IMG/VR virus record: IMGVR_UViG_3300028833_000055
Span: 1 to 64,000 of that record
Source of the DNA: a virus
Taxonomy: Duplodnaviria; Heunggongvirae; Uroviricota; Caudoviricetes
DNA: 64,000 bases
Reading direction: 5' to 3' (one strand)
This document shows, piece by piece, positions 1 through 64,000 of the stretch (position 1 is the stretch's first letter; each line of letters begins with the position of its first letter). A program made the translations under genes and the position numbers. Under the pieces are notes generated by a model. The model saw nothing but the letters and a program-made list of their open reading frames with translations, searched no databases and was not told where the DNA came from.

Positions 1-32
1 GACAGTTTATAAGACTGAGGAGATACACCCCA
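1..32 (-). ncRNA. Partial tRNA-like RNA (5' half, apparently lacking a D-arm; UAU in an anticodon-like loop), cut by the window edge
   Basis: Minus strand reads TGGGGTG-TA-TCTCCT-CAGT-CTTATAA-ACTG: possible acceptor strand, U8/A9, then a stem with a 7-nt C-U-NNN-A-A loop. It lies in a tRNA cluster; the 3' half is outside the window. Confidence 0.35.
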
Positions 33-109
33 AAAAATTACAAGGTTCTTAAACACAATTAACAATTTTGATTTGTTTGATATTATTGCTGTATGAACCT
101 TTACCAAAG

Positions 110-182
110 AGCCGGCGGGAGGACTCGAACCTTCGACTTGCGAATTACGAATCCGCCGCTCTACCAACTGAGCTACGCCGGC
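110..182 (-). tRNA. tRNA-Thr(CGT), CCA not encoded
   Basis: Cloverleaf: acceptor GCCGGCG/CGCCGGC, D arm GCTC/GAGC, anticodon arm GCGGA-TTCGTAA-TTCGC, T loop TTCGAGT. Confidence 0.93.
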
Positions 183-184
183 AT

Positions 185-430
185 TTACCATCGTTTTGGT
201 ACGATGGAGAGAACCTGTACTTGAAACCACTACAACCTAGGCAGCGGCGTACATCACCTGTTCGGTGTTTCTATTAAAGTTGCCATTTAACTGACCTATG
301 AACCTCTCCGTTTCCCATACTCATACAGCATCAATTCCAATGTCATCCCCATTAGTTTCTTTTTTTAATTGTGGAGATGCCGAGACTCGAACTCGGGTCT
401 ACCATACTTTCCTAAAAACATCAACGAAAT
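185..430 (-). ncRNA. ssrA: Circularly permuted (two-piece) tmRNA: acceptor piece about 430-372, linker 371-351, coding piece from 350 to about 185
   Basis: The 3' tRNA-like half (GAC-CCGAG-TTCGAGT-CTCGG-CATCTCC-A) lies upstream of the 5' half (GGGGATG...GGAATTGA). The acceptor stem GGGGATG/CATCTCC has G3:U70 and A73. P2 pairing is TGCTGTAT/GTATGGTA. A tag frame follows TTAAAT. Outer ends are approximate. Confidence 0.88.
237..284 (-). other. tmRNA proteolysis tag frame (A)GNFNRNTEQVMYAAA-stop
   Basis: GGC resume codon after TTAAAT, C-terminal YAAA and TAG stop. Gly-initiated tags are typical of Bacteroidota ssrA. Confidence 0.82.
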
Positions 431-437
431 CCATTTG

Positions 438-541
438 TGAGTACTACAAGACTCGAACTTGTACCTTTCTCCGTCCGGAGAACGCTCTTCTCCTATTCAC
501 ACCATACCGAATCACACGGATTGGTTTATCGCTAAGCACTC
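438..541 (-). ncRNA. Atypical tRNA-like RNA (expanded D region, no canonical anticodon loop)
   Basis: Acceptor GAGTGCT/AGTACTC+A and T arm ACAAG-TTCGAGT-CTTGT. The anticodon position holds TTCTCC-GGAC-GGAGAA (4-nt loop), and the D region is about 50 nt. Confidence 0.6.
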
Positions 542-547
542 AACTCT

Positions 548-555
548 TATTTATG
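548..555 (-). promoter_or_regulatory. Late-type promoter motif CATAAATA upstream of the tRNA-like RNA and tmRNA
   Basis: The same octamer recurs upstream of structural genes and resembles the T4 late promoter TATAAATA. Confidence 0.55.
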
Positions 556-590
556 AAAATTTTTTTTCGAAAAATACAAACTGTTTGCTG

Positions 591-626
591 ATATAAAGGT
601 GGGATTGGAAACCCCACCTTTTATAT
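591..626. terminator. Intrinsic terminator hairpin downstream of 631..1314
   Basis: Inverted repeat AAAGGTGGG/CCCACCTTT with A/T flanks. Confidence 0.6.
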
Positions 627-630
627 TCCA

Positions 631-1314
631 TTAGTCTTCTTCAAACACATCGCTTCTAAAAATGACATTAACCGTGTCATCGTTGCAGTCAAGAACGAAA
701 TCGTCGTTCTCATAACCGTCAAATACCGGATTCTTATCGGTAACATCACCGGTTATACAGTCAACATACACCTGACGGGTCTTGTTTCCAAAAATATACT
801 GCGGATTGCAGTTCTTCGGACCAACTTCCTTACGGAGTACGCAGTGTCTTGAGTGTGGTTTTACACAGTTTGTTTCCATCATTCTGTTCCAAGCGGTCGG
901 AAAATCAACATCAAGCGGAACAAATTCACGCATATCGTTGTCACCAACCCATAAACCTTCCTTTACTTCATATGCTGTTGTATCTGCTGTATGTGCTATA
1001 AGAACTGCAATAGGTCTAAATCCGCCGGTAATACTATCCACATATATTACCTTAAAGACATTGGCGACACCCGAAACATTGAAAGTATCGGCTTCGTCGA
1101 TAAAATCGACCATATCGATGCAACTTTCCATCCACTCGTAGTTCTCATAGTGCATACCCATATAAGAAAAGTCGTTCAACTGGGTTTCTGTAACATCGAT
1201 ACAAGCAAATTCGGTATTTTCCGGTTCCAAATCCTTTGGTTTCGAACAGCTGTTGCAAGAAACCATAAACATTGCCAAGGCAATTGTTGCCAAAATAAAA
1301 ATTCTCTTTACCAT
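631..1314 (-). CDS. Putative lipoprotein of unknown function
   Basis: 227 aa; basic N-terminus, hydrophobic stretch and lipobox-like MVSC. Confidence 0.7.
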   Translation of the reverse strand: MVKRIFILATIALAMFMVSCNSCSKPKDLEPENTEFACIDVTETQLNDFSYMGMHYENYEWMESCIDMVDFIDEADTFNVSGVANVFKVIYVDSITGGFRPIAVLIAHTADTTAYEVKEGLWVGDNDMREFVPLDVDFPTAWNRMMETNCVKPHSRHCVLRKEVGPKNCNPQYIFGNKTRQVYVDCITGDVTDKNPVFDGYENDDFVLDCNDDTVNVIFRSDVFEED

Positions 1315-1341
1315 TTTTTTAGTTTTTTTTGTTAGTTATAG

Positions 1342-1427
1342 TGCCAAAGGTGGGACTCGAACCCACACCCATCTTACGATGGACCAGATTTTGAGTCTGG
1401 CGCGTCTACCAATTCCGCCACTTTGGC
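1342..1427 (-). tRNA. tRNA-Leu(CAA), CCA not encoded
   Basis: Acceptor GCCAAAG/CTTTGGC, anticodon arm CCAGA-CTCAAAA-TCTGG, long variable arm CCATC/GATGG, T arm GTGGG-TTCGAGT-CCCAC. Confidence 0.95.
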
Positions 1428-1494
1428 ATTTTCGGGGGACAACCAAAGGAAGTCCCCCTACCAAACTTATGCAAAATATACCAACTTGTCCAAC

Positions 1495-1506
1495 ATGTCA
1501 AAGAAC
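1495..1506 (-). promoter_or_regulatory. boxA-like antitermination element GTTCTTTGACAT
   Basis: Matches the rrn-type boxA pattern GYTCTTTRA. It lies just downstream of the promoter-like motif at 1523-1537 and upstream of the tRNA cluster. Confidence 0.6.
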
Positions 1507-1515
1507 CTTTTTTCG

Positions 1516-1540
1516 TTCAAATTAAATATAACAAAAAATA
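1516..1540 (-). promoter_or_regulatory. Promoter-like motif TTTTTTGTTATATTTAA
   Basis: A 25-nt exact copy lies at 50202-50226; the core also occurs near 13916, 23014 and 52101, always intergenic upstream of minus-strand genes. Confidence 0.55.
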
Positions 1541-1645
1541 AATCCTTGTGTAAAAAAATTTGAACTTTTTTTCAACCCTCTTGAGAATGGAACTCAAACC
1601 AAAATTCTGAAAGAAATTCCGAACTTTTTAAGGTCGTTTTCTGTA

Positions 1646-1657
1646 TCTCAAAGAGCG
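1646..1657 (-). promoter_or_regulatory. Second boxA-like element CGCTCTTTGAGA
   Basis: boxA-like sequence about 15 nt downstream of the TATCTTTG promoter element at 1673-1680. Confidence 0.5.
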
Positions 1658-1672
1658 TTTGTTTTTACATTG

Positions 1673-1684
1673 CAAAGATACTAT
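1673..1684 (-). promoter_or_regulatory. Host-sigma (Bacteroidota -7, TAnnTTTG) early promoter ATAGTATCTTTG
   Basis: The exact 12-mer occurs seven times (1673, 4280, 8765, 22995, 29881, 32357, 55917), all on the minus strand at gene boundaries. Confidence 0.75.
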
Positions 1685-1743
1685 CTTTTTTTAAAAAACA
1701 ACAAAAAAATTTAATTTTTTTTTCAATGTTGATTTTCAATCAC

Positions 1744-3243
1744 TTATAAGTACCTTTTATACTCTTCCGGTGAAACTACACCCACATTTTGATGGAACAG
1801 ACTTATCAATTCCTTCGTGTTTTCGTCATTTTTTATTAAATTCCGAAAAGTTTCCTTCGCTATCTTCAAGCAGGTCTGGCGGGTGATTTCCGGATTCGAG
1901 CAAGCGTTACTTATAAGTACATCCAGTATCTGCTTCACAATACGACCCGGCTTTATGTTAAGGGCATCCATTATGTCGTTACCGTCCACAGGGAGCTTGT
2001 ATCCGAACATTTTCGAAACGGACGCACATTCCATAAATTTCCTGTACTGTCCCGTTATGCAATGTGACTTCTCGTGTGCAAGGTTGTCGTCCTCTATCAC
2101 ACGGCAGGTTCTCTCGAACCTCTCCATAGTCCCGCAGATGTACATAAACCTGTTCACGTGCTTGTTCTTCATCTTGCGGCAGTCGTTCTCGAACCCCTTC
2201 GTCCTCATATGGTTCCTGATTATGAAGCAGACCTCATCTATCGTATGGTTGTCGAACTTCAGTCTCATCAGGATTCCCTTCGCCACATCCGAACCGATAT
2301 ATTCGTGGTCGTAGAAATGAACCTTTCCGTTCTTCACGGTCCTGCACATTATCTTCCCTATGTCGTGGAGGAGGGCGGCGAGACGGCAAATCAAGTCCGG
2401 TTCGAAAAGTTTGCAGTCGTTTTCAAGAACCGCCATCGTATGAACCCATACGTCACCGAAATGGTATGCGTTCTGTTCAAGACCCTTGCAGAGGTCGAGT
2501 TCGGGGATGACATAGTTCATCGCCCCAATCTCACTTATGGTTTCGATACCGTCCTTTGCATACCTTGACATAAGGATTTTGCAAAGTTCCGTGTTGATTC
2601 TCTCCGCCTTTATGATTCTGAGCCTGTTCACATTCCTCTTCATCGCCTCGAATGTCTTGTCGGAAATCTTGAAGCCGAGCTTGCAGGAAAACCTGATGAC
2701 ACGCAAAATCCTCAAAGGGTCGTCTATGAACGTCTGGTCAACCATCTGGTCCGAAACCACCTCCATAGGAACTCTCAGAATACTGTCGTGAATGTCCTGT
2801 ATCCCGTAACCAGTGAAATCCTCGACCTTCTTCTCGCTTATATTATAGTAGAGGGCGTTTATGGTGAGGTCTCTTCTGGTAGCATCCTCCTTGATGCCGG
2901 CAAACTCGGTGACGGGGTTGCGTGAACCCAAGTCGGTGTATTTCTCACCACGGGTCATAACACACTCTATCTCCTCTTCGGGGAACTTCTTGAAATGGAA
3001 CATAGCGGTACCGTAGGTCTCGTATATGACAACCTTTCCGGTAAGACCTTTCGTCTCACAGAAATCTGCAAATCTGATACCACCTTGAGGGAGGTCTATA
3101 ACAAGGTCTATGTCCTTGATTTCCAATTCCATAACCAAGTCACGAACAGAACCGCCCACAGCGAATATGTGTCCCTCGAACTCACTTCCCTTTGTGATTT
3201 CATCAATATATGATGTTATTTCTAAAAACTTTTCTTTCTTCAT
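1744..3243 (-). CDS. cca: CCA-adding tRNA nucleotidyltransferase with HD domain
   Basis: Motifs VGGSVRD, DID, EDATRRDLTINA, DDPLRILR, ERINTEL and LLHDIGK (HD). Confidence 0.93.
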   Translation of the reverse strand: MKKEKFLEITSYIDEITKGSEFEGHIFAVGGSVRDLVMELEIKDIDLVIDLPQGGIRFADFCETKGLTGKVVIYETYGTAMFHFKKFPEEEIECVMTRGEKYTDLGSRNPVTEFAGIKEDATRRDLTINALYYNISEKKVEDFTGYGIQDIHDSILRVPMEVVSDQMVDQTFIDDPLRILRVIRFSCKLGFKISDKTFEAMKRNVNRLRIIKAERINTELCKILMSRYAKDGIETISEIGAMNYVIPELDLCKGLEQNAYHFGDVWVHTMAVLENDCKLFEPDLICRLAALLHDIGKIMCRTVKNGKVHFYDHEYIGSDVAKGILMRLKFDNHTIDEVCFIIRNHMRTKGFENDCRKMKNKHVNRFMYICGTMERFERTCRVIEDDNLAHEKSHCITGQYRKFMECASVSKMFGYKLPVDGNDIMDALNIKPGRIVKQILDVLISNACSNPEITRQTCLKIAKETFRNLIKNDENTKELISLFHQNVGVVSPEEYKRYL

Positions 3244-3254
3244 TTCCTATCTCC

Positions 3255-3911
3255 TTAAACTAATTGTGCTTTCTTCCAGTTCTTCGTCCAGTGTTCATCC
3301 GTCTGAACGTGATTTGCACGGACATATTTACAGACACATCGAGGAAACTCGTTGATTGGGAACGAATCCACCAGTCTCATAACGATACCCTCTCTGCCAC
3401 ACCAACCATAGTATGAAGTGTGTTCCATCAACTCATCGATGATTTCCTTCACTTCAGACTCTTCCCTCAACACTGTACGGTGAAGTTCCGGTACATTTGG
3501 TACATCAAGTATCTTGGCAAACTCTTTCACTTCATCCCAACCATACCACAGATTTCCGTCATTCACGGCGAAAAGATGCCAATATGAAGTCAGACAGTCG
3601 TAGTGGATTGAGTGTTCACCATACAAGTTCTCACCGTATATCGTTTCGTTTGGCCCGATAAGATTCTTAATCTTCCAATATAAACCGTCGGATGAATCCC
3701 AAAGGTTTCTCGACCAAGGTGAACGAGTTGGAGCACCGTGAGACCTTGCATAGACATCCACACAGTTCATTGCAGTGTTTTCGCCATCGAGTTTCTCGGT
3801 GAATACGACTTCCTTTCCTTTGTAGAAGTCGAACCATCCGTCTTGCAACCTTTTGTCGTCACTTGTTGCTCCTGGTGAAAACGGGAGATGATATGTTCTT
3901 GGGTATTTCAT
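3255..3911 (-). CDS. ATP-dependent RNA ligase family protein
   Basis: KYPRTYHLP N-terminus, motif I TEKLDGEN, YGEN, REGIVMR, KYVR. Confidence 0.85.
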   Translation of the reverse strand: MKYPRTYHLPFSPGATSDDKRLQDGWFDFYKGKEVVFTEKLDGENTAMNCVDVYARSHGAPTRSPWSRNLWDSSDGLYWKIKNLIGPNETIYGENLYGEHSIHYDCLTSYWHLFAVNDGNLWYGWDEVKEFAKILDVPNVPELHRTVLREESEVKEIIDELMEHTSYYGWCGREGIVMRLVDSFPINEFPRCVCKYVRANHVQTDEHWTKNWKKAQLV

Positions 3912-4267
3912 TATCCTATTTCTTTCATTGCATTTTCAACACAACCGTATTTTTCTTTTATTTCGTCACTGAACATATATGTCATTGTTGTGAAATCATC
4001 CACAATCTCGTTTAAATACCACATTTTGAGACATTCTTTGAAATGGGGTATCATAAGTGTCATAACCACCCTGTTATACAAATACACACGCTTTAAACCT
4101 TCGTTGTATCCAACGATATGCATTGTAAACGAAACGTCTTTGTTGAAACCGATAAGAACCGCCATTTCATTTTCATTTTCTTTCTGACGGTTTTTCAGTC
4201 TCTCCTCCAATTCGGACATAAACTTCTCTTTACGAGCCAATTCCTCCAACATTCTTTTGTCTGCCAT
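3911..4267 (-). CDS. Hypothetical protein
   Basis: 118 aa ORF, 12 nt downstream of the early promoter at 4280. Confidence 0.65.
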   Translation of the reverse strand: MADKRMLEELARKEKFMSELEERLKNRQKENENEMAVLIGFNKDVSFTMHIVGYNEGLKRVYLYNRVVMTLMIPHFKECLKMWYLNEIVDDFTTMTYMFSDEIKEKYGCVENAMKEIG

Positions 4268-4291
4268 TTTATTTTTTTACAAAGATACTAT

Positions 4292-4723
4292 TTATTTTCC
4301 ATAAATTATCACTTTTGTGAACTCCGGACGGTAGTTTCCTTCAACTATGTCCCAGTAGTTCTCGACCTCAACGCAAGATACGTGAGTATCCGTGCAGTAA
4401 TACACATAACCGTCACAGTCGTCGAAAGTCCCGTCTTCGAGCATTTTCTTCGCCTCCTCCATAGTGAGGATGTAGTCACGCCTGTTAATCTTTCTTTCGA
4501 GAACTTTGTCTATATCAATGGTCCTGTTCTTGTTCTCTGTTCCGTCACCCTCTTTTTCGAAATGATGGAGGAAAGTCTTGAATACATTGGAACAAATATC
4601 CAACGACAGACCTATCTTTTTACATTCACGGAAAAGCGAACACCCTTCCGGATTGCACACATCATTGTAACCTTTGACAAGGATGTGCTTGACACCATCT
4701 ATTACTATAAAGTTATCTTCCAT
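4292..4723 (-). CDS. Hypothetical protein
   Basis: 143 aa ORF tiling the minus-strand operon. Confidence 0.65.
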   Translation of the reverse strand: MEDNFIVIDGVKHILVKGYNDVCNPEGCSLFRECKKIGLSLDICSNVFKTFLHHFEKEGDGTENKNRTIDIDKVLERKINRRDYILTMEEAKKMLEDGTFDDCDGYVYYCTDTHVSCVEVENYWDIVEGNYRPEFTKVIIYGK

Positions 4724-4725
4724 AC

Positions 4726-4905
4726 CTAAATTCTTTCTTCAAGATTTTTGATAGCAACAACAGATGTGCGAATGTCTATAAAACAACAAGTTGTACCACC
4801 TATTTCAACGGGTTCGCTTGTTATGAACGCTTCTTCTCTTTCCTCAAATCCCAAAATCGGATAATACCATACTTTCTTTCCAACTATTATATCTTTCTTT
4901 TTCAT
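4726..4905 (-). CDS. Small hypothetical protein (59 aa; not in the ORF track)
   Basis: MKKKDIIVGKKVWYYPILG...LEERI*; fills the gap between neighbours. Confidence 0.6.
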   Translation of the reverse strand: MKKKDIIVGKKVWYYPILGFEEREEAFITSEPVEIGGTTCCFIDIRTSVVAIKNLEERI

Positions 4906-4914
4906 AATATTAAA

Positions 4915-5037
4915 TTATTTTACTTCATTATCACAGCATTCATAGTCACAACAACCGGTGCCATCGCAAGTCAAATAAGACAACTCACAGGTATACTCTG
5001 TTGTACAATGAATACACATATCGTTAATGTAACTCAT
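4915..5037 (-). CDS. Cys-rich mini-protein (40 aa, 8 Cys; not in the ORF track)
   Basis: MSYINDMCIHCTTEYTCELSYLTCDGTGCCDYECCDNEVK*; tiles between neighbours. Confidence 0.5.
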   Translation of the reverse strand: MSYINDMCIHCTTEYTCELSYLTCDGTGCCDYECCDNEVK

Positions 5038-5050
5038 ATCTCAATTATGT

Positions 5051-5452
5051 TTAGTATAAATCTTCACTGAATAACTCTCTATCATAACCACCGTTGTCAT
5101 CTATCTGACCTGCGGCTTTCGCTATTTTCCACGCCTCTTTACGGTTGACAAACCTGCCGGTGGTTGTGATGAAACCCTGTACAGTCTTGCAGCGGGTAAG
5201 TGAACCTTCCTGCCATCCGTACTTGTACTTCAGCTCCTCGTACTTCTGGATTTCTTCCTTATTACCTTCGGCGAACATTCCCTTCAACCAATATGGATTC
5301 GTTGGAAGTACATCAAGAATGAATGGGTGACGGTAGCCACACAAAACAAATCCGGTCTCTACTCCATAAGTAGAGGTCTGGAACCTGTATTTCAAACCGT
5401 TGTCATAGTGGATTGCCGCACACAATATTCTTTCATCCATTTTTTGCATCAT
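5051..5452 (-). CDS. Hypothetical phage protein
   Basis: ILCAAIH...QGFITTTGRFVNRKEAWKIA...LFSEDLY, a pattern common in small phage proteins. Confidence 0.7.
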   Translation of the reverse strand: MMQKMDERILCAAIHYDNGLKYRFQTSTYGVETGFVLCGYRHPFILDVLPTNPYWLKGMFAEGNKEEIQKYEELKYKYGWQEGSLTRCKTVQGFITTTGRFVNRKEAWKIAKAAGQIDDNGGYDRELFSEDLY

Positions 5453-5468
5453 CTCTCACTAAGTTAAT

Positions 5469-5614
5469 TTAAACGTTAAGTTGTGTCATATCATTTTCAT
5501 CGGTAAAATTCACTTCATCGTATAGTGTTAACATCCTTTGTGCAATGGCATTATAAATGTAATCAAAGTTTCCTTTTTTACATGTATCGCAATATCAATA
5601 TATTTCTTATCCAT
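5469..5614 (-). pseudogene. Frameshifted paralog of 5643..5828 (pseudogene or -1 frameshift at A_AAA_AAG)
   Basis: MDKKYIDIAIHVKK, then the -1 frame GNFDYIYNAIAQRMLTLYDE..., aligns in register with the adjacent paralog through the IAQ motif. Confidence 0.55.
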
Positions 5615-5642
5615 AATATATTGTTTTATTTGCTTCTTTACT

Positions 5643-5828
5643 TTATTTTTTTTCAGATTCATCATCTATTGGTTTATATTCAACATTAATTTTATCTATA
5701 TTATTGTCCTTTACGAATTTTCTCATTTCATCATCCTGATTTAATGTTCCTTGTGCAATGATACCATTAACATAATAAAGATATTCTCGTTTAACATTCA
5801 CTACAATATCAATATCTTTTTTGTCCAT
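5643..5828 (-). CDS. Small hypothetical protein
   Basis: 61 aa, AT-rich, with a tandem paralog downstream. Confidence 0.6.
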   Translation of the reverse strand: MDKKDIDIVVNVKREYLYYVNGIIAQGTLNQDDEMRKFVKDNNIDKINVEYKPIDDESEKK

Positions 5829-5852
5829 AATATATTATTTATTTTGTTTATG

Positions 5853-6353
5853 TTATTCGTTATTGATTTTTATTTTGTTCTTTTCACACCACTTTTCGTA
5901 AGTTGTGGTTCTTGCACCGTTACGCTTCAAGATGAGCATCTCATATGAATAGGCCGCATAATTCTTGTCCGTATTGATGCGTTCTATTCTCTTTCTGTGG
6001 TTCTCATCACATTTGTCCATAACTTCCTCCAGATGGTCATAATATTCCTTCCAGTTTTCAATTCTTGCGGCGGACTCCAGTTCGGTCTCCTCACGCTCTA
6101 TCTCCTGTGTCAGAAAAATCTTATATTCTCCACCCCCTTCTTCGTCATACTCCTGTTCAACCACATTATAACCTATCTTATGGTCAACGACTTTGAAACC
6201 GTCGGCCTTCATTCTTTCAATGTGGTTCTTACACCTTTCGATAAACTCCTCCATTTCCTCGATGGTGCGTTCTCCTGCGTCCGCTATACAATCTTGCACT
6301 CCGGTAACTTCAACGGTTACCTTATCTTCGATTTCGTTTCCTTTGTATTTCAT
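5853..6353 (-). CDS. Hypothetical protein (MxYKG paralog family)
   Basis: Similar to 7467..7895 and 29894..30331. Confidence 0.7.
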   Translation of the reverse strand: MKYKGNEIEDKVTVEVTGVQDCIADAGERTIEEMEEFIERCKNHIERMKADGFKVVDHKIGYNVVEQEYDEEGGGEYKIFLTQEIEREETELESAARIENWKEYYDHLEEVMDKCDENHRKRIERINTDKNYAAYSYEMLILKRNGARTTTYEKWCEKNKIKINNE

Positions 6354-6355
6354 CT

Positions 6356-7441
6356 TTATTCCTTTTTAAAACTTCTTATTAATGATAATATCGCCAGTTT
6401 CTGCTCTTCATCCAAGTCTTTCCAGAGAGTTTGAATATCATCTTCCATCTTCGATGTGGTGTTTTCGTGCTGAACTCTCCTTTTGACCATATTGGCCGAA
6501 ATCATATCGTCCTCACTCAGAATATCCATATGTGATTCGAGGACACTCATAAGACACTTCGTCTCCCCAAGTGTCGCCGACCTCATACTGTCGTAGTCGT
6601 TGGGACAGAACCAACCCTTTGTATTGTAGTCGTCCACTTCACCGTTCTCGTTTACGTGGATGCAGAACCTGCTCTTGATTTCGTCCGACTTGTCCTTCTC
6701 ATATTCACAGACATAATCGACTATGGCCACCCATCTCCAGTTCTTCTTTTCGTTCACGAATGTGACAACCTCGTCCCGACTATAATTCGGACGCCAGTTG
6801 ATACAAGTGTTTTCATCGTCATCGAACTTATTTCCGCTTTCAAGCAATATGGTTTTTCCCTCATATCCCTTGACCGTTTCAACTCTGCGGTATCCGTCTA
6901 TGAGACTCTCACCCTTTACATAACTACGACAGATGTGGACTATACTGGAACCGTCCCATTCGAGACCGTTATTTGCAAGGATTTTCAAGAAGGCCTCTCT
7001 CTGATTGTTATTGGCAAAGGTCCAGTCCGAAACATCCGCACACCCAACCACATCACCGTTTTCGATATAATAGTTGATGCAGTTGTCGCTATACACACTC
7101 TTCACCATACCCAGTTGATTGGTCTTCTCGTTATAGATTACGGTTCCTTCCTGAAACCAAATCGTCTTCCAGTTCTTCCAATTTCCACAGGGACAATGAT
7201 GTTTCTTGTCGCCAGGAAAAATTACACACTCTCCATCGGAGCAAAGTCTTCCGAATTCGTCAAATCCCACCGATGTACCCCCTTTTCTCGAGAGAACGAT
7301 TAAATTCTGGCCGTCATCACTGGTGGTAAACATCAAAAACTGCATATTACCGAACGCCGGTGAGAAAAATTCAAGGTTTTCAAGGATAACATCCCTTTCA
7401 GCAAGCGATTTGAGCAAACGATAAATATTAAACTGTTCCAT
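6356..7441 (-). CDS. Hypothetical protein
   Basis: 361 aa ORF in the operon; no recognisable catalytic motif. Confidence 0.7.
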   Translation of the reverse strand: MEQFNIYRLLKSLAERDVILENLEFFSPAFGNMQFLMFTTSDDGQNLIVLSRKGGTSVGFDEFGRLCSDGECVIFPGDKKHHCPCGNWKNWKTIWFQEGTVIYNEKTNQLGMVKSVYSDNCINYYIENGDVVGCADVSDWTFANNNQREAFLKILANNGLEWDGSSIVHICRSYVKGESLIDGYRRVETVKGYEGKTILLESGNKFDDDENTCINWRPNYSRDEVVTFVNEKKNWRWVAIVDYVCEYEKDKSDEIKSRFCIHVNENGEVDDYNTKGWFCPNDYDSMRSATLGETKCLMSVLESHMDILSEDDMISANMVKRRVQHENTTSKMEDDIQTLWKDLDEEQKLAILSLIRSFKKE

Positions 7442-7466
7442 AACTTATTCTTTTATATATTCCGAT

Positions 7467-7895
7467 TTATTCCTCCTTCGTTATCTTATATCCGAGCGAT
7501 TGAAGATGCATTATCTCGGAACGAATCCTTTCACATTCGAAATCCTTCTGGTACTCTTCTTTCTCTTTTACCATACCGTCGATTCTCTTCTTTTCACTTT
7601 CAATTCTCTTCTTCTTGTCGGACTCATTTTCGGGTTCAGACCATTGAAGTTCACATGTTACTTGAGCGTCATTATAATCAGTCTCTTCCATTCCGGTGAT
7701 ATTCACACCGATATTTCTTACTTTTATCCCCTTCTCCTTTAACTCCGCTTCCTTGTCTTCGATGACCTTAATCAGATTTTTCAGGTCTTCCTTTTCAGCA
7801 TACCAATTTCGAGAACCGTCTTCACCGAACTGGGGTAAATCTTCGTAATAATAAGCGGGGTTCTCGTCCACTATAAAATATCCCTTGTAATTCAT
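7467..7895 (-). CDS. Hypothetical protein (MxYKG paralog family)
   Basis: MNYKG...KKRIESEKKRID...GYKITK. Confidence 0.7.
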   Translation of the reverse strand: MNYKGYFIVDENPAYYYEDLPQFGEDGSRNWYAEKEDLKNLIKVIEDKEAELKEKGIKVRNIGVNITGMEETDYNDAQVTCELQWSEPENESDKKKRIESEKKRIDGMVKEKEEYQKDFECERIRSEIMHLQSLGYKITKEE

Positions 7896-7897
7896 AA

Positions 7898-8050
7898 CTA
7901 TTTTTCTTTCACCTCCACATATTCAGATTTGTTCATATCAAAGATACGATTATCCGTTCCACTGATAAACTCTTTTGCCTTCTTGATGTCATTTTTACCA
8001 CCCAAAATTCTATTCTTGTTGTCAACGATGACATATCTGGGTATAATCAT
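7898..8050 (-). CDS. Small hypothetical protein (50 aa; not in the ORF track)
   Basis: MIIPRYVIVDNKNRILGG...VEVKEK*; tiles between neighbours. Confidence 0.5.
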   Translation of the reverse strand: MIIPRYVIVDNKNRILGGKNDIKKAKEFISGTDNRIFDMNKSEYVEVKEK

Positions 8051-8053
8051 ATC

Positions 8054-8749
8054 CTATTCCTCCGCTTTGGTTTCACAATTTCTAAGTCTGCTCTCGTAGT
8101 CTTCCAATTCCGTATTGTACTTCGTGACCATCTTTTCATAATATTTGTTTCTCGTCGGTTTCTTTTCGAAATTGACATAATCCCATAATATACGGTCGAG
8201 TATGGAACATTTCCAGTTCTTGAATGTAGCGAATCTTCCGGACGGATACAAGGATAAGGTTTTTCTAATTCTCGGATGGTCCATCCCAAACAGATTATTA
8301 TATTTCTTCGCCACATTCGATTCTCCGAAGTTGGATTCGAGTTTACAGCACGCCTTCAGTATTTCGGGATGCCACGCCACACCCATTTCGGCAAGGTAAT
8401 CTATATATGCACAAATATTTTCCTCGTTGCACTCACCACAGTCCTTTTCAAGTGAAGCCTGACCGATTTCGGCATATAGTTCCAGTTCACTTTCCATATA
8501 TTCCTTGCTGGAGATTTCCTCCCTCAATTCCTTTACCGTTTCAAAGTGCTTTTGTGCCGTAACCTCGTGTTCACCGACCTTTCTGATTTCAACACCAAGC
8601 AGCAATACGAGAAGACACACTATCGTGATGAGTAGTATCGTTGTCCTTGATATAAACCTTTCCTTCTTGTATACCAAGTTTTCATCATCGAAAGAATACT
8701 TTCTCTTTCTTTCGAAAAAAGTCTGGATGTTTTCTATAAGTCTTTTCAT
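8054..8749 (-). CDS. Membrane-anchored glucosaminidase (GH73-like) cell-wall hydrolase
   Basis: N-terminal TM helix and coiled coil, then LESNFG...KKYNNLFGM...FATFKNW. Confidence 0.65.
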   Translation of the reverse strand: MKRLIENIQTFFERKRKYSFDDENLVYKKERFISRTTILLITIVCLLVLLLGVEIRKVGEHEVTAQKHFETVKELREEISSKEYMESELELYAEIGQASLEKDCGECNEENICAYIDYLAEMGVAWHPEILKACCKLESNFGESNVAKKYNNLFGMDHPRIRKTLSLYPSGRFATFKNWKCSILDRILWDYVNFEKKPTRNKYYEKMVTKYNTELEDYESRLRNCETKAEE

Positions 8750-8855
8750 TTTCTAATTTTTTTACAAAGATACTATTTTATGCAAATATAACTAAAAAAA
8801 TCGGTATGAATTTTGCATACTATATATTATACAATAACAAAAAATAATACGTATT

Positions 8856-9245
8856 ATGAAAAAGATAGTTTTTACATTATTGATTCTCTTCTCTATGGCG
8901 TTCGCTTGTGTGGCACAGGAAGTATTGACTGCAACAAGAGTTGTGAAGTCAAGAGGTGCAGAGAGTGAATATGTTATTCCGGAAGGTGACTTTGCAATCG
9001 AAAGACCGGTTCTCTCAAGAGGCGGTTGCGTAGTAAAGCTCGACAACTGGACAGGTTATTATGTAGATATCTGGGTTGACAAGAACTACAAGGGAAGATT
9101 GAATCCTTGGGAAAACTCACAGATGATTATGCCTAGCGGTTTCAATGAAATCTACTGCCGCACAATGGGTGAAAGTTACCAGTGGATGGCCGGAGGGGAA
9201 TGCAACGAACAGTTCGTACTGTCATTACCGGAAGATGACGAATAA
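8856..9245 (+). CDS. Secreted hypothetical protein
   Basis: Signal peptide ending VA|Q; a lone plus-strand gene followed by a bidirectional terminator. Confidence 0.7.
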   Translation: MKKIVFTLLILFSMAFACVAQEVLTATRVVKSRGAESEYVIPEGDFAIERPVLSRGGCVVKLDNWTGYYVDIWVDKNYKGRLNPWENSQMIMPSGFNEIYCRTMGESYQWMAGGECNEQFVLSLPEDDE

Positions 9246-9246
9246 T

Positions 9247-9280
9247 AAAAAATGGGATGTGAATCACATCCCATTTTTTT
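9247..9280. terminator. Bidirectional intrinsic terminator
   Basis: AAAAAATGGGATGTG/CACATCCCATTTTTT between convergent genes. Confidence 0.8.
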
Positions 9281-10826
9281 AATTCTCTTCAGTTTCCTCC
9301 GTATAACCGAGTTGTGTCTCAACATCAACTTCACCGGCGTCAATCTGCTTCGCCTCTCTGAAACGGAAGGCGTTGGTCTTTAATTTAAACGCTTCGGGTT
9401 TGACATCGTTGTCTATACGGACAACAAGTCCTTCACGGGGAACCTTGGTCTTACACATTGTCTCGTCCATCTCCATTCCGAACTGCTTGTCTTCCTCAAG
9501 ACGGCTAAGAACCTTCTGACTCCAATATTCTTCGGATGTGTCAATATCCGGATAAAGGTCTCCGAGACGACCGTGATATAAAGTCTTGATAGGTTTTATC
9601 TTCGTTTCGAGTTCGGGATGTTCGTCGAGAAGTTTCAATGTCCACCTATATACATCCTGCACATCCCATTCCTTATGATTTCCTTCCTCATCGGTTTCGG
9701 TAATCCTGTAAGGCATCAAGATATTCTCACCCTGTTTACACCCATAGTCGTATCCCTTCTGTATCCAGCTCGTTGTTCCGGTGACATATCCTGCAATCTC
9801 ACCGTAGAGTGTCATTCCTTTATTCAGGAACGGATATATGAGTTTTCCGTATTCCGACCAGATGTCAAGTTTGTAGAATCCCTTTCCAACATCCTTGTTG
9901 ATATACTTGTTCTTGATAACACCTCTCGATGAAGTGACCTCACCGTACTCAATCCGGTACTTCGGATAGACGTGTTCCCTTTTCTTGTGGTCTATCGAAC
10001 TCAATACCCTTCTGAAAAGGTTCCTTACCCTCCTGATGAACTTCTCAAAGAAGTTTTCCTCACAATATTTCTTCGTGAGGATATTACCGCAGATAAAACT
10101 TGTACCGTGTACCTTGACACTTATATTGACAACAGTGTCCGGTGTGAATCTCCAGATGTTATCCTTCAACTGGTTCGTGTCATAGTGGAAGGTGAACTGA
10201 CCTTCAATCATACGGTCCAACTTCTCAATCCTCTTTTTTCTCTTTCTCTCCCTTCTCGTAGTTCCGTCACCGATGTTTCTCGGCTGTTTCACCTCCGGAA
10301 CGAAGGCCTTGACGAACAATTCGCCGTCAATGGTGTCGAACTCGAAAGGAACTACAACACCGTCCTCGTTGGGTTTGAAGCAGTTTTCGAAATCGTACTT
10401 CCGTACATCCGGTTTCCACTTCGCTAGCGAACTTATCGGGAACAAACATCCCTCCGAAGCACACCCACGAAGTTTTACGATACGGACACGACCATGCTTG
10501 TTGAAGTATCCGACCTTCTTCTTCGCTTCATCCTCCTTTCCGTCATCAATGAGTTTCTGCACCTCCTCGTAGTTCTTGTTAAGATGTCTTTCACCAATCT
10601 CGAACTGGTTGTTGGTGGACAGAAAGTCCTTGTTGATGGCGGTTTCAAGCTTACAGTACACCATAATGTCTCCGGTCTTGACATCATTCTTGCCGACAAC
10701 CACCTGGTATACCCCTCCGATGTTCGTCTTTGCAAGAAAATCGGAACCCTCTATCGGGATGAGTTCGCCAATCCTTACAATCTGGGCACAGTATTCAGAT
10801 TTAATCCCATCACTTTTTGTAAACAT
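9279..10826 (-). CDS. RNA ligase, DRB0094/Rnl5-like, with N-terminal OB domain
   Basis: AQIVRIGELIPIEGSD N-terminus; motifs VKVHGTS, LYGEI, REGLVVR, FKLK. Confidence 0.8.
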   Translation of the reverse strand: MFTKSDGIKSEYCAQIVRIGELIPIEGSDFLAKTNIGGVYQVVVGKNDVKTGDIMVYCKLETAINKDFLSTNNQFEIGERHLNKNYEEVQKLIDDGKEDEAKKKVGYFNKHGRVRIVKLRGCASEGCLFPISSLAKWKPDVRKYDFENCFKPNEDGVVVPFEFDTIDGELFVKAFVPEVKQPRNIGDGTTRRERKRKKRIEKLDRMIEGQFTFHYDTNQLKDNIWRFTPDTVVNISVKVHGTSFICGNILTKKYCEENFFEKFIRRVRNLFRRVLSSIDHKKREHVYPKYRIEYGEVTSSRGVIKNKYINKDVGKGFYKLDIWSEYGKLIYPFLNKGMTLYGEIAGYVTGTTSWIQKGYDYGCKQGENILMPYRITETDEEGNHKEWDVQDVYRWTLKLLDEHPELETKIKPIKTLYHGRLGDLYPDIDTSEEYWSQKVLSRLEEDKQFGMEMDETMCKTKVPREGLVVRIDNDVKPEAFKLKTNAFRFREAKQIDAGEVDVETQLGYTEETEEN

Positions 10827-10828
10827 AT

Positions 10829-11587
10829 CTACTTTTCTTTTAATATAACTTCTTTTTTAATTCCATTTTCACCATTGGTGGTGTATTTTCCACCCGTACA
10901 CCTCCCGATGGTCTCCTTTATCTTGTCCCCCATCTTTTCAGCATCTAAAGGTTCTATTTCAATACCTAATGTCTTGCTGACGATATCGAGTGCAAGCGCA
11001 CCATAACTTTCTTCCAATTCTTTCTTTTTGTCCATTTCCTTATTTTTATTTTCTATTATCTCCTTTTCCATTTTTATAATTTTCCGTTTCAACGATACCA
11101 CACGAATACATCCAAGTCTGGCGAGATAAAGTCTCTGTTCGATGGTAAGTTTAATACATCTTTTGTTCTCGACCGGACATTTGGCCACATCTATCCAGTC
11201 ATTGTCCTCATAGAAAACCACCACACCCGCCTTGACTCTCCAATCCTCCTTATTTTCGAAAGAATCCAGAAAATTCAGCACCTTGTCCTTTATCGAAGAC
11301 GGGACACAATAGTAGAAATTCTTGATATAGTCGGACTGATGGTCGTGTTTTTTCTTGAAATCCGCCAAGAAATCTGAAAATGAACGCTTTATCTCTATTT
11401 CCGTAAGATAACCGGAATTTGTGCAGACAAGCACGTCACATTCGTGCCATATCGGTAGAGCGCCTCCTTGACAGATGGCGTTGAATACCACGATTTTTTC
11501 AAGAAAATTGAAATGACTCGACTTTACAAGGGCGACTTCTATCTCATACAAACTTCGTTTCGTATCCATACCTACATCTTTCCACAA
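10829..11587 (-). CDS. PD-(D/E)xK nuclease-like protein (MmcB-like)
   Basis: ECDVL...TEIEIKRSFSDFLADFKK...FYYCVP. Confidence 0.6.
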   Translation of the reverse strand: MWKDVGMDTKRSLYEIEVALVKSSHFNFLEKIVVFNAICQGGALPIWHECDVLVCTNSGYLTEIEIKRSFSDFLADFKKKHDHQSDYIKNFYYCVPSSIKDKVLNFLDSFENKEDWRVKAGVVVFYEDNDWIDVAKCPVENKRCIKLTIEQRLYLARLGCIRVVSLKRKIIKMEKEIIENKNKEMDKKKELEESYGALALDIVSKTLGIEIEPLDAEKMGDKIKETIGRCTGGKYTTNGENGIKKEVILKEK

Positions 11588-12200
11588 GCCTTGTTACGGA
11601 ATATGTCACACAATTCCCAATATGAAATCGGTCTGTAATTGTTCTGGTCAACTCCGACATCATACTGGTTCTTTCTCAATTTTGCCGGTACATCACCGTC
11701 TATCCCGTAACAGGTACCGTCATTCAAAGTGTGGATATGACCGAATACCTGATAGTCCCCGTTAAAGGCACAGCAGGGATAATGTTCTGCATATATTTTC
11801 ACACCATCCACTTCTATGAAAGCCTTGTCGACCACTGCAATAAGTTTTTCATTCGGACTTTCGTTAAGTGGAATACGGTCGTGGTTGCCTCTGATGAGAA
11901 GAATATTTCCGTTAAGTTTCCTCATAAACTTCAGATACGCCTCCGTATTCGGCTTGTGGATTAGCATAAAGTCACCACAGCAAACCACTATTCCGTCTTC
12001 CGGAACAACCGAGTTCCAATTCTCTATAAGCGTATTGTCCATATCGCTTCTCGATGTGAACGGTCTGTGACAATACTTGCAGATATTAAAATGACCGAAG
12101 TGAGTCAAGTGTCCGAGGTGAAGTACAACTTATCTGGATTGAAAACATCCAGTGTGTACATCCCTCGGACAGTATCTCCTTTATACATTATTTCTTTCAT
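11572..12200 (-). CDS. Calcineurin-like metallophosphoesterase interrupted by a 5-nt insert (candidate translational bypass, or pseudogene)
   Basis: The 5' frame 12200-12105 gives MKEIMYKG...LYFTSDT*. The 3' frame from 12102 gives HFGH...GDF...RGNHD...HYP...GHIH. Removing 5 nt restores the SDTHF motif (207 aa). Confidence 0.8.
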
Positions 12201-13086
12201 TTTCTTTTATTTTACGAATATCTTTATATACTAACCCTTCTTTTAAATTTAATTTTTCACAAATTTGTTTTGCAGAATAACCACAATTATACAGATAACT
12301 TACATTTTCAAAATCTTCTTTTGATTTTTCATTTCTACCAACATAGTTTAAGTCAATAATGTCCCATTTTCTTTTAAGTGGTTCAAAACATATTCCTTCT
12401 ATATATTTTTTCTTAAATCTCTTTAATAATTGTGTATCTCCTATTATTAATCGAGCATAACCTTGTTTGTTTATTTTTGTATGATTGTCTAAACCAAATA
12501 ATCTTTTTTCAAAAATCTTTAAAATATCATACCATGATGAATGTACCTTTATTTGTAAATTAAAATCTTTTCTTTTATGTAAATTTCCAATGTGACCATC
12601 TCCATCTACAAAACCAATAAACAAATACGCCAACATATCAATATCCATATTTTCAAAAATTGTTTTTTGTGGTGGATTATATGTTTTATCACTTTTTATG
12701 TCAAATTTTTCTTCAATTTGTTTTATCACATCAACATTCATAATGGAAAATTCGGCACAATCAATATCTGTTCTATATTTTACTTGAGTTTCTGCTTCAA
12801 TATATTTTTTAAATTTTTCAACAGACACTTTATCTTCTCCATTTTGTGTAAATCTAACTCTATAATTTTTATAAAAATGTCCATCTGCCAACAAATATCC
12901 AATCCAATAATATGATTCAGCGGTTTCATTTAAAAGTTTTTCAATTTTACTAGGGTAATTTTTCTTATGTATCTTTTTTCTCGCACAACTTCTACATAAA
13001 AAACTATTTTTGTTTGCAGTAAAACTCTCAAGATTTTTATAAATCTTTTCTTTTCCACACTCAATACAATATCTTTTATATTCCAT
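12181..13086 (-). mobile_element. Free-standing double-motif LAGLIDADG homing endonuclease
   Basis: YWIGYLLADGH and LFIGFVDGDGH motifs, N-terminal CxxC..CxxC, C-terminal HTH-like segment. Visibly AT-rich, with its own CATAAATA motif at 13108-13115. Confidence 0.85.
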
Positions 13087-13170
13087 ATCCTTACTTATAT
13101 TATACTATATTTATGTGTGTATCATTTGTAAAGTTATTTTCTGGATTATTAACCTCCAATGTGTACATAA

Positions 13171-13476
13171 TTATTTCTTTTTCTTTTCATAAACTTCCAC
13201 AATCGGATTCTTGTCTATCCTTGAATATGTTACATATCTACCTTTGGCAACAAAATTCTCATCCTCAAGTTCACAAGTTTCATCTCCACAGATACCTTGC
13301 TGGAAGTTGTATACCAAATTCATACCACTATAAACAAAACACCCCTTTACATAGTCTTTCTCGATGCTTGAATGTACCGGTTCAATCTTACCGTCACACA
13401 CAAACGACACAGGATTCTCATTTTTAAAAACCGTAAATTTCATAATCTTATATCTTTTCTGAGTTATGAGACTCAA
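13171..13476 (-). CDS. Hypothetical protein
   Basis: ORF in the operon; the true start may be the internal MKFTV. Confidence 0.55.
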   Translation of the reverse strand: MSLITQKRYKIMKFTVFKNENPVSFVCDGKIEPVHSSIEKDYVKGCFVYSGMNLVYNFQQGICGDETCELEDENFVAKGRYVTYSRIDKNPIVEVYEKKKK

Positions 13477-13885
13477 TTAAATCCTTGTACCTCTCATATG
13501 TGTTCCTTATGACACTTTCACCAACGGGATTTGGTCTCTTCGAGTCACGCTCTATACACACTTCCAGCGGTGCATATATGAAACGGTATTCTATCTTATA
13601 CCCAAAGAGTTCTGCCAGCGTCTTGTAGTTCTCCAAAGTCGTCGGGTTCATATTCATATTGTCGGAAACCACATCCTTTCCGGTATCCATCGCCGCCATC
13701 AGGGCCGCAGTTTCAATTTTGGTGACCACCTTTTCGAGTTTAGGGTTGAAAGGAAGTCCCATCATCAGTCTTATGTCGTCACGATTGACTCTTATACGGT
13801 TGTCCGGGTCTTCGAGTACAAACTTTCTCGCCAAAGTACTCTTTCCACTGCCCTGCAAACCTTGATATACATAAAGTGTCTTCAT
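13448..13885 (-). CDS. Polynucleotide kinase-like P-loop protein (Pnk kinase domain only)
   Basis: GLQGSGKST, RVNRDDIR, VSDNMN, CIERDSKR; start taken at MKTLY. Confidence 0.8.
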   Translation of the reverse strand: MKTLYVYQGLQGSGKSTLARKFVLEDPDNRIRVNRDDIRLMMGLPFNPKLEKVVTKIETAALMAAMDTGKDVVSDNMNMNPTTLENYKTLAELFGYKIEYRFIYAPLEVCIERDSKRPNPVGESVIRNTYERYKDLIESHNSEKI

Positions 13886-13942
13886 TTTTAGTACAAAATT
13901 TGTTCGTCTATAAATAAAATATAACAAAATATTACGAATAAG

Positions 13943-14740
13943 ATGGAGAATTTCTTAAATAAACTCAATATCGTGAAAGATTATGTCATAAAATTCGGAA
14001 ACATCATCCTGATAGCGGCCGTCATAGTCCTTTCTATCATACTCTGTGGAAAATGTTCGTCAAACGACAAACTAAAAGAGGAACTCAAAAGACAGTATAA
14101 CAACGAACTCGCTATGAAGGACACTCTTTCATCATATGTCGATGAACTCGGAAGGGTGAATGCAGAAAAACACGCATACCGGCTCACACAGAAGGAACTC
14201 GAGGACTCGATAGACTACATAAAGAAGAAAAATTCCGAGTATATCTCATATTTAAAGACACAAATCGGTTTGAAAGACACCGTTGAACTCCTCTGTTACA
14301 TAGACAGACCATACAAGGACAGTACCAAACTCGACAACGGCATAATAAAGGTCGATAGTACCGATGTTTACGGAAAATCAAGCCGACATCTGTCGCTTTC
14401 CATACCTTACGACATAGACACTTCACTGAATATTGGAGGTTGCACCTTCACTCTTGAACAAAATATATTCTTCGAGGGGTGGCTGGAGAGAAACAAGAAG
14501 ACCGGTGAGACTTTTGTCCATCTCCGTTCCGACTATCCCGGTATTTCGTTCAATTCAGGCGAAGGTTTTGTGGCCGAACCGTCTGCAAAATATGAAAGGA
14601 GTATGAGAAAGACTATGGGAGTCGGTGTTTTTGTCGGTCCGACTGTCGGTTTCGGATACACCCCGCAGAAATGGCAGCCATATGTCGGAATATCGCTCGG
14701 AATAGGTTTGACATATACTCCAAGAGTATTGCAATGGTAG
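13943..14740 (+). CDS. Membrane protein with coiled coil and C-terminal amphipathic beta strands (possible spanin-like lysis protein)
   Basis: N-terminal TM and coiled coil; C-terminal GVGVFVGPTVGFGY...YVGISLGIGLTY...W; TATAAATA at 13909-13916. Confidence 0.55.
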   Translation: MENFLNKLNIVKDYVIKFGNIILIAAVIVLSIILCGKCSSNDKLKEELKRQYNNELAMKDTLSSYVDELGRVNAEKHAYRLTQKELEDSIDYIKKKNSEYISYLKTQIGLKDTVELLCYIDRPYKDSTKLDNGIIKVDSTDVYGKSSRHLSLSIPYDIDTSLNIGGCTFTLEQNIFFEGWLERNKKTGETFVHLRSDYPGISFNSGEGFVAEPSAKYERSMRKTMGVGVFVGPTVGFGYTPQKWQPYVGISLGIGLTYTPRVLQW

Positions 14741-14753
14741 AAAAAATGGCGGA

Positions 14754-15296
14754 CTATTGAAGTTCGTCATTTTTTATAACCCGTTCTATAAGTTCAACCG
14801 CCGTCTTATACCCTTCTTCGTTCCCGTCTATGAGTTCAAAGGGGATATCGTGCAGTTGAAGCCACGACTTCATTCTTTCGTCTATCTCCTTGGCTTCATC
14901 TTCCGTCTGGTTTCTTCCATTCGGGTTGTATTTCTTCACCCTGTTGATGAACAAGTTCAAGTTGTTGTACTTACCAAACTCTTCAAGTATGGCGTGACCG
15001 AGCATAACCTCGTTGTCCTTCAGATACTGTGCCCCGATTGCAATCGGACTGTCGGTGACTATTATATCGACCTTCCCGCAACACCTTTTTATCTTGAAGA
15101 CCTGTTTTCCGGTAATGTAGAACTGAGACTTGAACACCTCGCCGTTGTTCTCCCACACCTTGTCCTTTGCAAACTCCGATACATACTCGCAGTCATATCC
15201 GTCCATCTTCAGTTTCGAAAATATATAAGCAGCACCTGTGCTTTTTCCGGCACCGGGTCCTGCAAAGAGATTGACAACCAATGTTCTTTTACTCAT
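14754..15296 (-). CDS. P-loop nucleotide kinase/ATPase (NadR/AAA_28-like)
   Basis: VNLFAGPGAGKST, EFAK, IVTDSP, GRNQT. Confidence 0.7.
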   Translation of the reverse strand: MSKRTLVVNLFAGPGAGKSTGAAYIFSKLKMDGYDCEYVSEFAKDKVWENNGEVFKSQFYITGKQVFKIKRCCGKVDIIVTDSPIAIGAQYLKDNEVMLGHAILEEFGKYNNLNLFINRVKKYNPNGRNQTEDEAKEIDERMKSWLQLHDIPFELIDGNEEGYKTAVELIERVIKNDELQ

Positions 15297-15337
15297 CTTT
15301 ATTCTCTTTTATTCTCTTTTATTCTTCTTTTTTCATA

Positions 15338-15568
15338 TTATTCTTTTATAATAGTGTTTAATTCAAGATATTCCTCCGTTACCTTTATGAGGTATTTGGG
15401 TTTATATCTCTCACAGTCTTTATCGTTTCTTTCTTTAAGAGACTCGTAAAACTCGTTCATCCGTTTCAGTTCGTCTTCCAATTCTCCTTCGTTGCAGACG
15501 TTATATCCATTTCCGGTGACTATACGATATTTTACAATCGGATAATCTTCTTTTTTGTGTTTTTTCAT
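15338..15568 (-). CDS. Hypothetical protein
   Basis: 76 aa ORF in the operon. Confidence 0.55.
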   Translation of the reverse strand: MKKHKKEDYPIVKYRIVTGNGYNVCNEGELEDELKRMNEFYESLKERNDKDCERYKPKYLIKVTEEYLELNTIIKE

Positions 15569-15570
15569 TA

Positions 15571-15873
15571 TTATGATTTTAAAATTTCGTTTATAGGAAC
15601 TTTTTCTTCCACATATCTACTGTTTTCACCACAACCTATCGTAAAACAGACTCTGATATACTGATTTTCCGGATTATCGGGATTATCTACAATACTATTT
15701 AGTATAGCACCATACTCAAACAAGATTGAAGGTAAGTAGTCATTCTCATCAGTATGTTTTTTCAGAAGTTCCTCCTCGTGTTCATTGAACCACTTTCTGG
15801 ATAAACCGTTAATCTCATTCCAGATTTTCCTATAATCCCTTATGTTTTTAATATAGGCATCTACTATTTTCAT
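15571..15873 (-). CDS. Hypothetical protein
   Basis: 100 aa ORF in the operon. Confidence 0.6.
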   Translation of the reverse strand: MKIVDAYIKNIRDYRKIWNEINGLSRKWFNEHEEELLKKHTDENDYLPSILFEYGAILNSIVDNPDNPENQYIRVCFTIGCGENSRYVEEKVPINEILKS

Positions 15874-16166
15874 TTACTTTTATTATCTCTGTTCTTTCCA
15901 ATATGATAACCGTCACAGAAAAGGCACTTGTAGGTACTGAAATGGACACCGTGCTTCTTTGACATCGCTTCTGCACTCTTCAAGGCGGTTTTGAAGGTAT
16001 TGTATGTAACCTTCGGTTTACCGGTCGTCTGATTTATGTGAGAGTTTATCGAGAAAGCACCCCAAGCGTTCCTTGAAATGAAGAAATTATAGAAAAACCT
16101 CTTCCTTTTCCACTGGTCCTTGAACCATATCCAGAAATTCTTAAATTTTATCCTGTTTTTCATCAT
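15870..16166 (-). CDS. Hypothetical protein with C-terminal YxCxxCxxxH
   Basis: YKCLFCDGYHIG Zn-binding-like motif. Confidence 0.6.
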   Translation of the reverse strand: MMKNRIKFKNFWIWFKDQWKRKRFFYNFFISRNAWGAFSINSHINQTTGKPKVTYNTFKTALKSAEAMSKKHGVHFSTYKCLFCDGYHIGKNRDNKSK

Positions 16167-17325
16167 TGTTTATAGTTTTAATAAGAGCCTGTGCAACAAC
16201 CCATCCCATAACAGGCGGAACAGCGTTTCCGATAACCTTGTATCTGGATTGAAGCGGTATGGATGAAAAGAAGAAATCGTCCGGAAAAGACTGTATTCTT
16301 GCAATTTCCCTCACCGAATACCTTCTGTTTTTCACCGGATGTGTAATTCCACATTTCTCCGGCTGGGCGGAAGCCGTAATTGTTCCATTTATCTCACCGA
16401 AGGCGAACCTTCTGAAAAAATTCGGTGCGTGATATTTCTTCGGGTCATCGTAGATTTTCCTGAATCTGGTCGTCAGTTTGTCGGGGTCGATGTTTTTCCA
16501 AGACCTTCCTTTAAACACTATCGAAGGAAGTGTATCCTTGTTAAAATCTCCCTTGAACAGTTCAAGCGCCTTTTCACCGTGTTCACAACCGCTAATCAGT
16601 TCAACCATATTCTGTGTCGCCGTACTGTAAGGCCAGTATTCAGAATCCGGTTTATCGTCCAAGTCTTGAAGTACAGACCCGACCATCAGACTTTCATAAT
16701 TCCCGTTTTGTAAGGACGGTATCTTATATTCCTCGACAACATCATCCATCGTCTTGAAGTCGAAAGTTCCAATCTCCTTGTCGATACCGACAATAAGAAC
16801 CCTGTATCTGTTTTGGGGAACACCGTAGTCACTGGAACAAACGAGTTTGATACTGACATTGTAACCCATACCCTCCATCCTTGACTTAATTTCATCAGGT
16901 ACCGTCGTACCGTCCGGCATTTTGGATGACAAAATACCTCTTACATTTTCAAATACAAAACCCAGAGGCCTTTTTCCACTGTCAATCTTCCCTTGTAAAA
17001 TTCTCTGGCATTCCTCGAACAGAGTACCTCTTCCGTCATCTACACCCTTTCTCTTTCCTGCGTTTGAAAACGGTTGGCAAGGAAACCCCGCTATCAGTAT
17101 GTCGAAGTCGGGGATACTGTCAACGGAGACATCACGAATGTCTTTCATAAGACAATTCTCCACAAAGTTGTTGTTGTAACAGGTTACTGCGTCCTTATCG
17201 AAATCATTGGCGAACACGATTCCGGTAGGAAGTTTCGGATATGACCTGCCCATAAATTCGAAACCACCGCTAAACCCCAAATCAAGTCCACCACAACCCG
17301 AGAACAATGATGCAATTCTTAACAT
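16141..17325 (-). CDS. dcm: DNA (cytosine-5)-methyltransferase
   Basis: LFSGCGG, GFPCQ, ENV, PQNRYR, REIARIQSFPD, GNAVPP. Confidence 0.95.
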   Translation of the reverse strand: MLRIASLFSGCGGLDLGFSGGFEFMGRSYPKLPTGIVFANDFDKDAVTCYNNNFVENCLMKDIRDVSVDSIPDFDILIAGFPCQPFSNAGKRKGVDDGRGTLFEECQRILQGKIDSGKRPLGFVFENVRGILSSKMPDGTTVPDEIKSRMEGMGYNVSIKLVCSSDYGVPQNRYRVLIVGIDKEIGTFDFKTMDDVVEEYKIPSLQNGNYESLMVGSVLQDLDDKPDSEYWPYSTATQNMVELISGCEHGEKALELFKGDFNKDTLPSIVFKGRSWKNIDPDKLTTRFRKIYDDPKKYHAPNFFRRFAFGEINGTITASAQPEKCGITHPVKNRRYSVREIARIQSFPDDFFFSSIPLQSRYKVIGNAVPPVMGWVVAQALIKTINNDEKQDKI

Positions 17326-17900
17326 TTGCTGTACTTTTCTATTTCAGATTCTATGAGTTCGATTGACGCATTCACCTTCTTGAGTATGACATTCTTCTTT
17401 GTAACATCTATGTCGTTCATTTCTTCAAGAGTGGTCTTGATATCAACAAGCTGTTCGTGGGATTTCTTCGCCGTACCCAAGTTATATACGGTATCCGAAG
17501 ATATGAGAGAACCGATTACGAACCATTCGAGTTCGTTTTCAATCAACCCCTTCATCATAGAATGGAGAAGTTTCTTCTTGCTCTCCTTCTTGTAGTCTTC
17601 AATTACTTCACTGACAAGGGATGTTTCCGTCTCGTTACCCGAGTATTTAAACGGTACGACTGACATTATCTCACCGATTATGTTCTTCCATTCGTGTCCG
17701 ACAAGACCGAGTTCGGTGATACAAGTTTCGTCATCGTTCATATCGAAGAACGGAATACTGCGTCCGTCCTTCATTATACATCCGAGACAAGAGTGTTCGG
17801 AATGACGATGGTCCATATCGTAGTCAACCTTTACTGTGAACCCCTTTGATATGAGTTCATCTATCTTCAATTCGCTGATAATATGTATCGACTTTATCAT
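17319..17900 (-). CDS. Hypothetical protein
   Basis: 193 aa ORF in the operon. Confidence 0.65.
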   Translation of the reverse strand: MIKSIHIISELKIDELISKGFTVKVDYDMDHRHSEHSCLGCIMKDGRSIPFFDMNDDETCITELGLVGHEWKNIIGEIMSVVPFKYSGNETETSLVSEVIEDYKKESKKKLLHSMMKGLIENELEWFVIGSLISSDTVYNLGTAKKSHEQLVDIKTTLEEMNDIDVTKKNVILKKVNASIELIESEIEKYSKC

Positions 17901-17902
17901 AA

Positions 17903-18577
17903 TTAAATCTTTTTAGTGTATATTTTATCTATTAAACCGTATTCCAACGCCTCATTGGCGGTCAACCAGTGGTCACGGTCACAATCCTCGATGACCTTTT
18001 CATATGGTTGACCCGACCTTTCGGCGAGCATCCTGCACAATTCCTCCTTGACGAGCTTTATCTGTTCGGCCTCAATGAGAATGTCGGAGGCCTGACCCCT
18101 TGCTCCACCAAGCGGCTGGTGTATCATCACTCTGGAGTGTGGTAAAGCACCTCTCTTGCCCTTTTCACCGGAAGAGAGTATGACAGCACCCATACTTGCC
18201 GCCATTCCCATACAAACCGTCTGAATGTCGTTCTGGATGTAGTTCATAGTGTCTATTATCGCCATACCCGAATACACCTCTCCACCCGGTGAATTGATAT
18301 TGAAGCATATCTCATCGTCTCCGAGTGACGACAGATACAGCATCTGTGCGTTCACTATGTTCGCCACATCGGCGTTTATTTCAGTACCGAGAAATATTAT
18401 CTTCTCCATCATCAGACGGGAGAATACATCCATCTGGGTCACATTGAGCTGTCTTTCCTCGAGTATTGTGGGGTTGATGTACCCAGCGTTTATTGAACTC
18501 GTGTAGTCGTCGAGAGTATGTCCGTTCACACCTCTGCCTCTTGCAAAATTCCTGAAATCGTTATTATTTTTAGTCAT
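17903..18577 (-). CDS. clpP: ATP-dependent Clp protease proteolytic subunit
   Basis: MDVFSRL, INSPGG, GMAASMG (Ser), MIHQP (His), DRD (Asp), EYGLID. Confidence 0.96.
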   Translation of the reverse strand: MTKNNNDFRNFARGRGVNGHTLDDYTSSINAGYINPTILEERQLNVTQMDVFSRLMMEKIIFLGTEINADVANIVNAQMLYLSSLGDDEICFNINSPGGEVYSGMAIIDTMNYIQNDIQTVCMGMAASMGAVILSSGEKGKRGALPHSRVMIHQPLGGARGQASDILIEAEQIKLVKEELCRMLAERSGQPYEKVIEDCDRDHWLTANEALEYGLIDKIYTKKI

Positions 18578-18588
18578 ACTTTTTCAAA

Positions 18589-19347
18589 TTAAACATTTAA
18601 AACCAAATATTCCGGGTCTCCACCGTTGTCTGTGAACCAAAGATACTTTCCGTTTATCATCTTTGTCTTGTAGAAGTTACCCGACTTTTCGAACTCACCG
18701 CCACAGTCAAGTCTGTTATCCTCGTAGAACATCATAGTGTGTCCGACAACTTGATGATACTCGCCATATGGGTTGAAAGAAAGTGCGTGAGGCCTAATCC
18801 AGGTCGGACCTTGAAACGGACTGTCTCCGTATCCGCTGTAATCGTGTGATGAGAAACCGACGAGTGACGAAAGTTCCACAGCCGTCCATCCGACTTTCTT
18901 CAATTTTTCAAAAGTGTATCCTTTGTATTCGGCGGTGTTCTTGAACCACACATCACTCAATCCGGCGTGACTGAAAAGAAAGTTCCCATATTCGAAAACA
19001 AGTCTCGATTTGTCAAGGTTTCTAGCGATGAGGTCTCCTATCTTTCCAACTTTTCTCAGGTCCCTGCAAGTCCTGTTCGTACAATCCCACTCGATGATGT
19101 ATGTGGCGAGGTCGTGGTTTCCGAGAAGGGATATTATCCTGTCGTCGTTCTTCATACAATCGGTGAAGTCGTTGTATCTTCCAACCATAGTGTCGAAAGA
19201 TATGCCGTCATACGGGTCAAAATGGTCTCCCATCACGACAATCTTCTCGACCTGGTTGTTATATTTCAGGATATGTTCGTATCCCTTTATGAACTTGTCC
19301 GTACCGTGTATGTCACCTATTACCGCTATGTTGTTCAAATCATCCAT
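18589..19347 (-). CDS. Calcineurin-like metallophosphoesterase
   Basis: GDIHG, GDHFD, GNHD, SHAG, VGHT. Confidence 0.88.
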   Translation of the reverse strand: MDDLNNIAVIGDIHGTDKFIKGYEHILKYNNQVEKIVVMGDHFDPYDGISFDTMVGRYNDFTDCMKNDDRIISLLGNHDLATYIIEWDCTNRTCRDLRKVGKIGDLIARNLDKSRLVFEYGNFLFSHAGLSDVWFKNTAEYKGYTFEKLKKVGWTAVELSSLVGFSSHDYSGYGDSPFQGPTWIRPHALSFNPYGEYHQVVGHTMMFYEDNRLDCGGEFEKSGNFYKTKMINGKYLWFTDNGGDPEYLVLNV

Positions 19348-20189
19348 TATAACAATGTTTTTGTATGTGGATTATACCTTCTTACGGTGTAGTACAAGAT
19401 AAGATACCTCTTGCCATCCACAACCTTGTATGCACACTTGCTTCTCCAAATGAACACATAGTTTCCTAAGAGCATCCTTTTGAGGAACTGCGTAAGTTGT
19501 GAGATGAACTCGTCGTCACTCATATCATAAGTGTGGTAGAACTTCTGCTTCTCTATATCCACATAGAAGGCCACGTCGTTTTCAATCGGAAGTTTTGTGT
19601 TCAGTCCGAACAACACACCCTGCGGTCTTACATTTACCCTTGGTGCATTTACCTTGATGACTTTTGAACTTTTGCAGAAGTTATCGAGGGTTTCATCCAC
19701 CCTCTTCTTCATATCAGATACCTCTACACCCTTTTCGTAAAGTATGTCGACTACTTCCTTTTCAAAGTCCTTGGTCGCTTCCGACATTTCCTCTTCCAGA
19801 TGTTCATTTACGATAGTTTCGGCATCCTTTTCCTCCTCCGGTTCTTTTGTGCAGTCCGTGTCTGCACAGATGTCTGTTTCGTTCTCTTCGTCACAACTGT
19901 CACAACTCGGAATAACATTTTCAACCTTGAAGACGATTTTATCGTCACGGATAAACATATCATTCAAAAAGAAAGTCGAGTTGTCGGAAGAGAATACACG
20001 GGATACATACAGTTTGTCGAATTTCTTCAGCAAAGTGTTGTCCGACATCAACTCGTTAAATGTACGATTGCCGTTGTCGGAAACCCTCTTGGCGAGATTT
20101 TCAGTCAAGTCGAGAACGAGTTCATCGGTCTTTCCCGACACGAGGTCTTCGTAGGCGGTCTTTTTCGCCTGTACTTTTATCAATTCCAT
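19347..20189 (-). CDS. Hypothetical protein
   Basis: 280 aa ORF in the operon. Confidence 0.7.
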   Translation of the reverse strand: MELIKVQAKKTAYEDLVSGKTDELVLDLTENLAKRVSDNGNRTFNELMSDNTLLKKFDKLYVSRVFSSDNSTFFLNDMFIRDDKIVFKVENVIPSCDSCDEENETDICADTDCTKEPEEEKDAETIVNEHLEEEMSEATKDFEKEVVDILYEKGVEVSDMKKRVDETLDNFCKSSKVIKVNAPRVNVRPQGVLFGLNTKLPIENDVAFYVDIEKQKFYHTYDMSDDEFISQLTQFLKRMLLGNYVFIWRSKCAYKVVDGKRYLILYYTVRRYNPHTKTLL

Positions 20190-20201
20190 TTCTCTTATTT
20201 T

Positions 20202-20732
20202 TTATTTTGTCATTTCTTCTATTGTCTCATCGAACCATTTTCCAAAATCGTCCGTTTCGGGTGCAAATTCAGGTTCATTCACCTTCAACCACTCACACTG
20301 TCTGATGAACTCGTTTCTTACATCAGTCAAGTCGTAGTTGCTGTACTTCTTTATATAACCGAGACACTTGAATATTTCATTGCCGAAAACCATAGCGCCG
20401 ACATTGGTGTAGTCCGTGAAGACGCTCGTAACAATCTTGTCACCGACCTTGAAGTTGTCGTGGTACTCCTCTATCTTTCCGGTATATGAAATCCTTAACA
20501 CCGAATCCTTCATAAAATGGTTCTCCTCTATCCACGAATAGTGCAAGTCTACGACACCTTTCGTGTTTATGAGATTTCTCGTGTACCAGAACCTGTGTAC
20601 ATCACAGTAGTGTTCCGGAAACTCGGACGGTTTCATCTTGGTCTTGTAACTTCTCTTTTCCCTTACGGCGAACACTTCGTTTGATTTCGAGGGGTCGCTA
20701 TCGTAGTAGTATTCATTCGCTAAATTCTTCAT
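20202..20732 (-). CDS. Hypothetical protein
   Basis: 176 aa ORF in the operon. Confidence 0.65.
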   Translation of the reverse strand: MKNLANEYYYDSDPSKSNEVFAVREKRSYKTKMKPSEFPEHYCDVHRFWYTRNLINTKGVVDLHYSWIEENHFMKDSVLRISYTGKIEEYHDNFKVGDKIVTSVFTDYTNVGAMVFGNEIFKCLGYIKKYSNYDLTDVRNEFIRQCEWLKVNEPEFAPETDDFGKWFDETIEEMTK

Positions 20733-20735
20733 ATT

Positions 20736-21218
20736 CTAAAAATTTGAGTTTTGTATTCTTAAATCATAATCGACATAATCCTTAAATTCAAGTTCATCGT
20801 CCAAAATCCTCTTTTCAACGATTTCAGGGGTACTGCCCTTTCTTTCAAAAAGTCTCTGTCTTCTTACATCACAGTCGATGTCCACATATATTATGAAACA
20901 GCTCTTCCTGACACCAAGTCTGTTTATGTTCCTTACACCTTCCGGTGCAAGAATCATCACATCCGACATTTCCCACTCCTTCCTTGATGTCCCGTAATAG
21001 TTCTCTCCGAACTTCTGGTATTCGAGGAACTCGTCGTTTTCAACCATTCTTTCAAACTCATCCTTTGAAACGAAATGATATTCGACACCATCCTTCTCTC
21101 CGGTTCTCATAGGTCTCGTAGTATGTGATACGAGATGTCTGAAACCCCTTTCTTCCAGTCGTTTGAGAAGATGGTTCTTACCGGAAGCACCTTTACCTAC
21201 AAGTACAATTTTCTTCAT
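20736..21218 (-). CDS. gmk: Guanylate kinase-like protein
   Basis: GKGASGK, SHTTRPMRTGEKDGVEYHFV, NYYGT. Confidence 0.88.
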   Translation of the reverse strand: MKKIVLVGKGASGKNHLLKRLEERGFRHLVSHTTRPMRTGEKDGVEYHFVSKDEFERMVENDEFLEYQKFGENYYGTSRKEWEMSDVMILAPEGVRNINRLGVRKSCFIIYVDIDCDVRRQRLFERKGSTPEIVEKRILDDELEFKDYVDYDLRIQNSNF

Positions 21219-21368
21219 TGCAGTTACATTTTGGTCTCAGTGTCCTTAAATTTATTTCCTTCTCTATCGATTCACAGAAACGCTTGTCGAAGTCTATCAG
21301 AAGCAAAGCCGTTTCCTTGTTTCTAATTTCATCGTAGAAACGCATTCCGAATGTCAACTTGTCTTCCA

Positions 21369-21854
21369 TTATTTCTTCTCCATATACTGTGACGGAACAT
21401 CGGTTCCACGGCGGCAACATACCTTGCAGGATTCAGTCTCCTTACTCAGACACACTTCACAATATTCCTCGAGACTGTTCAAGCTCCTTTTCTTACGGAG
21501 TATTCCGGTAAGTCTGTCCACAAATAAATTCCATTCATCCTCATTGCTCTCCTTGAAACGGTACGAATGGTGGTTTTCAAGGTCACCCATAGAAATTATA
21601 CCATCCTCATAGGCGGCAATCCTCACGTTCTTTTCACCGGTCTTCTTGTTTATGTCGGTGCAAATGGAAATAACCGTACAGATGAAGCGTACACCGGCAG
21701 TACCGTCTCCAAGGGATTCCACACCATCCACCCTGTAAATCTGACTGGTCTTTACATATGTCTTCTCGAAATCGAGTTCATAAAGATTAGTGTAATACAG
21801 ACCGCAATACTTACTTTTTAATTCTTCTATTTTCATTTTCCTTGAGTTTTGCAA
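21369..21854 (-). CDS. Hypothetical protein
   Basis: ORF in the operon; start uncertain. Confidence 0.55.
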   Translation of the reverse strand: MQNSRKMKIEELKSKYCGLYYTNLYELDFEKTYVKTSQIYRVDGVESLGDGTAGVRFICTVISICTDINKKTGEKNVRIAAYEDGIISMGDLENHHSYRFKESNEDEWNLFVDRLTGILRKKRSLNSLEEYCEVCLSKETESCKVCCRRGTDVPSQYMEKK

Positions 21855-22173
21855 GAATGAATATATGATAATATTTGATTTGTTTTATTCTTTCGTTAAG
21901 TTTCTTTTCAAGGGATTTTCTAATTCTACCGAATGTAACGATACTTATGAACCTATGTCCTTTCAGAACCTTGTCCATACGGTTTTTTGTCAAGTTCTTC
22001 ACCGAACTGATAAGATTTGAACAGTTCAGACACTGTTCATATGTCTTGCATCCCTTGATTGTCTTCTTGATATAATATTCATTTTTTCCAAGATTTTCGA
22101 AAATCCGGAAAACATCCGATATAAAATTCTCAATCTTTATCATAACACACTTTTTTAACCATTGAACCGTCAT
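21811..22173 (-). CDS. Hypothetical protein
   Basis: ORF in the operon; start uncertain. Confidence 0.5.
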   Translation of the reverse strand: MTVQWLKKCVMIKIENFISDVFRIFENLGKNEYYIKKTIKGCKTYEQCLNCSNLISSVKNLTKNRMDKVLKGHRFISIVTFGRIRKSLEKKLNERIKQIKYYHIFILAKLKENENRRIKK

Positions 22174-22714
22174 TCATTTCCTCATATCCCATATGTTCCC
22201 AGAAACTGTGGGCGGAACTGTCAAAGGACTTCAATGTAACACCATCCATACCGTTGTCAAAGGCGTATCTTTCTATCGCCTCCACGATAACCTTTCCGAA
22301 ACCCATTCCCTTGTATGACTCACTTACCTCCATAGCGGGGATTTCCAAGTTGTTACCCTTGTTTTTAACACAGAATACGACAACATAGTCTCCGTAACTG
22401 CACATTATCCATCCGTCCTTATACAGTTCGTCGTTAAGGAACTTCGACTCGTCGGGTGTCACCGAAAACGAAGTGTCACTGTTTATCTCACAAGTGAGCA
22501 TCTTGAAGTTATCGTCATATTCTATCCTTTCCTTGACTTCCCGCTGTGTGAGCGGTTCGACAAAGAAAACGATACTTTTCTCATCCATACAGAATTCCTC
22601 TATACTCTGTGCCAAATCATATGTGTCCAATATCGTCTCCATATCCATAAGTTTACTCGTCAAGACCACAAGGAGTATAAACATCCACCCGTGTGGAGTG
22701 TGAAGCGAACACAC
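22130..22714 (-). CDS. GNAT-family acetyltransferase
   Basis: EVSESYKGMGFGKVIVEAIE and AHSFWEHMGY; the true start is probably the internal MDMET. Confidence 0.75.
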   Translation of the reverse strand: MCSLHTPHGWMFILLVVLTSKLMDMETILDTYDLAQSIEEFCMDEKSIVFFVEPLTQREVKERIEYDDNFKMLTCEINSDTSFSVTPDESKFLNDELYKDGWIMCSYGDYVVVFCVKNKGNNLEIPAMEVSESYKGMGFGKVIVEAIERYAFDNGMDGVTLKSFDSSAHSFWEHMGYEEMNDGSMVKKVCYDKD

Positions 22715-22997
22715 TGTCGCCCCAGAATAACTCGGTGGTCAGCGTACCATCGTCACATTCATTCTCGACGGTCAGTTTTTCACGGACAATGTTCGTGACA
22801 ACCGGTCCTATAATCTGCATCAACGCCTTGCCTGTCCTCGTTATCTCGTTGGACTTGCAGTTACTGGACATCTCGATTTCCTTGATAGTCTCCTTGAGTT
22901 TCTTTATCTCATCCATCAGAGAAGCGTTCTCTTTTTTCAGAGAGTTACACTGTTCCTCCAATTCTTTCTTCGTTATCATAGTTTCTCCTTTTTGCAA
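22653..22997 (-). CDS. Hypothetical coiled-coil protein
   Basis: ORF downstream of the early promoter at 22995; start likely MITKK. Confidence 0.6.
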   Translation of the reverse strand: MQKGETMITKKELEEQCNSLKKENASLMDEIKKLKETIKEIEMSSNCKSNEITRTGKALMQIIGPVVTNIVREKLTVENECDDGTLTTELFWGDSVFASHSTRVDVYTPCGLDE

Positions 22998-23075
22998 AGA
23001 TACTATTTTTATTTAAAATATAACAAAAAAGGTGACTATATAAATAATCACCTTTTCAGATAAGAATGTAATCTT

Positions 23076-23486
23076 TTAGTTTTCCTCTATGACATCGAAT
23101 GACGAAGCGAACATACGGGTTCCATCGAGAAGGATGTATCGGTTGTGGTCGTCATTTTCGAAAAAGTCTTGTATCCCGTTCATATCTCCGAGATTGAAAG
23201 TCCTGTATCCTCTTTCGGAAAGACAGTTTGTGATTTCCTCTTCACCGGAATATTCCGAAACAGTTTCACTGTTCAAGTCGAGAATGAAAAGACGCATGCC
23301 GTATTCTTCGTTGTTTTCGAACATAAACGGACAACCGTAAGGTTTTTCATCGCTTCCGTATACTATGTCGTCATCGGCATTGTAGTAATACCAGTTTCTG
23401 GTCAAGTAACACTCGTCATCGGAAACTCTCTTCAAGTTGAGTTCCTCATTGACAAAATTATCGAAGTTCTCTATATACCCAAGCAT
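23076..23486 (-). CDS. Hypothetical protein with N-terminal FxxFxxE motif
   Basis: MLGYIENFDNFVNEE; downstream of the late motif at 23851. Confidence 0.65.
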   Translation of the reverse strand: MLGYIENFDNFVNEELNLKRVSDDECYLTRNWYYYNADDDIVYGSDEKPYGCPFMFENNEEYGMRLFILDLNSETVSEYSGEEEITNCLSERGYRTFNLGDMNGIQDFFENDDHNRYILLDGTRMFASSFDVIEEN

Positions 23487-23836
23487 TATTTCAATATTTC
23501 GTTAAACTCTTCTTCGGTTATTTTTCCTGAAAGGAACAAGTTGAGGTTCAAGTTTTCCTCGTTTACCCTGTCTATATCCCTTATGATATTACGAAGTGTG
23601 TCTCTTGTCTCTTCGGTAATGTTGACAGCAACCTCGAAGTTTCCACAGGAATATTCCTCCGTTGTCATCTTTCCGTTATTGAAACGATAACCTTTACCGT
23701 TTCTTTCGTTTACACAGCCGAATGTGCAGATACCTTCGTTGTAGCTCTTACAGTTCCTGCAAGCAGGTTTGTCGTTTGACTTTTCAATAATACCATTGAT
23801 TTTTTCCTTTAATTCAACAAATTCTTTCATAACCAT
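23486..23836 (-). CDS. Hypothetical protein with Cys cluster
   Basis: CRNC...C...C; 116 aa. Confidence 0.6.
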   Translation of the reverse strand: MVMKEFVELKEKINGIIEKSNDKPACRNCKSYNEGICTFGCVNERNGKGYRFNNGKMTTEEYSCGNFEVAVNITEETRDTLRNIIRDIDRVNEENLNLNLFLSGKITEEEFNEILK

Positions 23837-23850
23837 TTCTATTTATACAA

Positions 23851-23877
23851 TATTTATGAACACTCGAATCATAAATA
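23851..23877. promoter_or_regulatory. Divergent pair of CATAAATA late-promoter motifs
   Basis: tatttatg (23851) and cataaata (23870) between divergent genes; same layout at 36881-36906. Confidence 0.7.
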
Positions 23878-23893
23878 CATCAAATGATTTTAT

Positions 23894-24688
23894 ATGGGTG
23901 TTCTTTTGAATTTGACGGATGAATATTTCAAGGTAATTGAAAGAGATGAGGATAGGATAAGTCTGCCCTCTGTAAAAGAAAGGAGTTTCACCGACAAGAA
24001 CGGTAAATTTCACAAAAAAGGCTATTATATAGATGAGAATGATAGCAAAAAAGCGAGAACCATACTTCAAAATTTAATCGAGAAAGCGGTTGATATTAGA
24101 GGTTTCGAATGTGACTTGAACGATATTGACGTTTCAAACCTGAAGGATATAAGTTATGCTTTCGGTTATATAAACGACAACAAGTTCAACGCCGATGTTT
24201 CTGGATGGGATACTTCCAATGTCGAGAATATGGAAGGATGCTTTTATATAAGTAAAAAATTCGACGGGGATTTATCCAAATGGAATGTAAGCAAAGTCAC
24301 CAATATGAGGAATATGTTTTATGGATGCAGTTCATTTAAAGGAAAAGGTCTGGAAAAATGGAACATAAACACAGATGAGGACATTTCCATAAACATGGTT
24401 CAAATGTTTGGCCATTGTCTTGATTTCAATGCAGACATAAGCGAATGGGATGTATCAAGAGTAACCAAAATGTCCGCTATGTTCTTATGTTGTGGTAATT
24501 TCAACAAAGATTTAAGTAAATGGAAAGTCTCCAATGTGAATAATATGGCCTCTATGTTTGAAGGATGTACTTTGTTCAACTGCGATTTAAGTGGATGGGA
24601 TGTTAAAAATGTAGAGAACCACTCGAATTTCCATCTCAATTCCGGAATATCAAAAAAATCATTCCTTCCAAAATTCACATCTATTTAA
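23894..24688 (+). CDS. DUF285/BspA-like repeat protein, copy 1
   Basis: Repeats W(D/N)VSxVxxMxxMF; leader MGVLLNLTDEYF. Confidence 0.85.
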   Translation: MGVLLNLTDEYFKVIERDEDRISLPSVKERSFTDKNGKFHKKGYYIDENDSKKARTILQNLIEKAVDIRGFECDLNDIDVSNLKDISYAFGYINDNKFNADVSGWDTSNVENMEGCFYISKKFDGDLSKWNVSKVTNMRNMFYGCSSFKGKGLEKWNINTDEDISINMVQMFGHCLDFNADISEWDVSRVTKMSAMFLCCGNFNKDLSKWKVSNVNNMASMFEGCTLFNCDLSGWDVKNVENHSNFHLNSGISKKSFLPKFTSI

Positions 24689-24701
24689 AATAAGCACGAT
24701 T

Positions 24702-25274
24702 ATGGGTATTTTATTAAATCTGACAAAGGAATATTTCGGCGAAACCGAAAGAGAAGAAGATAAAATAACACTGACTAAAGACATTCTTTTGGATTACGTC
24801 GTAAGACACGATTTCACCGATATGAACGGGAAACACCATCCACAAGGTTTTTTTATTCCATCGGGCAGCAGTGATATTTTGTCTCTTCTTCTGGATGAAA
24901 TATTTGAACAGAAGGGTTTGAAATGTGATTTGAATATGATTGATGTGTCAAATATAAAGGACTTTGCCGGTTTATTCTCCAACATAGATTTCAACGGCGA
25001 CATTTCCGGATGGGATGTTTCAAGTGTGGAAGATATGAGGAAAACGTTTTACCTTTCGAGTTTCAACGGTGACATTTCCAGATGGAAAGTGGAAAATGTA
25101 TCCGATTTCGAGTCTATGTTCAAGCATTCCGCATTTGACGGTGACATTGAAGACTGGAAGGTGAATGATAAGGCGAATATAGATGATATGTTCTGGGGTG
25201 CCCCTATAGAAAAACATAGGCCTATATGGTGGTGGGAAAGAATGGGGGTCAAGCAACCCAAGAAAAAATCATAA
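24702..25274 (+). CDS. DUF285/BspA-like repeat protein, copy 2
   Basis: Leader MGILLNLTKEYFGE; FNGDISxW repeats. Confidence 0.85.
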   Translation: MGILLNLTKEYFGETEREEDKITLTKDILLDYVVRHDFTDMNGKHHPQGFFIPSGSSDILSLLLDEIFEQKGLKCDLNMIDVSNIKDFAGLFSNIDFNGDISGWDVSSVEDMRKTFYLSSFNGDISRWKVENVSDFESMFKHSAFDGDIEDWKVNDKANIDDMFWGAPIEKHRPIWWWERMGVKQPKKKS

Positions 25275-25297
25275 ATATGTTATAATCATTTAAAGTT

Positions 25298-25837
25298 ATG
25301 AGAGATTTTTTACCAGATTTCAGTACTTTCGTAAGCGAAGGAGCTCTTACGAACTACAGGAAGGAAAAGGACGGACAGAAAATACACGGACAGGATATGG
25401 TCGGAACATTCGACGAGATTATCCATCACCTCATCAAGGAGAGGATACCGTTTTATTTCGACTGTGAGTTTGGAAATTACAACAGGATAGGTTATCTTAT
25501 GCACGAATCCTTGAACGGACAGACCTTCGGAGGATATATCCTTGATTCCAACAAGTCGGAGGATGTTCTTTGCAAGGAATTTACGGAGAAAATATGCAAG
25601 ATGGTCACGGTTGAGAAACCAGGTAAGCTCCATATAGGAAGATGTGATTTCTCCGACTTGCAGAAGGCGAACGACCTCGACACGATAATAGTTGTTGTGA
25701 AGGCATTCAAGAGTTACGCAAAGGACAAGGGTCTCAACTCCCGTGAAATAACCGGAAACAAGTATGAGGCGAAGGTAAACATCGACTTCCTCTGTGATAC
25801 GAACACGAGGAACAACATAATCGAGTTTGTTTTCTAA
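25298..25837 (+). CDS. Hypothetical late protein with N-terminal FxxFxxE motif
   Basis: MRDFLPDFSTFVSE; CATAAATA at 25270. Confidence 0.7.
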   Translation: MRDFLPDFSTFVSEGALTNYRKEKDGQKIHGQDMVGTFDEIIHHLIKERIPFYFDCEFGNYNRIGYLMHESLNGQTFGGYILDSNKSEDVLCKEFTEKICKMVTVEKPGKLHIGRCDFSDLQKANDLDTIIVVVKAFKSYAKDKGLNSREITGNKYEAKVNIDFLCDTNTRNNIIEFVF

Positions 25838-25842
25838 TATAC

Positions 25843-25872
25843 AAAAAAGGAGGTCGATTGACCTCCTTTTTT
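25843..25872. terminator. Bidirectional intrinsic terminator
   Basis: AAAAAAGGAGGTC-GATT-GACCTCCTTTTTT. Confidence 0.8.
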
Positions 25873-25914
25873 ATGACATATTACCTTTATTTCATCAAAA
25901 AGGATACTTCATAG

Positions 25915-27045
25915 TTATTTCAATATTTTTTCAGAACCGACTATATTTCCATCTTCATAGATATGAACCATATACGGTACTTTCAAGACAAGTTCCTCGT
26001 CATCGTGGGGAAGTAACTTTCCTTGCCATATAGTCCTTCCCAATAAGTCTGAACAGACGATGGTAAGTACCTTGTCATTTGAATGGACTTGAACAAGGTT
26101 GTCGTATCTTGTGAAGTACTCCCAATTGGACATCTTCTCAGAAGTCCTTATGCAGGACACTATCTCGGAGGTCGTTTTAGAGCCGTCGTAGTCAACTTGT
26201 GTAAGTCTATAATAAGTTATATCAGGAACCGGACAATAGTCTCTAAATTCATAGTCTAACGGTTCCAGAGAGCTTCCTGCACCACTGACATTATAGACCT
26301 CATCGAATACTACTGCATCCTCGGAACGCTCGAGTATGAATAAGTCATTATTCTTTTCAGTTGCTGTGGACCACTGAACGAGGTTGTATTCAGGCTGTGG
26401 AGAAGCTGTGAAAGAGAGGAGGGAGATTGGGAGTGGAAAATCCTTCGTGTATAATTTGATATTATTTTGCTGTTCGTCGCTGGTTACACACATGTGTGGT
26501 CCAGTATATGACCCAGTATAATTCGTAGATGTAAGATAATAATATTGCATATATCTTTTGGTATTACCAACAGTTCTATAAAACGCATGGTTTTGATATA
26601 TCCATTTCGTTGCATTTGAAGAGTATGATGCTGGATATAAATCTTTATAACTGGTACTACTCCACGATGCCAAATAATAATTTTCTCGTCCAGAATGTAT
26701 AATATACCCATCTTGAATATTTCCCTCAAATATCCAAGTACAATATTTTAAATCACTAATACCATATTTTTCTTCAATATCCTCTAAATTTGTACCATTG
26801 ATACAGGCTTTTACTGTGTAACCGTACCAATTTGCACCCTCTGCACTTGTATAATAATTAGAAGGACCTGGTGCATAATTTACTGCCAAATACACATTAC
26901 CACCATCAACTAACCCTATAAGATATTCCTCGCCTGGTATTATTATGTCTGTTTCATACCAAATTTGCTGTCCTACACTCACAAAGCTCATCAGAAGCAT
27001 TCCGACGAGCAGTGCAATATGTTTAAGTGTTTTTAATATTTTCAT
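25915..27045 (-). CDS. Secreted protein resembling a type IX secretion (T9SS) cargo
   Basis: Signal peptide followed by Gln, a beta-rich N-domain, the PLPISLLSFTA...WSTATEKNND.F.LERS...YYRLTQVDYDG domain, and C-terminal DLLGR...KILK. Confidence 0.7.
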   Translation of the reverse strand: MKILKTLKHIALLVGMLLMSFVSVGQQIWYETDIIIPGEEYLIGLVDGGNVYLAVNYAPGPSNYYTSAEGANWYGYTVKACINGTNLEDIEEKYGISDLKYCTWIFEGNIQDGYIIHSGRENYYLASWSSTSYKDLYPASYSSNATKWIYQNHAFYRTVGNTKRYMQYYYLTSTNYTGSYTGPHMCVTSDEQQNNIKLYTKDFPLPISLLSFTASPQPEYNLVQWSTATEKNNDLFILERSEDAVVFDEVYNVSGAGSSLEPLDYEFRDYCPVPDITYYRLTQVDYDGSKTTSEIVSCIRTSEKMSNWEYFTRYDNLVQVHSNDKVLTIVCSDLLGRTIWQGKLLPHDDEELVLKVPYMVHIYEDGNIVGSEKILK

Positions 27046-27057
27046 AATTAAGAATTT

Positions 27058-27801
27058 TCAGGCATTTTTTAATAATCTTATATGTTCTATAAATTGGAAA
27101 ACTGAATCATCTAATGTGAAGATACGTCCAGATTCATCTTTATAAAATAAGAAATTATCGGTTACTGTTATTTTTATAGGATTTCCATTATTTATTGATA
27201 AAACAATAGCATTATTTTCAATAGCATAGTCTATAATACTATTAAGTTTAATTTCGTGTGTTTTACCATTTGGATTTTTAAAAATAATTCTTTTATTTGT
27301 TAAATACGTTGTTCCTATTGGTTCAACAACAACCATTTGTTGATTTGGCCAAGCTGATACATTTCCAACAAATGAGCGAATACCATTTTTAGAATATCTA
27401 CTACCAACACCAGTTATCATTGTTGATACTGTTTTAATTTTTGATAGAGCAGTACTTTTATGCTTATAAACAAGCTCTTCATTTTTATTTAAAAGTATAT
27501 CAAGTTCCCCACCCTTTATTATTAAATTTTTTCTAAAAAATAAAGCTTGATGGACGGCATCTAATACATCTTTATCATTTTCATTTGTAACTTTTTCAAT
27601 TTTATCACTAAATTCCTTAAGTTCTTCATTAGATGGAATCTCATAATTGTGAAGAAAATTAAGCATATCATTATATAATTGCAAATTCTCTCCAGATACT
27701 GTTTGAGGTTTAATAGTATTAGTACTTCCACTTAATTTATAAGCTATTACTATAATACACACTAAAAGTGCAAAAACACAAATTATTATATTTGTTGTCA
27801 T
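27058..27801 (-). CDS. Membrane-anchored protein, possible bacterial PH-like domain
   Basis: N-terminal TM; GTTYLTNKRIIF; AT-rich. Confidence 0.6.
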   Translation of the reverse strand: MTTNIIICVFALLVCIIVIAYKLSGSTNTIKPQTVSGENLQLYNDMLNFLHNYEIPSNEELKEFSDKIEKVTNENDKDVLDAVHQALFFRKNLIIKGGELDILLNKNEELVYKHKSTALSKIKTVSTMITGVGSRYSKNGIRSFVGNVSAWPNQQMVVVEPIGTTYLTNKRIIFKNPNGKTHEIKLNSIIDYAIENNAIVLSINNGNPIKITVTDNFLFYKDESGRIFTLDDSVFQFIEHIRLLKNA

Positions 27802-27836
27802 ATCTCTTTATATTATTTATTTTTTAATTTTTTTCT

Positions 27837-28187
27837 TTAAGAATTGTTTTCTATTTTTATATTAAATATATCAATATCCGGGTTATTTCCGATTTTCGAA
27901 ATTCTCAACAGTATCTTTACAATATCATTCACAATGGTTTCCTTGTCCACCTTCACATACAGGTTCCGAACGTAAAATACATCACCTTTGTGAATATAAT
28001 AATTATTAATTCTTAACTGTATGTTGACATAATCGGGTTCATAGTATTTTGCAAGTTTACCCATAGTGAAATTCAATGAGTTTTCTTTGTTATTATGGGT
28101 AAAATCTATAATAATGACACTGTTGAATTTTAATTCTACCTTATCAATATTTTCCTTTATGGTTTTTATTATTTCATCTTCGGTCAT
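27837..28187 (-). CDS. Hypothetical protein
   Basis: 116 aa ORF. Confidence 0.6.
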   Translation of the reverse strand: MTEDEIIKTIKENIDKVELKFNSVIIIDFTHNNKENSLNFTMGKLAKYYEPDYVNIQLRINNYYIHKGDVFYVRNLYVKVDKETIVNDIVKILLRISKIGNNPDIDIFNIKIENNS

Positions 28188-28288
28188 ATTCTATGTCTTA
28201 ATAATCTTAATTTAATTTTTTCATTTATTTGTTTCTTTTTTATATATTTATAAAATGCTTACCGGAACACTCCGATAAGCATTGTACT

Positions 28289-28570
28289 TCATTTCCAATA
28301 GTTACCATCTTCCGGAAGATAACCGTCACAGTGCAGGAATGATGCGTTGTGCCACGGGTCATACCAGTTCTGTATGTCCTCCGTCCTGAACACCGAGTTC
28401 TTATGGTTACGCTTGCAGTCCGAACACTTCCATGCTATGCCTCCCCATCTGCAATAGAAGAATGGCTCGGGTTCCTCCGAAGGTTTTGGTTTCTGTGCGT
28501 TAACCTCACGCATCATCTCGATATACTCCTCTATCGTCAAAGGTCTGTATTTTTCCGGTTTCTTACCCAT
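28289..28570 (-). CDS. Hypothetical protein (Cys-containing)
   Basis: 93 aa; C...CSDC...C. Confidence 0.55.
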   Translation of the reverse strand: MGKKPEKYRPLTIEEYIEMMREVNAQKPKPSEEPEPFFYCRWGGIAWKCSDCKRNHKNSVFRTEDIQNWYDPWHNASFLHCDGYLPEDGNYWK

Positions 28571-28571
28571 A

Positions 28572-29213
28572 CTATTTCAATTTGTCCTTGATTCCCTTGA
28601 TGACCGTCTCCCTGTTCAATCCGTTTGTGAAACCGTCTTTGTACCGGTCGAGTTCGGAATAGATTGTGGATAATATCTTATCTACAACCTTGTCCTCGTC
28701 CGTAACACTCGTACAGAAATATCCTCCTATATCCTCCTTTATCTCATACCTTTCCATATCAAGCGGCTGGTCACAGATTGTTCCGACAGTTATGACCTCG
28801 ATTTCCTTTCCGTCCTTGTACAGAGGTTCACCGTATTTCTCCTCAAACTCGGCCATATAATACTTTACCGTCTTCTTCGTAAGGTTCTCCTGAAGTATTT
28901 TCAACAGTTCCACCGGTTCAAAGCTATAGAGTTCACACATTACACGGAAGGTGTCCGTCCTGTGCTTATCGTACTCCATACTGTAATCGTATGATTTCAT
29001 ATTCTTCAGTTTGGCGGTCTCGTTGTCGATTCTCTCAATCGTTTCCTTTCTCGCCTTTTCGATTGTGTTCTCCATATTCCTTATCTTTTCGAGTACACTC
29101 ATAAGTTTCCTTACCTCCTCGTTGTCCTTGCCTATGAGTTCCTTGTTGCAAAACCTGATTTCACAGGCTTTCTTGATGTAATCCATTTCTCCTCTTGTAA
29201 ATTCAATCATAAT
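28572..29213 (-). CDS. Hypothetical protein
   Basis: Start moved to about MIEFTRG to avoid a long overlap with the upstream gene. Confidence 0.6.
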   Translation of the reverse strand: MMIEFTRGEMDYIKKACEIRFCNKELIGKDNEEVRKLMSVLEKIRNMENTIEKARKETIERIDNETAKLKNMKSYDYSMEYDKHRTDTFRVMCELYSFEPVELLKILQENLTKKTVKYYMAEFEEKYGEPLYKDGKEIEVITVGTICDQPLDMERYEIKEDIGGYFCTSVTDEDKVVDKILSTIYSELDRYKDGFTNGLNRETVIKGIKDKLK

Positions 29214-29614
29214 TATTCCTCCCACTCTATATCTTTTGTAGTAATATATCCCGTATAATCGTCTTTGTGTTTTAGAGCTTCTTCCTCCGTCCCGTATATC
29301 TCTGCGGTCAACCGCTCCGGGTTTCTCACCCCGCCTATCCTGTATATGTTCATCCACTTCTTATACTTTACCGGAGCCATCATCAGGTCACAGTCGCACA
29401 TATCATTGCTGTCACAGCAACTATTACCATTGGAATAGTATTCTTCAACATATTCCCCGTTGTTTTCGCTATTTTTTACCAATGCAACAATCGTTCTGTG
29501 GTTACGGGCGTTTGTGGCTTTATCATAGCATATGATTCTCACCGGTCTGCCGTCCCTCGTGCATACCGGTGCCCCATTCTTGGCGGCTTCCAAATCGAAA
29601 GGTTTCATATTCAT
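29213..29614 (-). CDS. Conserved phage hypothetical protein
   Basis: MKPFDLEAAKNGAPVCTRDGRPVRIICYD...DLMM, a pattern common in Bacteroidota phages. Confidence 0.7.
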   Translation of the reverse strand: MNMKPFDLEAAKNGAPVCTRDGRPVRIICYDKATNARNHRTIVALVKNSENNGEYVEEYYSNGNSCCDSNDMCDCDLMMAPVKYKKWMNIYRIGGVRNPERLTAEIYGTEEEALKHKDDYTGYITTKDIEWEE

Positions 29615-29641
29615 AACATTAAATTATTTTTATTTCTATTT

Positions 29642-29869
29642 TTATTCTCTTTGTCTTCTTATGTAGTTTGGAATTTTATATATGACATACACGGTGAGAA
29701 CCAAGTATACCGGACAGAAGAGCCAAGGAGTGAATTTCACGGTATCGTCCATAATGACATATATAACCAACATCAGTTGCAATATGCCATACACGAAGAA
29801 TATGGAAAACCACCCCACTCTGTTGATGTCTTCAAAAATCCAATCTAAAAATCTGTTGAACATCTTCAT
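29642..29869 (-). CDS. Small two-TM membrane protein
   Basis: Two hydrophobic helices; 11 nt downstream of the early promoter at 29881. Confidence 0.6.
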   Translation of the reverse strand: MKMFNRFLDWIFEDINRVGWFSIFFVYGILQLMLVIYVIMDDTVKFTPWLFCPVYLVLTVYVIYKIPNYIRRQRE

Positions 29870-29893
29870 ATCTTTTTTGACAAAGATACTATT

Positions 29894-30331
29894 TTATTCA
29901 GAAACTTTCGTAACATCGTATCCGTATTTTTTCAGATACTCCGCCGCCGCCGAACATTTTGCAAAGGAATATCCGTCATCCTTCGTGAAGTCGGTCGCTT
30001 CGATGTATTCGTCTATCTTCCTCTTTTCACGCTCTATTCTCTCGTCACGCTCACCGTTGGTTTCCAGCTGTTCCCAGTGCCATCCGACCCAAGCCTCGTA
30101 CTCGTCCTTGTCATCCTCGCTGTGTGAGACCTCAAACCCAATCGAAAGGTTCCTGAACTCAATGCCTTTCTTTACAAACTCCATTGACATATCGACCAGT
30201 CTTTGCTGCCACTTTTCGAGTTTGTCGTAGTCGGCCATAAAGTAGTCATCCTTTACCGTTACCGATTCGATGTACACGAACCGTGCGTTCCAGAGATTGT
30301 TCTCATCAATATGTTTTCCTTTGTATTCCAT
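29894..30331 (-). CDS. Hypothetical protein (MxYKG paralog family)
   Basis: MEYKG...ERIEREKRKID...GYDVTK. Confidence 0.7.
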   Translation of the reverse strand: MEYKGKHIDENNLWNARFVYIESVTVKDDYFMADYDKLEKWQQRLVDMSMEFVKKGIEFRNLSIGFEVSHSEDDKDEYEAWVGWHWEQLETNGERDERIEREKRKIDEYIEATDFTKDDGYSFAKCSAAAEYLKKYGYDVTKVSE

Positions 30332-30334
30332 GAG

Positions 30335-30658
30335 TTATTTCTCTTTGATTCCGAATTCCATATTGAACACATCGTCGAGACAGTCGTTCTGTCCATTTAT
30401 GAACCAGCAGTCGATGTTCCTGTTCATAAGTTCGGTCATAACATTCGACAAATTCGAAAGATACGATGACCAGTTTCCGCTTCCGTTCCTTCCGCCGGCA
30501 ACCGAAATCACCATAGTTCCGTAACCGTCTATGTATTTGTCGGCCACATAAATCCTGTCGTCGTTCTTCATTTCATTGAATACATCCTCCACCTTTGCGA
30601 ACAATGTCTCTTGTTCGAGACTGAAATCCCTTTTTCTAATTAATATTTTCATACTCAT
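30335..30658 (-). CDS. Hypothetical protein
   Basis: 107 aa ORF in the operon. Confidence 0.6.
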   Translation of the reverse strand: MSMKILIRKRDFSLEQETLFAKVEDVFNEMKNDDRIYVADKYIDGYGTMVISVAGGRNGSGNWSSYLSNLSNVMTELMNRNIDCWFINGQNDCLDDVFNMEFGIKEK

Positions 30659-31253
30659 TCTGTTTATTTTTCTTCTCGTTTAAAAGATGTCTCACATCAC
30701 CGATGACTTCCACATTCACATTGCTGTTCAAGCCGTCCTTCTCAATCATCTCACCCATATTCTTCACGAACATAAGTGTGTCTTCCATCGACTTGAATGC
30801 GTACACAATCCGTTTAATCTCGCTTCCGATGATATGGAACTCCGTATATGGATTGTTCTTCATACCCGAAAGATACCTCATATCGTCTCTCGGAAACGCA
30901 GTCACCATATATTTCTTGTGCTTCTTGTTGAAGAGTGCGTATATGTCCACATACGAAATACTTCCTATCTCCTCCGCCTTGATGTGTTCTGTCTTCAACA
31001 TTTCAGCGACCTTCGGACCCGGTCCTTTCAGGTTTATAATCTCGGAATTGGTGTAGTCATCGAATGTCGGAAATATCACCGTATCCTTCTCTTTCTTCTC
31101 TTTCCTCTCATCACTTTTCTTCATTATGAAAGTGACGAGTGACACAAGCGCCAATATGACAAAAACCACAAGAACAATCGCACCAATCATTGATACCGCC
31201 TTAATAAAGGCGTTGAACAATACTTCATTCGTATCCAATAACATAATTCCCAT
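30636..31253 (-). CDS. Membrane-anchored hypothetical protein
   Basis: N-terminal TM helix. Confidence 0.65.
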   Translation of the reverse strand: MGIMLLDTNEVLFNAFIKAVSMIGAIVLVVFVILALVSLVTFIMKKSDERKEKKEKDTVIFPTFDDYTNSEIINLKGPGPKVAEMLKTEHIKAEEIGSISYVDIYALFNKKHKKYMVTAFPRDDMRYLSGMKNNPYTEFHIIGSEIKRIVYAFKSMEDTLMFVKNMGEMIEKDGLNSNVNVEVIGDVRHLLNEKKNKQNEYENIN

Positions 31254-31255
31254 AT

Positions 31256-31597
31256 TTAATCTATTATTTTAAATTCACCACAGTCAAAGAAAACCCTGAA
31301 GTTTATGGACGAAGTGTCCCCGTTCTCCTTTATGTACAGTATATAGTCGCCGTTGCGGTCTATTATCGTCCCTTCATAGATTTCACTCTCCTTGTATGGA
31401 TTTTTGTCCGGAGATTCTATACGGAACTTCTTTCCCGCTTGAATTTCATTGAGTCTTCTGTTAAAATCCACCGCATAATTTACCAAGAAACCCATACCAC
31501 AAAGGAATATGATAACCACACATATTTCACATATGTTCCACTTAATCCAACCCAACATGACACGGGCGATTTTCGAAATCTTTTTAAACACTTCCAT
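31256..31597 (-). CDS. Membrane-anchored hypothetical protein
   Basis: N-terminal TM helix. Confidence 0.6.
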   Translation of the reverse strand: MEVFKKISKIARVMLGWIKWNICEICVVIIFLCGMGFLVNYAVDFNRRLNEIQAGKKFRIESPDKNPYKESEIYEGTIIDRNGDYILYIKENGDTSSINFRVFFDCGEFKIID

Positions 31598-32350
31598 CTA
31601 TTTTTCTTCCCTGACTTTTTTAAGAAGTTCCGTCTGTCTGCTGTTCAGACGCTTCGGCATCTTCACTATGAAATTAACCTTTATGTTTCCAAGTTCTCCA
31701 CCCTTGAATTTCGGGAAACCCTGTTCTGGAACGATTATGAAGCCTCCGTTCTGTGTATATTTCGGAACTTTAACGGTGATTTTCTTGTCGAACATCTTCA
31801 CTTCCATTACTGTTCCGAGTATGGCGTCAAGCCAGTCAACACAGACCATCATCTCCAGTGTACCGTCCTTGTCGAGATAGTACTTGTCGGAGTTGGTGAC
31901 CTCCACGAAGACAAGCACGTCGCTTCTGACATAGTTACCGTATATATCATATCCGTCCTGTCCGAGTCCGGAGAGCTTCAGTATCTTTCCACTCGTTGTT
32001 CCCACGGGTATATCGACATTGTATGACTTCCCCATAAGGGAAATTGTCTTCTTGCATCCGTGATACGCCTCCTCTATCGTAATCGACAGCTTCACGTTGA
32101 TGTCGGCGGGTCTTCTCATACCTCCGAAGAAACTGAACCTCCTTCCGCCGCCTCTTCTCATATCGTCGTATTCACGCCTCTTGTCGTTGTCACCGAGTAT
32201 GGAATACGCCTCGTTTATCTCCTTGAACATAGTGTCGTCACCGTTGTTCTTGTCAGGATGGTATTTGAGACTGAGTTTCCTGAACGCCTTCTTTATTTCT
32301 TCGACCGAAGCCTTTTCATCGACCCCGAGTGTGGTATAGTAGTTTTTCAT
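31598..32350 (-). CDS. DnaJ-class co-chaperone lacking the Zn finger (CbpA-like)
   Basis: J domain with KYHPDKN, G/F linker and C-terminal substrate-binding domain. Confidence 0.9.
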   Translation of the reverse strand: MKNYYTTLGVDEKASVEEIKKAFRKLSLKYHPDKNNGDDTMFKEINEAYSILGDNDKRREYDDMRRGGGRRFSFFGGMRRPADINVKLSITIEEAYHGCKKTISLMGKSYNVDIPVGTTSGKILKLSGLGQDGYDIYGNYVRSDVLVFVEVTNSDKYYLDKDGTLEMMVCVDWLDAILGTVMEVKMFDKKITVKVPKYTQNGGFIIVPEQGFPKFKGGELGNIKVNFIVKMPKRLNSRQTELLKKVREEK

Positions 32351-32367
32351 CTTTTACAAAGATACTA

Positions 32368-32955
32368 TTAACTTTTCAAAAAGTTTAGTATTATTTCCGA
32401 AAGTTCCATAGCGTTACCGCTTTTCGAAATGAATACGGTCTCCGGTGTAAGCGCCGGTTCCTCTTCACCGTCATCATACTTTTCCCTTGAAACTCTTTCA
32501 AACCACTGGTGGAAACCACCGTCCTCGTCTATGATTTTGGAATTGGTCACACCGAAGTAGTCGAGACAGTCGTTTATACGGTCGTTCCATTCCTTTATAT
32601 GTCCGTCCTTTTCAACCGACATCTGTATGTAGTCTCCGTAACCGTATCCTTCACCGATATACAGGAACTCGGGGACATACCCTTCCTTTTTACACACAAG
32701 GGTTTCACCGTAGTATAGTTCATATACTCCTTCATCACGCAGTTTGTCGAACATATCGACTTCCTCTCCGTTCCAGTTCATAACTGTTCCGTTCTCCAAG
32801 TCTATGTCCCAGACGACCTTTTCGAAATCGGGAGAGTATCCGGTCACCCTTTTCAATGTATCTTCGGTTTCACATCCTTCAATGGTGAACGGATGTTCAT
32901 CTTCCGACCAGCAGGGTATATGTACTCTCAATGTCAAAACATTATTTTTCTCCAT
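32368..32955 (-). CDS. Hypothetical protein
   Basis: Start taken at MEKNN; GYVPEFL...YGDYI motif. Confidence 0.65.
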   Translation of the reverse strand: MEKNNVLTLRVHIPCWSEDEHPFTIEGCETEDTLKRVTGYSPDFEKVVWDIDLENGTVMNWNGEEVDMFDKLRDEGVYELYYGETLVCKKEGYVPEFLYIGEGYGYGDYIQMSVEKDGHIKEWNDRINDCLDYFGVTNSKIIDEDGGFHQWFERVSREKYDDGEEEPALTPETVFISKSGNAMELSEIILNFLKS

Positions 32956-33007
32956 AACTTTAAATTTCTTTATAACATAAAAATAACAAAAAATCATAAA
33001 TATAGTA

Positions 33008-33213
33008 TGAAAACGGAACAAGAGGATTTTATATTGAAAAAAATCAGACACTTCCAAGGTACGGTGGAGGATTTCTCGACCTTCTGGAAAAAGAAGTGTG
33101 AGGAAGGCAAGTCTGAAGAAAGCGAGGGGACGAAGGCTCTCAGGAAGAGAAACGACGACCTCAACAAGGCATATACCATAATTCCTGTCAAAAGGGATGA
33201 GGATGAAGAATAA
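33008..33213 (+). CDS. Small late hypothetical protein
   Basis: MKTEQEDF start directly after CATAAATA at 32995. Confidence 0.55.
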
Positions 33214-33224
33214 AACCGTAAGAG

Positions 33225-34262
33225 ATGGCGAACACAGAGATTACATTCAAGAAATATAACACCCGTGACGAAATGATTAGCAGTCCGGAGGTGAATGAGG
33301 CTACATTTTCCGTCATAAGAACCACAGGTTGCAATGAAAACGAGAACAACAACAATTCGGGAAACATAAAGGACTTGTATCTTGGTGACACGAAGATGAC
33401 GGATGTGTACAATTCAAGGAAGGAAGGCGAAGATGTAAGGACAACGGTGGAAGTCGGCGGCATACCCGCAGGAACGAAACTTTCGGACTTGACGAATATG
33501 TCTCTCGGAGAAGTGCTTGACAAGATGCTGTTCAAGACATTCTATCCGTCATACACGACACCAACCCTTACGATAACCGGACCGTCCGGCGACTATCTTG
33601 TCGGTTCGTCGTATCCCGAGATAAGCGGATACACTCCGAACAAGGGAAAATATACAAGCTACAACAACGACCTGAACTACGCCGGAGAACCGGTTGAAGG
33701 AAGTTTCGAAGGGATAAACACGACCGGTGGAACGGTCGGTACCGGAACCATAACGATAAAGGGTTCGATAACTTTCTCCGCCGGCCCGACACCGAAGGAC
33801 AGCGATGGAAACAACTATACGAATGAAGGAAGCAACATCCCTTATACCGGAGGAACCGTCAATTCAAACGAGTTGAAGATTTATCCGTACTACGAATGGT
33901 TTGCAACCGGTGAAAGTGTATCGTCGGAAACCGCTCCGACAATAGACTACACATCGTATATTCCATTGAAAGGGTTGGGTGTCGTAAGAAGTATGGGTAT
34001 CACCAAGAAGACGGTTATGTTAGACATAAGTGGTGGTGACATCGCACACAAACAGACGATAAAGGTTCCGGGTGTAATTGAAAACGTGAAGGTTCTGGTT
34101 CAAGGAAACTGGCAGAACTACAACTTTTCGGACTTGTATGATGACAGTGGAACCGAAACGATAAACAATAAAACTTATCACATATACACTATGAGGGATA
34201 TCGCTTATCCGGATGGTGGAAGTTTTGGTGGAAGCCGTTTGAAATTCGATGTAATACCGTAA
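33225..34262 (+). CDS. Putative virion/tail-fibre-associated protein
   Basis: Gly/Thr/Ser-rich beta content, TTVEVGGIPAGT motif, late operon. Confidence 0.55.
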   Translation: MANTEITFKKYNTRDEMISSPEVNEATFSVIRTTGCNENENNNNSGNIKDLYLGDTKMTDVYNSRKEGEDVRTTVEVGGIPAGTKLSDLTNMSLGEVLDKMLFKTFYPSYTTPTLTITGPSGDYLVGSSYPEISGYTPNKGKYTSYNNDLNYAGEPVEGSFEGINTTGGTVGTGTITIKGSITFSAGPTPKDSDGNNYTNEGSNIPYTGGTVNSNELKIYPYYEWFATGESVSSETAPTIDYTSYIPLKGLGVVRSMGITKKTVMLDISGGDIAHKQTIKVPGVIENVKVLVQGNWQNYNFSDLYDDSGTETINNKTYHIYTMRDIAYPDGGSFGGSRLKFDVIP

Positions 34263-34277
34263 TTAAAAACAAGATAT

Positions 34278-34610
34278 ATGAGCAAGATAAAAGGTGTATA
34301 TAAAAGTGCAGACATCATAGAGGTGATAACATCCCACCCGTTAGACCCGAGAGTAAAATGGGACAGCTGGGATTCTCTCACAACACCGGTCGACTGGCCA
34401 CAAAACAGTGAGGGGAAACCGTATCTTTACGCTGGTTTGATTGTGTCGGTAAACGAAGGAAACTCTTCGTCTCCGGACTGGGAGATGTATATTTTGAACG
34501 ACAGTTCCAAATGGGACATACCTTTCGGAGAAGAAGGAAGCGGATGGAAAAAGATTGTCACCGGAGACAACAGTCTGTTCTGGGAGGATGAAACTTCCGA
34601 TTCGGACTAA
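34278..34610 (+). CDS. Putative tail-fibre-associated small protein
   Basis: PLDPR...YAGLIVSV...YIL...WKKI domain pattern; late operon. Confidence 0.5.
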   Translation: MSKIKGVYKSADIIEVITSHPLDPRVKWDSWDSLTTPVDWPQNSEGKPYLYAGLIVSVNEGNSSSPDWEMYILNDSSKWDIPFGEEGSGWKKIVTGDNSLFWEDETSDSD

Positions 34611-34622
34611 ATATAATATAAA

Positions 34623-35318
34623 ATGAGTATTATGAAATTTGTGGTTTTACTTGATAACGGACACGGTTCGGACACACCTGGCAAAAGAAGTCTCGTACTT
34701 CCGGACGGAAGGCAACTTTTCGAATACAAATGGTGCCGTGATACCGTAGCCGTACTCGCAAAGAAACTTGAAAATCTTGGAATAGAGTATAAGATAATAA
34801 CACCCGAACTTACCGACACACCCCTTTCAACCCGTGTCAAGAGGGCAAACGACTTTGACACACAGGCGAAGAAGGAAGGAAAGACCACAGTATTCATCTC
34901 CATTCACGTAAACGCACTCGGAATGGGAGACAAGTGGATGAATGCACAAGGATGGTCAACCTGGACAACGAAGGGGCAGACAAAGGCGGACCCCTTTGCA
35001 CAGTGCATCTGTGATGAGGCGAAACCATATCTCGAATCTCACGGTTTGAAGATGCGTGCAGACAAGTCGGACGGTGACAGTGACTATGAAGCAAACTACT
35101 ATGTGTTGAAAAACACCAATATGCCCGCCACATTGAGCGAGAACTTCTTTATGGACAACGAGAAGGACTGCGAGTTCCTCCTTATGCCGGAAAGTAATGA
35201 AATCTGTGCCGAAATCCACGCCCGTGGTATAGTCAGATATATGAAGTCTCTCGGTCTTTGGGAAGAGGTGGCGGACAAAACCGCTGGAGGAGACTTCCAC
35301 AAATGCAGTCTAGTCTAA
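34623..35318 (+). CDS. N-acetylmuramoyl-L-alanine amidase (Amidase_3), probable endolysin
   Basis: LLDNGHG, E, SIHVNA, LSENFFMDN. Confidence 0.9.
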   Translation: MSIMKFVVLLDNGHGSDTPGKRSLVLPDGRQLFEYKWCRDTVAVLAKKLENLGIEYKIITPELTDTPLSTRVKRANDFDTQAKKEGKTTVFISIHVNALGMGDKWMNAQGWSTWTTKGQTKADPFAQCICDEAKPYLESHGLKMRADKSDGDSDYEANYYVLKNTNMPATLSENFFMDNEKDCEFLLMPESNEICAEIHARGIVRYMKSLGLWEEVADKTAGGDFHKCSLV

Positions 35319-35394
35319 AAACAAAAGGTTGGGAAAACTCTCAACCTTTTCATCTTTATATGGTCGGAAAAATTTCAAATTATTCCGACTTTTT

Positions 35395-36852
35395 TTATTT
35401 TTCTATGTCATTGGCCGACATCTGCTGTATTGAAACGCCTATGTTCGTACATTCCGTAAGAACCGATATGTCGTACTGATGGTTGTCTATAATCGTAGGA
35501 GTACTTCCGGCACCCGGTTTCACCACAACGATTGAATTTCCACCACCGAGTCCGTTCATAGAAGATTCGTCCAAATCCTCGTCGGTCCTTCTCCTGTTGA
35601 ACACATTCACCTGAACCGGAGGATTGTCCGTAAAGATACTACCGAGTCTCTTTCCGTACTTGTGGACATACTCCTCGCCGAAAGTCCTGCTGCTCTTCTT
35701 GACGGTAGTCGTGTTATCCTCCGTGTTGATTATCCTCAATGTATCGACTATGGTGAAACTTACATCTAGATTGGCGTACATACAGACCGGTCTGTAAACT
35801 ATACTCTCGTCTATCTCGTTGTCATCCTCGTTGTACGAAAGGTTAACAAGATGGTATTCGGAGTGTGTCTTCAGTATTCTGGGTTCTGTTTCGTTTGAGA
35901 ACACACAGTTCTCGTACAGTTCTATCTCGTGCATTATGATGAAGTTCGTCGGATTGGCGTCCATACTGTAGATGAAATCGGAGAACGATATTGACTTTGC
36001 ACCGCCGGCGTTGACGGAAGCGGATATGATAAAGTAGTCGTTGTTCATCTCCGCTGGTTCTATATTGATTGAAACCTTCTTGTATGTGTCATAGTACGGA
36101 ACGGTTATGGTGTTCAACTGGATTGTGTTGAGGGTGAGGAAACCTCCGTTTATAAGGGATGATTTCACACCCAGTATGTCGAATGTCAACGGAGTGTCCT
36201 TTTCAAGTTTGCCGAATCTAGATATTTTCTTCAGGAATGTCTTTCCGTTCTGGTTGATTATGAAATTCGTACTCGGTATCTTGAACGACATATGTGTCGT
36301 ATACAGCCTCTGGTTTATCAACATAGGCTTGTCGTTGAGGACAACATCGTCCGTTCTCTTGAAAATGATGTCGGCGAGATTGATTTTATATCCGTCCAAA
36401 TCCTTTATTGAAACTTGAAACACAAGTGATTCGTAGTCTCCGAAATAATCGACCCCCGTGAAATGTATTATGCAAGTGTCGAAATAGACATCACCTGTAT
36501 TGCTCCCCTCGAATTCAACCTCCGTTGTCTTGAACTGTTCGCTGTAAAGTGAATTGTACATCAAGTCCGGTGTGGTTTCATTCTGTATCTTGATGAGTTT
36601 CGTGTCATTCTTGTTCAAGCCAGCAACTGCATTGCTGTAGTTCACACCGGTCTTGTTGTCGTTTCTGCCGTCCCTGAACAGAAGATATTTCTGTCCGTTA
36701 TAGTCGTCTTCCATAACGAACATCTTGTTTTTTCTCTGCAAATCAATGATTCTGTCGGTTGCATCACCGGTCGTGTCACTTTCCATATCCACATACACAT
36801 ACTCCAGAAGTATGTCGGGAGTAAGCTGGTAATATCTCGTCGAATTGGCCAT
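35395..36852 (-). CDS. Late (probably structural) hypothetical protein
   Basis: 485 aa, under the late motif at 36881. Confidence 0.7.
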   Translation of the reverse strand: MANSTRYYQLTPDILLEYVYVDMESDTTGDATDRIIDLQRKNKMFVMEDDYNGQKYLLFRDGRNDNKTGVNYSNAVAGLNKNDTKLIKIQNETTPDLMYNSLYSEQFKTTEVEFEGSNTGDVYFDTCIIHFTGVDYFGDYESLVFQVSIKDLDGYKINLADIIFKRTDDVVLNDKPMLINQRLYTTHMSFKIPSTNFIINQNGKTFLKKISRFGKLEKDTPLTFDILGVKSSLINGGFLTLNTIQLNTITVPYYDTYKKVSINIEPAEMNNDYFIISASVNAGGAKSISFSDFIYSMDANPTNFIIMHEIELYENCVFSNETEPRILKTHSEYHLVNLSYNEDDNEIDESIVYRPVCMYANLDVSFTIVDTLRIINTEDNTTTVKKSSRTFGEEYVHKYGKRLGSIFTDNPPVQVNVFNRRRTDEDLDESSMNGLGGGNSIVVVKPGAGSTPTIIDNHQYDISVLTECTNIGVSIQQMSANDIEK

Positions 36853-36880
36853 TTGATTTAATTTTATAAAGATTATATAT

Positions 36881-36906
36881 TATTTATGAATGACAAAACA
36901 TAAATA
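36881..36906. promoter_or_regulatory. Divergent pair of CATAAATA late-promoter motifs
   Basis: tatttatg (36881) and cataaata (36899). Confidence 0.7.
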
Positions 36907-36928
36907 ACTTATAAATCAACAATGAGTA

Positions 36929-38728
36929 ATGGCCAACACTTTTTATTACAACGCTTGTGAAATGGATGCAAAGATGTCTCCGGTTTCATATGTGGAACAA
37001 ATCAATAAATCCGTCATAGACGAAGGTACCGACGGAAACGGATTGAGGTTCTACGGGAGTGCATCCGACAGAAAACTTTACGCCCCTTCGGCCATTATGA
37101 ACGAAAATGTCGCCATAAACTACAGAAGCATATACAACTCGTATCCGTCCTATGCAAAGAACGTGGCGTTTACCGACTACGACGACTATCTGAAGTGCAT
37201 ACAGAAGGATGAAATGAACCTCAAATGGTTGAAGGCGAAGCAGAACCCGACATATAAGAATATCATATTGTGGTACGGAGACCCTCTGTTCGACCCTTAT
37301 GGTCTGGCCGCATACAAGATGCAGGACTTCATCTACCTGAAATATTACAACCAGATACCGAACAACTATATGGTCACACTCCGCCGATACACGAGACCTT
37401 GTGTTGACAATATGTTCGGTCTCGACTACGATGCGGCCGTGTCAAACGCTATGAACGGAAACCCCGAAAGTTATTTCGCCCTCGCCACGGCTGTGACTTA
37501 TATGGGTGACAAAGCCGGAAACAAACTCTCCGAAATATTGAAGTTCGACTACGGTATGAACTGGGAGGACAAAGAGGCGAAGGTGGAGACACTCAAAAAT
37601 TCGGACGGTGGTCTTGCTCAACAGTTGCAACAGAACGGTGTACGACAAAGACCGAAGGCTACCGAAAGTATGATGTCCGCCACAACCGACAGAATGGGTA
37701 TGAGAAGAAACGCCACCGACTCGATAAGGCAGGCTCTTGTATTCTCGGCGGCGGTACAAGGTAAGGGAAAAAGTGTGAATGATGCAAATGCAAGTATGCA
37801 CGCATATGAAGGCGACGAGTTCGCCGCAAGATACGGTGAGGAGTTCTACGGCGATGTCAATGTCGTAAACAAGGTGAAGATGAGAAGCAGGGGTCTGACA
37901 TTCACAAATTCATTCTCACTTAATTTCGAATATTCACTCAAATCGTTGAAATGTGTGAACCCGAGGGTCGCTATGCTTGACATTCTCGGAAACTTTATGA
38001 TACTCACCGGTAACTACGGTAACTTCTGGGGTGGTGCAACATTGTTCTACGGACAGCACAGCATAGCACCACAGTACGGAGACCCCGAACTGTTAAGAAA
38101 AGGACAATACGGAAAATATCTGCATTCATTGTGGGATGACGTGAAAACCGGTTATGAAAGACTTGCTACAAAGGAAAACGGTGAAAAGGGAGGTTTTCTC
38201 ACGGCATTGGGAAATATAGCGAAGGGAGGTTTTCAGGACTTAATCGGAAACCTGCTCGGCGGTAATGTCGGTGTCGCCGGTACAGCCCAAGCGCCACCGG
38301 CACTTTTGAGTGGTAATCCGTCAGGATACTGGCATGTCACTGTCGGAAACCCTCTCGACCCGATTGCAATGATGGGAAATATGTGTGTGACAAAGACTTC
38401 GGTACAGTTCAATGACATTTTAGGATATGACGATTTCCCGACGGAAATCAAGTTCACAGTCGAACTCGAACACGGAAGAGCGAGAGACAACGCCTTCATA
38501 CAAAGTATGTTCAACGCCGGTAAAGGTAGAATCTACTCCTTCAACAACAAGGGTCTCGAAGACGCTATGCACAATGTGGATGTTCTGAATAACTTCCAGG
38601 TTAACGCCGACCAGAACAAACAGGAAATGAGTGTAACATACGATAAGAACGGAATACCTCAGAATGTAGGTGGAAGAATGGTCGGTCTCGACCAGATGAA
38701 AGTTATGGGTGGCAATTTATATAACTAA
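36929..38728 (+). CDS. Putative baseplate/tail-tube-initiator-like structural protein
   Basis: 599 aa, late, upstream of gp53/gp5-like genes. C-terminal WHVTVGNP...GNMCVT...DDFPTEIKFTVEL resembles tube-fold proteins. Confidence 0.5.
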   Translation: MANTFYYNACEMDAKMSPVSYVEQINKSVIDEGTDGNGLRFYGSASDRKLYAPSAIMNENVAINYRSIYNSYPSYAKNVAFTDYDDYLKCIQKDEMNLKWLKAKQNPTYKNIILWYGDPLFDPYGLAAYKMQDFIYLKYYNQIPNNYMVTLRRYTRPCVDNMFGLDYDAAVSNAMNGNPESYFALATAVTYMGDKAGNKLSEILKFDYGMNWEDKEAKVETLKNSDGGLAQQLQQNGVRQRPKATESMMSATTDRMGMRRNATDSIRQALVFSAAVQGKGKSVNDANASMHAYEGDEFAARYGEEFYGDVNVVNKVKMRSRGLTFTNSFSLNFEYSLKSLKCVNPRVAMLDILGNFMILTGNYGNFWGGATLFYGQHSIAPQYGDPELLRKGQYGKYLHSLWDDVKTGYERLATKENGEKGGFLTALGNIAKGGFQDLIGNLLGGNVGVAGTAQAPPALLSGNPSGYWHVTVGNPLDPIAMMGNMCVTKTSVQFNDILGYDDFPTEIKFTVELEHGRARDNAFIQSMFNAGKGRIYSFNNKGLEDAMHNVDVLNNFQVNADQNKQEMSVTYDKNGIPQNVGGRMVGLDQMKVMGGNLYN

Positions 38729-38734
38729 TGTAAT

Positions 38735-39142
38735 ATGGACAAGATATTGGATAAAAAGAGAAGAACCACATCCGATGACGGGGATGAAATGTTGGAACTC
38801 GGAATACCTTGTGTGAATATAAACAAGATAACCGCCAACGGTGTAATCCGTGTATCACAGGACCAGAAGGGAAGAATAGACAGGTTCTCGCAGTTGAACG
38901 TGGGTGAGGACAGAATGTCCATAGACCTCGTTATGTACTACAACCATATATTCAATCCGTTTTCAATAGACGAGGGTGACATTATCTTCACGCCTCTGTA
39001 CAGTGAAAATTGCTTGAAATCCACGGGTGAACCGGTACTTCCCGATGGAAGCAAACCGTCAACCAAGGCAAGTGGTGAGAAGGAACTGACATATGCAGAA
39101 AAGGTAGAAAGGGCGGCAAGAACCGGATTGGGAGTTAGATAA
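38735..39142 (+). CDS. Baseplate wedge protein, gp53/LysM-like
   Basis: GRIDRFS...VMYYNHIFNPFSIDEGDIIFTP. Confidence 0.65.
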   Translation: MDKILDKKRRTTSDDGDEMLELGIPCVNINKITANGVIRVSQDQKGRIDRFSQLNVGEDRMSIDLVMYYNHIFNPFSIDEGDIIFTPLYSENCLKSTGEPVLPDGSKPSTKASGEKELTYAEKVERAARTGLGVR

Positions 39143-39144
39143 TT

Positions 39145-39819
39145 ATGGAATCAGGAATAGTTATTGACAATTTCGACCCGATATTCAAGGGGAGATGTAA
39201 GATAAGGGTGTATGGAAGACACACCGAAACTGTCGGTGGTGAATATGTGATACTTGATGATGACCTTCCGTGGGCAAAACCTGCCATCGCCGGTGGTTCA
39301 TTCAAAGTACCCAAGATTGGACAAAGGGTTTCCGTCCAAGTGGTAGACCCCTATACCATCCTTTATTATGGACCGGTTACGACCGACTGTGGTGTACAAG
39401 ACATTCTGTATGAAAACGCAGATGACTGTGAAAACGCACAGATACTTCTTGTGGATGGTGAAATCGGAGGGGACTATGTGAAGATATACTATATTCCGGA
39501 AGAAGGTCTCGACATAGAGTGTCACGGACACAAGATATGCCTTACCAAATACGACGGACTGAAGATAGAGGCGAAGAACGGGGCGAAGATAACAATAGAC
39601 GAGAGTAGCAAGGATATAAACATAGACACTACAGGAAACATAAATCTGAACTGTGCCAATATAAACCTTTCAAACGAGGCTACAGAGAAACTGATACTCG
39701 GAAGCAGACTTATGGAGGTTTTCAACAACCATACACATTTCTGTCCCGGAGGAACCACCAACACACCTACGGAAAAACTTACCCCGAAGGATTTTTCGAA
39801 AAAGATAAAGATAGGATAA
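39145..39819 (+). CDS. Baseplate hub/spike protein, gp5-like
   Basis: N-terminal OB fold DNFDP..GRCKIRVYG..LPWA..VPKIG, beta-helix repeats, and HTH (His-Thr-His) tip motif. Confidence 0.8.
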   Translation: MESGIVIDNFDPIFKGRCKIRVYGRHTETVGGEYVILDDDLPWAKPAIAGGSFKVPKIGQRVSVQVVDPYTILYYGPVTTDCGVQDILYENADDCENAQILLVDGEIGGDYVKIYYIPEEGLDIECHGHKICLTKYDGLKIEAKNGAKITIDESSKDINIDTTGNINLNCANINLSNEATEKLILGSRLMEVFNNHTHFCPGGTTNTPTEKLTPKDFSKKIKIG

Positions 39820-39852
39820 ACATAAATACAATACATACAAAAAGAAAAGATT

Positions 39853-40461
39853 ATGATTAAAAAATTTGAAGAATTTACATCACATCCAAGAAAATATGGA
39901 AAAAGGGTAGTATCCGAATCGAGAACGAGATTATCTATTGGTGATGCTTTTGACAAGATGGAAGTTGCTACAAAATGTTTGAGCACTCTCTATAATCTTT
40001 ATCGGGAGGCCGAAAATTTTAGAATACAAGAAAAAATAGAGGACACTTTTGAGGATTTGGATGAAAACTGGTGTTGTTCAAACGGTGATATCTTATTATA
40101 TTTGGCCGCCTGCTGGGCTGAATATGAACCAGATACAGAATGCACAATCCAAAACATAGACGAGGTTTCACAAAACGAGGAAATAAAGGAAGACTGTTTT
40201 GCTGGCAGTTGGTTTGAAACACTGTCAGACGAGGCGTATTATTTTATTTGGAATGAGATAAAAAATGACAATCATATTTTTGAAATTATGTCTCAACTTG
40301 TGGATATCTTGAAAAATGAAGAATTTTCCCACGATGGTCGTACAACAATTGCATGGACATTGCACCAGATTGACGAAAATGGGATGAAGGAAAATTTTAT
40401 TGGCGAATTTGTGAAAGCGTTCTTAACAAATGACTGGGTAACATTTTCAGACAACATATAA
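39853..40461 (+). CDS. Acidic late protein with CTS-like N-terminus
   Basis: MIKKFEEFTS; CATAAATA at 39821. Confidence 0.7.
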   Translation: MIKKFEEFTSHPRKYGKRVVSESRTRLSIGDAFDKMEVATKCLSTLYNLYREAENFRIQEKIEDTFEDLDENWCCSNGDILLYLAACWAEYEPDTECTIQNIDEVSQNEEIKEDCFAGSWFETLSDEAYYFIWNEIKNDNHIFEIMSQLVDILKNEEFSHDGRTTIAWTLHQIDENGMKENFIGEFVKAFLTNDWVTFSDNI

Positions 40462-40462
40462 C

Positions 40463-40493
40463 AAAAAGGAGATGTTGAACATCTCCTTTTTTT
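40463..40493. terminator. Bidirectional intrinsic terminator
   Basis: AAAAAGGAGATGTT/AACATCTCCTTTTTT. Confidence 0.8.
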
Positions 40494-42462
40494 ATGAATA
40501 CAATGTGTTTTTATTCCTGTAAAGACTTGCAAAAATATCCGTGTCCGAAGGACCGTACAGCGACCGCTGTTTATTATCATTCATATAATCATTGTTATCG
40601 TATACATTCGAGAACTTTTCATCGAGTTTCATCTCAAACAGCTTTGCGATTTCCTCGTTTCCTTCCTCGTACATAACCTCCTCCATCATAACATCCAGAT
40701 AAGGATGGTCGTATATGGAAGTCAAGTTGACAGTAGACATCGCCAAATCATCGTTGTCCCTTGTCGCCTTCCAGGAGTTTCCGACCCTCGAGAACACTTC
40801 AAACTCACCGACAGTATCATCATCCGTCACTATAATTCCATCCGAAGCGACAAGTCCCTTGAGTTTTATACACATAATCGGCTTGTTGTCAACCCTTATC
40901 TTCAAACCGTATTTTCTTGTTGTGGCGTCATCCGAATGCTTGAACTTCAAGACGGTGGAAATATCAAATTCATTCTTGTCACCGAAGACATTCTGCAACC
41001 TCATTATGAACTCACCTCCGAAAGCGTTGTATTCACATATAATCCTTATCTTATCAGGATTTATGACTTTTGGTGTCAATATGTTGACCAGTTTGGCGAG
41101 TTTGGTTATGTCTATCGTATTGGACTTGAACCTTCCGACTTGTACAAACTGGAAGAAATCCGACTTTACATAGTCTTCCGACTTTACATCTATATGTGCT
41201 ATAAGTTCCTTCGGTTTGGTCTGAAGTCTGAATATGTTCAGTATTGAACTGTCTCCACCACCACCTTCGGCAAGGTCTATCGACATAACCCAGCAGTATT
41301 TGGGGTTTTTAAGGTCTGATACGTCGAAGTCCGGATGCCATTTCAAGTTCGACCATTCCTCGTCCCAGTTCATTTCAAGTTCCGGTATGGTCCTGTATAT
41401 GTATTTTACACGGTTTTTCTGCAATTTGGCAAGAGAATCCGGTGACAGAAGGGTATTACCGGTCGAGAGGAACGAGTTTCCATATTGTCTCATAAACTCG
41501 TCCTCGCCACCACAGTCGAATATCATCTTCTCCTTCCACTTTTCGTCACGACCCGGTACCTGCCACCAGTCCACCCTTATGGGGTGATATGAGTTCTTGC
41601 CGTCAACAGCACCCTGGTACAAGTCGAAGAACTTGTTGTATCCGTTTGGTGTGGAAGTCACTATTATCTTGGAGTCTTCCATTGAAGATACGGTAGGCAT
41701 AATATTCTCATAGAACTCATCGAGTATGTGTGGTTCGACATGAGCGAACTCGTCAAGGTACAAAAGATGTATCGTATAACCGATAAACGAGCGTTTTGTC
41801 GTGGATTGTGCCTCTATACGGCAACCGTTTGCAAATGACATCTTACTGATGTTGTTGACTTTCACGCCGGGTTTCATAAAGAAAGGAAGATAATTCATCA
41901 TTTCCTTTATCTTGTCCATAATTTCCGTAGCGGTTGCGTATTTGTTGGCGGCGATGGCCACGTGCCTGTCAAAGTTGAAAATAATGTAATGGAGTATGAA
42001 TATGGCGGCAATAACCGTATTATGACTTAAAATATTGTTTCCGAAATACGAATGTTCTTCGGAATCTACAGTCACATCATACATCGAAACTTTAAATTTT
42101 GATTTTTCAACACTTTTTACCTTTGATAGACCATTTTTTGTTATTACAAAATCATCTTTTGTCAAATCCTTCACAAATTTCTGCACAAACCCTTCACAGA
42201 ATACTATATGGTTGTCAGCACATTCAAGTTTGTCACCGGATTCAAGTGTTAATGTGTAAATACGATAAGGTTGTGTCTTGTGTATATGTGTTATCGGGTG
42301 ATAACCATCGTGTGACAGAACTTTCAGATTATCATTTGATATATCTATGGTGTCAATGATTTTCTTGGAGATGTCATCCTCATCGAGAGACATATTCCTA
42401 TACTCGTATTTTTCAATCAATTCTATTAAAAATAGAATTATATTCTTAATAATTTTTCTCAT
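40492..42462 (-). CDS. terL: Terminase large subunit, C-terminal part, preceded by the C-half of a split intein (42462-42019)
   Basis: Intein blocks LECADNH and YDVTV...ILSHN|T, then Walker B LYLDEFAH, VTSTPNG, and nuclease motifs SIDLAEG and DDLAMS. Confidence 0.92.
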   Translation of the reverse strand: MRKIIKNIILFLIELIEKYEYRNMSLDEDDISKKIIDTIDISNDNLKVLSHDGYHPITHIHKTQPYRIYTLTLESGDKLECADNHIVFCEGFVQKFVKDLTKDDFVITKNGLSKVKSVEKSKFKVSMYDVTVDSEEHSYFGNNILSHNTVIAAIFILHYIIFNFDRHVAIAANKYATATEIMDKIKEMMNYLPFFMKPGVKVNNISKMSFANGCRIEAQSTTKRSFIGYTIHLLYLDEFAHVEPHILDEFYENIMPTVSSMEDSKIIVTSTPNGYNKFFDLYQGAVDGKNSYHPIRVDWWQVPGRDEKWKEKMIFDCGGEDEFMRQYGNSFLSTGNTLLSPDSLAKLQKNRVKYIYRTIPELEMNWDEEWSNLKWHPDFDVSDLKNPKYCWVMSIDLAEGGGGDSSILNIFRLQTKPKELIAHIDVKSEDYVKSDFFQFVQVGRFKSNTIDITKLAKLVNILTPKVINPDKIRIICEYNAFGGEFIMRLQNVFGDKNEFDISTVLKFKHSDDATTRKYGLKIRVDNKPIMCIKLKGLVASDGIIVTDDDTVGEFEVFSRVGNSWKATRDNDDLAMSTVNLTSIYDHPYLDVMMEEVMYEEGNEEIAKLFEMKLDEKFSNVYDNNDYMNDNKQRSLYGPSDTDIFASLYRNKNTLYS

Positions 42463-42464
42463 AA

Positions 42465-43595
42465 TCAATCGTTTGTTAAGAAATCTATACATTTCTGTAT
42501 CGTTCCTTCCTTGTCTTTATTGTATTCGGATTCCCATACAACCAATACGGAATATCCATATTTTTTGGCACATTGGATTTTAATTGCATCATATTCCCAA
42601 ATTTCCAATGCTGTCATATTTTTTACTTTATTGTATGACTTTTCATTATATATATCCGGGTTCATATGCCAATAGTCACCATTAAACTCTATAATTTTAT
42701 TACCTATTGTTAAATCATATGAATAATGATTATTGTTTTTATCCGATATATATTTTTGTTTTTCCGGAATATCTATTTTTAAATATTTACATATTCTTTC
42801 TTTACATTGTTTTTCAAAATTACTTATAGGTGTTCTAGAATCACCATCGTGTTCAAATGAGTTAAACAAAGATTTTTTCCATTTCTCTTGTCTTTCCTTC
42901 CATCTTTTATAACCGTCTTCCAATCCGTACTTTTCAATACATTTCTCCAATGTGAATGTCCTTTGTCTTTCAGAAACTTTCTCTTTTGCTTCCTCTTCCG
43001 AATATCCCTTTTTTATCCAATATTCAATCTGATTTGTTGATTTATCAGTTCTATCACATTGGAGGTGTTTCCTTATATTTTTCTCCTTTTCATTGTCCGA
43101 CATTCCTTCATATCCTTTGAATGATTTTGAAAACGGAGAAATGGATTTCCTATGTTCTTCCGTAGTGTTGCATTTTGCGTTTGGATTCTTATCACCAGAC
43201 ATTTTTTCAGAGTACATTTTTTTCACTTCCGGTCTATTCATAAACTTCTTTGACTTTTCAGAAAGTGTTTTTGATGTCTTTTCACAAACAAGTTTTGCAT
43301 CCGGAAACTCTTCCATATACTCCTCTATGGTTTTGTCCGGATGCCTTTCGTTAAACCATCTTCCAGTTATACGGGGTGTTGCAAGACCATTCCATCTGTC
43401 AATCACATAATCAACATTTTCAATTCCTTCAAGAAGTTTCTTCTGTTTAACTATGAAAGCGGAAGCCTTATTCCTTTTTAATTTTTCTTTCTTTACTATT
43501 TCGGAACATTCATTGCAGAAATGAACATAACCCGATTCGGCTTCAAATTCTTTACCACACCTTTCACAAACTTTTATACATTTCTTTTTACTCAT
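42465..43595 (-). mobile_element. Vsr-like homing endonuclease between the split-intein halves
   Basis: N-terminal CxxC..CxxC, basic repeats, C-terminal YDL..NKIIEFNGDYWH...GYSVLVVWE; AT-rich. Confidence 0.82.
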
Positions 43596-43598
43596 ATA

Positions 43599-44132
43599 TT
43601 ATAATTTTCGATAAATTTTCATTAAAAAATGTTTTATACGAGATAAAATTCCATCTTTTTTCTCATAATAAACATCCTCAATGTATTTATGAAAGTTATT
43701 TTCATTTTGTTGTAATTCTAACTCGTTGAAAATGTGGCATTTACCCGTTTGTCTCGATGTTAAAGAAATTGAAAATCTGTTATTTACATAAGATTCCAAC
43801 ATCTCCTCCTGATAATCTCTCAGTTTCAAGGGCTGATAACCCTTTGTTCCCTGCAAGCAATATCCGTAGTTGTTGGCGAAATAGAAAATGTCGTTTGCAC
43901 ATTTCGTCAACTCCTGTATTTCCTCCGGTGTATATTCGAAAATTATATTCGGGTCTCTGATACCTATCATACCGTCCAGCCAGGGACTATCCTTGTGTGC
44001 TATACCTTCTGCATAGTCTCTCATCCAGTCGTCAACCTTTTTGGTCGACCAGACGGTTTTCTTTTTCTGTGTCTTATTTGTCTTGACCACCTTCGGTGAG
44101 GTGGCGGTGTTATCATCTACTATTCTTCCCAT
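43599..44132 (-). CDS. terL: Terminase large subunit, N-terminal part, fused to the N-half of a split intein (43739-43599)
   Basis: T4 gp17-like KCANDIFYFANNY and LRDYQ; Walker A SRQTGK followed directly by Cys1 of a 46-aa IntN. Confidence 0.92.
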   Translation of the reverse strand: MGRIVDDNTATSPKVVKTNKTQKKKTVWSTKKVDDWMRDYAEGIAHKDSPWLDGMIGIRDPNIIFEYTPEEIQELTKCANDIFYFANNYGYCLQGTKGYQPLKLRDYQEEMLESYVNNRFSISLTSRQTGKCHIFNELELQQNENNFHKYIEDVYYEKKDGILSRIKHFLMKIYRKL

Positions 44133-44154
44133 AAAATTGTTTTATTATATAGAA

Positions 44155-44877
44155 TTAAACCCCCTTTGGTAGAAACTCCGGTTTCATTTTGGGGCATTTT
44201 GTAAACATAAGACTTGATGTAACGAATTTGTCAGAAAATTTCCAGTTACTCAAATCCTTGCATAAACTATCACAACCGTAGAACATTTCGGCGGTATGAA
44301 CCACATTGGACACATCCCATTTACTTATGTCCCTGTCAAAATCCTTACAATTCTGAAACATTCCGGTCATATATACTTCATTCTCCGTATTGAATTTCCA
44401 GTTGTCTACATTACCGTTAAATTTATGGCAGTCTTTGAACATCTCCGTAAAGATGATGACATTGGATACATCCCATTTGTCTAGATTGCAATTAAATTTA
44501 TTACAGTTGTAGAACATTCTATATGTATTCTTGCAATTCGATGTGTTCCAACCGGACACATCCCCGCAAAAATCGGTAAATTGAAATATACCCCTCATAT
44601 TCTCAACATTGGAAACATCGACATCGTTCAAATTACAATCATCACCCCTGAGGTCTACCAAATTTCCAATTAATCTGTTTAATATGGAATTAACCGAATC
44701 TTCATCATCATCTTCCTTTATAATGATATAATATCCGTTCTTATGTCTTTTTCCATTCATATCGGTGAAATCGTGTATTCCCACTCCTTCCGGAAGTTTG
44801 TCCAACATCGGAAGTTTATTCTCTGTTCTTTCAATTTCACCGAAATATTCTTCCGTTAAATTCTTTAAAATTCCCAT
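44155..44877 (-). CDS. DUF285/BspA-like repeat protein, copy 3
   Basis: Leader MGILKNLTEEYFGE; WDVSNV repeats; late motif at 44900. Confidence 0.85.
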   Translation of the reverse strand: MGILKNLTEEYFGEIERTENKLPMLDKLPEGVGIHDFTDMNGKRHKNGYYIIIKEDDDEDSVNSILNRLIGNLVDLRGDDCNLNDVDVSNVENMRGIFQFTDFCGDVSGWNTSNCKNTYRMFYNCNKFNCNLDKWDVSNVIIFTEMFKDCHKFNGNVDNWKFNTENEVYMTGMFQNCKDFDRDISKWDVSNVVHTAEMFYGCDSLCKDLSNWKFSDKFVTSSLMFTKCPKMKPEFLPKGV

Positions 44878-44909
44878 AAATATACTATATATTCTTAATT
44901 ATTTATGTT

Positions 44910-45488
44910 ATGAAATTTGGATTTGACAAGAATACAGGTATTTACGGTCCGAAAAAGGATGAAAACATATATTTCGGAGGCAGTCAAGGCGGTGGTATTA
45001 TCGTCGATGACAAAAAGAATAAAGTAAGATACATCATAGAAAAGGATGGAACTATAACTTGGTTGCTTTCAACGAGAAAAGACCTTCATCTGTACGATAT
45101 GAGAGACGGAAGAATGATTGCCGACAGAGTTATGAGAAAATTCGGAAACGGACACAAATACTCCGATTTCAGATATTTCGTAAGGAATATGAGGGGGGCG
45201 GACGAAAGTTTTCTACCGACATTCGATGAGTTCATAAATGAAAACAAAATGCATTTTGAATGTACTTGTGCAGATGTGACACCCGAAGAATGGGATGAAC
45301 GTATGAAAGGACGGAAAAAAATGGACTACAAAACACTTGTTGAAAAAATAAGAAAGGATTGTCCGGACATTTATAGAAAACTTCGTTTGGAACTTCATAA
45401 TCCATACAAGGATGAATGTTATGAAACAGACACACACTATATTCTGACACATTCAGCAACAAATTATTTTTTTAAAAAAAGCAAGTAA
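44910..45488 (+). CDS. Hypothetical late protein with internal FDEFINE motif
   Basis: 192 aa; CATAAATA at 44875. Confidence 0.65.
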   Translation: MKFGFDKNTGIYGPKKDENIYFGGSQGGGIIVDDKKNKVRYIIEKDGTITWLLSTRKDLHLYDMRDGRMIADRVMRKFGNGHKYSDFRYFVRNMRGADESFLPTFDEFINENKMHFECTCADVTPEEWDERMKGRKKMDYKTLVEKIRKDCPDIYRKLRLELHNPYKDECYETDTHYILTHSATNYFFKKSK

Positions 45489-45489
45489 A

Positions 45490-46095
45490 ATGGGAATACT
45501 GAAAAATTTGACGAAAGAATACTTTGGAAAAATTGAAAGAACCGAAGACAAAATCGATTTACCGGAAGAAATAGCGGATGATGTAAAAAGAAAGAATTTC
45601 ACCGATAAAAACGGTAATAAACACTATGGATTCTATGTTGTCGACGGGAGTTTGGGAGTTCTTAACGCCCTCGTCAATAAATTAATCGAAATAAGAGGAG
45701 ACAACTGTGACCTGAACGACATATATACGGCGAACATAAAGGATATGGCGTTTCTTTTCAGACAGAACGACTGGATGGATAACTATAGTATAGACAACTC
45801 CTCCTTTAACGGGGACATATCCGGATGGGATGTTTCCCAAGTTGAAAGTATGGAAGGTATGTTCATTGATTCCCAGTTTAACGGAGATATTTCCAAATGG
45901 GATGTAGGACAAGTTACAAGTATGTATCAGATGTTTATGGGTTCGGATTTCAATAGGGATTTAAGCGCTTGGGAGGACAAGGTTTCGGAACTGAAGGAAG
46001 TCGGTGATATGTTCTGTGACTGTCCGGTTGAAAGTAATGACAAAATACCAAGCTGGTGGTATGAAGTATCGTCACGGGAGATTGATGGAGAATAA
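45490..46095 (+). CDS. DUF285/BspA-like repeat protein, copy 4
   Basis: Shared leader; FNGDISxWDV repeats. Confidence 0.85.
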   Translation: MGILKNLTKEYFGKIERTEDKIDLPEEIADDVKRKNFTDKNGNKHYGFYVVDGSLGVLNALVNKLIEIRGDNCDLNDIYTANIKDMAFLFRQNDWMDNYSIDNSSFNGDISGWDVSQVESMEGMFIDSQFNGDISKWDVGQVTSMYQMFMGSDFNRDLSAWEDKVSELKEVGDMFCDCPVESNDKIPSWWYEVSSREIDGE

Positions 46096-46102
46096 ATAAA
46101 TT

Positions 46103-47038
46103 ATGGGAATATTATTGAATTTGACAAAAGAGTATTTCGGAGACATCGAAAGAGAAGAGGATATAATTATATCACCTGATGATTTGCCTTACGGTGTGGG
46201 CATTCACGAGTTTATCGACAACAACGGCAAGAAACATAAGACCGGATATTATTCCATAGACGGTTCAATAATAAGTTTAAAAACAATCGTCTATAAGATA
46301 ATGTCCCTTAAAGGAAGGAAATGTGACTTGAATATGGTCGATGTTTCAAACATACAGGATATGACGGATTTATTTAGGGATTTGGAGGACTTTGACTGTG
46401 ATGTTTCCGGATGGGATGTCTCCAATGTGAAATCTATGGAAGGAATGTTTTTTCGTTGTAAAGATTTTAAAGGAGACCTTTCCAGATGGAATACGAGAAA
46501 TGTGACCGATATGGAAGGAATGTTTTACGGATGTTCAGACTTCAATAGTGCAATAGGGGGATGGAATGTGTCCAAATGTCTTTGTTTCAACTATATGTTT
46601 AGTGATTGCAAAAAATTCAATCAAGATATAAGCAACTGGCAACTAAATACGGACGAAAAGAAAAAGATAGAAATGAAAGCTATGTTTTATGGTGCAACCA
46701 TTTTTGACCAGCCGATTGGAAAGTGGAATGTTTCAAGGGTAAAAAGAATGGAAAGCATGTTCAGAGACTGTGTAAATTTCAATCAGCCGCTCGGGGACTG
46801 GGACGTATCCAATGTCGGTGATATGTTTGCGATGTTCTCCGGATGTACAAATTTCAACCAGCCGATTGGAAAGTGGAATATGAAGAAAGTGGAAGATGTA
46901 TCCGAAATGTTCAAGGACTGTATAAATTTCGAACAAGACATAAGTGAATGGAAAATCAGTCCAAAAATAAGAAAGCAAGCGGTTTTCGTCAACTGTCCTA
47001 TATTAAAGAGAAATGTACCGGAAAATTTAAGGAAATAA
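46103..47038 (+). CDS. DUF285/BspA-like repeat protein, copy 5
   Basis: Shared leader; about 9 repeats. Confidence 0.85.
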   Translation: MGILLNLTKEYFGDIEREEDIIISPDDLPYGVGIHEFIDNNGKKHKTGYYSIDGSIISLKTIVYKIMSLKGRKCDLNMVDVSNIQDMTDLFRDLEDFDCDVSGWDVSNVKSMEGMFFRCKDFKGDLSRWNTRNVTDMEGMFYGCSDFNSAIGGWNVSKCLCFNYMFSDCKKFNQDISNWQLNTDEKKKIEMKAMFYGATIFDQPIGKWNVSRVKRMESMFRDCVNFNQPLGDWDVSNVGDMFAMFSGCTNFNQPIGKWNMKKVEDVSEMFKDCINFEQDISEWKISPKIRKQAVFVNCPILKRNVPENLRK

Positions 47039-47041
47039 GCA

Positions 47042-47734
47042 ATGGGAATATTATTGAATTTAACAAAGGAATATTTCGGTGAAATTGAAAGAACAGAGGA
47101 TGAACTTCCGATGTTGGAAAGAACACCGGATGGTGTTCAAATACATAAGTTCAGGGATGCAAACGGAAAAATACACAAGAACGGGTATTATATTCCAACT
47201 GGAAGAAAAGATGTTTTTTACCATTTAGTATCGGAACTTATACGCTTGAGAGGTGTGGGGGCAAACCTCAATGACATAGATGTTTCAAATATCAGAGATT
47301 TAAACAGTGTATTCGGATATGAAGACTTCCGTGGTGATGTGTCGGGTTGGGATACATCAAATGTCATAAGTATGTATCGTCTATTCAAGAGATGCAATAA
47401 ATTCAACTGTGACTTAAACAACTGGGATGTTTCAAATGTGGAAAATTTTGAGGAGATGTTCGATGGTTGTGAAACGTTCAATGGAAACATAAGTAACTGG
47501 AAACTAAGTACCGAAAAGGATATACAAGCCGAATATATGTTTAGGAACTGTTATAAGTTTAATTGTGATATCAGCAAATGGAATGTTTCAAAAATAACCA
47601 ATCCATATGGGATGTTCTGGGGTTGTCATGCCTTCAATAGAGATTTGAGCAATTGGGAAATGACCGATGGTAATGCGTTTATAAATTCCAAGGTGGATAT
47701 GAAGAACCTGCCAAAAAAAATTAAAGTAAAATAA
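47042..47734 (+). CDS. DUF285/BspA-like repeat protein, copy 6
   Basis: Shared leader; about 6 repeats. Confidence 0.85.
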   Translation: MGILLNLTKEYFGEIERTEDELPMLERTPDGVQIHKFRDANGKIHKNGYYIPTGRKDVFYHLVSELIRLRGVGANLNDIDVSNIRDLNSVFGYEDFRGDVSGWDTSNVISMYRLFKRCNKFNCDLNNWDVSNVENFEEMFDGCETFNGNISNWKLSTEKDIQAEYMFRNCYKFNCDISKWNVSKITNPYGMFWGCHAFNRDLSNWEMTDGNAFINSKVDMKNLPKKIKVK

Positions 47735-47744
47735 TAAATATCTT

Positions 47745-48470
47745 ATGGGAATATTATTGAATCTGACAAAGGAATATTTCGGTGAAACGGAGAGGGAAGA
47801 GGACAAACTCCCTATGTTGGATGAACTGCCAGGTGGAGTGGAAATACACGATTTCACCGATATGAACGGGAAAAGACACAAGGAAGGATATTATATTCCC
47901 AGTGGGAAAAAAGTACATCTGGCCCGTCTGATTGGTTCTCTAATAGATTTGAGAGGTTTTGACTGCAACTTGAACGATATTGATGTATCAAATATCAAAG
48001 ATATGTCCGGATTATTTTCTCCATATGAAGACTTTCAAGGCGATGTGTCCGGTTGGAATACATCGAGTTGTACAAATATGAAAAGTTTGTTTAGTGGTTG
48101 TGTTCACTTTAACTGCAACTTGAACAAATGGAATGTATCAAAAGTAAAAAATTTCGAAAAAATGTTTTATCATTGCTACAATTTTAACGGAGATATAAGT
48201 GATTGGAAACTAAACACCAAAAAAGTACCCAAAGGTTCACCTTCATATAAACAATCAACCATAGTAACCGATAATATGTTTGAAGACTGTCATAGATTTA
48301 ATTGTGATATCAGTAAATGGGATGTTTCAAATATCATATCGGCATATCATATGATTGCTTGGTGTATTGATTTTCACCAAGATTTAAGTGGTTGGAATTT
48401 AGCTTATAAAAATGAAGAGATAGTCTACGCTTGTGTCAAAATGACGGATGACTTGATGCCCAAACATTAG
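47745..48470 (+). CDS. DUF285/BspA-like repeat protein, copy 7
   Basis: Shared leader; about 6 repeats. Confidence 0.85.
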   Translation: MGILLNLTKEYFGETEREEDKLPMLDELPGGVEIHDFTDMNGKRHKEGYYIPSGKKVHLARLIGSLIDLRGFDCNLNDIDVSNIKDMSGLFSPYEDFQGDVSGWNTSSCTNMKSLFSGCVHFNCNLNKWNVSKVKNFEKMFYHCYNFNGDISDWKLNTKKVPKGSPSYKQSTIVTDNMFEDCHRFNCDISKWDVSNIISAYHMIAWCIDFHQDLSGWNLAYKNEEIVYACVKMTDDLMPKH

Positions 48471-49090
48471 AATAGTCTCTTCTTTTCACACGGTTCAAGT
48501 GTTTCAAGAAAATCCACTATCGAATCAAACCTTTCAATCTTAACTTTCTTATCCTTCGTATAGACATATTCACCCGTATCCACACAAGGATACTGCTTCG
48601 TGTCCTTGTTGTATGAACGGTTTATCAGCACACATCTGTCTGCATTTATTTCCTGAAAATACTGTGGGTTGTCGTCCACCATCACATCGACATCGGGAAG
48701 ATTTTTCGCCCTTTTGGTGCAGAATGTAACCGAATCATAAGGTATTCTTGCATCTTCAAGCCACATAAGGGTATGCAGTTTGTTCTTATATGAAGGCTGG
48801 TATGTGATGATGTGTATGGAGTGTCCGTTCTCCATTGCCTTGGTAATCGCCCCTATCACATCCGGAAAAGTGTCCGAGAACCTGTTCACGGTCTCACCGT
48901 TCTGATGTGAAAAGAAGAACTCGTGGGCGGCCATTTTAAGTCTTTTCTCCACAAGTGGAAACGCTTCATTCACAGCATAGAATTTAACATCTTCGGTCTT
49001 CATATTTTCACCGAAACTCGTATTGTATATATTTACCATAGTGTTCACACTGTCTCGAAGAACACCGTCAATATCAACTGCTATTCTCAT
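48467..49090 (-). CDS. HAD-family 5'(3')-deoxyribonucleotidase
   Basis: IAVDIDGVL, IHIIT, K, VMVDDNP. Confidence 0.8.
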   Translation of the reverse strand: MRIAVDIDGVLRDSVNTMVNIYNTSFGENMKTEDVKFYAVNEAFPLVEKRLKMAAHEFFFSHQNGETVNRFSDTFPDVIGAITKAMENGHSIHIITYQPSYKNKLHTLMWLEDARIPYDSVTFCTKRAKNLPDVDVMVDDNPQYFQEINADRCVLINRSYNKDTKQYPCVDTGEYVYTKDKKVKIERFDSIVDFLETLEPCEKKRLF

Positions 49091-49091
49091 T

Positions 49092-49604
49092 TTACCAAGT
49101 TATTATAGGAATATTCAAATTCTTGTTCTCATTCTTAAAATCATACCATAGGAATGCTCCTATCTTGCCCGTTGCCGCAACAACACCACGCAAATACCTC
49201 AAACTCAATTGTTCGGTTTCATACTGCAAAGTGTACTTTATTATTGCAAAATTGTCATAACCATCCACTGGAACATCTTTGAAGTTTCTTTCGGTTTCCT
49301 TCAGTCTCTCTTCACGTTTTTTGTTCAGTTCGTGCGGCGTAAGGTCACAACCACCGACTTGTTCATATATATATCTCTTGTATGCAGCTCTATTGACAAG
49401 TATGTCGTAAGTAAGTACTCCCAATGGAGCATCCATAGTATCCATTATTTCGGCCAATTTCCTTCGTGTCTGCCTTAAAAAATAACAATAGTGTTTTTCA
49501 TTGACTTCGGAAATCATATATGCAGAATTGAATTGAAGCATCTGCTTCGCCATATCAAGAATCTCACATACAGTAAGATTGTCATACATATTATAATTAC
49601 TCAT
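49092..49604 (-). CDS. Hypothetical protein
   Basis: 170 aa ORF in the operon. Confidence 0.65.
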   Translation of the reverse strand: MSNYNMYDNLTVCEILDMAKQMLQFNSAYMISEVNEKHYCYFLRQTRRKLAEIMDTMDAPLGVLTYDILVNRAAYKRYIYEQVGGCDLTPHELNKKREERLKETERNFKDVPVDGYDNFAIIKYTLQYETEQLSLRYLRGVVAATGKIGAFLWYDFKNENKNLNIPIITW

Positions 49605-50187
49605 TCTTATCCTCCATTTCCTTTGTCATTTCAATAATATCCTTAATCATCTCATCCGTAACATAGATGTCGTTGACACCAACAATTTTATATTCCACAC
49701 CCGCTTCACTCGGAATCCACAAGCAAGATATGTCGTCAAAAATATCACTCCATACCTTTTCTCTAAAATACCAGTCACGATTTGATATACCCTCCGGTTT
49801 GTCGGTCTGGTCCTGATAGTGATAGTCAACCGCTATACCACGGTCGAACAACATCTCATAGTTATCACGACTCTGGTCGTAATATATTCCATAAAGTTTG
49901 TTCTTCCTTTCGAATATTGACACTCCAAATTCAAAATAGAAATCGTTGTATGGTCTTCTCAATTCATTACGAAGCAGCCTTTCAAAATCCCAACAGGAGA
50001 TTTTCTCATTTTCATTCTTCGCCTTGTTGTAGAGAAACGACATATGGATGAAATTCAAGGATTCCTTGTCTTGAAAGGTTTTCATCACATTTTTCTTAGC
50101 CTCTTCCTTCAAACCGTGAAGCTGTCTTATTACTTCACTGAGTTTATTCGACTTGAATTTAATTCCATTGTAAAGTTTCGTACTCAT
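49597..50187 (-). CDS. Hypothetical protein
   Basis: MSTKLYNG...DYHYQDQTDKPE...W..R..VW; follows the promoter motif at 50202-50226. Confidence 0.7.
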   Translation of the reverse strand: MSTKLYNGIKFKSNKLSEVIRQLHGLKEEAKKNVMKTFQDKESLNFIHMSFLYNKAKNENEKISCWDFERLLRNELRRPYNDFYFEFGVSIFERKNKLYGIYYDQSRDNYEMLFDRGIAVDYHYQDQTDKPEGISNRDWYFREKVWSDIFDDISCLWIPSEAGVEYKIVGVNDIYVTDEMIKDIIEMTKEMEDKNE

Positions 50188-50257
50188 AAATTTACATTTT
50201 ATTCAAATTAAATATAACAAAAAATACATAAATAAAATATATAATCCAATATTTTCT

Positions 50258-51115
50258 ATGAGTAAAGTAAGTACACTCGTTGATTGCAGTGAAGCGGAAG
50301 AAGTTGAATGCTTAAATGACTTTATCGAAAGTATTCAAGCCGAAATGTCTGTAAACTGTTCTCTTCCGTTCAGTATTCCGGCGGAATCAATAGCACAGTT
50401 GGCAAAAAACGCAAAGCAGTTATTCTACAAGATGTATGAGGATGCACACGAAGAAATGTTCATAGCAATCCCACACAAGGAGATTATGAAGAAACAGTTC
50501 GGTCACGGTGTTGCCCATATGGAAGGTGAAAGTGACAAGAAGGTTTTGAAAGACAGAAGAGGTACATATATGTTACCCGAAGGAGTGATTTCCGTCGTAG
50601 GAGTATACGAAATAGGCGGATGGTCCGGTGAAGCGGGCTGGAACTCGGGTCTTCTCGGTAAGACTTCCGGTGATATTTCCCTTCACAGGATGGTGTATCA
50701 GTCGGTATACGACAGGACGATGGCGATTTCTGCCGACAACACTATGTATTACATCTGTACGGAGGCTTTTCTCGATATGTCAAGACAGATATTCCAGAAT
50801 ATGATTTCGTTCAGATACAACCGTCTGACAAACAATTTGAGGTTTTTGGGTGAACTTCCGAAGGACGATGTTGTCATCGATGTTCTTGTCAGAGTTCCGG
50901 ATTGTGACCTGTATAACGATGAAATGTACCGTAGATATGTCATAGCGAGCTGCAAACAGCAACTCGGTAGAATACTCAACTCGTTCACATACAATCTTCC
51001 TGGTAATGTTTCCATAAACTCGGAAGCGATAGCGGACGAAGGAAAACAGGAGATGGAGAACATAATGCAGGAGTTGAGAGATATGTCTGGTGCTTGGTAT
51101 ATAATGACTACATAA
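50258..51115 (+). CDS. Neck protein, T4 gp13-like
   Basis: C-terminal RYVIASCKQQLG...LPGNVSIN..I..EG..E; CATAAATA at 50227. Confidence 0.75.
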   Translation: MSKVSTLVDCSEAEEVECLNDFIESIQAEMSVNCSLPFSIPAESIAQLAKNAKQLFYKMYEDAHEEMFIAIPHKEIMKKQFGHGVAHMEGESDKKVLKDRRGTYMLPEGVISVVGVYEIGGWSGEAGWNSGLLGKTSGDISLHRMVYQSVYDRTMAISADNTMYYICTEAFLDMSRQIFQNMISFRYNRLTNNLRFLGELPKDDVVIDVLVRVPDCDLYNDEMYRRYVIASCKQQLGRILNSFTYNLPGNVSINSEAIADEGKQEMENIMQELRDMSGAWYIMTT

Positions 51116-51131
51116 TAGTTGTTATCATAAC

Positions 51132-51159
51132 AAAAAAGAGAGTCGATTGACTCTCTTTT
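51132..51159. terminator. Bidirectional intrinsic terminator
   Basis: AAAAAAGAGAGTC-GATT-GACTCTCTTTT. Confidence 0.8.
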
Positions 51160-52072
51160 ATATTAAAGGATAATTTGTTTCCTCCTTTGGTTTGTTTTTC
51201 TTATTCTTGTAGTAGTGTTTTTCTTTTTTCATCTCTTTTCTTTTGAATTTCATTTCTTCAAAAGAAAAATCTTGTTCCTTCATATCGTCACCAAAAAGAT
51301 TTTCACCATATGTTTTTAATGACTCATTCTTTATTCTTCTTTCTGCAATCTTTTTATATTTTTCGGACAATTCAAATCCAATCCAATTACAACCGTATTT
51401 TTCAGCGGATATAGCAGTTGTACCACTACCTATGAACGGGTCTAATACAATTATATTTCCAAGTTCCTTTATCATTTCTTCTGTACCAAGAATACTTGGA
51501 ATAATCCTATCGACAAGTTCTATCGGAAAAGATGCCGGATGTTCATTTTTTATATCAATATTAACAGGCCATATTTCATTAAGTACACTAATTTTACCAC
51601 CGTTATTATATCTTTGACGACTAAATCTAACATTTTTGTTCCCCTTTGTCATCCAATAAATTAGTTCGGTATTTGGGAGATAGTGTGATAGATTTACATT
51701 AATAGAACGTTTTCTATCCCAAATTATAAGTTGTCTAAATACCAATTTACTTTTTAATAACCAAACAGAAGGAAGAATACCAATATTATTCCTTGAACGA
51801 ACTTTATGATTATAAAACAAACTACCACCCTCTTTTAATACACGATGAATTTCATTAAGTATCTCTATCTGCCACTGCTGATATTCACTTTCTTCTTTAT
51901 TGTCCGAATATGTATCATAATCAACTTTTGATGACCACATAGCAGTTTTACCCGATATTTTGTCTCCCATATTATATGGAGGCGAAGTGATAACCAAATC
52001 AATACTATTGTCATCAAGTTCTCTTAATCCATCAAGACAATCGCATAAGTGTATTTTATTTAGCTCCAACAT
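51158..52072 (-). CDS. DNA amino-methyltransferase, beta class (SPPY, probably N4-cytosine)
   Basis: ITSPPYN precedes HPASFP and VLDPFIGSGTT. Confidence 0.9.
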   Translation of the reverse strand: MLELNKIHLCDCLDGLRELDDNSIDLVITSPPYNMGDKISGKTAMWSSKVDYDTYSDNKEESEYQQWQIEILNEIHRVLKEGGSLFYNHKVRSRNNIGILPSVWLLKSKLVFRQLIIWDRKRSINVNLSHYLPNTELIYWMTKGNKNVRFSRQRYNNGGKISVLNEIWPVNIDIKNEHPASFPIELVDRIIPSILGTEEMIKELGNIIVLDPFIGSGTTAISAEKYGCNWIGFELSEKYKKIAERRIKNESLKTYGENLFGDDMKEQDFSFEEMKFKRKEMKKEKHYYKNKKNKPKEETNYPLI

Positions 52073-52110
52073 ATCTTATTTAATTTATAACATACTGTAT
52101 TAAATATAAC

Positions 52111-52141
52111 AAAAAAGGCGAACCATTGATTCGCCTTTTTT
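52111..52141 (-). terminator. Intrinsic terminator abutting a promoter motif
   Basis: AAAAAAGGCGAA/TTCGCCTTTTTT; its minus-strand U-tract runs into TTTTTTGTTATATTTA. Confidence 0.7.
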
Positions 52142-52158
52142 GAAAATTAACCATCTCA

Positions 52159-53961
52159 TTATTCTTTCAATGCAGAAACTTTTGTAATTATAACATCTTT
52201 TATTCCCACAACTTCTTTCAAAAGTGAAATTTCCTTTGGAAGGTCACCCGTCCTAACATCCTCATCCTTTTCATAAAAAATAAAAGCACAAATATCTTTA
52301 ATATGACGTGGACAAATTTCAACAAGTCTAGTTGGCGGGTTTGAGTTACCATAAAATGTCCAATATCCGTCACCAAATATGAATATTACTGCATCTTTAT
52401 CTTTTGATTTTATTCTATTTATTTCATTACCAACATCACTGAAATTCTCGATGCCACCACCAATATAACCTCTTTGACTATTAAAATATTCCAATGTATT
52501 TGCCAACACTTTTTCATAACCGTCTTCTTCTAACATCTTATGATTAATAATTCTCGGTAACGATAAATTATCACCAAATACATAGGTGCAGATGTCGGTA
52601 TATTCAAGTCTAAAACACAAATGTAATATTCTACCTAAAAATGCAACGATAAGACCAGGTTGTGAAGCGACAGAACCGGAATAGTCAACAAAGCAATAAA
52701 TTGATTGTGTTTCAGCACCGCCCTTTTCATATTTTTTAAAATATCTCACATCTCTTCTCCACAAATGATTCTTATCACCCAATCTTACTTTTTTTACCTT
52801 CTCGTCTTCAATCTCACCCTTGTGTATAGATTTATCTTTAAGTATTTTTTCCACAAGTTTTTCCCAATCATCATCTTCTATTTTAGCGGCTTTCAAAGAA
52901 TGATATAATATAGATGTTTTTAGTGATGAGTATCCTTTACATTTTTTATCCAGTTCAACCATCGCCTCCCTTCTTATGGAATCCAATTCTGAATCTGACG
53001 GTGGTTCTGCGGAAAGAGCACCTTCCACGGTTGATTCTTTCATTCTTTTTATTTCTTCAGGAGAAAGTTTTGCCGCTTCTATTTCTTTTTCAATTTCTTC
53101 TTTCGATGGTGCAGTTTCAAGTCTTCCAGCCAACGATTTTAATTTGTCAAATTTTTCCTTTTTTCTTGATTTATCACCGATAATTTCTTCTTCTTTCCTT
53201 TCTATATCATCAACAGTACTATTATCGTCTTTAAGTGCTTCAATAAGGTCTTTTAAATCTTCTTTTTCTATATCCGTTCTTTCTTTCAATTTTTCCAAAG
53301 CATCTCCGATGGAACGTTCAAGTTCACTTTTCTTTTTCTCACTATCGACATCATCTTCTCCACTACCCCATTCAGTTTCAGTATCTTCTTTTTTCATTTT
53401 TTTTCTTGATGATTTTTTTGATTCATCATCATCTGTTGAATCATCATCAATATCACTAGATTCGTCGTCTCCATCACCGTCACCAGAACCTTCTCCACCT
53501 TCCGAAGCACTACTAACACTTTTTTTTGATTTGTCTAAAAAGTCATCATAGTCATCACCGGTTTTATAGTCGGAATCACCATCATCTTCAATCTCATCTA
53601 GTGCTTCCGCCTCCAATTCGAGTCTTTTAATAAATTCATCCTCACCCCATTCAATTTCTTCACTTTCCCAATCTTTTTTTGCGTCTTTACTATCATCAAA
53701 AATTGGCAAACGTCTTCTTATGATAGGAGGAAGTGGTGGCTCTGGTGGTAAAATTCTTGGGTCTTCCGAATCTTCATCGGAATCATCATCACTCCCACCA
53801 TTATCCAAAAGTTGTGACTTAACATAATTCCTAACATAAATTATCGCTTGTTCTGCGGTTTCCATATCTTTGGAAATAGGAACATCAGAATAAGAGACTT
53901 CGGTCTCTTTTGATTCCTGTATAGAATTTAACAATACATCTAATTCTTCAAATATATTCAT
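52159..53961 (-). CDS. vWA-domain protein with long acidic linker
   Basis: MIDAS-like FVDYSGS and IFIFGDG; D/E/S/G-rich N-terminal half. Confidence 0.75.
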   Translation of the reverse strand: MNIFEELDVLLNSIQESKETEVSYSDVPISKDMETAEQAIIYVRNYVKSQLLDNGGSDDDSDEDSEDPRILPPEPPLPPIIRRRLPIFDDSKDAKKDWESEEIEWGEDEFIKRLELEAEALDEIEDDGDSDYKTGDDYDDFLDKSKKSVSSASEGGEGSGDGDGDDESSDIDDDSTDDDESKKSSRKKMKKEDTETEWGSGEDDVDSEKKKSELERSIGDALEKLKERTDIEKEDLKDLIEALKDDNSTVDDIERKEEEIIGDKSRKKEKFDKLKSLAGRLETAPSKEEIEKEIEAAKLSPEEIKRMKESTVEGALSAEPPSDSELDSIRREAMVELDKKCKGYSSLKTSILYHSLKAAKIEDDDWEKLVEKILKDKSIHKGEIEDEKVKKVRLGDKNHLWRRDVRYFKKYEKGGAETQSIYCFVDYSGSVASQPGLIVAFLGRILHLCFRLEYTDICTYVFGDNLSLPRIINHKMLEEDGYEKVLANTLEYFNSQRGYIGGGIENFSDVGNEINRIKSKDKDAVIFIFGDGYWTFYGNSNPPTRLVEICPRHIKDICAFIFYEKDEDVRTGDLPKEISLLKEVVGIKDVIITKVSALKE

Positions 53962-53988
53962 ATTAAAATATTTTTTATTTAATTATGT

Positions 53989-55860
53989 TTAATCTTCTGT
54001 CGGTAATTTGAATTCTCGTCTAAGACCTTTTTCACCTAATTCTTCATATATTTTGTATAATCTTTTATACTCTTCATAATATGCTTTTTTATACTCCTCT
54101 GAAGGTCTTACTTTCGCTTGTCTATGAAATTCTGTTCCGATTCTTCTTAAAGAAGAAAGTGCAATTTTAACAACACTTACATATTCTGTTTCCGTGTGTT
54201 CTTCTTTTAAAAAGTCAAACATATGTGTCGTATCCTCATAGAACGCATCAACCAAACCTGTAAAAAAACGGTCATCTCTGTCAATAAGTATCTTCTCTTC
54301 TCTCAATCTTTTCAAATTTTCAAAGAACGATTCTTTTAATTTTCCTATCACCACATAAATTTCAGTCAAATCACTTTCATTAATATCGTGTATTTCTTTT
54401 TCCAATAGAGGTTTTACCAAATCTGCATATTCATTACACAACTCAAATGACTTTTCATCCAACCTTTCGTGATAATAAATGGCCGCCATATCTTTTATTC
54501 TTAAATAGTAATTGTGAAGAATATGTTTTTTTCTTTTTTCTTCTCTAAGTTTTTCCGCTCTTTTTTTACGCCTCTCTTTCAATTCCTTCATCTTTCTCTC
54601 AAACTCTTCCTTTAACTTATCCTTTTTCAGATTATCGGCAATAAGTTTACTGATAGAATATATGATTTTTTCGGATATTTCATCCCTTTCGTCATAAGTT
54701 AATTTGGTTTCTCTATTCAAACGAACAACACCATCAACCAAAGTAGTCCAACATTCTTCATTGTCCTTTAAAAAGACATCTTCATCCAAAGTAAATTTCT
54801 CACTGATTTTTGTAACACATCTCTCCATTTCTTTTTTTAATGTGTCAACATCATCAATAAAACCATTAAGGTCACTACTTGTCATATTAACGGGACTTAC
54901 ATCAAGGTCATCTATAACTTTTTTCAAATACGGTCCAATTTCACCAATTTCTTTTATTCGTGTTTTTTGGAGCATTTTAAGTCTCTTTCTTATTGTCATT
55001 TTTGTTTTACTTTCACCAAAAAGTTTTTCAATAATGTCTCTAAGTTTTGTGGAGGCAATATCTTTATCTCTTTCTGTGGAATTTGGGTCACGAAGTACTT
55101 TTAATGCTTCAAAAATTGCCTTCAGCGCCTCTAAATATTCCGGTGGTAAAACTGTACCACCGTTAGATAAATATCTTTTTAATAGTTCATCACCATTTTC
55201 TCTATATATGTCCTCATACATTTTTCCAAAGTAATCTTTATCGAATACGCCTTTCATTTCTTTCCAGAAATCTGCTGTTACAACACCATCGGCAACCATA
55301 TTGCAGTTTACTTCCATATCTGCACATATATTTTGTTTGGTTATTTCCAACTCATATAATTCTTCACTTGTCATTTTCAATTTTCGTCTATCTTCCATAG
55401 GTAAAATTTTTAGACCTATTGATAAATGATTCAGAAAATTATGCATCAACTCGTGGAATAAAATACCAAAGATTTTTTTTACATCACAATCCAAATTATT
55501 GTATATAAAATGTACATTTAACCACAAATTACCAAGATTATCCACAGACATTGTTTTATGAAAACAATTTTTATCTTCGGGATTCGCTAAAACATACATT
55601 GGTCTACAATGTTGAATATATGAATACATAAAACTATACTTACTTCCAATTAGTCCAAGCGCTTTATCCACAGACTGTATTATCGTTTTTAATTCAACAT
55701 CAACAATTTTATCCAAAGACTCTACATACATTGGAATTTTACCAACCCTTAAAGTTGCCAATTTGTTTCCTGCCGATTTATCTGTTACCGATTCAATCAG
55801 TCTATATCCTTGCTTGTTTCTGATATTGTATCTATCATATATCAAATCATTATATACCAT
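53989..55860 (-). CDS. HExxH metallopeptidase-like protein (DUF2201 N-domain-like) with helical C-terminus
   Basis: TMSVD, GILFHELMHNFLNH, NICADMEVN. Confidence 0.75.
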   Translation of the reverse strand: MVYNDLIYDRYNIRNKQGYRLIESVTDKSAGNKLATLRVGKIPMYVESLDKIVDVELKTIIQSVDKALGLIGSKYSFMYSYIQHCRPMYVLANPEDKNCFHKTMSVDNLGNLWLNVHFIYNNLDCDVKKIFGILFHELMHNFLNHLSIGLKILPMEDRRKLKMTSEELYELEITKQNICADMEVNCNMVADGVVTADFWKEMKGVFDKDYFGKMYEDIYRENGDELLKRYLSNGGTVLPPEYLEALKAIFEALKVLRDPNSTERDKDIASTKLRDIIEKLFGESKTKMTIRKRLKMLQKTRIKEIGEIGPYLKKVIDDLDVSPVNMTSSDLNGFIDDVDTLKKEMERCVTKISEKFTLDEDVFLKDNEECWTTLVDGVVRLNRETKLTYDERDEISEKIIYSISKLIADNLKKDKLKEEFERKMKELKERRKKRAEKLREEKRKKHILHNYYLRIKDMAAIYYHERLDEKSFELCNEYADLVKPLLEKEIHDINESDLTEIYVVIGKLKESFFENLKRLREEKILIDRDDRFFTGLVDAFYEDTTHMFDFLKEEHTETEYVSVVKIALSSLRRIGTEFHRQAKVRPSEEYKKAYYEEYKRLYKIYEELGEKGLRREFKLPTED

Positions 55861-55978
55861 AAGATATTATTTTATATATATTTATTTGGGATTATCTACT
55901 TTTTGTTATTATACTGCAAAGATACTATTTTTTTGGAATTTTTGCAAGTTTAAGTAGATAATTCCATATTTATTTATG

Positions 55979-56014
55979 AAAAAAAAAAGTGTCAGATTAC
56001 TGACACTTTTTTTT
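55979..56014. terminator. Intrinsic terminator
   Basis: A-tract-GTGTCAG/CTGACAC-T-tract. Confidence 0.75.
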
Positions 56015-56020
56015 CATTTT

Positions 56021-58987
56021 TTAATTCATATCTGCATAATCAATATCATAAGTTTCACCAACAAAATTGATATAATCAGCCAAATTCTGTCTTATCGGTT
56101 CATCTTCGGGATATTCTTCACTTCTTATTTTAAGAATATTGGACACAATATCAGTATGAAGTTTTATCAAATGGTCCGAACTCAGTTCACCATATGCTTT
56201 GTCAAGGTTTTTCGCCATTTGTAAAAACATTTCACCTATTTCCGGTGTTCCTTTTGCAACAGTACTTCTTTTGTATTTTGACATAATGTAGTTTTCAACA
56301 GACTTCACTGCTTCCGTAACGTGATATACGGTCGTGTCTATATCTACCGGACCTTCAAATAAAGATTTTGTCGAAGGTCTAGATGAACCAAGTTTCCTGA
56401 TTCTATCCATATAAGTACAATATTCATCGGCTATCGGTAATCCAATTGTTGCAATGGCTTGTTTTTTCAATAAACCTGGGTCAATTTCAAGAATACTATC
56501 CAAATCAAATTTGACAAGCATATCGTGAACCCAAGACATTAAATTTGACCAAGAACGTGGTGATGCAAAAATCATTTTATTTTCCGAACCAAGTTCGTGG
56601 AACTTTTCTGGGTCTAAATCGTGCCACCTTCTATATACTCTTGTTTTACTTAATCTACCTTTTTTACCGATTGTTTCTACATCTTCAAAATTGTCTGGTG
56701 AATCGAATGAAATAAATTGCAATGTATCTTCATCAAAATAACCACTTTCTCTTGCCCATTTAGACCAAACTGCAAAATCTGGAACAAAATTAAATGCACC
56801 ACCAGATATTCTGTTACCAAACGCTGGAGCAAGTTTTGCAAAACGCTTTTTAACTTCATCGTCATCACAAGGTCTATTTGAACAAGCTATAATAGACCAC
56901 TTTGAACCAATTCTATATCCACCAGAAGTTTGTCTTTTTGTTATTAACTGCATAATTGTTTTGAACAATTCGTCATCAGCACGTAAAAATTCATCAAACA
57001 TTATTATACCGCCTTCATAAGTTGCTTCATCAACCGGTTCAAATTCTTCAAATGCATCATTCCAAACCATATCCTCAACATAATATGTATTGGCATATAA
57101 GTTTTTTGCTCTATTGACTTTTATATCGGTACTTGGTTTATAAACAGGAAGCCAAGTTTTTGGAGATTCTTCTGTTTGTAGAATACGAACTTTTTCCAAA
57201 TTTGCAATGTCTGTACTATCAAAACCTAATTCCACCAATTTTTTAGCAAGACCACTTTTCTCTCCTATAACTTTATCCATAGTTGTATCATCTGGCATAG
57301 GAAGATAAAGACCACCTAATTCCAAATCACCACATTCAATAACAATAACCGATTTCTTTTTATTTGGATTCGACTTATTGTATTCTTTAATGATTTCTTG
57401 AGGTATTGTTGTCTTACCAATACCCGGTGCTCCAAAAATAAATGTTGCTCTTGAAGATTTTCTACCTGTTGTGGAAGGATTATCTTCCATAATGGATTTC
57501 ACCATTGTTTCAAAATCTTCACTTGAAATATCTGGAATATTATCAAGAAAACTTCCCTTTGCCGAAAGAGGAACTCTTGCTTCTTCTACCGCACTAAGTT
57601 TATATCCATCATCAAACGCCAAATCTGGATTTGCCATCATATCAATCCATTTCAAAAAGTTTTTATATTCTTGTGATTTTTTGTCGATAAAATCATAAAA
57701 ACCTTTTTTCTTATCGAGATATGCGGTTGATTCAACATTTTTATTAAGTAATGGTGAATCAATCTTTGTGAATGCACTAACACCTTTCACATTACCTCCG
57801 GCAAGATAATTAAGTGTCGTATAGACATTGGTCTCATCTTTCATTTCACCATCTTTTGTGAAAGTTGCAACATAGAAGTTATTGAGTTTTATCATAAAAG
57901 AATTTATCTTCTGTTTAATTTTCTTAACACCTCTCTTCACACCGCTTTTAATGGTGTCATATAGACCTTCGTTTACAAATTCGTCTATTGTTAAAACGTG
58001 TTTATTTTCTTTCATAGTTTTTGTTTTTGTTTTTTTATCCAATTCATCGAGTTCTTTTAATTTTTTTAAAATTCTTTCATTTTTTGTTGCGTTTATATCA
58101 ACAAGACGAGCACCTATTTTTGGTAACTCTGCACTTTCCCATCTTTTGACAACTCTATGTCTTCCGGTCTCAACACCAGTTTTAGGGTCAATCTCGGGTT
58201 CTATTTTTGCATGTCCACGTTCGTCAAATACTGTTACGAGAACTTTACCGGGATTCCATCCGGAAATATCGTGTGAAAACCTAGATTCGGTAAACATATT
58301 TTTAAAATTTATACACGAACTAACATCCCAATTTTCTATTGATGGATTGTCGAATGTTGATTTATAAAACATACCTTCCATATTCTTGACATTAGAAACA
58401 TCCCAACTAGATAAATCCAAATTAGGAATGTTTGCAAATGCAAACAATGCCGCCATATTCTCAACATTGGATGTATCAAGAAGACAAATCATAGGATTTG
58501 TTTGTTCGTTTTCTTTATTGTCTTCAGAAATACATCTATTATACCAGGCATTTACAACAACGAATATATTATGTTCATAATCCTTACCATTATTTACATA
58601 ATATCTTCCCCTTATCTTGGAGACTATTTCCTTTTCTTCACTAGATGGAACAAGAGTAACTGGTTCTGGTTCAATTTCCAAATCGTCGTCTACTTCAAAC
58701 CCTTCTCCCTCATCATCGTCATCGTCGATTTCATCACCGGTTTTATCGTCAATTTCATCTTTTACTTTTTCGATTCCTGGTTCTTTTTTAACGACTTTCA
58801 TCCCCTCATCCAATTTACAATATTCACTTAAATCTATAGACTCATTTAATTCTATAAGATTTTCGTTTTTTTCGAACCATTCATCAAACATCAGAAGAAA
58901 CTCTTTATTACTAAGGTTAGGATATTTTTTATTTGTTTCGTTAACCCAATTCCTAACATCTTTACTGAAAAATTGTTCTTTTGTCAT
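56021..58987 (-). CDS. MoxR-like AAA+ ATPase fused to N-terminal DUF285 repeats
   Basis: LDTSNVENM/WDVSNV/WDVSS repeats; GAPGIGKT, IMFDEF, ACSN, AFGNR, SPRSW. Confidence 0.82.
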   Translation of the reverse strand: MTKEQFFSKDVRNWVNETNKKYPNLSNKEFLLMFDEWFEKNENLIELNESIDLSEYCKLDEGMKVVKKEPGIEKVKDEIDDKTGDEIDDDDDEGEGFEVDDDLEIEPEPVTLVPSSEEKEIVSKIRGRYYVNNGKDYEHNIFVVVNAWYNRCISEDNKENEQTNPMICLLDTSNVENMAALFAFANIPNLDLSSWDVSNVKNMEGMFYKSTFDNPSIENWDVSSCINFKNMFTESRFSHDISGWNPGKVLVTVFDERGHAKIEPEIDPKTGVETGRHRVVKRWESAELPKIGARLVDINATKNERILKKLKELDELDKKTKTKTMKENKHVLTIDEFVNEGLYDTIKSGVKRGVKKIKQKINSFMIKLNNFYVATFTKDGEMKDETNVYTTLNYLAGGNVKGVSAFTKIDSPLLNKNVESTAYLDKKKGFYDFIDKKSQEYKNFLKWIDMMANPDLAFDDGYKLSAVEEARVPLSAKGSFLDNIPDISSEDFETMVKSIMEDNPSTTGRKSSRATFIFGAPGIGKTTIPQEIIKEYNKSNPNKKKSVIVIECGDLELGGLYLPMPDDTTMDKVIGEKSGLAKKLVELGFDSTDIANLEKVRILQTEESPKTWLPVYKPSTDIKVNRAKNLYANTYYVEDMVWNDAFEEFEPVDEATYEGGIIMFDEFLRADDELFKTIMQLITKRQTSGGYRIGSKWSIIACSNRPCDDDEVKKRFAKLAPAFGNRISGGAFNFVPDFAVWSKWARESGYFDEDTLQFISFDSPDNFEDVETIGKKGRLSKTRVYRRWHDLDPEKFHELGSENKMIFASPRSWSNLMSWVHDMLVKFDLDSILEIDPGLLKKQAIATIGLPIADEYCTYMDRIRKLGSSRPSTKSLFEGPVDIDTTVYHVTEAVKSVENYIMSKYKRSTVAKGTPEIGEMFLQMAKNLDKAYGELSSDHLIKLHTDIVSNILKIRSEEYPEDEPIRQNLADYINFVGETYDIDYADMN

Positions 58988-59000
58988 ATATTAAAATTTT

Positions 59001-61037
59001 TTATTTATCTCTTGTTGCATCAATCTTCATATTTCCGAGAATTTTTTCTCTCCATCTTTTTTGTCCAAAGAACAAATATTCCCTGATATTTTTAATGATA
59101 CCCCAATTCATCAATCCATATATCTCGTATTCGGTATTATAGTTACCCTCTATAACATCATCAATCATATTCAAAACTTCTTCTAGATTATAATCTGGAA
59201 TTGAAGATTCTGTTGGTAAAAGTTTTAAATCATTTGGTATACTTTCATCGTTCATATCACTAACGATTTTTCTTCTTAACCAATACCAGACAACTTTTCT
59301 TGTAGGACTGATGTCTATTGGTTCCATTCTCCTTTGTAAAGCACCCCAGTGGTCTTTTGCAGTTTTTATAAATGTTGTTAATGTCTGATTAGATATATAT
59401 ACGATAATACCATTAAAATAGAATCCGTCCGGTATCAAGACTTTTGCATTTTCTTCTTCAAATTTTTCAAAGTCTCTTAATGCAGTTTCTTTGACACTCT
59501 CGTCACTTATCATCGCTTCCCATTCTGGAGATGTTCTTGAAAGTTTTTCTTTTTTTCTATAATAATCACGAATTTCACTCTCTTTCTTTTTTAACCATCT
59601 TTCCTTTTCATATGGTGTAAATTTACCAACTTCTCTGAAATATGATTCTTGTCTTGTTACATCGGCCTTCTGTGCGGCATAATATATATCACTTTTTCCT
59701 CTAACTTCACCATCGGGTGATACAATCCAGCGTTTCTTTTCTTCTGCCTCCATTGCACCTTTCCACAAAGAAATTTTCGATTCTGTATTGAACATTTCTG
59801 GTGTATCATCATAAATCAGCAACATATTATTATTTTCGTACAATTCTTTATAGACCTCTCTTGCACTTGTAGTTGCATTACCCATCCTCTTATAATGAAC
59901 ACCGTTAATAAGACCCGTATCTACTATTGCCTTATCCAATGAATAAGATTTACCTATACCAGCGACACCTGTGATAAGTAAACCCCTATGTGTACCAATT
60001 TCTCTTCTAATCGAAATATCCCTACCACCACTCTTAATATATTTACAAATCGCTTCCGATGCATCATAAACAGAGTCCATTTTTTCTTGTAATTCATCAA
60101 CTCTTTTTTCCACAATGCCTTTGGCTTCTTTGACGACGTGTCCTCGTCCAGCTATAACTTCAACCGCTATTTCACCAGATGCACCAGCACCCCAGAACCA
60201 AAGGTTAGGTAATTTTGATGCGATTGCCGCTGGCGCATCACCAACATTACCACATATAACAAAATGTATAAAGACAACAAATCTCATTGCCGATACATAG
60301 TCGATTGTTCCATCGTGTTTTTTACCAATAACCGCTCTTACCGTTTCAAGATATTCATCATCCTCTTCCAAATCTTGAATCTTTAAAACGATTTCATTAT
60401 CCGTTTTATCATTATAATTTTTAATAAATTCTTCCATAAGGTCTTGGTTGAACTTATCGACAGAAGCAGAATCATCATAAAGATTTTTATAAATCTTTTG
60501 CCAAGCTATTGCTTTATATGGTACGGGTGCCGTAACCTCTTCATTTAAACCAGCATTCGTATTATCAAGAGTTAAAATGGAAATCAATGTACTCACAGCT
60601 TTTGTTATTCCGAACTTACTTGTTGAAACGGAAAATTCAGACTTTAAGTCTGGAAAATCTGCTGGATTTTTTGTAAAAAATGTAATAACTTTATTGATAC
60701 CTTCTTTATATATAGCAAAATATTTAGTACCGCTTTCAGAAGAAATCAACGAACAGTCTTTACCGTCAATTTTGAAAACAAAAGGAGAAACCAAAAAATT
60801 ATCATTTATATTTTTTCTTAAATTATTAAGTACAAGAAGTGTCATTTTTGAAAGAATTTTGTTATCATAAACCATTTCCAAATCTGGTTCACCATAAGTT
60901 TCCAATTCTTTCTGTTCCACTGAATCAAGAACAACATCGTTTCCAAAACTTTCGTTGCTCTCCATAATTCTGGAAGTTCCTCTATTCAAAAAACTGTTAA
61001 AACTTTCAATCATATTTTTATGTTTTATTTTATACAT
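59001..61037 (-). CDS. Second AAA+ ATPase with large N-terminal domain
   Basis: ITGVAGIGKS, LIYDD, YISN, ALQRR; late motif at 61041; the start may be MIESF. Confidence 0.75.
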   Translation of the reverse strand: MYKIKHKNMIESFNSFLNRGTSRIMESNESFGNDVVLDSVEQKELETYGEPDLEMVYDNKILSKMTLLVLNNLRKNINDNFLVSPFVFKIDGKDCSLISSESGTKYFAIYKEGINKVITFFTKNPADFPDLKSEFSVSTSKFGITKAVSTLISILTLDNTNAGLNEEVTAPVPYKAIAWQKIYKNLYDDSASVDKFNQDLMEEFIKNYNDKTDNEIVLKIQDLEEDDEYLETVRAVIGKKHDGTIDYVSAMRFVVFIHFVICGNVGDAPAAIASKLPNLWFWGAGASGEIAVEVIAGRGHVVKEAKGIVEKRVDELQEKMDSVYDASEAICKYIKSGGRDISIRREIGTHRGLLITGVAGIGKSYSLDKAIVDTGLINGVHYKRMGNATTSAREVYKELYENNNMLLIYDDTPEMFNTESKISLWKGAMEAEEKKRWIVSPDGEVRGKSDIYYAAQKADVTRQESYFREVGKFTPYEKERWLKKKESEIRDYYRKKEKLSRTSPEWEAMISDESVKETALRDFEKFEEENAKVLIPDGFYFNGIIVYISNQTLTTFIKTAKDHWGALQRRMEPIDISPTRKVVWYWLRRKIVSDMNDESIPNDLKLLPTESSIPDYNLEEVLNMIDDVIEGNYNTEYEIYGLMNWGIIKNIREYLFFGQKRWREKILGNMKIDATRDK

Positions 61038-61057
61038 AATTATTTATGAAAACACTT

Positions 61058-62704
61058 TCAGCATTTATTCAAATGACTGAAAGTGTCTTTCTTCGTGGTT
61101 TCAAAAACATTGTCAAACATAATATTCTCCAATCTAGCGTGATGTATGAGGAATATGTTGAGTTTTAACTCTTCGCCCAGTTCCTTCAACAGTTGGAGCA
61201 TATCCGACACACCGTCTATGTCTATGTTACTGAAAAGTTCGTCTATGAAAAGCAGGTTTAATTCACCATATTGTAATTTCAATAGTTTCACAAAACTTAT
61301 TATGGTGGCGAAATCGACCCTTTTCTTCTCACCCATACTCAAAGTGTTGTATCCGACCTTCATACCGTTCTGCATAATCGTAGTGTTGAAACTATTGTCG
61401 AACACAACGGAATATGGGAGATTCATAAATTCTATCGTTGATGCTATTATACTATTAAGGTCTTTTATATAGGATTTTGCTATCCTCTGTTTTATTCCGT
61501 TTTCGTCACCGAGAAGTTTAAGGAGTATGGCGTATTCCGTCCTTTTCTCTGTAAGGGTGTTCTGTTCATCCGTAAGCTTTATTATGTCCTTTTCAATTTG
61601 TTCCTTTGTTCTCAAAAGGGGGTCTATCTTCTCCCCGTTTATCATCATCTTACTTTTGAGGTCGGACTTCAGTTCCAGTATTTCAGACCTTTTACTATTG
61701 TTCTTAAACTTCAATATATTGCTGTCAAGGAGTTTTATCTTCTTAACGGTATCCTCTATTATAGTGTTCACCTTCCAGATTGTGTCTTCACATTCACCCC
61801 TCTCTTCAACGAGGTTCTGTCTTTCCTTTACAAATTCCTCCGTTTCAAGGGAACTTCCACAAGTGGGACATCTTCCGGAATCAATAAGGGCTATCTTTTC
61901 GTCTATCTCTGAAATCCGTTTTCTGGCACTTTTTATGTCACCGTTGTTCTCGATGGCGTTTTTCTTCATCTCATCGAGTTTGGTCTGGAGTTTCTCGATA
62001 TTTTTATCGTTAATCCTCTCACTCTCCTCGTTCTCGTTTATCTTTCTTGAAAGTTCATCAAGTTCATCCTGTGTCACGGAGTTGTTCTTCAACTCTTCAA
62101 TCTGTTGTAGAATCCTCTCCTTTGAACTACTGTTTGTCTTCAACGAACCTGATTTCTCGGAAATCTCACCGTCGAGGTATTTGACATCCTCCTTCACCAT
62201 CTTCAACATATCGTTGAAAATGGTGAACCCGAAAATACGGTCTATAATGTTCCTCTTGTCCGCTGCACTCAGATTGACAAGAGACTTGAAATCGTTTATC
62301 GAAAGGACGATTATGTTCTTGAATACGGAATAGGGGATACGGAAATAGTTCTCCTCCAACATAGACTGGACATTGTTCTTTCCGGCTGTGTCTATTTCAT
62401 TTCCGTCTATCGTAACCTTGAACATCGACGGTGCAAGACCACGCTCTATTATTACTTCGTGTCCGTCACAGTCAAGTTCAAGTTTACCATAGAAGTTCTT
62501 GTTTGTCCTGTTGGGGATTTCAGATGAAGTGAACCCTTCAATCTTACCGTACATCAGATATGTTATACATTCTGAAATACTGGTCTTTCCGGTTCCGTTT
62601 GAACCCACTATCAAGTTCAGGCACGCTTCATCTGAAAAGTCAAGTTCTGTCATCGCATTGGAATACGACTTGAAATTTTTCCAGCACAGTTTCTTTAATT
62701 TCAT
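61058..62704 (-). CDS. Recombination ATPase, T4 gp46/SbcC/Rad50-like
   Basis: KNFKSY, GSNGTGKT, coiled coils with CPTC hook, LSMGE, FIDE. Confidence 0.92.
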   Translation of the reverse strand: MKLKKLCWKNFKSYSNAMTELDFSDEACLNLIVGSNGTGKTSISECITYLMYGKIEGFTSSEIPNRTNKNFYGKLELDCDGHEVIIERGLAPSMFKVTIDGNEIDTAGKNNVQSMLEENYFRIPYSVFKNIIVLSINDFKSLVNLSAADKRNIIDRIFGFTIFNDMLKMVKEDVKYLDGEISEKSGSLKTNSSSKERILQQIEELKNNSVTQDELDELSRKINENEESERINDKNIEKLQTKLDEMKKNAIENNGDIKSARKRISEIDEKIALIDSGRCPTCGSSLETEEFVKERQNLVEERGECEDTIWKVNTIIEDTVKKIKLLDSNILKFKNNSKRSEILELKSDLKSKMMINGEKIDPLLRTKEQIEKDIIKLTDEQNTLTEKRTEYAILLKLLGDENGIKQRIAKSYIKDLNSIIASTIEFMNLPYSVVFDNSFNTTIMQNGMKVGYNTLSMGEKKRVDFATIISFVKLLKLQYGELNLLFIDELFSNIDIDGVSDMLQLLKELGEELKLNIFLIHHARLENIMFDNVFETTKKDTFSHLNKC

Positions 62705-63087
62705 AACACAATTCCCTCTTCTGATGTAATGAATGAAATCTTATCACCCATTATACTAGAATAATATTCATAAGTTTTAAGTTCCTCCTCATTCATACCA
62801 GGTGTAACAATAAACACCCTGTCTATATTGACGAGTGAAGTTATGACAATCTGCTCGTATACATCAAGAAGATTTTCGTCAATATCACCCGTAAGGAACT
62901 GAAGGACACATCCGTCATACACAACATTGTTCCTCTTGTTCTGTCCATATGTCTCCTTCGCCATATCGACTATGCCGTGTACTTCACCTATTTTCGGTTT
63001 CACCGCTTCCGTTTTAAGAAACCTGTTCAACCTCCTGATGACTCTTTCAACCACCTCTCTGTCCTTGCCAAATACTGCTACCTTCAT
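62701..63087 (-). CDS. Hypothetical protein
   Basis: 128 aa ORF in the operon. Confidence 0.6.
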   Translation of the reverse strand: MKVAVFGKDREVVERVIRRLNRFLKTEAVKPKIGEVHGIVDMAKETYGQNKRNNVVYDGCVLQFLTGDIDENLLDVYEQIVITSLVNIDRVFIVTPGMNEEELKTYEYYSSIMGDKISFITSEEGIVL

Positions 63088-63103
63088 AATCTTATTCCTT
63101 AAA

Positions 63104-64000
63104 TTACCTTAATGTTATTTTATCGTTTTCAATTACCGCTTCAAGGATATCCTCCTTCTTTCCAAGTATCTTGGATTCATTGACCACAAGGTTGGCGACC
63201 TCTTCCTCTATCTCCTGTTCAAGAAGTCTTATAATCGGTCTTGCACCATTGTGTTCCTCCTCCACCTTGTTTAATATCCAGTTTTCCACTTCGTCACTCA
63301 ATACAATATCCTTGTGGATTATATTTCTGATATTGACGTTCATTTCCTTCATTTCCTTCTGTAAGATTTTCTTCAAAACATCACGACCTAGATTATTGAA
63401 ATAACATACGGAGTCAAGTCTGTTCAAAAATTCCGGAGAGAACCTCTTGGCGAGAGCCTTCCTCATAATACTCTCCTCCTTCTTGTTCTTCAATTCCTCG
63501 TAATTTTCGGTGAAACCCATAGGATTGGAGAGTTCCTTCGCCGACTTTACTCCGATATTCGATGTAAAGATTATGAGAGCCTTGCTTCCATCCACCTTCA
63601 CGCCATCGGAACCGGTTATACTACCTTCATCGAGAAGCTGTAACAAGACATCGTAAATCTTCGGATGTGCCTTTTCAATCTCATCGAAAAGACATACACA
63701 TTCGGGTTTTTTGGACAGACCCTTGACAAGAAGACCACTCTCCTTGTATCCGACATAACCGGGGGCGGAGCCGAGAAGTTTAGAAACATCGACTTCCGAC
63801 TGAAATTCGGACATATCGAACCTTATTATATTCTCTTCACTGCCAAAAAGGTTCTTGGCGAGAGACTTTGCAAAGGCCGTCTTTCCGACACCGGTAGAGC
63901 CTATGAACATATAGTTGCCGGCCGAATGTGCCTTCTTTCTCAATCCGAGACGGTTTCTCCTTATGTTCTTCACAATCTTGTCGATAGTTTCATCCTGTCC
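63104..64000 (-). CDS. ClpA/ClpC-type Hsp100 ATPase, 3' part (5' end outside the window)
   Basis: GSTGVGKT, RFDMSEF, GSAPGYVGY, FDEIEKAHP, MGF ClpP-docking loop, PEFLNRLD, GARP. Confidence 0.92.
   Translation of the reverse strand, partial: GQDETIDKIVKNIRRNRLGLRKKAHSAGNYMFIGSTGVGKTAFAKSLAKNLFGSEENIIRFDMSEFQSEVDVSKLLGSAPGYVGYKESGLLVKGLSKKPECVCLFDEIEKAHPKIYDVLLQLLDEGSITGSDGVKVDGSKALIIFTSNIGVKSAKELSNPMGFTENYEELKNKKEESIMRKALAKRFSPEFLNRLDSVCYFNNLGRDVLKKILQKEMKEMNVNIRNIIHKDIVLSDEVENWILNKVEEEHNGARPIIRLLEQEIEEEVANLVVNESKILGKKEDILEAVIENDKITLR

Follow-up and report, generated by a model that had tools for sequence, protein, structure and literature searches.

A candidate five-base ribosomal hop within a LAGLIDADG homing cassette in a jumbo phage metallophosphoesterase gene

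Known coding gaps and the phosphoesterase locus

The cassette in gene 60 of phage T4 has been described as unique. Its endonuclease, MobA, belongs to the HNH family. Two accounts describe a bypass of about 50 nt in a topoisomerase II gene together with the homing cassette (10.1101/2022.08.31.505936; 10.1101/2024.12.09.627546), and the first of them also reports loss of the nuclease where the gap was kept (10.1101/2022.08.31.505936). Pairing of the exiting mRNA has been proposed to drive the T4 ribosome forward (10.1101/2024.12.09.627546). [quoted passage not shown] The mitochondrial byps of Magnusiomyces capitatus are mobile inserts rescued by re-pairing that tolerates an imperfect codon match (PMC5009743; 10.1101/2022.08.31.505936), but they span 27-55 nt, place an unused sense codon in the A site and require special mitochondrial ribosomes. 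Closest in distance are synthetic E. coli stop hops and +5/+6 hops, in which matched codons flank a stop at the spacing of the 5- and 6-nt classes described below; these were laboratory constructs (Weiss et al. 1987, as cited in PMC5009743 and PMC10732093), and according to a 2016 review in-frame stop hops were unknown in nature (PMC5009743). Finally, inteins in mycobacteriophage RDF metallophosphoesterases also place a mobile element next to an invariant motif, but there protein splicing and not recoding rescues the gene (PMC5050341).

We analyzed the first 64 kb (64,000 nt, hereafter the window) of IMGVR_UViG_3300028833_000055, a 363-kb virus record of a jumbo phage that is 96% complete. The genome is translated with table 11 and TGA terminates 107 long ORFs, which rules out an alternative genetic code. 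Shine-Dalgarno sequences are hardly used (25 of 241 starts); the A-rich starts that lack them, together with TAnnTTTG promoter boxes, presumably indicate a Bacteroidota host. On the minus strand an AAA_33 kinase-like gene is followed by a short ORF, a LAGLIDADG gene, a broken metallophosphoesterase gene, an ORF of unknown function and an RNA ligase gene. The cluster of kinase-like gene, phosphoesterase and RNA ligase (window 9279-13927) is retained in many relatives and is likely an RNA repair set. Elsewhere in the window (109-461), ARAGORN called a permuted tmRNA (146-461) that overlaps a tRNA-Thr call (109-182), and two entries of the tRNA cluster outside it (355659-355737 and 356154-356229) are a tRNA-like gene whose four-base anticodon call is unassignable and a tRNA-Phe called with AAA as its anticodon. 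The features of the locus are as follows.

13448-13927, minus strand: polynucleotide-kinase-like AAA_33 gene (context; profile matches).
13100-13168, minus strand: stranded relic of the original phosphoesterase 5' end, 22 codons, M-Y-T-L...N-D-T-H then stop, at the left junction of the cassette (translation; likeness to the active 5' end).
13108-13115, minus strand: phage promoter motif CATAAATA before the nuclease gene (top enriched 8-mer before ORFs of the genome).
12181-13086, minus strand: free-standing two-motif LAGLIDADG endonuclease gene, 301 aa (PF14528, LAGLIDADG_3, over cut-off; phrog_4645; alignment; model; low GC).
12105-12200, minus strand: ORF1, replacement 5' end of the phosphoesterase, ending F-T-S-D-T then TGA (sequence; homology to strands 1-2 in the model of an intact gene).
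12110-12171, minus strand: mRNA stem-loop; its basal stem of 9 bp pairs 12171-12163 with 12118-12110 and stops at the first base of the take-off codon (fold z -3.15; helix test; compensatory changes).
12108-12110, minus strand: putative take-off codon ACT, Thr (sequence; a Thr codon in all 38 Thr-type inserts).
12103-12107, minus strand: five-base coding gap with TGA at 12107-12105 and the putative landing codon ACT at 12105-12103 (sequence; missing from intact alleles; 5-12 nt in variants of relatives).
11572-12102, minus strand: ORF2, the remaining metallophosphoesterase from the motif-I His, 176 aa, with GD, GNHD, H and GHIH (Pfam; PHROG; 1xm7).
9279-10826, minus strand: RNA ligase gene, phrog_968 (context; profile matches).

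The junction (minus strand, 12113-12100) reads GAC ACT TGA CT CAC; the landing ACT shares the A of the TGA stop and the His codon then lies at 12102-12100. The gap falls inside the first metal-binding motif of the phosphoesterase, and joining ACT to ACT yields D-T-H. An initial annotation of this DNA had described the ACT-TGA-ACT anatomy at 12110-12103 and proposed that a hop restores D-x-H while the downstream motifs GD, GNHD, H and GHIH remain intact; the sequence confirmed the anatomy and the intact downstream motifs, and the downstream frame (12102-11572) matched Metallophos (PF00149) and phrog_547. Once the gap is skipped, the calcineurin-like set D-x-H, GD, GNH, H and GHxH is complete, and with the five bases deleted in silico the gene aligns to intact relatives free of gaps. 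The predicted fold of one such relative, L033, matches 1xm7 (E 3.6e-10). ORF1 has three candidate starts, ATG 12200, 12188 or 12161, giving 31, 27 or 18 codons. An overlap with the nuclease gene was stated in the initial annotation; that overlap, of 20 nt, holds only for ATG 12200 or 12188; it disappears with ATG 12161, the one homologous to the start of intact relatives. A genome-wide scan for the same anatomy returned this site alone, apart from one terminator-like false positive, and a search of viral contigs with the exact 28-nt junction gave no match.

Low nonsynonymous change on either side of the insert had been named beforehand as a test, and it was borne out: dN/dS is 0.095 for ORF2 of the window against the relative L017, with open downstream frames, and 0.23 for ORF1, where the stem damps synonymous change. 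Over the 20 codons from the motif-I His to the first internal Met, pN and pS were 0.14 and 0.89 in insert genes and 0.12 and 0.75 in intact genes, dS being saturated in most pairs. As judged from these comparisons, both parts of the gene are under purifying selection.

Matched codons and a stem-loop in relatives

Protein searches blind to the junction led to the identification of 73 loci, 20 of which (L017 included) carry an insert at this codon, and DNA patterns contributed divergent genes down to 28% identity. After removal of duplicates 38 insert loci remained, with gaps of 5, 6, 7, 8 and 9 nt in 26, 4, 1, 5 and 2 loci, respectively, and a gap of 12 nt was also found among relatives. The insert is thus common to relatives and variable there (38 loci, 5-9 nt) rather than unique to one genome. 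L017, an independent contig at 85% amino acid identity, has the identical junction with the same five bases. Every gap opens with a stop (TAA in 25, TGA in 9 and TAG in 4 of the 38), and two scans that did not require a stop found no phosphoesterase insert lacking one. Relatives of the TAG type gave no sign of recoding, their short loci making this a weak test. L016 and 76 other pattern matches were rejected as chance hits, not being phosphoesterases. The Thr-type pattern had no match in GTDB genomes. Among annotated phage records the nuclease had no match and phosphoesterase relatives were at most 42% identical; these similarity searches identified no cultured phage with the system. A literature search, which covered subscription journals thinly, turned up no paper on bypass in a phosphoesterase gene.

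In all 38 loci the putative landing codon coincides with the first AC that follows take-off, with AC at both positions throughout. In about half of these loci the DNA patterns had themselves imposed AC at either end, together with part of the stem's 3' arm, so that only the 20 protein-found and the nuclease-found loci are free of pattern bias, and the loci are related by descent. A peptidyl-tRNA that scans the message would be expected to use the first AC. Variants that would use other tRNAs came from a search with the nuclease only, blind to the host gene: the take-off and landing codons are CTG-CTG in L178 and CTT-CTT in L207 (Leu-type), CAT-CAC in L248 (His-type) and ATT-ATA in L258 (Ile-type). 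L247 has a candidate second-site 5-nt Thr hop, four codons downstream, with a stem of its own. The matching of the two codons, first seen in the window, holds across relatives in which they change together (Thr, Leu, His, Ile), and that landing follows take-off identity in the nuclease-found loci is, as a comparison of candidate sites, the strongest test of the hop. The third bases of take-off and landing codons cross the pyrimidine and purine classes in 7 of the 38 loci, and the idea that both codons always belong to one wobble class was dropped. In L201 and L227 a His tRNA would land on a Tyr codon. Because of these two observations re-pairing appears tolerant, and relaxed at the wobble base.

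Three of the nuclease-found loci (L201, L227 and L248) have seven-base gaps after the motif-I His codon, some 75-90 nt past the nuclease and behind strong stems (to -38 kcal/mol). Next to more distant nuclease relatives, L199, L200 and L204 carry a single additional base behind the Phe codon of D-T-H-F (L199 reads TTT TAA C, the other two TTT C), and these sites are candidate +1 programmed frameshifts in the same motif. L083, L088, L090, L091, L178, L207 and L258 are candidate natural in-frame stop hops.

An RNA hairpin at the site, expected from the analogy with T4, was found as a conserved stem with compensatory changes. The fold z is -3.15 in the window and positive in the intact L003 and L007. 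A helix of at least 8 bp running through the Asp codon is present in 34 of the 38 insert loci as against 2 of 39 intact ones, the 5' arm having been absent from every search pattern, and in the remaining four insert loci the stem ends one base earlier. The conserved stem measures 9-13 bp and the loop 5 to 44 nt. In the short-loop class the stem is 100% paired with double changes at 3 pairs, which 0 of 500 shuffles reproduced. In the long-loop class 93.7% of positions pair, with double changes at 6 pairs. Relatedness inflates the shuffle test, but slid controls dropped to 22-52% paired. A C-G pair is swapped to G-C in the stem of L178, L180 and L193, and the His- and Leu-type variants have different stems, each ending at its own take-off codon. 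A weak 5-bp hairpin after the take-off codon of the window does not form in L001 or L002. The nascent peptides (10-33 residues) have unrelated N-termini and are not conserved.

The insert loci share with T4 gene 60 the matched codons, the stop directly after take-off (38 of 38) and a 5' stem-loop, which ends at the take-off codon here but 9 nt before it in T4. They differ in the length of the gap (5-12 nt against about 50), the host gene (metallophosphoesterase against topoisomerase), the nuclease (LAGLIDADG against MobA) and the amino acid of the take-off codon (Thr, Leu, His or Ile against Gly). No conserved stem surrounds or follows take-off here, whereas the T4 take-off stem-loop holds the take-off codon in its 5' arm. 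The T4 nascent signal KKYK, 25-30 residues before take-off, is absent from ORF1 with its 10-33 codons, and the internal Shine-Dalgarno sequence that precedes landing in T4 is absent from a gap too short for it. Unlike in T4, a new 5' end takes over from the original one, which stays behind as a dead stub. Since gap length, host gene, nuclease family, peptide signal and take-off stem differ, the phosphoesterase system would work like T4 gene 60/MobA without being a member of it.

The LAGLIDADG gene and the ends of the cassette

The nuclease gene is open, retains the acidic residues of both motifs and encodes N-terminal Cys pairs and a C-terminal helix-turn-helix; D68, D161 and D163 are invariant in the nuclease alignment. 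Its model (pLDDT 92) matches I-AniI by Foldseek (E 1e-7), and a sequence search of the PDB gave no match. The initial annotation had called it an AT-rich gene with its own late promoter. Its GC content is indeed 23-26%, against 40-45% around it, and CATAAATA precedes it; as the most enriched 8-mer before ORFs (13-fold, 63 of 81 copies), this is taken as a phage promoter motif, while the word late derives only from its likeness to T4 TATAAATA. The sole perfect TTGACA-17-TATAAT of the genome lies inside the nuclease gene (12704-12676, minus strand) facing the phosphoesterase, and may be due to chance in AT-rich DNA. No Rfam family, group I introns included, matched in 11400-13400 (E up to 1), and Pfam found no intein.

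That nuclease and gap move together as a cassette had been proposed, and the relic (13168-13100) and the ends of a related insertion show a nuclease cassette inserted at motif I. Similar relics lie upstream of the nuclease in L026, L035, L049, L089 and L178. L049 and the intact L053 are 100% identical up to motif I and 97-100% identical from the His codon on; between those ends L049 has the promoter, the nuclease, a new 5' end, the stem and the gap. These boundaries indicate that the element inserts in the motif-I codons and brings a new 5' end in place of the old one. Mapped on a tree of the 3' domain, the insert must have been gained or lost 13 times, and well-supported branches force at least 10 of these events. 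Sporadic presence and sharp insertion ends at a conserved site are the marks of LAGLIDADG mobility. L007 (3900-4030) is an intact allele that kept the upstream sequence of the cassette and the 5' arm while its motif-I codons are those of other intact genes, and is likely a reversion by recombination, to go by its sequence.

The expectation that the insert occurs only with the LAGLIDADG gene did not hold. A nuclease or remnant is present in 14 of the 38 insert loci and none is detectable in the other 24, and intact genes sit beside 12 nuclease relatives that are more distant. Where the nuclease search led to a locus with a downstream phosphoesterase gene, that gene is broken in about 19 cases and intact in 12; some 30 nucleases that are more distantly related adjoin other neighbours. 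One intact locus has a LAGLIDADG gene, a different one (L060:487-1491), directly upstream of an intact D-L-H allele. Upstream of a Thr-type gap, L118 (9742-10707) encodes not the LAGLIDADG but a Cys-rich protein of 322 aa that matches NUMOD3 weakly, perhaps a swapped nuclease. In L008 the nuclease gene, 700-50 nt upstream of the gap, is broken by stops under table 11, and its coding density is higher under table 4; the stops reflect either decay or recoding.

On the simplest reading the gap would probably serve to block re-cutting: the nuclease would cleave intact alleles and spare gapped ones. Alternatively, the hop could be real but kept for regulation, through release factor, tRNA-Thr supply or ribosome spacing, a purpose that is compatible with the same mechanism. 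Gap and stem persist in the 24 loci without detectable nuclease, and in several relatives the stem covers the start codon. However, the rarity of exact deletion explains this persistence on its own, intact alleles exist with 97-100% identical 3' parts, and L007 regained an intact motif with the 5' part of the cassette kept; we therefore regard regulation as an improbable reason for the gap, though one to be kept in mind.

Competing readings of the junction and the proposed hop

Were the five bases removed from the mRNA, by stem-guided cleavage and sealing by the phage kinase and RNA ligase, translation would be ordinary. Kinase-like and RNA ligase genes do adjoin, and the conserved structure at the junction as well as the direct repeat at its ends would fit. 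Excision nevertheless needs neither an in-frame stop first nor repeats that in every case coincide with an in-frame codon, the gaps of 5 to 12 nt have no common inner sequence, and no intron or RNA family matched in Rfam, which makes this reading very improbable. Just as little speaks for a split protein in which ORF1 ends at TGA, ORF2 restarts at the overlapping TTG (12108-12106) and the chains assemble, as in nrdA split by mobE. Split phage enzymes exist, and TTG-TGA in the window has a counterpart in the ATG-TGA overlap of L079; but a start codon lies no more than three codons from the landing site in only 6 of the 38 insert loci, so that restart cannot be general. In addition, in-frame gaps with one or two stops have no start, there are no added terminal tails, and the Asp and His of one loop would sit on separate chains.

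Extremely unlikely is a plain one-base frameshift (-1 here) or stop readthrough giving a slightly longer active motif. The downstream frame is indeed -1 in the 5-nt class, and L199, L200 and L204, distant loci flanked by nucleases, have plain +1 sites in the same region. Against this, the sequence has no slippery heptamer, tRNA-Thr could not re-pair at -1, and D-x-H spacing is invariant among intact genes. The change of frame needed also varies by locus (-1, +1 or 0) with the same signals, and the 9-nt gaps contain two consecutive stops; consequently, no single frameshift or readthrough explains the set. Finally, inactivation of a dispensable gene by the insert, or an assembly error, is largely refuted and has next to no probability, because even if the enzyme may be dispensable, the same junction in the independent contig L017 argues against chance or error, dN/dS is about 0.1 with open frames downstream, and stem and matched codons are conserved across genes of 28-85% identity.

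We thus favour a hairpin-driven peptidyl-tRNA hop over the gap, within a homing cassette, and on the sequences compared here put its probability at about 0.85. The comparative evidence, namely insert variation, selection, codon matching, the hairpin and the cassette ends, supports the earlier reading of an independent miniature of the T4 system. A mobile cassette made up of promoter, LAGLIDADG gene and replacement 5' end would home into the motif-I DNA of a phage metallophosphoesterase. We infer that the extra junction bases are carried because a replacement 5' end that re-encodes the invariant motif would rebuild the target. The ribosome would unwind the stem-loop and pause while peptidyl-tRNA-Thr occupies ACT and the A site holds TGA. 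With take-off in the P site the 3' arm lies inside the ribosome, and the stem could therefore close only as the mRNA is drawn out; it would re-form as the mRNA exits, pulling the message through and moving the ribosome forward by roughly the length of the stem, a step modelled on the T4 gene 60 driver. The tRNA would release and, five bases further along, re-pair with the first ACN; decoding would restart at the His codon to give one protein with D-T-H. Such a hop would have to beat release factor 2 without a nascent-peptide signal.

The evidence tips slightly towards a wider conclusion: in one LAGLIDADG lineage, minimal recoding switches that need no more than one stem-loop, a stop and a matched codon may have evolved repeatedly, at several of the codons that make up one active-site motif, drawing on at least four tRNAs and all frames, alongside simple +1 shifts. 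Under the hop reading, automated gene prediction would cut these enzymes short, at an internal Met. Few natural cases of bypassing are known, and the phosphoesterase family would be an independent one that makes do with far fewer signals and comes in dozens of natural variants. As these differ in gap length, tRNA, loop size and stop codon, they make both pairing of the exiting mRNA as a sufficient driver and natural stop hops directly testable. If the reading is true, a hairpin that ends at the P-site codon suffices for efficient hopping by bacterial ribosomes. It would also give homing endonucleases a further way to occupy active-site sequence, and with short hops they would have, next to introns and inteins, a third and common means of residing inside genes.

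What the first reader, a model, noticed from the sequence alone, without database searches (positions are those of the whole stretch)
12110..12171. Long mRNA hairpin ending exactly at the putative take-off codon
Seen: on the mRNA strand TGTCCGAGG (12171-12163) pairs perfectly with CCTCGGACA (12118-12110), with inner helices GTACA/TGTAC and CTGGAT/ATCCAG. This roughly 60-nt stem-loop lies within coding sequence, and its last base is the A of the first ACT. Known: a 5' stem-loop refolding behind the ribosome promotes forward sliding in gene 60. Inference: the hairpin is the bypass stimulator, which argues against a random lesion. Alternatively it masks the internal ATG at 12161.
Basis: partly seen in the sequence, partly recalled or inferred. 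Interest (0 to 1): 0.7.

Follow-up and report, generated by a model that had tools for sequence, protein, structure and literature searches.

The report
RNA hairpin behind a ribosome hop
A very stable RNA hairpin ends exactly at the codon where a jumbo-phage enzyme gene is broken by five extra bases. The same hairpin sits beside every one of 59 related broken genes, so it is most likely the spring that pushes ribosomes over the break.

Summary
The hairpin is real: 12171-12110 on the minus strand, MFE -30.4 kcal/mol, z -5. None of 3000 synonymous-codon resamples reached that energy. Its last base is the A of ACT 12110.

That ACT is followed by TGA and a second ACT. This 5-nt insert splits motif I (S-D-T|H-F-G-H) of a metallophosphoesterase, just downstream of a LAGLIDADG homing endonuclease gene.

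I collected 59 distinct interrupted alleles from viral and metagenomic contigs.
- Inserts are 5-14 nt, in 25 sequence variants.
- A stop codon follows the take-off codon in all 59.
- Take-off and landing codons match in 57 (Thr, Leu CTG, Ser TCC).
- All 59 have a 7-12 bp stem ending within 2 nt of the take-off codon.
- The stem covaries at three pairs and keeps G·U pairs, so it acts as sense-strand RNA.

Intact homologues encoding the same peptide mostly lack the stem. So do two intact alleles that carry the endonuclease. Three intact lineages do have a hairpin at this site.

Best reading: the hairpin refolds behind a ribosome paused on the stop codon and drives a short forward hop. This is a miniature of T4 gene 60 and resembles hairpin-stimulated +1 shifting. 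No protein evidence exists.

Other agents of this scan reported the same hop family in at least 8 other genomes. I found no paper describing it.

The parts
12163..12171 (-). 5' arm of the outer stem (TGTCCGAGG). It lies between the AAGGAG motif and ATG 12161.
   Evidence: The same arm is present in relatives L002, L007, L013, L054, L216 and L217, with U·G and G·U variants.
12110..12118 (-). 3' arm of the outer stem (CCTCGGACA). It encodes part of T-S-D and the first base of the take-off Thr codon.
   Evidence: In all 59 interrupted alleles the 3' end of the stem lies at -2..+1 of the take-off codon.
12123..12159 (-). Inner hairpin (GUACAC/G-UGUAC and CUGGAU/AUCCAG, 7-nt loop), -8.9 kcal/mol on its own. 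It encodes codons 1-13 of MYTLDVFNPDKLY.
   Evidence: Two pairs of the apical helix show compensatory changes among nine long-type sequences.
12108..12110 (-). Take-off codon ACT (Thr of S-D-T).
   Evidence: Take-off and landing codons match in 57 of 59 alleles.
12105..12107 (-). TGA stop codon directly after the take-off codon.
   Evidence: A stop occupies this position in 59 of 59 alleles (TAG 29, TAA 25, TGA 5).
12103..12107 (-). 5-nt insert TGACT, absent from all intact homologues. Its last three bases, ACT 12105-12103, are the landing codon, and CAC-TTC-GGT-CAT (H-F-G-H) follows.
   Evidence: Alignment A1. The same insert TGACT occurs in the compact-hairpin alleles L155 and L159.
12108..12161 (-). 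N-terminal mini-ORF MYTLDVFNPDKLYFTSDT, which supplies the Asp of motif I. An alternative in-frame start is ATG 12188.
   Evidence: In intact homologues the Metallophos domain begins at KL[YF]FTSDT.
11572..12102 (-). Body of the metallophosphoesterase, from HFGH to the stop, in the frame reached by a +5 hop.
   Evidence: phrog_547, Metallophos. 98% identical to the intact protein P0002. dN/dS is 0.04-0.13 among interrupted relatives.
12181..13086 (-). LAGLIDADG homing endonuclease gene (301 aa) immediately upstream.
   Evidence: A homologous gene lies upstream of 16 (plus 4 partial) of 51 assessable interrupted alleles.
12095..13163 (-). Mobile cassette relative to the endonuclease-free sister phage L005: endonuclease gene, hairpin, N-terminal codons and insert. 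The crossover back to L005-like sequence lies at 12096-12094, 7-9 nt past the landing codon.

Best explanation
The hairpin is a selected sense-strand RNA element of a short translational-bypass ('hop') module.

The module has three parts: (i) the hairpin, whose 3' arm runs up to the take-off codon; (ii) a stop codon directly after that codon; (iii) a matching codon 5-14 nt downstream, placed just before the His codon of motif I.

Proposed sequence of events (inferred):
1. The ribosome unwinds the hairpin and stalls with peptidyl-tRNA(Thr) on ACU 12110-12108 and UGA in the A site.
2. The 5' arm and inner hairpin are already outside the ribosome. The helix re-zips into the platform cleft, as an SD:anti-SD duplex does in prfB.
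3. Completing the last pairs, which cover the E-site codon GAC and the first base of ACU, pulls the mRNA 5'-wards. This breaks codon-anticodon pairing and prevents a return to the take-off codon.
4. The tRNA re-pairs with the next cognate codon, ACU 12105-12103, and decoding resumes at CAC. The product carries an intact S-D-T-H-F-G-H.

Shown: the structure, its conservation and covariation, its strict link to the insert, the matched codons, and the stop codon. Inferred: that ribosomes hop, and that hairpin refolding is the driver.

The insert probably arrived with the LAGLIDADG endonuclease cassette and protects the allele from cleavage. That part is inferred by analogy with T4 mobA/gene 60.

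In this lineage the hairpin also encloses ATG 12161. It may therefore additionally limit initiation there, or couple it to the endonuclease ORF.
For: 1. Real and exceptional structure.

2. Present in 59 of 59 distinct interrupted alleles, with the 3' end at -2..+1 of the take-off codon. About 20 of these were found without specifying the 5' arm.

3. Covariation.
- Compact form: 99.6% of cells paired, three pairs with changes on both sides (7, 7 and 6 of 25 distinct rows), 0 of 500 shuffles as high.
- L034 changes GAC to GAT together with TGTCC to TATCC.
- Long form: three compensated pairs.

4. G·U pairs in 15 of 25 distinct compact rows, against a single A·C. This fits sense-strand RNA, not a DNA cruciform or an antisense RNA.

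5. Not a by-product of the peptide.
- Intact alleles encoding the same FFTSDT use ACA, TCT/TCA and GAT. Interrupted ones use only ACC/ACG, TCG/TCC and GAC (58 of 59).
- Upstream MFE ranges do not overlap in the first protein-based sample.

6. It follows the insert, not the endonuclease. 31 interrupted alleles without the endonuclease keep it. Two intact alleles with the endonuclease lack it.

7. The hop itself.
- 25 insert variants of 5, 6, 7, 8, 9, 10, 12 and 14 nt all start with a stop codon.
- The codon repeated just before CAY is the take-off codon or a synonymous one in 57 of 59 alleles. This includes CTG>CTG, TCC>TCC and ACG>ACG.
- One hop rule restores D-x-H in every frame class.
- Body dN/dS is 0.04-0.13.

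8. Published precedent.
- Refolding hairpins juxtaposed to the E site stimulate forward shifting at CUU-UGA on 70S ribosomes (PMC6321510, PMC3639245).
- Pairing of exiting mRNA has been proposed as the driver in gene 60 (10.1101/2024.12.09.627546).
Against: - No protein, ribosome-profiling or reporter data exist. Hop efficiency is unknown, and release factors compete. In PMC6321510 the hairpin effect was seen only without RF2.
- Three intact lineages carry a hairpin at the site: L002-4 (one mismatch, one G·U), L191 and L225. The hairpin is therefore not exclusive to interrupted genes. They may be revertants or precursors.
- Geometry: at take-off the 3' arm is inside the ribosome. With a 12-nt upstream footprint, a 5-nt hop alone exposes too little to form the outer stem outside the ribosome. 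The helix would have to form in the platform cleft.
- 49 of the 59 alleles were retrieved with a pattern that fixed most arm positions. Alleles are related and move horizontally, so counts are not independent, and part of the conservation could be hitch-hiking in the co-conversion tract.
- For this window the cassette looks recently acquired (the body is about 94% identical to L005 over 3 kb). The window's own allele could be non-functional without showing decay.
Confidence: 0.65

Rival explanations
1. Hitch-hiking relic. The hairpin has no role in decoding. It is simply part of the donor flank copied along with the endonuclease cassette, and its complementarity is kept by templated (quasi-palindrome) mutation.
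For: The window is a mosaic whose foreign tract covers the hairpin. Synonymous divergence in the N-terminal region is lower than in the body, for example 1 synonymous difference in the 54-nt N-terminal region for L054 vs L216, against 56 in the 531-nt body. This fits recent shared ancestry of the cassette.
Against: 31 alleles without the endonuclease still keep a perfect stem. Two different architectures, a 5-nt loop and a 40-44-nt structured loop, keep the same anchoring at the take-off codon. No interrupted allele with a decayed stem was found among 59. G·U pairs are tolerated but A·C is not.
Confidence: 0.12
2. Start-codon mask or translational coupler. The hairpin's main job is to hide ATG 12161, so that the phosphoesterase is translated only by ribosomes arriving from the endonuclease ORF, or only at a low level.
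For: In the window the A and G of ATG 12161 are paired inside a -30 kcal/mol structure. The endonuclease stop lies 20 nt upstream.
Against: In 49 of 59 alleles the hairpin starts about 4 to 15 codons (mostly 10-15) downstream of the start and cannot mask it. L053 has ATA instead of this ATG and keeps the pair through a compensating change. Most long-type alleles have an in-frame upstream ATG. The phage does not use SD motifs, so AAGGAG is probably not a ribosome-binding site.
Confidence: 0.08
3. DNA-level element. The inverted repeat is recognised as DNA, for example as part of the homing endonuclease target or as a recombination hotspot that creates the insert.
For: The repeat lies next to the insertion point and the cassette crossover.
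Against: The endonuclease has two LAGLIDADG motifs, so it is monomeric and expected to bind an asymmetric site (sequence). The 5' arm lies 15-60 nt from the insertion point, beyond a roughly 22-bp site (established knowledge of the family). G·U pairs would be C·A mismatches on the other strand. Two endonuclease-bearing intact alleles lack the repeat. By inspection, the inserts do not extend the palindrome.
Confidence: 0.06
4. mRNA repair. The hairpin guides an RNA endonuclease, and the neighbouring RNA-repair enzymes (kinase, ligases) excise the insert from the transcript.
For: The gene sits among a polynucleotide kinase and RNA ligase genes. The repeated codon makes the excision point ambiguous.
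Against: This model explains neither the invariant stop codon right after the take-off codon nor the use of synonymous rather than identical codons (ACC>ACT in 30 alleles). No precedent is known to me.
Confidence: 0.03

Closest known systems
Phage T4 gene 60 50-nt translational bypass with the mobA homing-endonuclease cassette (Bonocora et al. 2011, as cited; Manning & Atkins, bioRxiv 10.1101/2022.08.31.505936)
   Same: Matched take-off and landing codons. A stop codon directly after take-off. The insert lies next to a homing endonuclease gene and moves with it. [quoted passage not shown]
   Different: The gap is 5-14 nt rather than 50. There is no room for an A-site or extended stem-loop, and no long nascent-peptide signal, since only 18-27 residues have been made. 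The hairpin abuts the take-off codon (0 nt) instead of ending 9 nt upstream. It is conserved with covariation, whereas the gene 60 5' stem-loop is not conserved among gene 60 homologues. The endonuclease is LAGLIDADG, not HNH. The host gene is a phosphoesterase, not a topoisomerase.
prfB (RF2) +1 frameshifting, and engineered refolding hairpins juxtaposed to the E site (PMC6321510; PMC3639245)
   Same: A P-site codon followed by a stop in the A site. A stable duplex directly 5' of the E/P sites promotes movement of the ribosome in the 3' direction. This was shown on 70S ribosomes with a 12-bp GC-rich hairpin.
   Different: There the shift is +1 onto an overlapping codon. Here the displacement is 5-14 nt to a separate cognate codon. 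The natural stimulator in prfB is an mRNA:rRNA duplex, not an intramolecular hairpin.
Low-level 'stop hopping' in E. coli (Weiss et al. 1987; O'Connor et al. 1989; cited)
   Same: Short hops (+5, +6, 9 nt for one residue) of peptidyl-tRNA over a stop or slow codon to a matching codon.
   Different: Those were unprogrammed, inefficient events in reporters without stimulators. Here a conserved natural module with a dedicated hairpin sits in an active-site motif.
Hairpins that sequester the start region in T4-like phages (own knowledge: I-TevI, e, soc)
   Same: In the window the stem encloses ATG 12161, just after a homing endonuclease gene.
   Different: Across the family the hairpin is anchored to the take-off codon, not to the start codon.

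Membership tests
Programmed translational bypassing (gene 60 type) | Take-off and landing codons readable by the same peptidyl-tRNA | tested here: met
   Window ACT>ACT. 57 of 59 alleles match, including CTG>CTG, TCC>TCC and ACG>ACG.
Programmed translational bypassing (gene 60 type) | Stop or slow codon immediately 3' of the take-off codon | tested here: met
   TGA in the window. A stop in 59 of 59 alleles, using all three stop codons and never a sense codon.
Programmed translational bypassing (gene 60 type) | A single polypeptide made from both ORFs without the gap being decoded | not testable with these tools
   Indirect only. The hop restores D-x-H for every insert length, and body dN/dS is 0.04-0.13. 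Needs mass spectrometry of the junction peptide.
Programmed translational bypassing (gene 60 type) | Stem-loop formed by the start of the gap (A-site / take-off stem-loop) | tested here: not met
   The gap is 2-11 nt plus the landing codon, too short for a stem-loop.
Programmed translational bypassing (gene 60 type) | Nascent-peptide signal in the exit tunnel | tested here: inconclusive
   Only 18-27 residues precede take-off. The conserved [VI/LY]-F-(F)-T-S-D-T is also the catalytic motif and occurs in intact alleles.
Programmed translational bypassing (gene 60 type) | mRNA stem-loop 5' of take-off that refolds on exit | tested here: met
   Structure present in 59 of 59 alleles with covariation. 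Its action on ribosomes was not tested.
Homing-endonuclease-linked bypass cassette (mobA/gene 60 type) | The insert travels with an adjacent homing endonuclease gene | tested here: met
   The window is a mosaic relative to L005, and the cassette spans 13163-12095. A homologous LAGLIDADG gene lies upstream of 16 full plus 4 partial of 51 assessable interrupted alleles. Protection from cleavage was not tested.
prfB-type stimulated forward frameshift | +1 slip of the P-site tRNA onto the overlapping codon | tested here: not met
   ACU-U cannot re-pair at +1. The inserts need shifts of 5-14 nt, and the 6-, 9- and 12-nt inserts are in frame.
Start-codon-sequestering regulatory hairpin | The stem encloses the initiation codon across the family | tested here: not met
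   True for ATG 12161 in the window. In 49 compact alleles the stem lies about 4 to 15 codons (mostly 10-15) inside the ORF.
Intrinsic terminator | GC-rich stem followed by a U-run | tested here: not met
   The stem is followed by CTTGACTCAC, and the terminator scan did not call it.
Known Rfam RNA family | Match to a curated covariance model | tested here: not met
   No match at E <= 1 in 11900-12400.
Calcineurin-like metallophosphoesterase (PF00149 / phrog_547) | Motif I D-x-H at the N terminus plus GD, GNHD, H and GHxH | tested here: met
   The body matches from profile position 22 onward. The Asp of motif I is in the mini-ORF, and the motif is complete only after the hop.

The most novel reading that the evidence does not exclude
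Hairpin, stop codon and matched codon together form a self-sufficient, portable hop module. An RNA stem abutting the P-site codon would then be enough, without an A-site stem-loop or a nascent-peptide signal, to drive efficient forward bypass of 5-14 nt in bacteria. Homing endonucleases would have spread this module through phage phosphoesterase genes as a shield for their own target site. The natural series of more than 25 insert variants and two hairpin architectures would give a direct test of the 'pairing of exiting mRNA as driver' model.
Probability: 0.4. Interest if true: 0.88.

Novelty: new variant of a known kind. Interest (0 to 1): 0.8.

Why it matters
Programmed bypassing in bacteria and phages has so far rested on one system, T4 gene 60. 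Its 5' stem-loop is not conserved among homologues, and its role as a forward driver is still debated.

Here a much simpler natural module keeps only three signals: an upstream hairpin, a stop codon and a matched codon. The hairpin is the one element that is strictly conserved and covarying. If it drives the hop, it offers three things:
- a minimal system for measuring how mRNA refolding at the ribosome exit moves the reading frame;
- an explanation of how a homing endonuclease can split a catalytic motif without killing the gene;
- a warning to annotators that such "pseudogenes" in phage genomes are probably expressed.

Tried and rejected
- Megablast of the locus against GenBank phages gave no match.
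- Rfam gave no family. The terminator and promoter scan did not call the hairpin.
- A viral-contig scan for more long-type alleles (AARTTGTAYTTYACNTCGGAY) found only two contigs already in hand.
- A second protein-based sample centred on a compact-type gene returned 41 intact alleles and only the query itself as interrupted. It therefore added controls but no new cases.
- A phage tRNA that could explain the hop was not found. The genome encodes tRNA-Thr UGU and CGU but no GGU. An odd tRNA with a 4-nt anticodon (acca) does not read ACU.
- AAGGAG 12181-12176 as a Shine-Dalgarno site was rejected. SD cores occur upstream of 26 of 241 long ORFs, against 8% background, and the spacing to ATG 12161 is 14 nt.
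- The extra outer helix AAGGAG/CUC-A-CUU that encloses the insert in the 141-nt fold is not predicted in the minimum-energy folds of L007, L013 or L054, so I dropped it.
- Frameshifting (-1 or +1) or stop read-through was considered as an alternative to hopping. Each would insert residues between D and H of motif I, and each insert length would need a different mechanism.
- The idea that the insert extends the palindrome by template-switch mutation was rejected by inspection. The inserts are not complementary to the sequence 5' of the 5' arm.
- 13 metagenome hits to the hairpin pattern followed by TC[ACT] or TTT (mostly sample Ga0315281) are unrelated repeats and were excluded.

Full report
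**Setting.** The window is the first 64 kb of a 363-kb jumbo-phage record. It has 40% GC, 38 tRNA genes and no use of Shine-Dalgarno motifs. Read 5' to 3' on the minus strand around the finding, the genes are:
- a kinase-only polynucleotide kinase (13927-13448);
- a 101-aa ORF;
- a 301-aa LAGLIDADG homing endonuclease gene (13086-12181);
- a calcineurin-like metallophosphoesterase;
- a 252-aa ORF;
- an RNA ligase.

The phosphoesterase is in two frames. ATG 12161 opens MYTLDVFNPDKLYFTSDT and runs into TGA 12107-12105. The 177-codon body, starting T-HFGH, is in the frame 5 nt further on. Intact homologues read ...FTSDTHFGH... without a break, and their Pfam domain begins at KL[YF]FTSDT. Alignment with intact relatives shows exactly five extra bases, ACT-TG-ACT instead of ACN.

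**The observation.**
- The 72-nt segment folds at -30.4 kcal/mol, z -4.97, with 0 of 200 shuffles as stable. The fold persists in a 141-nt context.
- Resampling synonymous codons while keeping the peptide never reached this energy in 3000 trials.
- No other 72-nt window on this strand of the 64 kb is as stable, tRNA and tmRNA regions included.
- The inner hairpin alone is worth -8.9 kcal/mol. The outer stem adds about -21.

**The break is not a private lesion.** Truncated gene calls among close homologues led to other interrupted alleles at the same codon: ACC-TA-ACT (L007) and ACT-TAGG-ACT (L013), each with a hairpin. Four searches gave 59 distinct interrupted alleles:
- a pattern scan of viral contigs for the break;
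- a protein-based sample;
- two scans for the compact hairpin.

Their features:
- Inserts, counted with the landing codon, are 5 (27 alleles), 6 (4), 7 (4), 8 (17), 9, 10 (4), 12 and 14 nt, in 25 sequence variants.
- Every one starts with a stop codon directly after the take-off codon (TAG 29, TAA 25, TGA 5).
- The codon placed just before CAY matches the take-off codon in 57 of 59 alleles. The pairs are ACC>ACT 30, ACT>ACT 13, ACC>ACC 7, ACT>ACA 3, ACG>ACG 1, and, where the motif is SDL or SDS, CTG>CTG (2) and TCC>TCC (1).

One rule restores D-x-H for all frame classes: peptidyl-tRNA leaves the codon before the stop and re-pairs at the next cognate codon. Frameshifting or read-through would not. 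The bodies are as little as 30-40% identical in protein to the window's. Among endonuclease-free interrupted relatives, body dN/dS is 0.04-0.13 at dS 0.5-0.9.

**The hairpin follows the break.** All 59 alleles have a perfect 7-12 bp stem whose 3' end lies at -2..+1 of the first base of the take-off codon. There are two main architectures.
- In 49 alleles a 10-12 bp stem with a 5-nt loop lies inside codons S-[E/G/D]-V-F-F-T-S-D.
- In the window's lineage the same 3' arm pairs with a 5' arm 40-44 nt upstream, across a structured loop that encodes the N terminus.
- L032, L034, L131 and L194 are intermediate.

In a protein-based sample that ignores the hairpin, the 76 nt upstream fold at -17.2 to -29.8 kcal/mol in interrupted alleles. 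In 42 distinct intact alleles they fold at -16.0 or weaker (U = 0, p = 7e-18; the alleles are not independent).

Intact alleles encoding the same FFTSDT use mostly ACA, TCT/TCA and GAT. Interrupted ones use only ACC/ACG, TCG/TCC and GAC, except L034. L034 has GAT with a compensating TGTCC>TATCC in the 5' arm.

**Covariation.** In the compact set, 99.6% of cells pair. Three pairs switch on both sides: C-G/G-C, G-C/C-G and G-C/A-U, in 7, 7 and 6 of 25 distinct rows. One pair alternates A-U/G·U, and 0 of 500 shuffles reach the observed score. The retrieval pattern allowed the non-complementary combinations at those three pairs, so this is not circular.

In nine long-type sequences three pairs are compensated. 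One is ATG>ATA in L053 paired with TAC>TAT. The excess of G·U pairs over A·C mismatches points to the sense-strand RNA.

**Insert or endonuclease?** A homologous LAGLIDADG gene lies directly upstream of 16 (plus 4 partial) of 51 assessable interrupted alleles. The other 31 have none and still keep stem, stop and matched codon. Conversely, two intact alleles with the endonuclease upstream (L073, L117; motif T-H-W with diverged codons) have no hairpin. The hairpin therefore goes with the insert.

The window itself is a recent mosaic. It is 93-94% identical to the endonuclease-free phage L005 on both sides. Positions 13163 to about 12095 are foreign and L002-like, and the crossover lies at 12096-12094, only 7-9 nt past the landing codon. 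That fits a double-strand break close to the insertion point and an insert that splits the endonuclease target, as in T4 mobA/gene 60. This part is inference.

**Exceptions.** Three intact lineages have a hairpin at the site:
- L002-4, with the window-type structure but one mismatch and one G·U in the outer stem, and a possible endonuclease 3' remnant upstream;
- L191, with the compact form and no endonuclease;
- L225, with an AU-rich 12-bp stem at -20.5 kcal/mol.

They may be revertants that lost the insert between the repeated codons, or precursors. Either way the hairpin is strongly enriched in interrupted genes, not exclusive to them. Two interrupted alleles have mismatched landing codons (ATG, ATT) and may be decaying.

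**Mechanism.** A hairpin 5' of the decoding site has been unwound by the time the take-off codon is in the P site, so it can act only by refolding behind the ribosome. Two published lines make this plausible.
- On 70S ribosomes a stable refolding hairpin juxtaposed to the E site stimulates forward shifting at CUU-UGA. It mimics the SD:anti-SD duplex of prfB (PMC6321510, PMC3639245).
- For gene 60, pairing of exiting mRNA is proposed as the driver of unidirectional forward movement.

Here the stem runs through the E-site codon, and in 16 of 59 alleles into the take-off codon itself. I infer that it re-zips in the platform cleft while the ribosome waits on the stop codon. Completing the last pairs would pull the mRNA 5'-wards and hide the take-off codon, and the tRNA would land on the next cognate codon. 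After a 5-14 nt move the helix would lie at a relaxed distance from the P site, comparable to SD-start spacing.

The weak points are geometry and competition. With a 12-nt upstream footprint, a 5-nt move does not by itself free enough of the 3' arm. Release factors also compete at the stop codon.

**The start codon in this lineage.** ATG 12161 is buried in the stem. ATG 12188 is in frame, A-rich upstream, and overlaps the endonuclease stop. L013 excludes an upstream start, L053 requires one, and the window allows both. Masking of 12161 may be a local side effect. It cannot explain the compact alleles.

**Comparison and novelty.** I found no paper describing short hops in phosphoesterase genes. 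The nearest system is gene 60/mobA. There the 5' stem-loop is 9 nt from take-off and is not conserved among homologues. Here it is the best-conserved signal, and the A-site stem-loop and long nascent peptide are absent.

Other agents of this scan have reported the same phosphoesterase hop family from at least 8 other genomes, including one note of 5-14 nt inserts 'driven by an RNA hairpin'. Those are unpublished AI notes. My results agree with them and were obtained independently before I read them.

Noticed in passing
G000:C1:355659-355737 (outside the window): ARAGORN calls a tRNA with a 4-base anticodon (acca) inside the phage's 36-gene tRNA cluster. It may be a quadruplet-decoding or frameshift-suppressor-like tRNA.
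   Followed up: no
L073 (=L223) and L117, about 100-300 nt upstream of position 1501: Two intact phosphoesterase alleles carry the same LAGLIDADG endonuclease upstream but have no insert and no hairpin. Their motif reads [VI]-S-D-T-H-W with diverged codons. This suggests target-site divergence as an alternative way to self-protect.
   Followed up: partly
L007 1804-2808 and L015/L054: In a sister clade the endonuclease gene has been replaced by a C-5 cytosine methyltransferase gene. Only the last roughly 15 codons of the endonuclease remain as a remnant, while hairpin and TAACT insert persist.
   Followed up: partly
window 12176-12181 with 12098-12104, minus strand: In the 141-nt fold, AAGGAG pairs with CUC-A-CUU beyond the insert. 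This places the 5-nt insert in an internal loop and pairs part of the landing codon. It is not predicted in the minimum-energy folds of L007, L013 or L054.
   Followed up: partly
L146, L151, L156, L163, L164, L176, L181, L186, L189, L197, L210, L212 (sample Ga0315281): An identical 25-nt palindrome (GTCCGAGGTG-TTCTT-CACCTCGGAC) recurs on many contigs of one sediment metagenome outside any phosphoesterase context. It is probably a dispersed repeat of an unknown organism.
   Followed up: no
window 9279-13927, minus strand: The interrupted phosphoesterase lies between a kinase-only Pnk and an RNA ligase (PHA02142/phrog_968 type). It is probably the end-healing phosphatase of an RNA-repair set. 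In L002 the neighbourhood has RtcB instead.
   Followed up: no
L152 and L213: Two interrupted alleles have landing codons that no longer match: ACG>ATG and ACC>ATT. They are candidates for decaying or low-efficiency sites.
   Followed up: no
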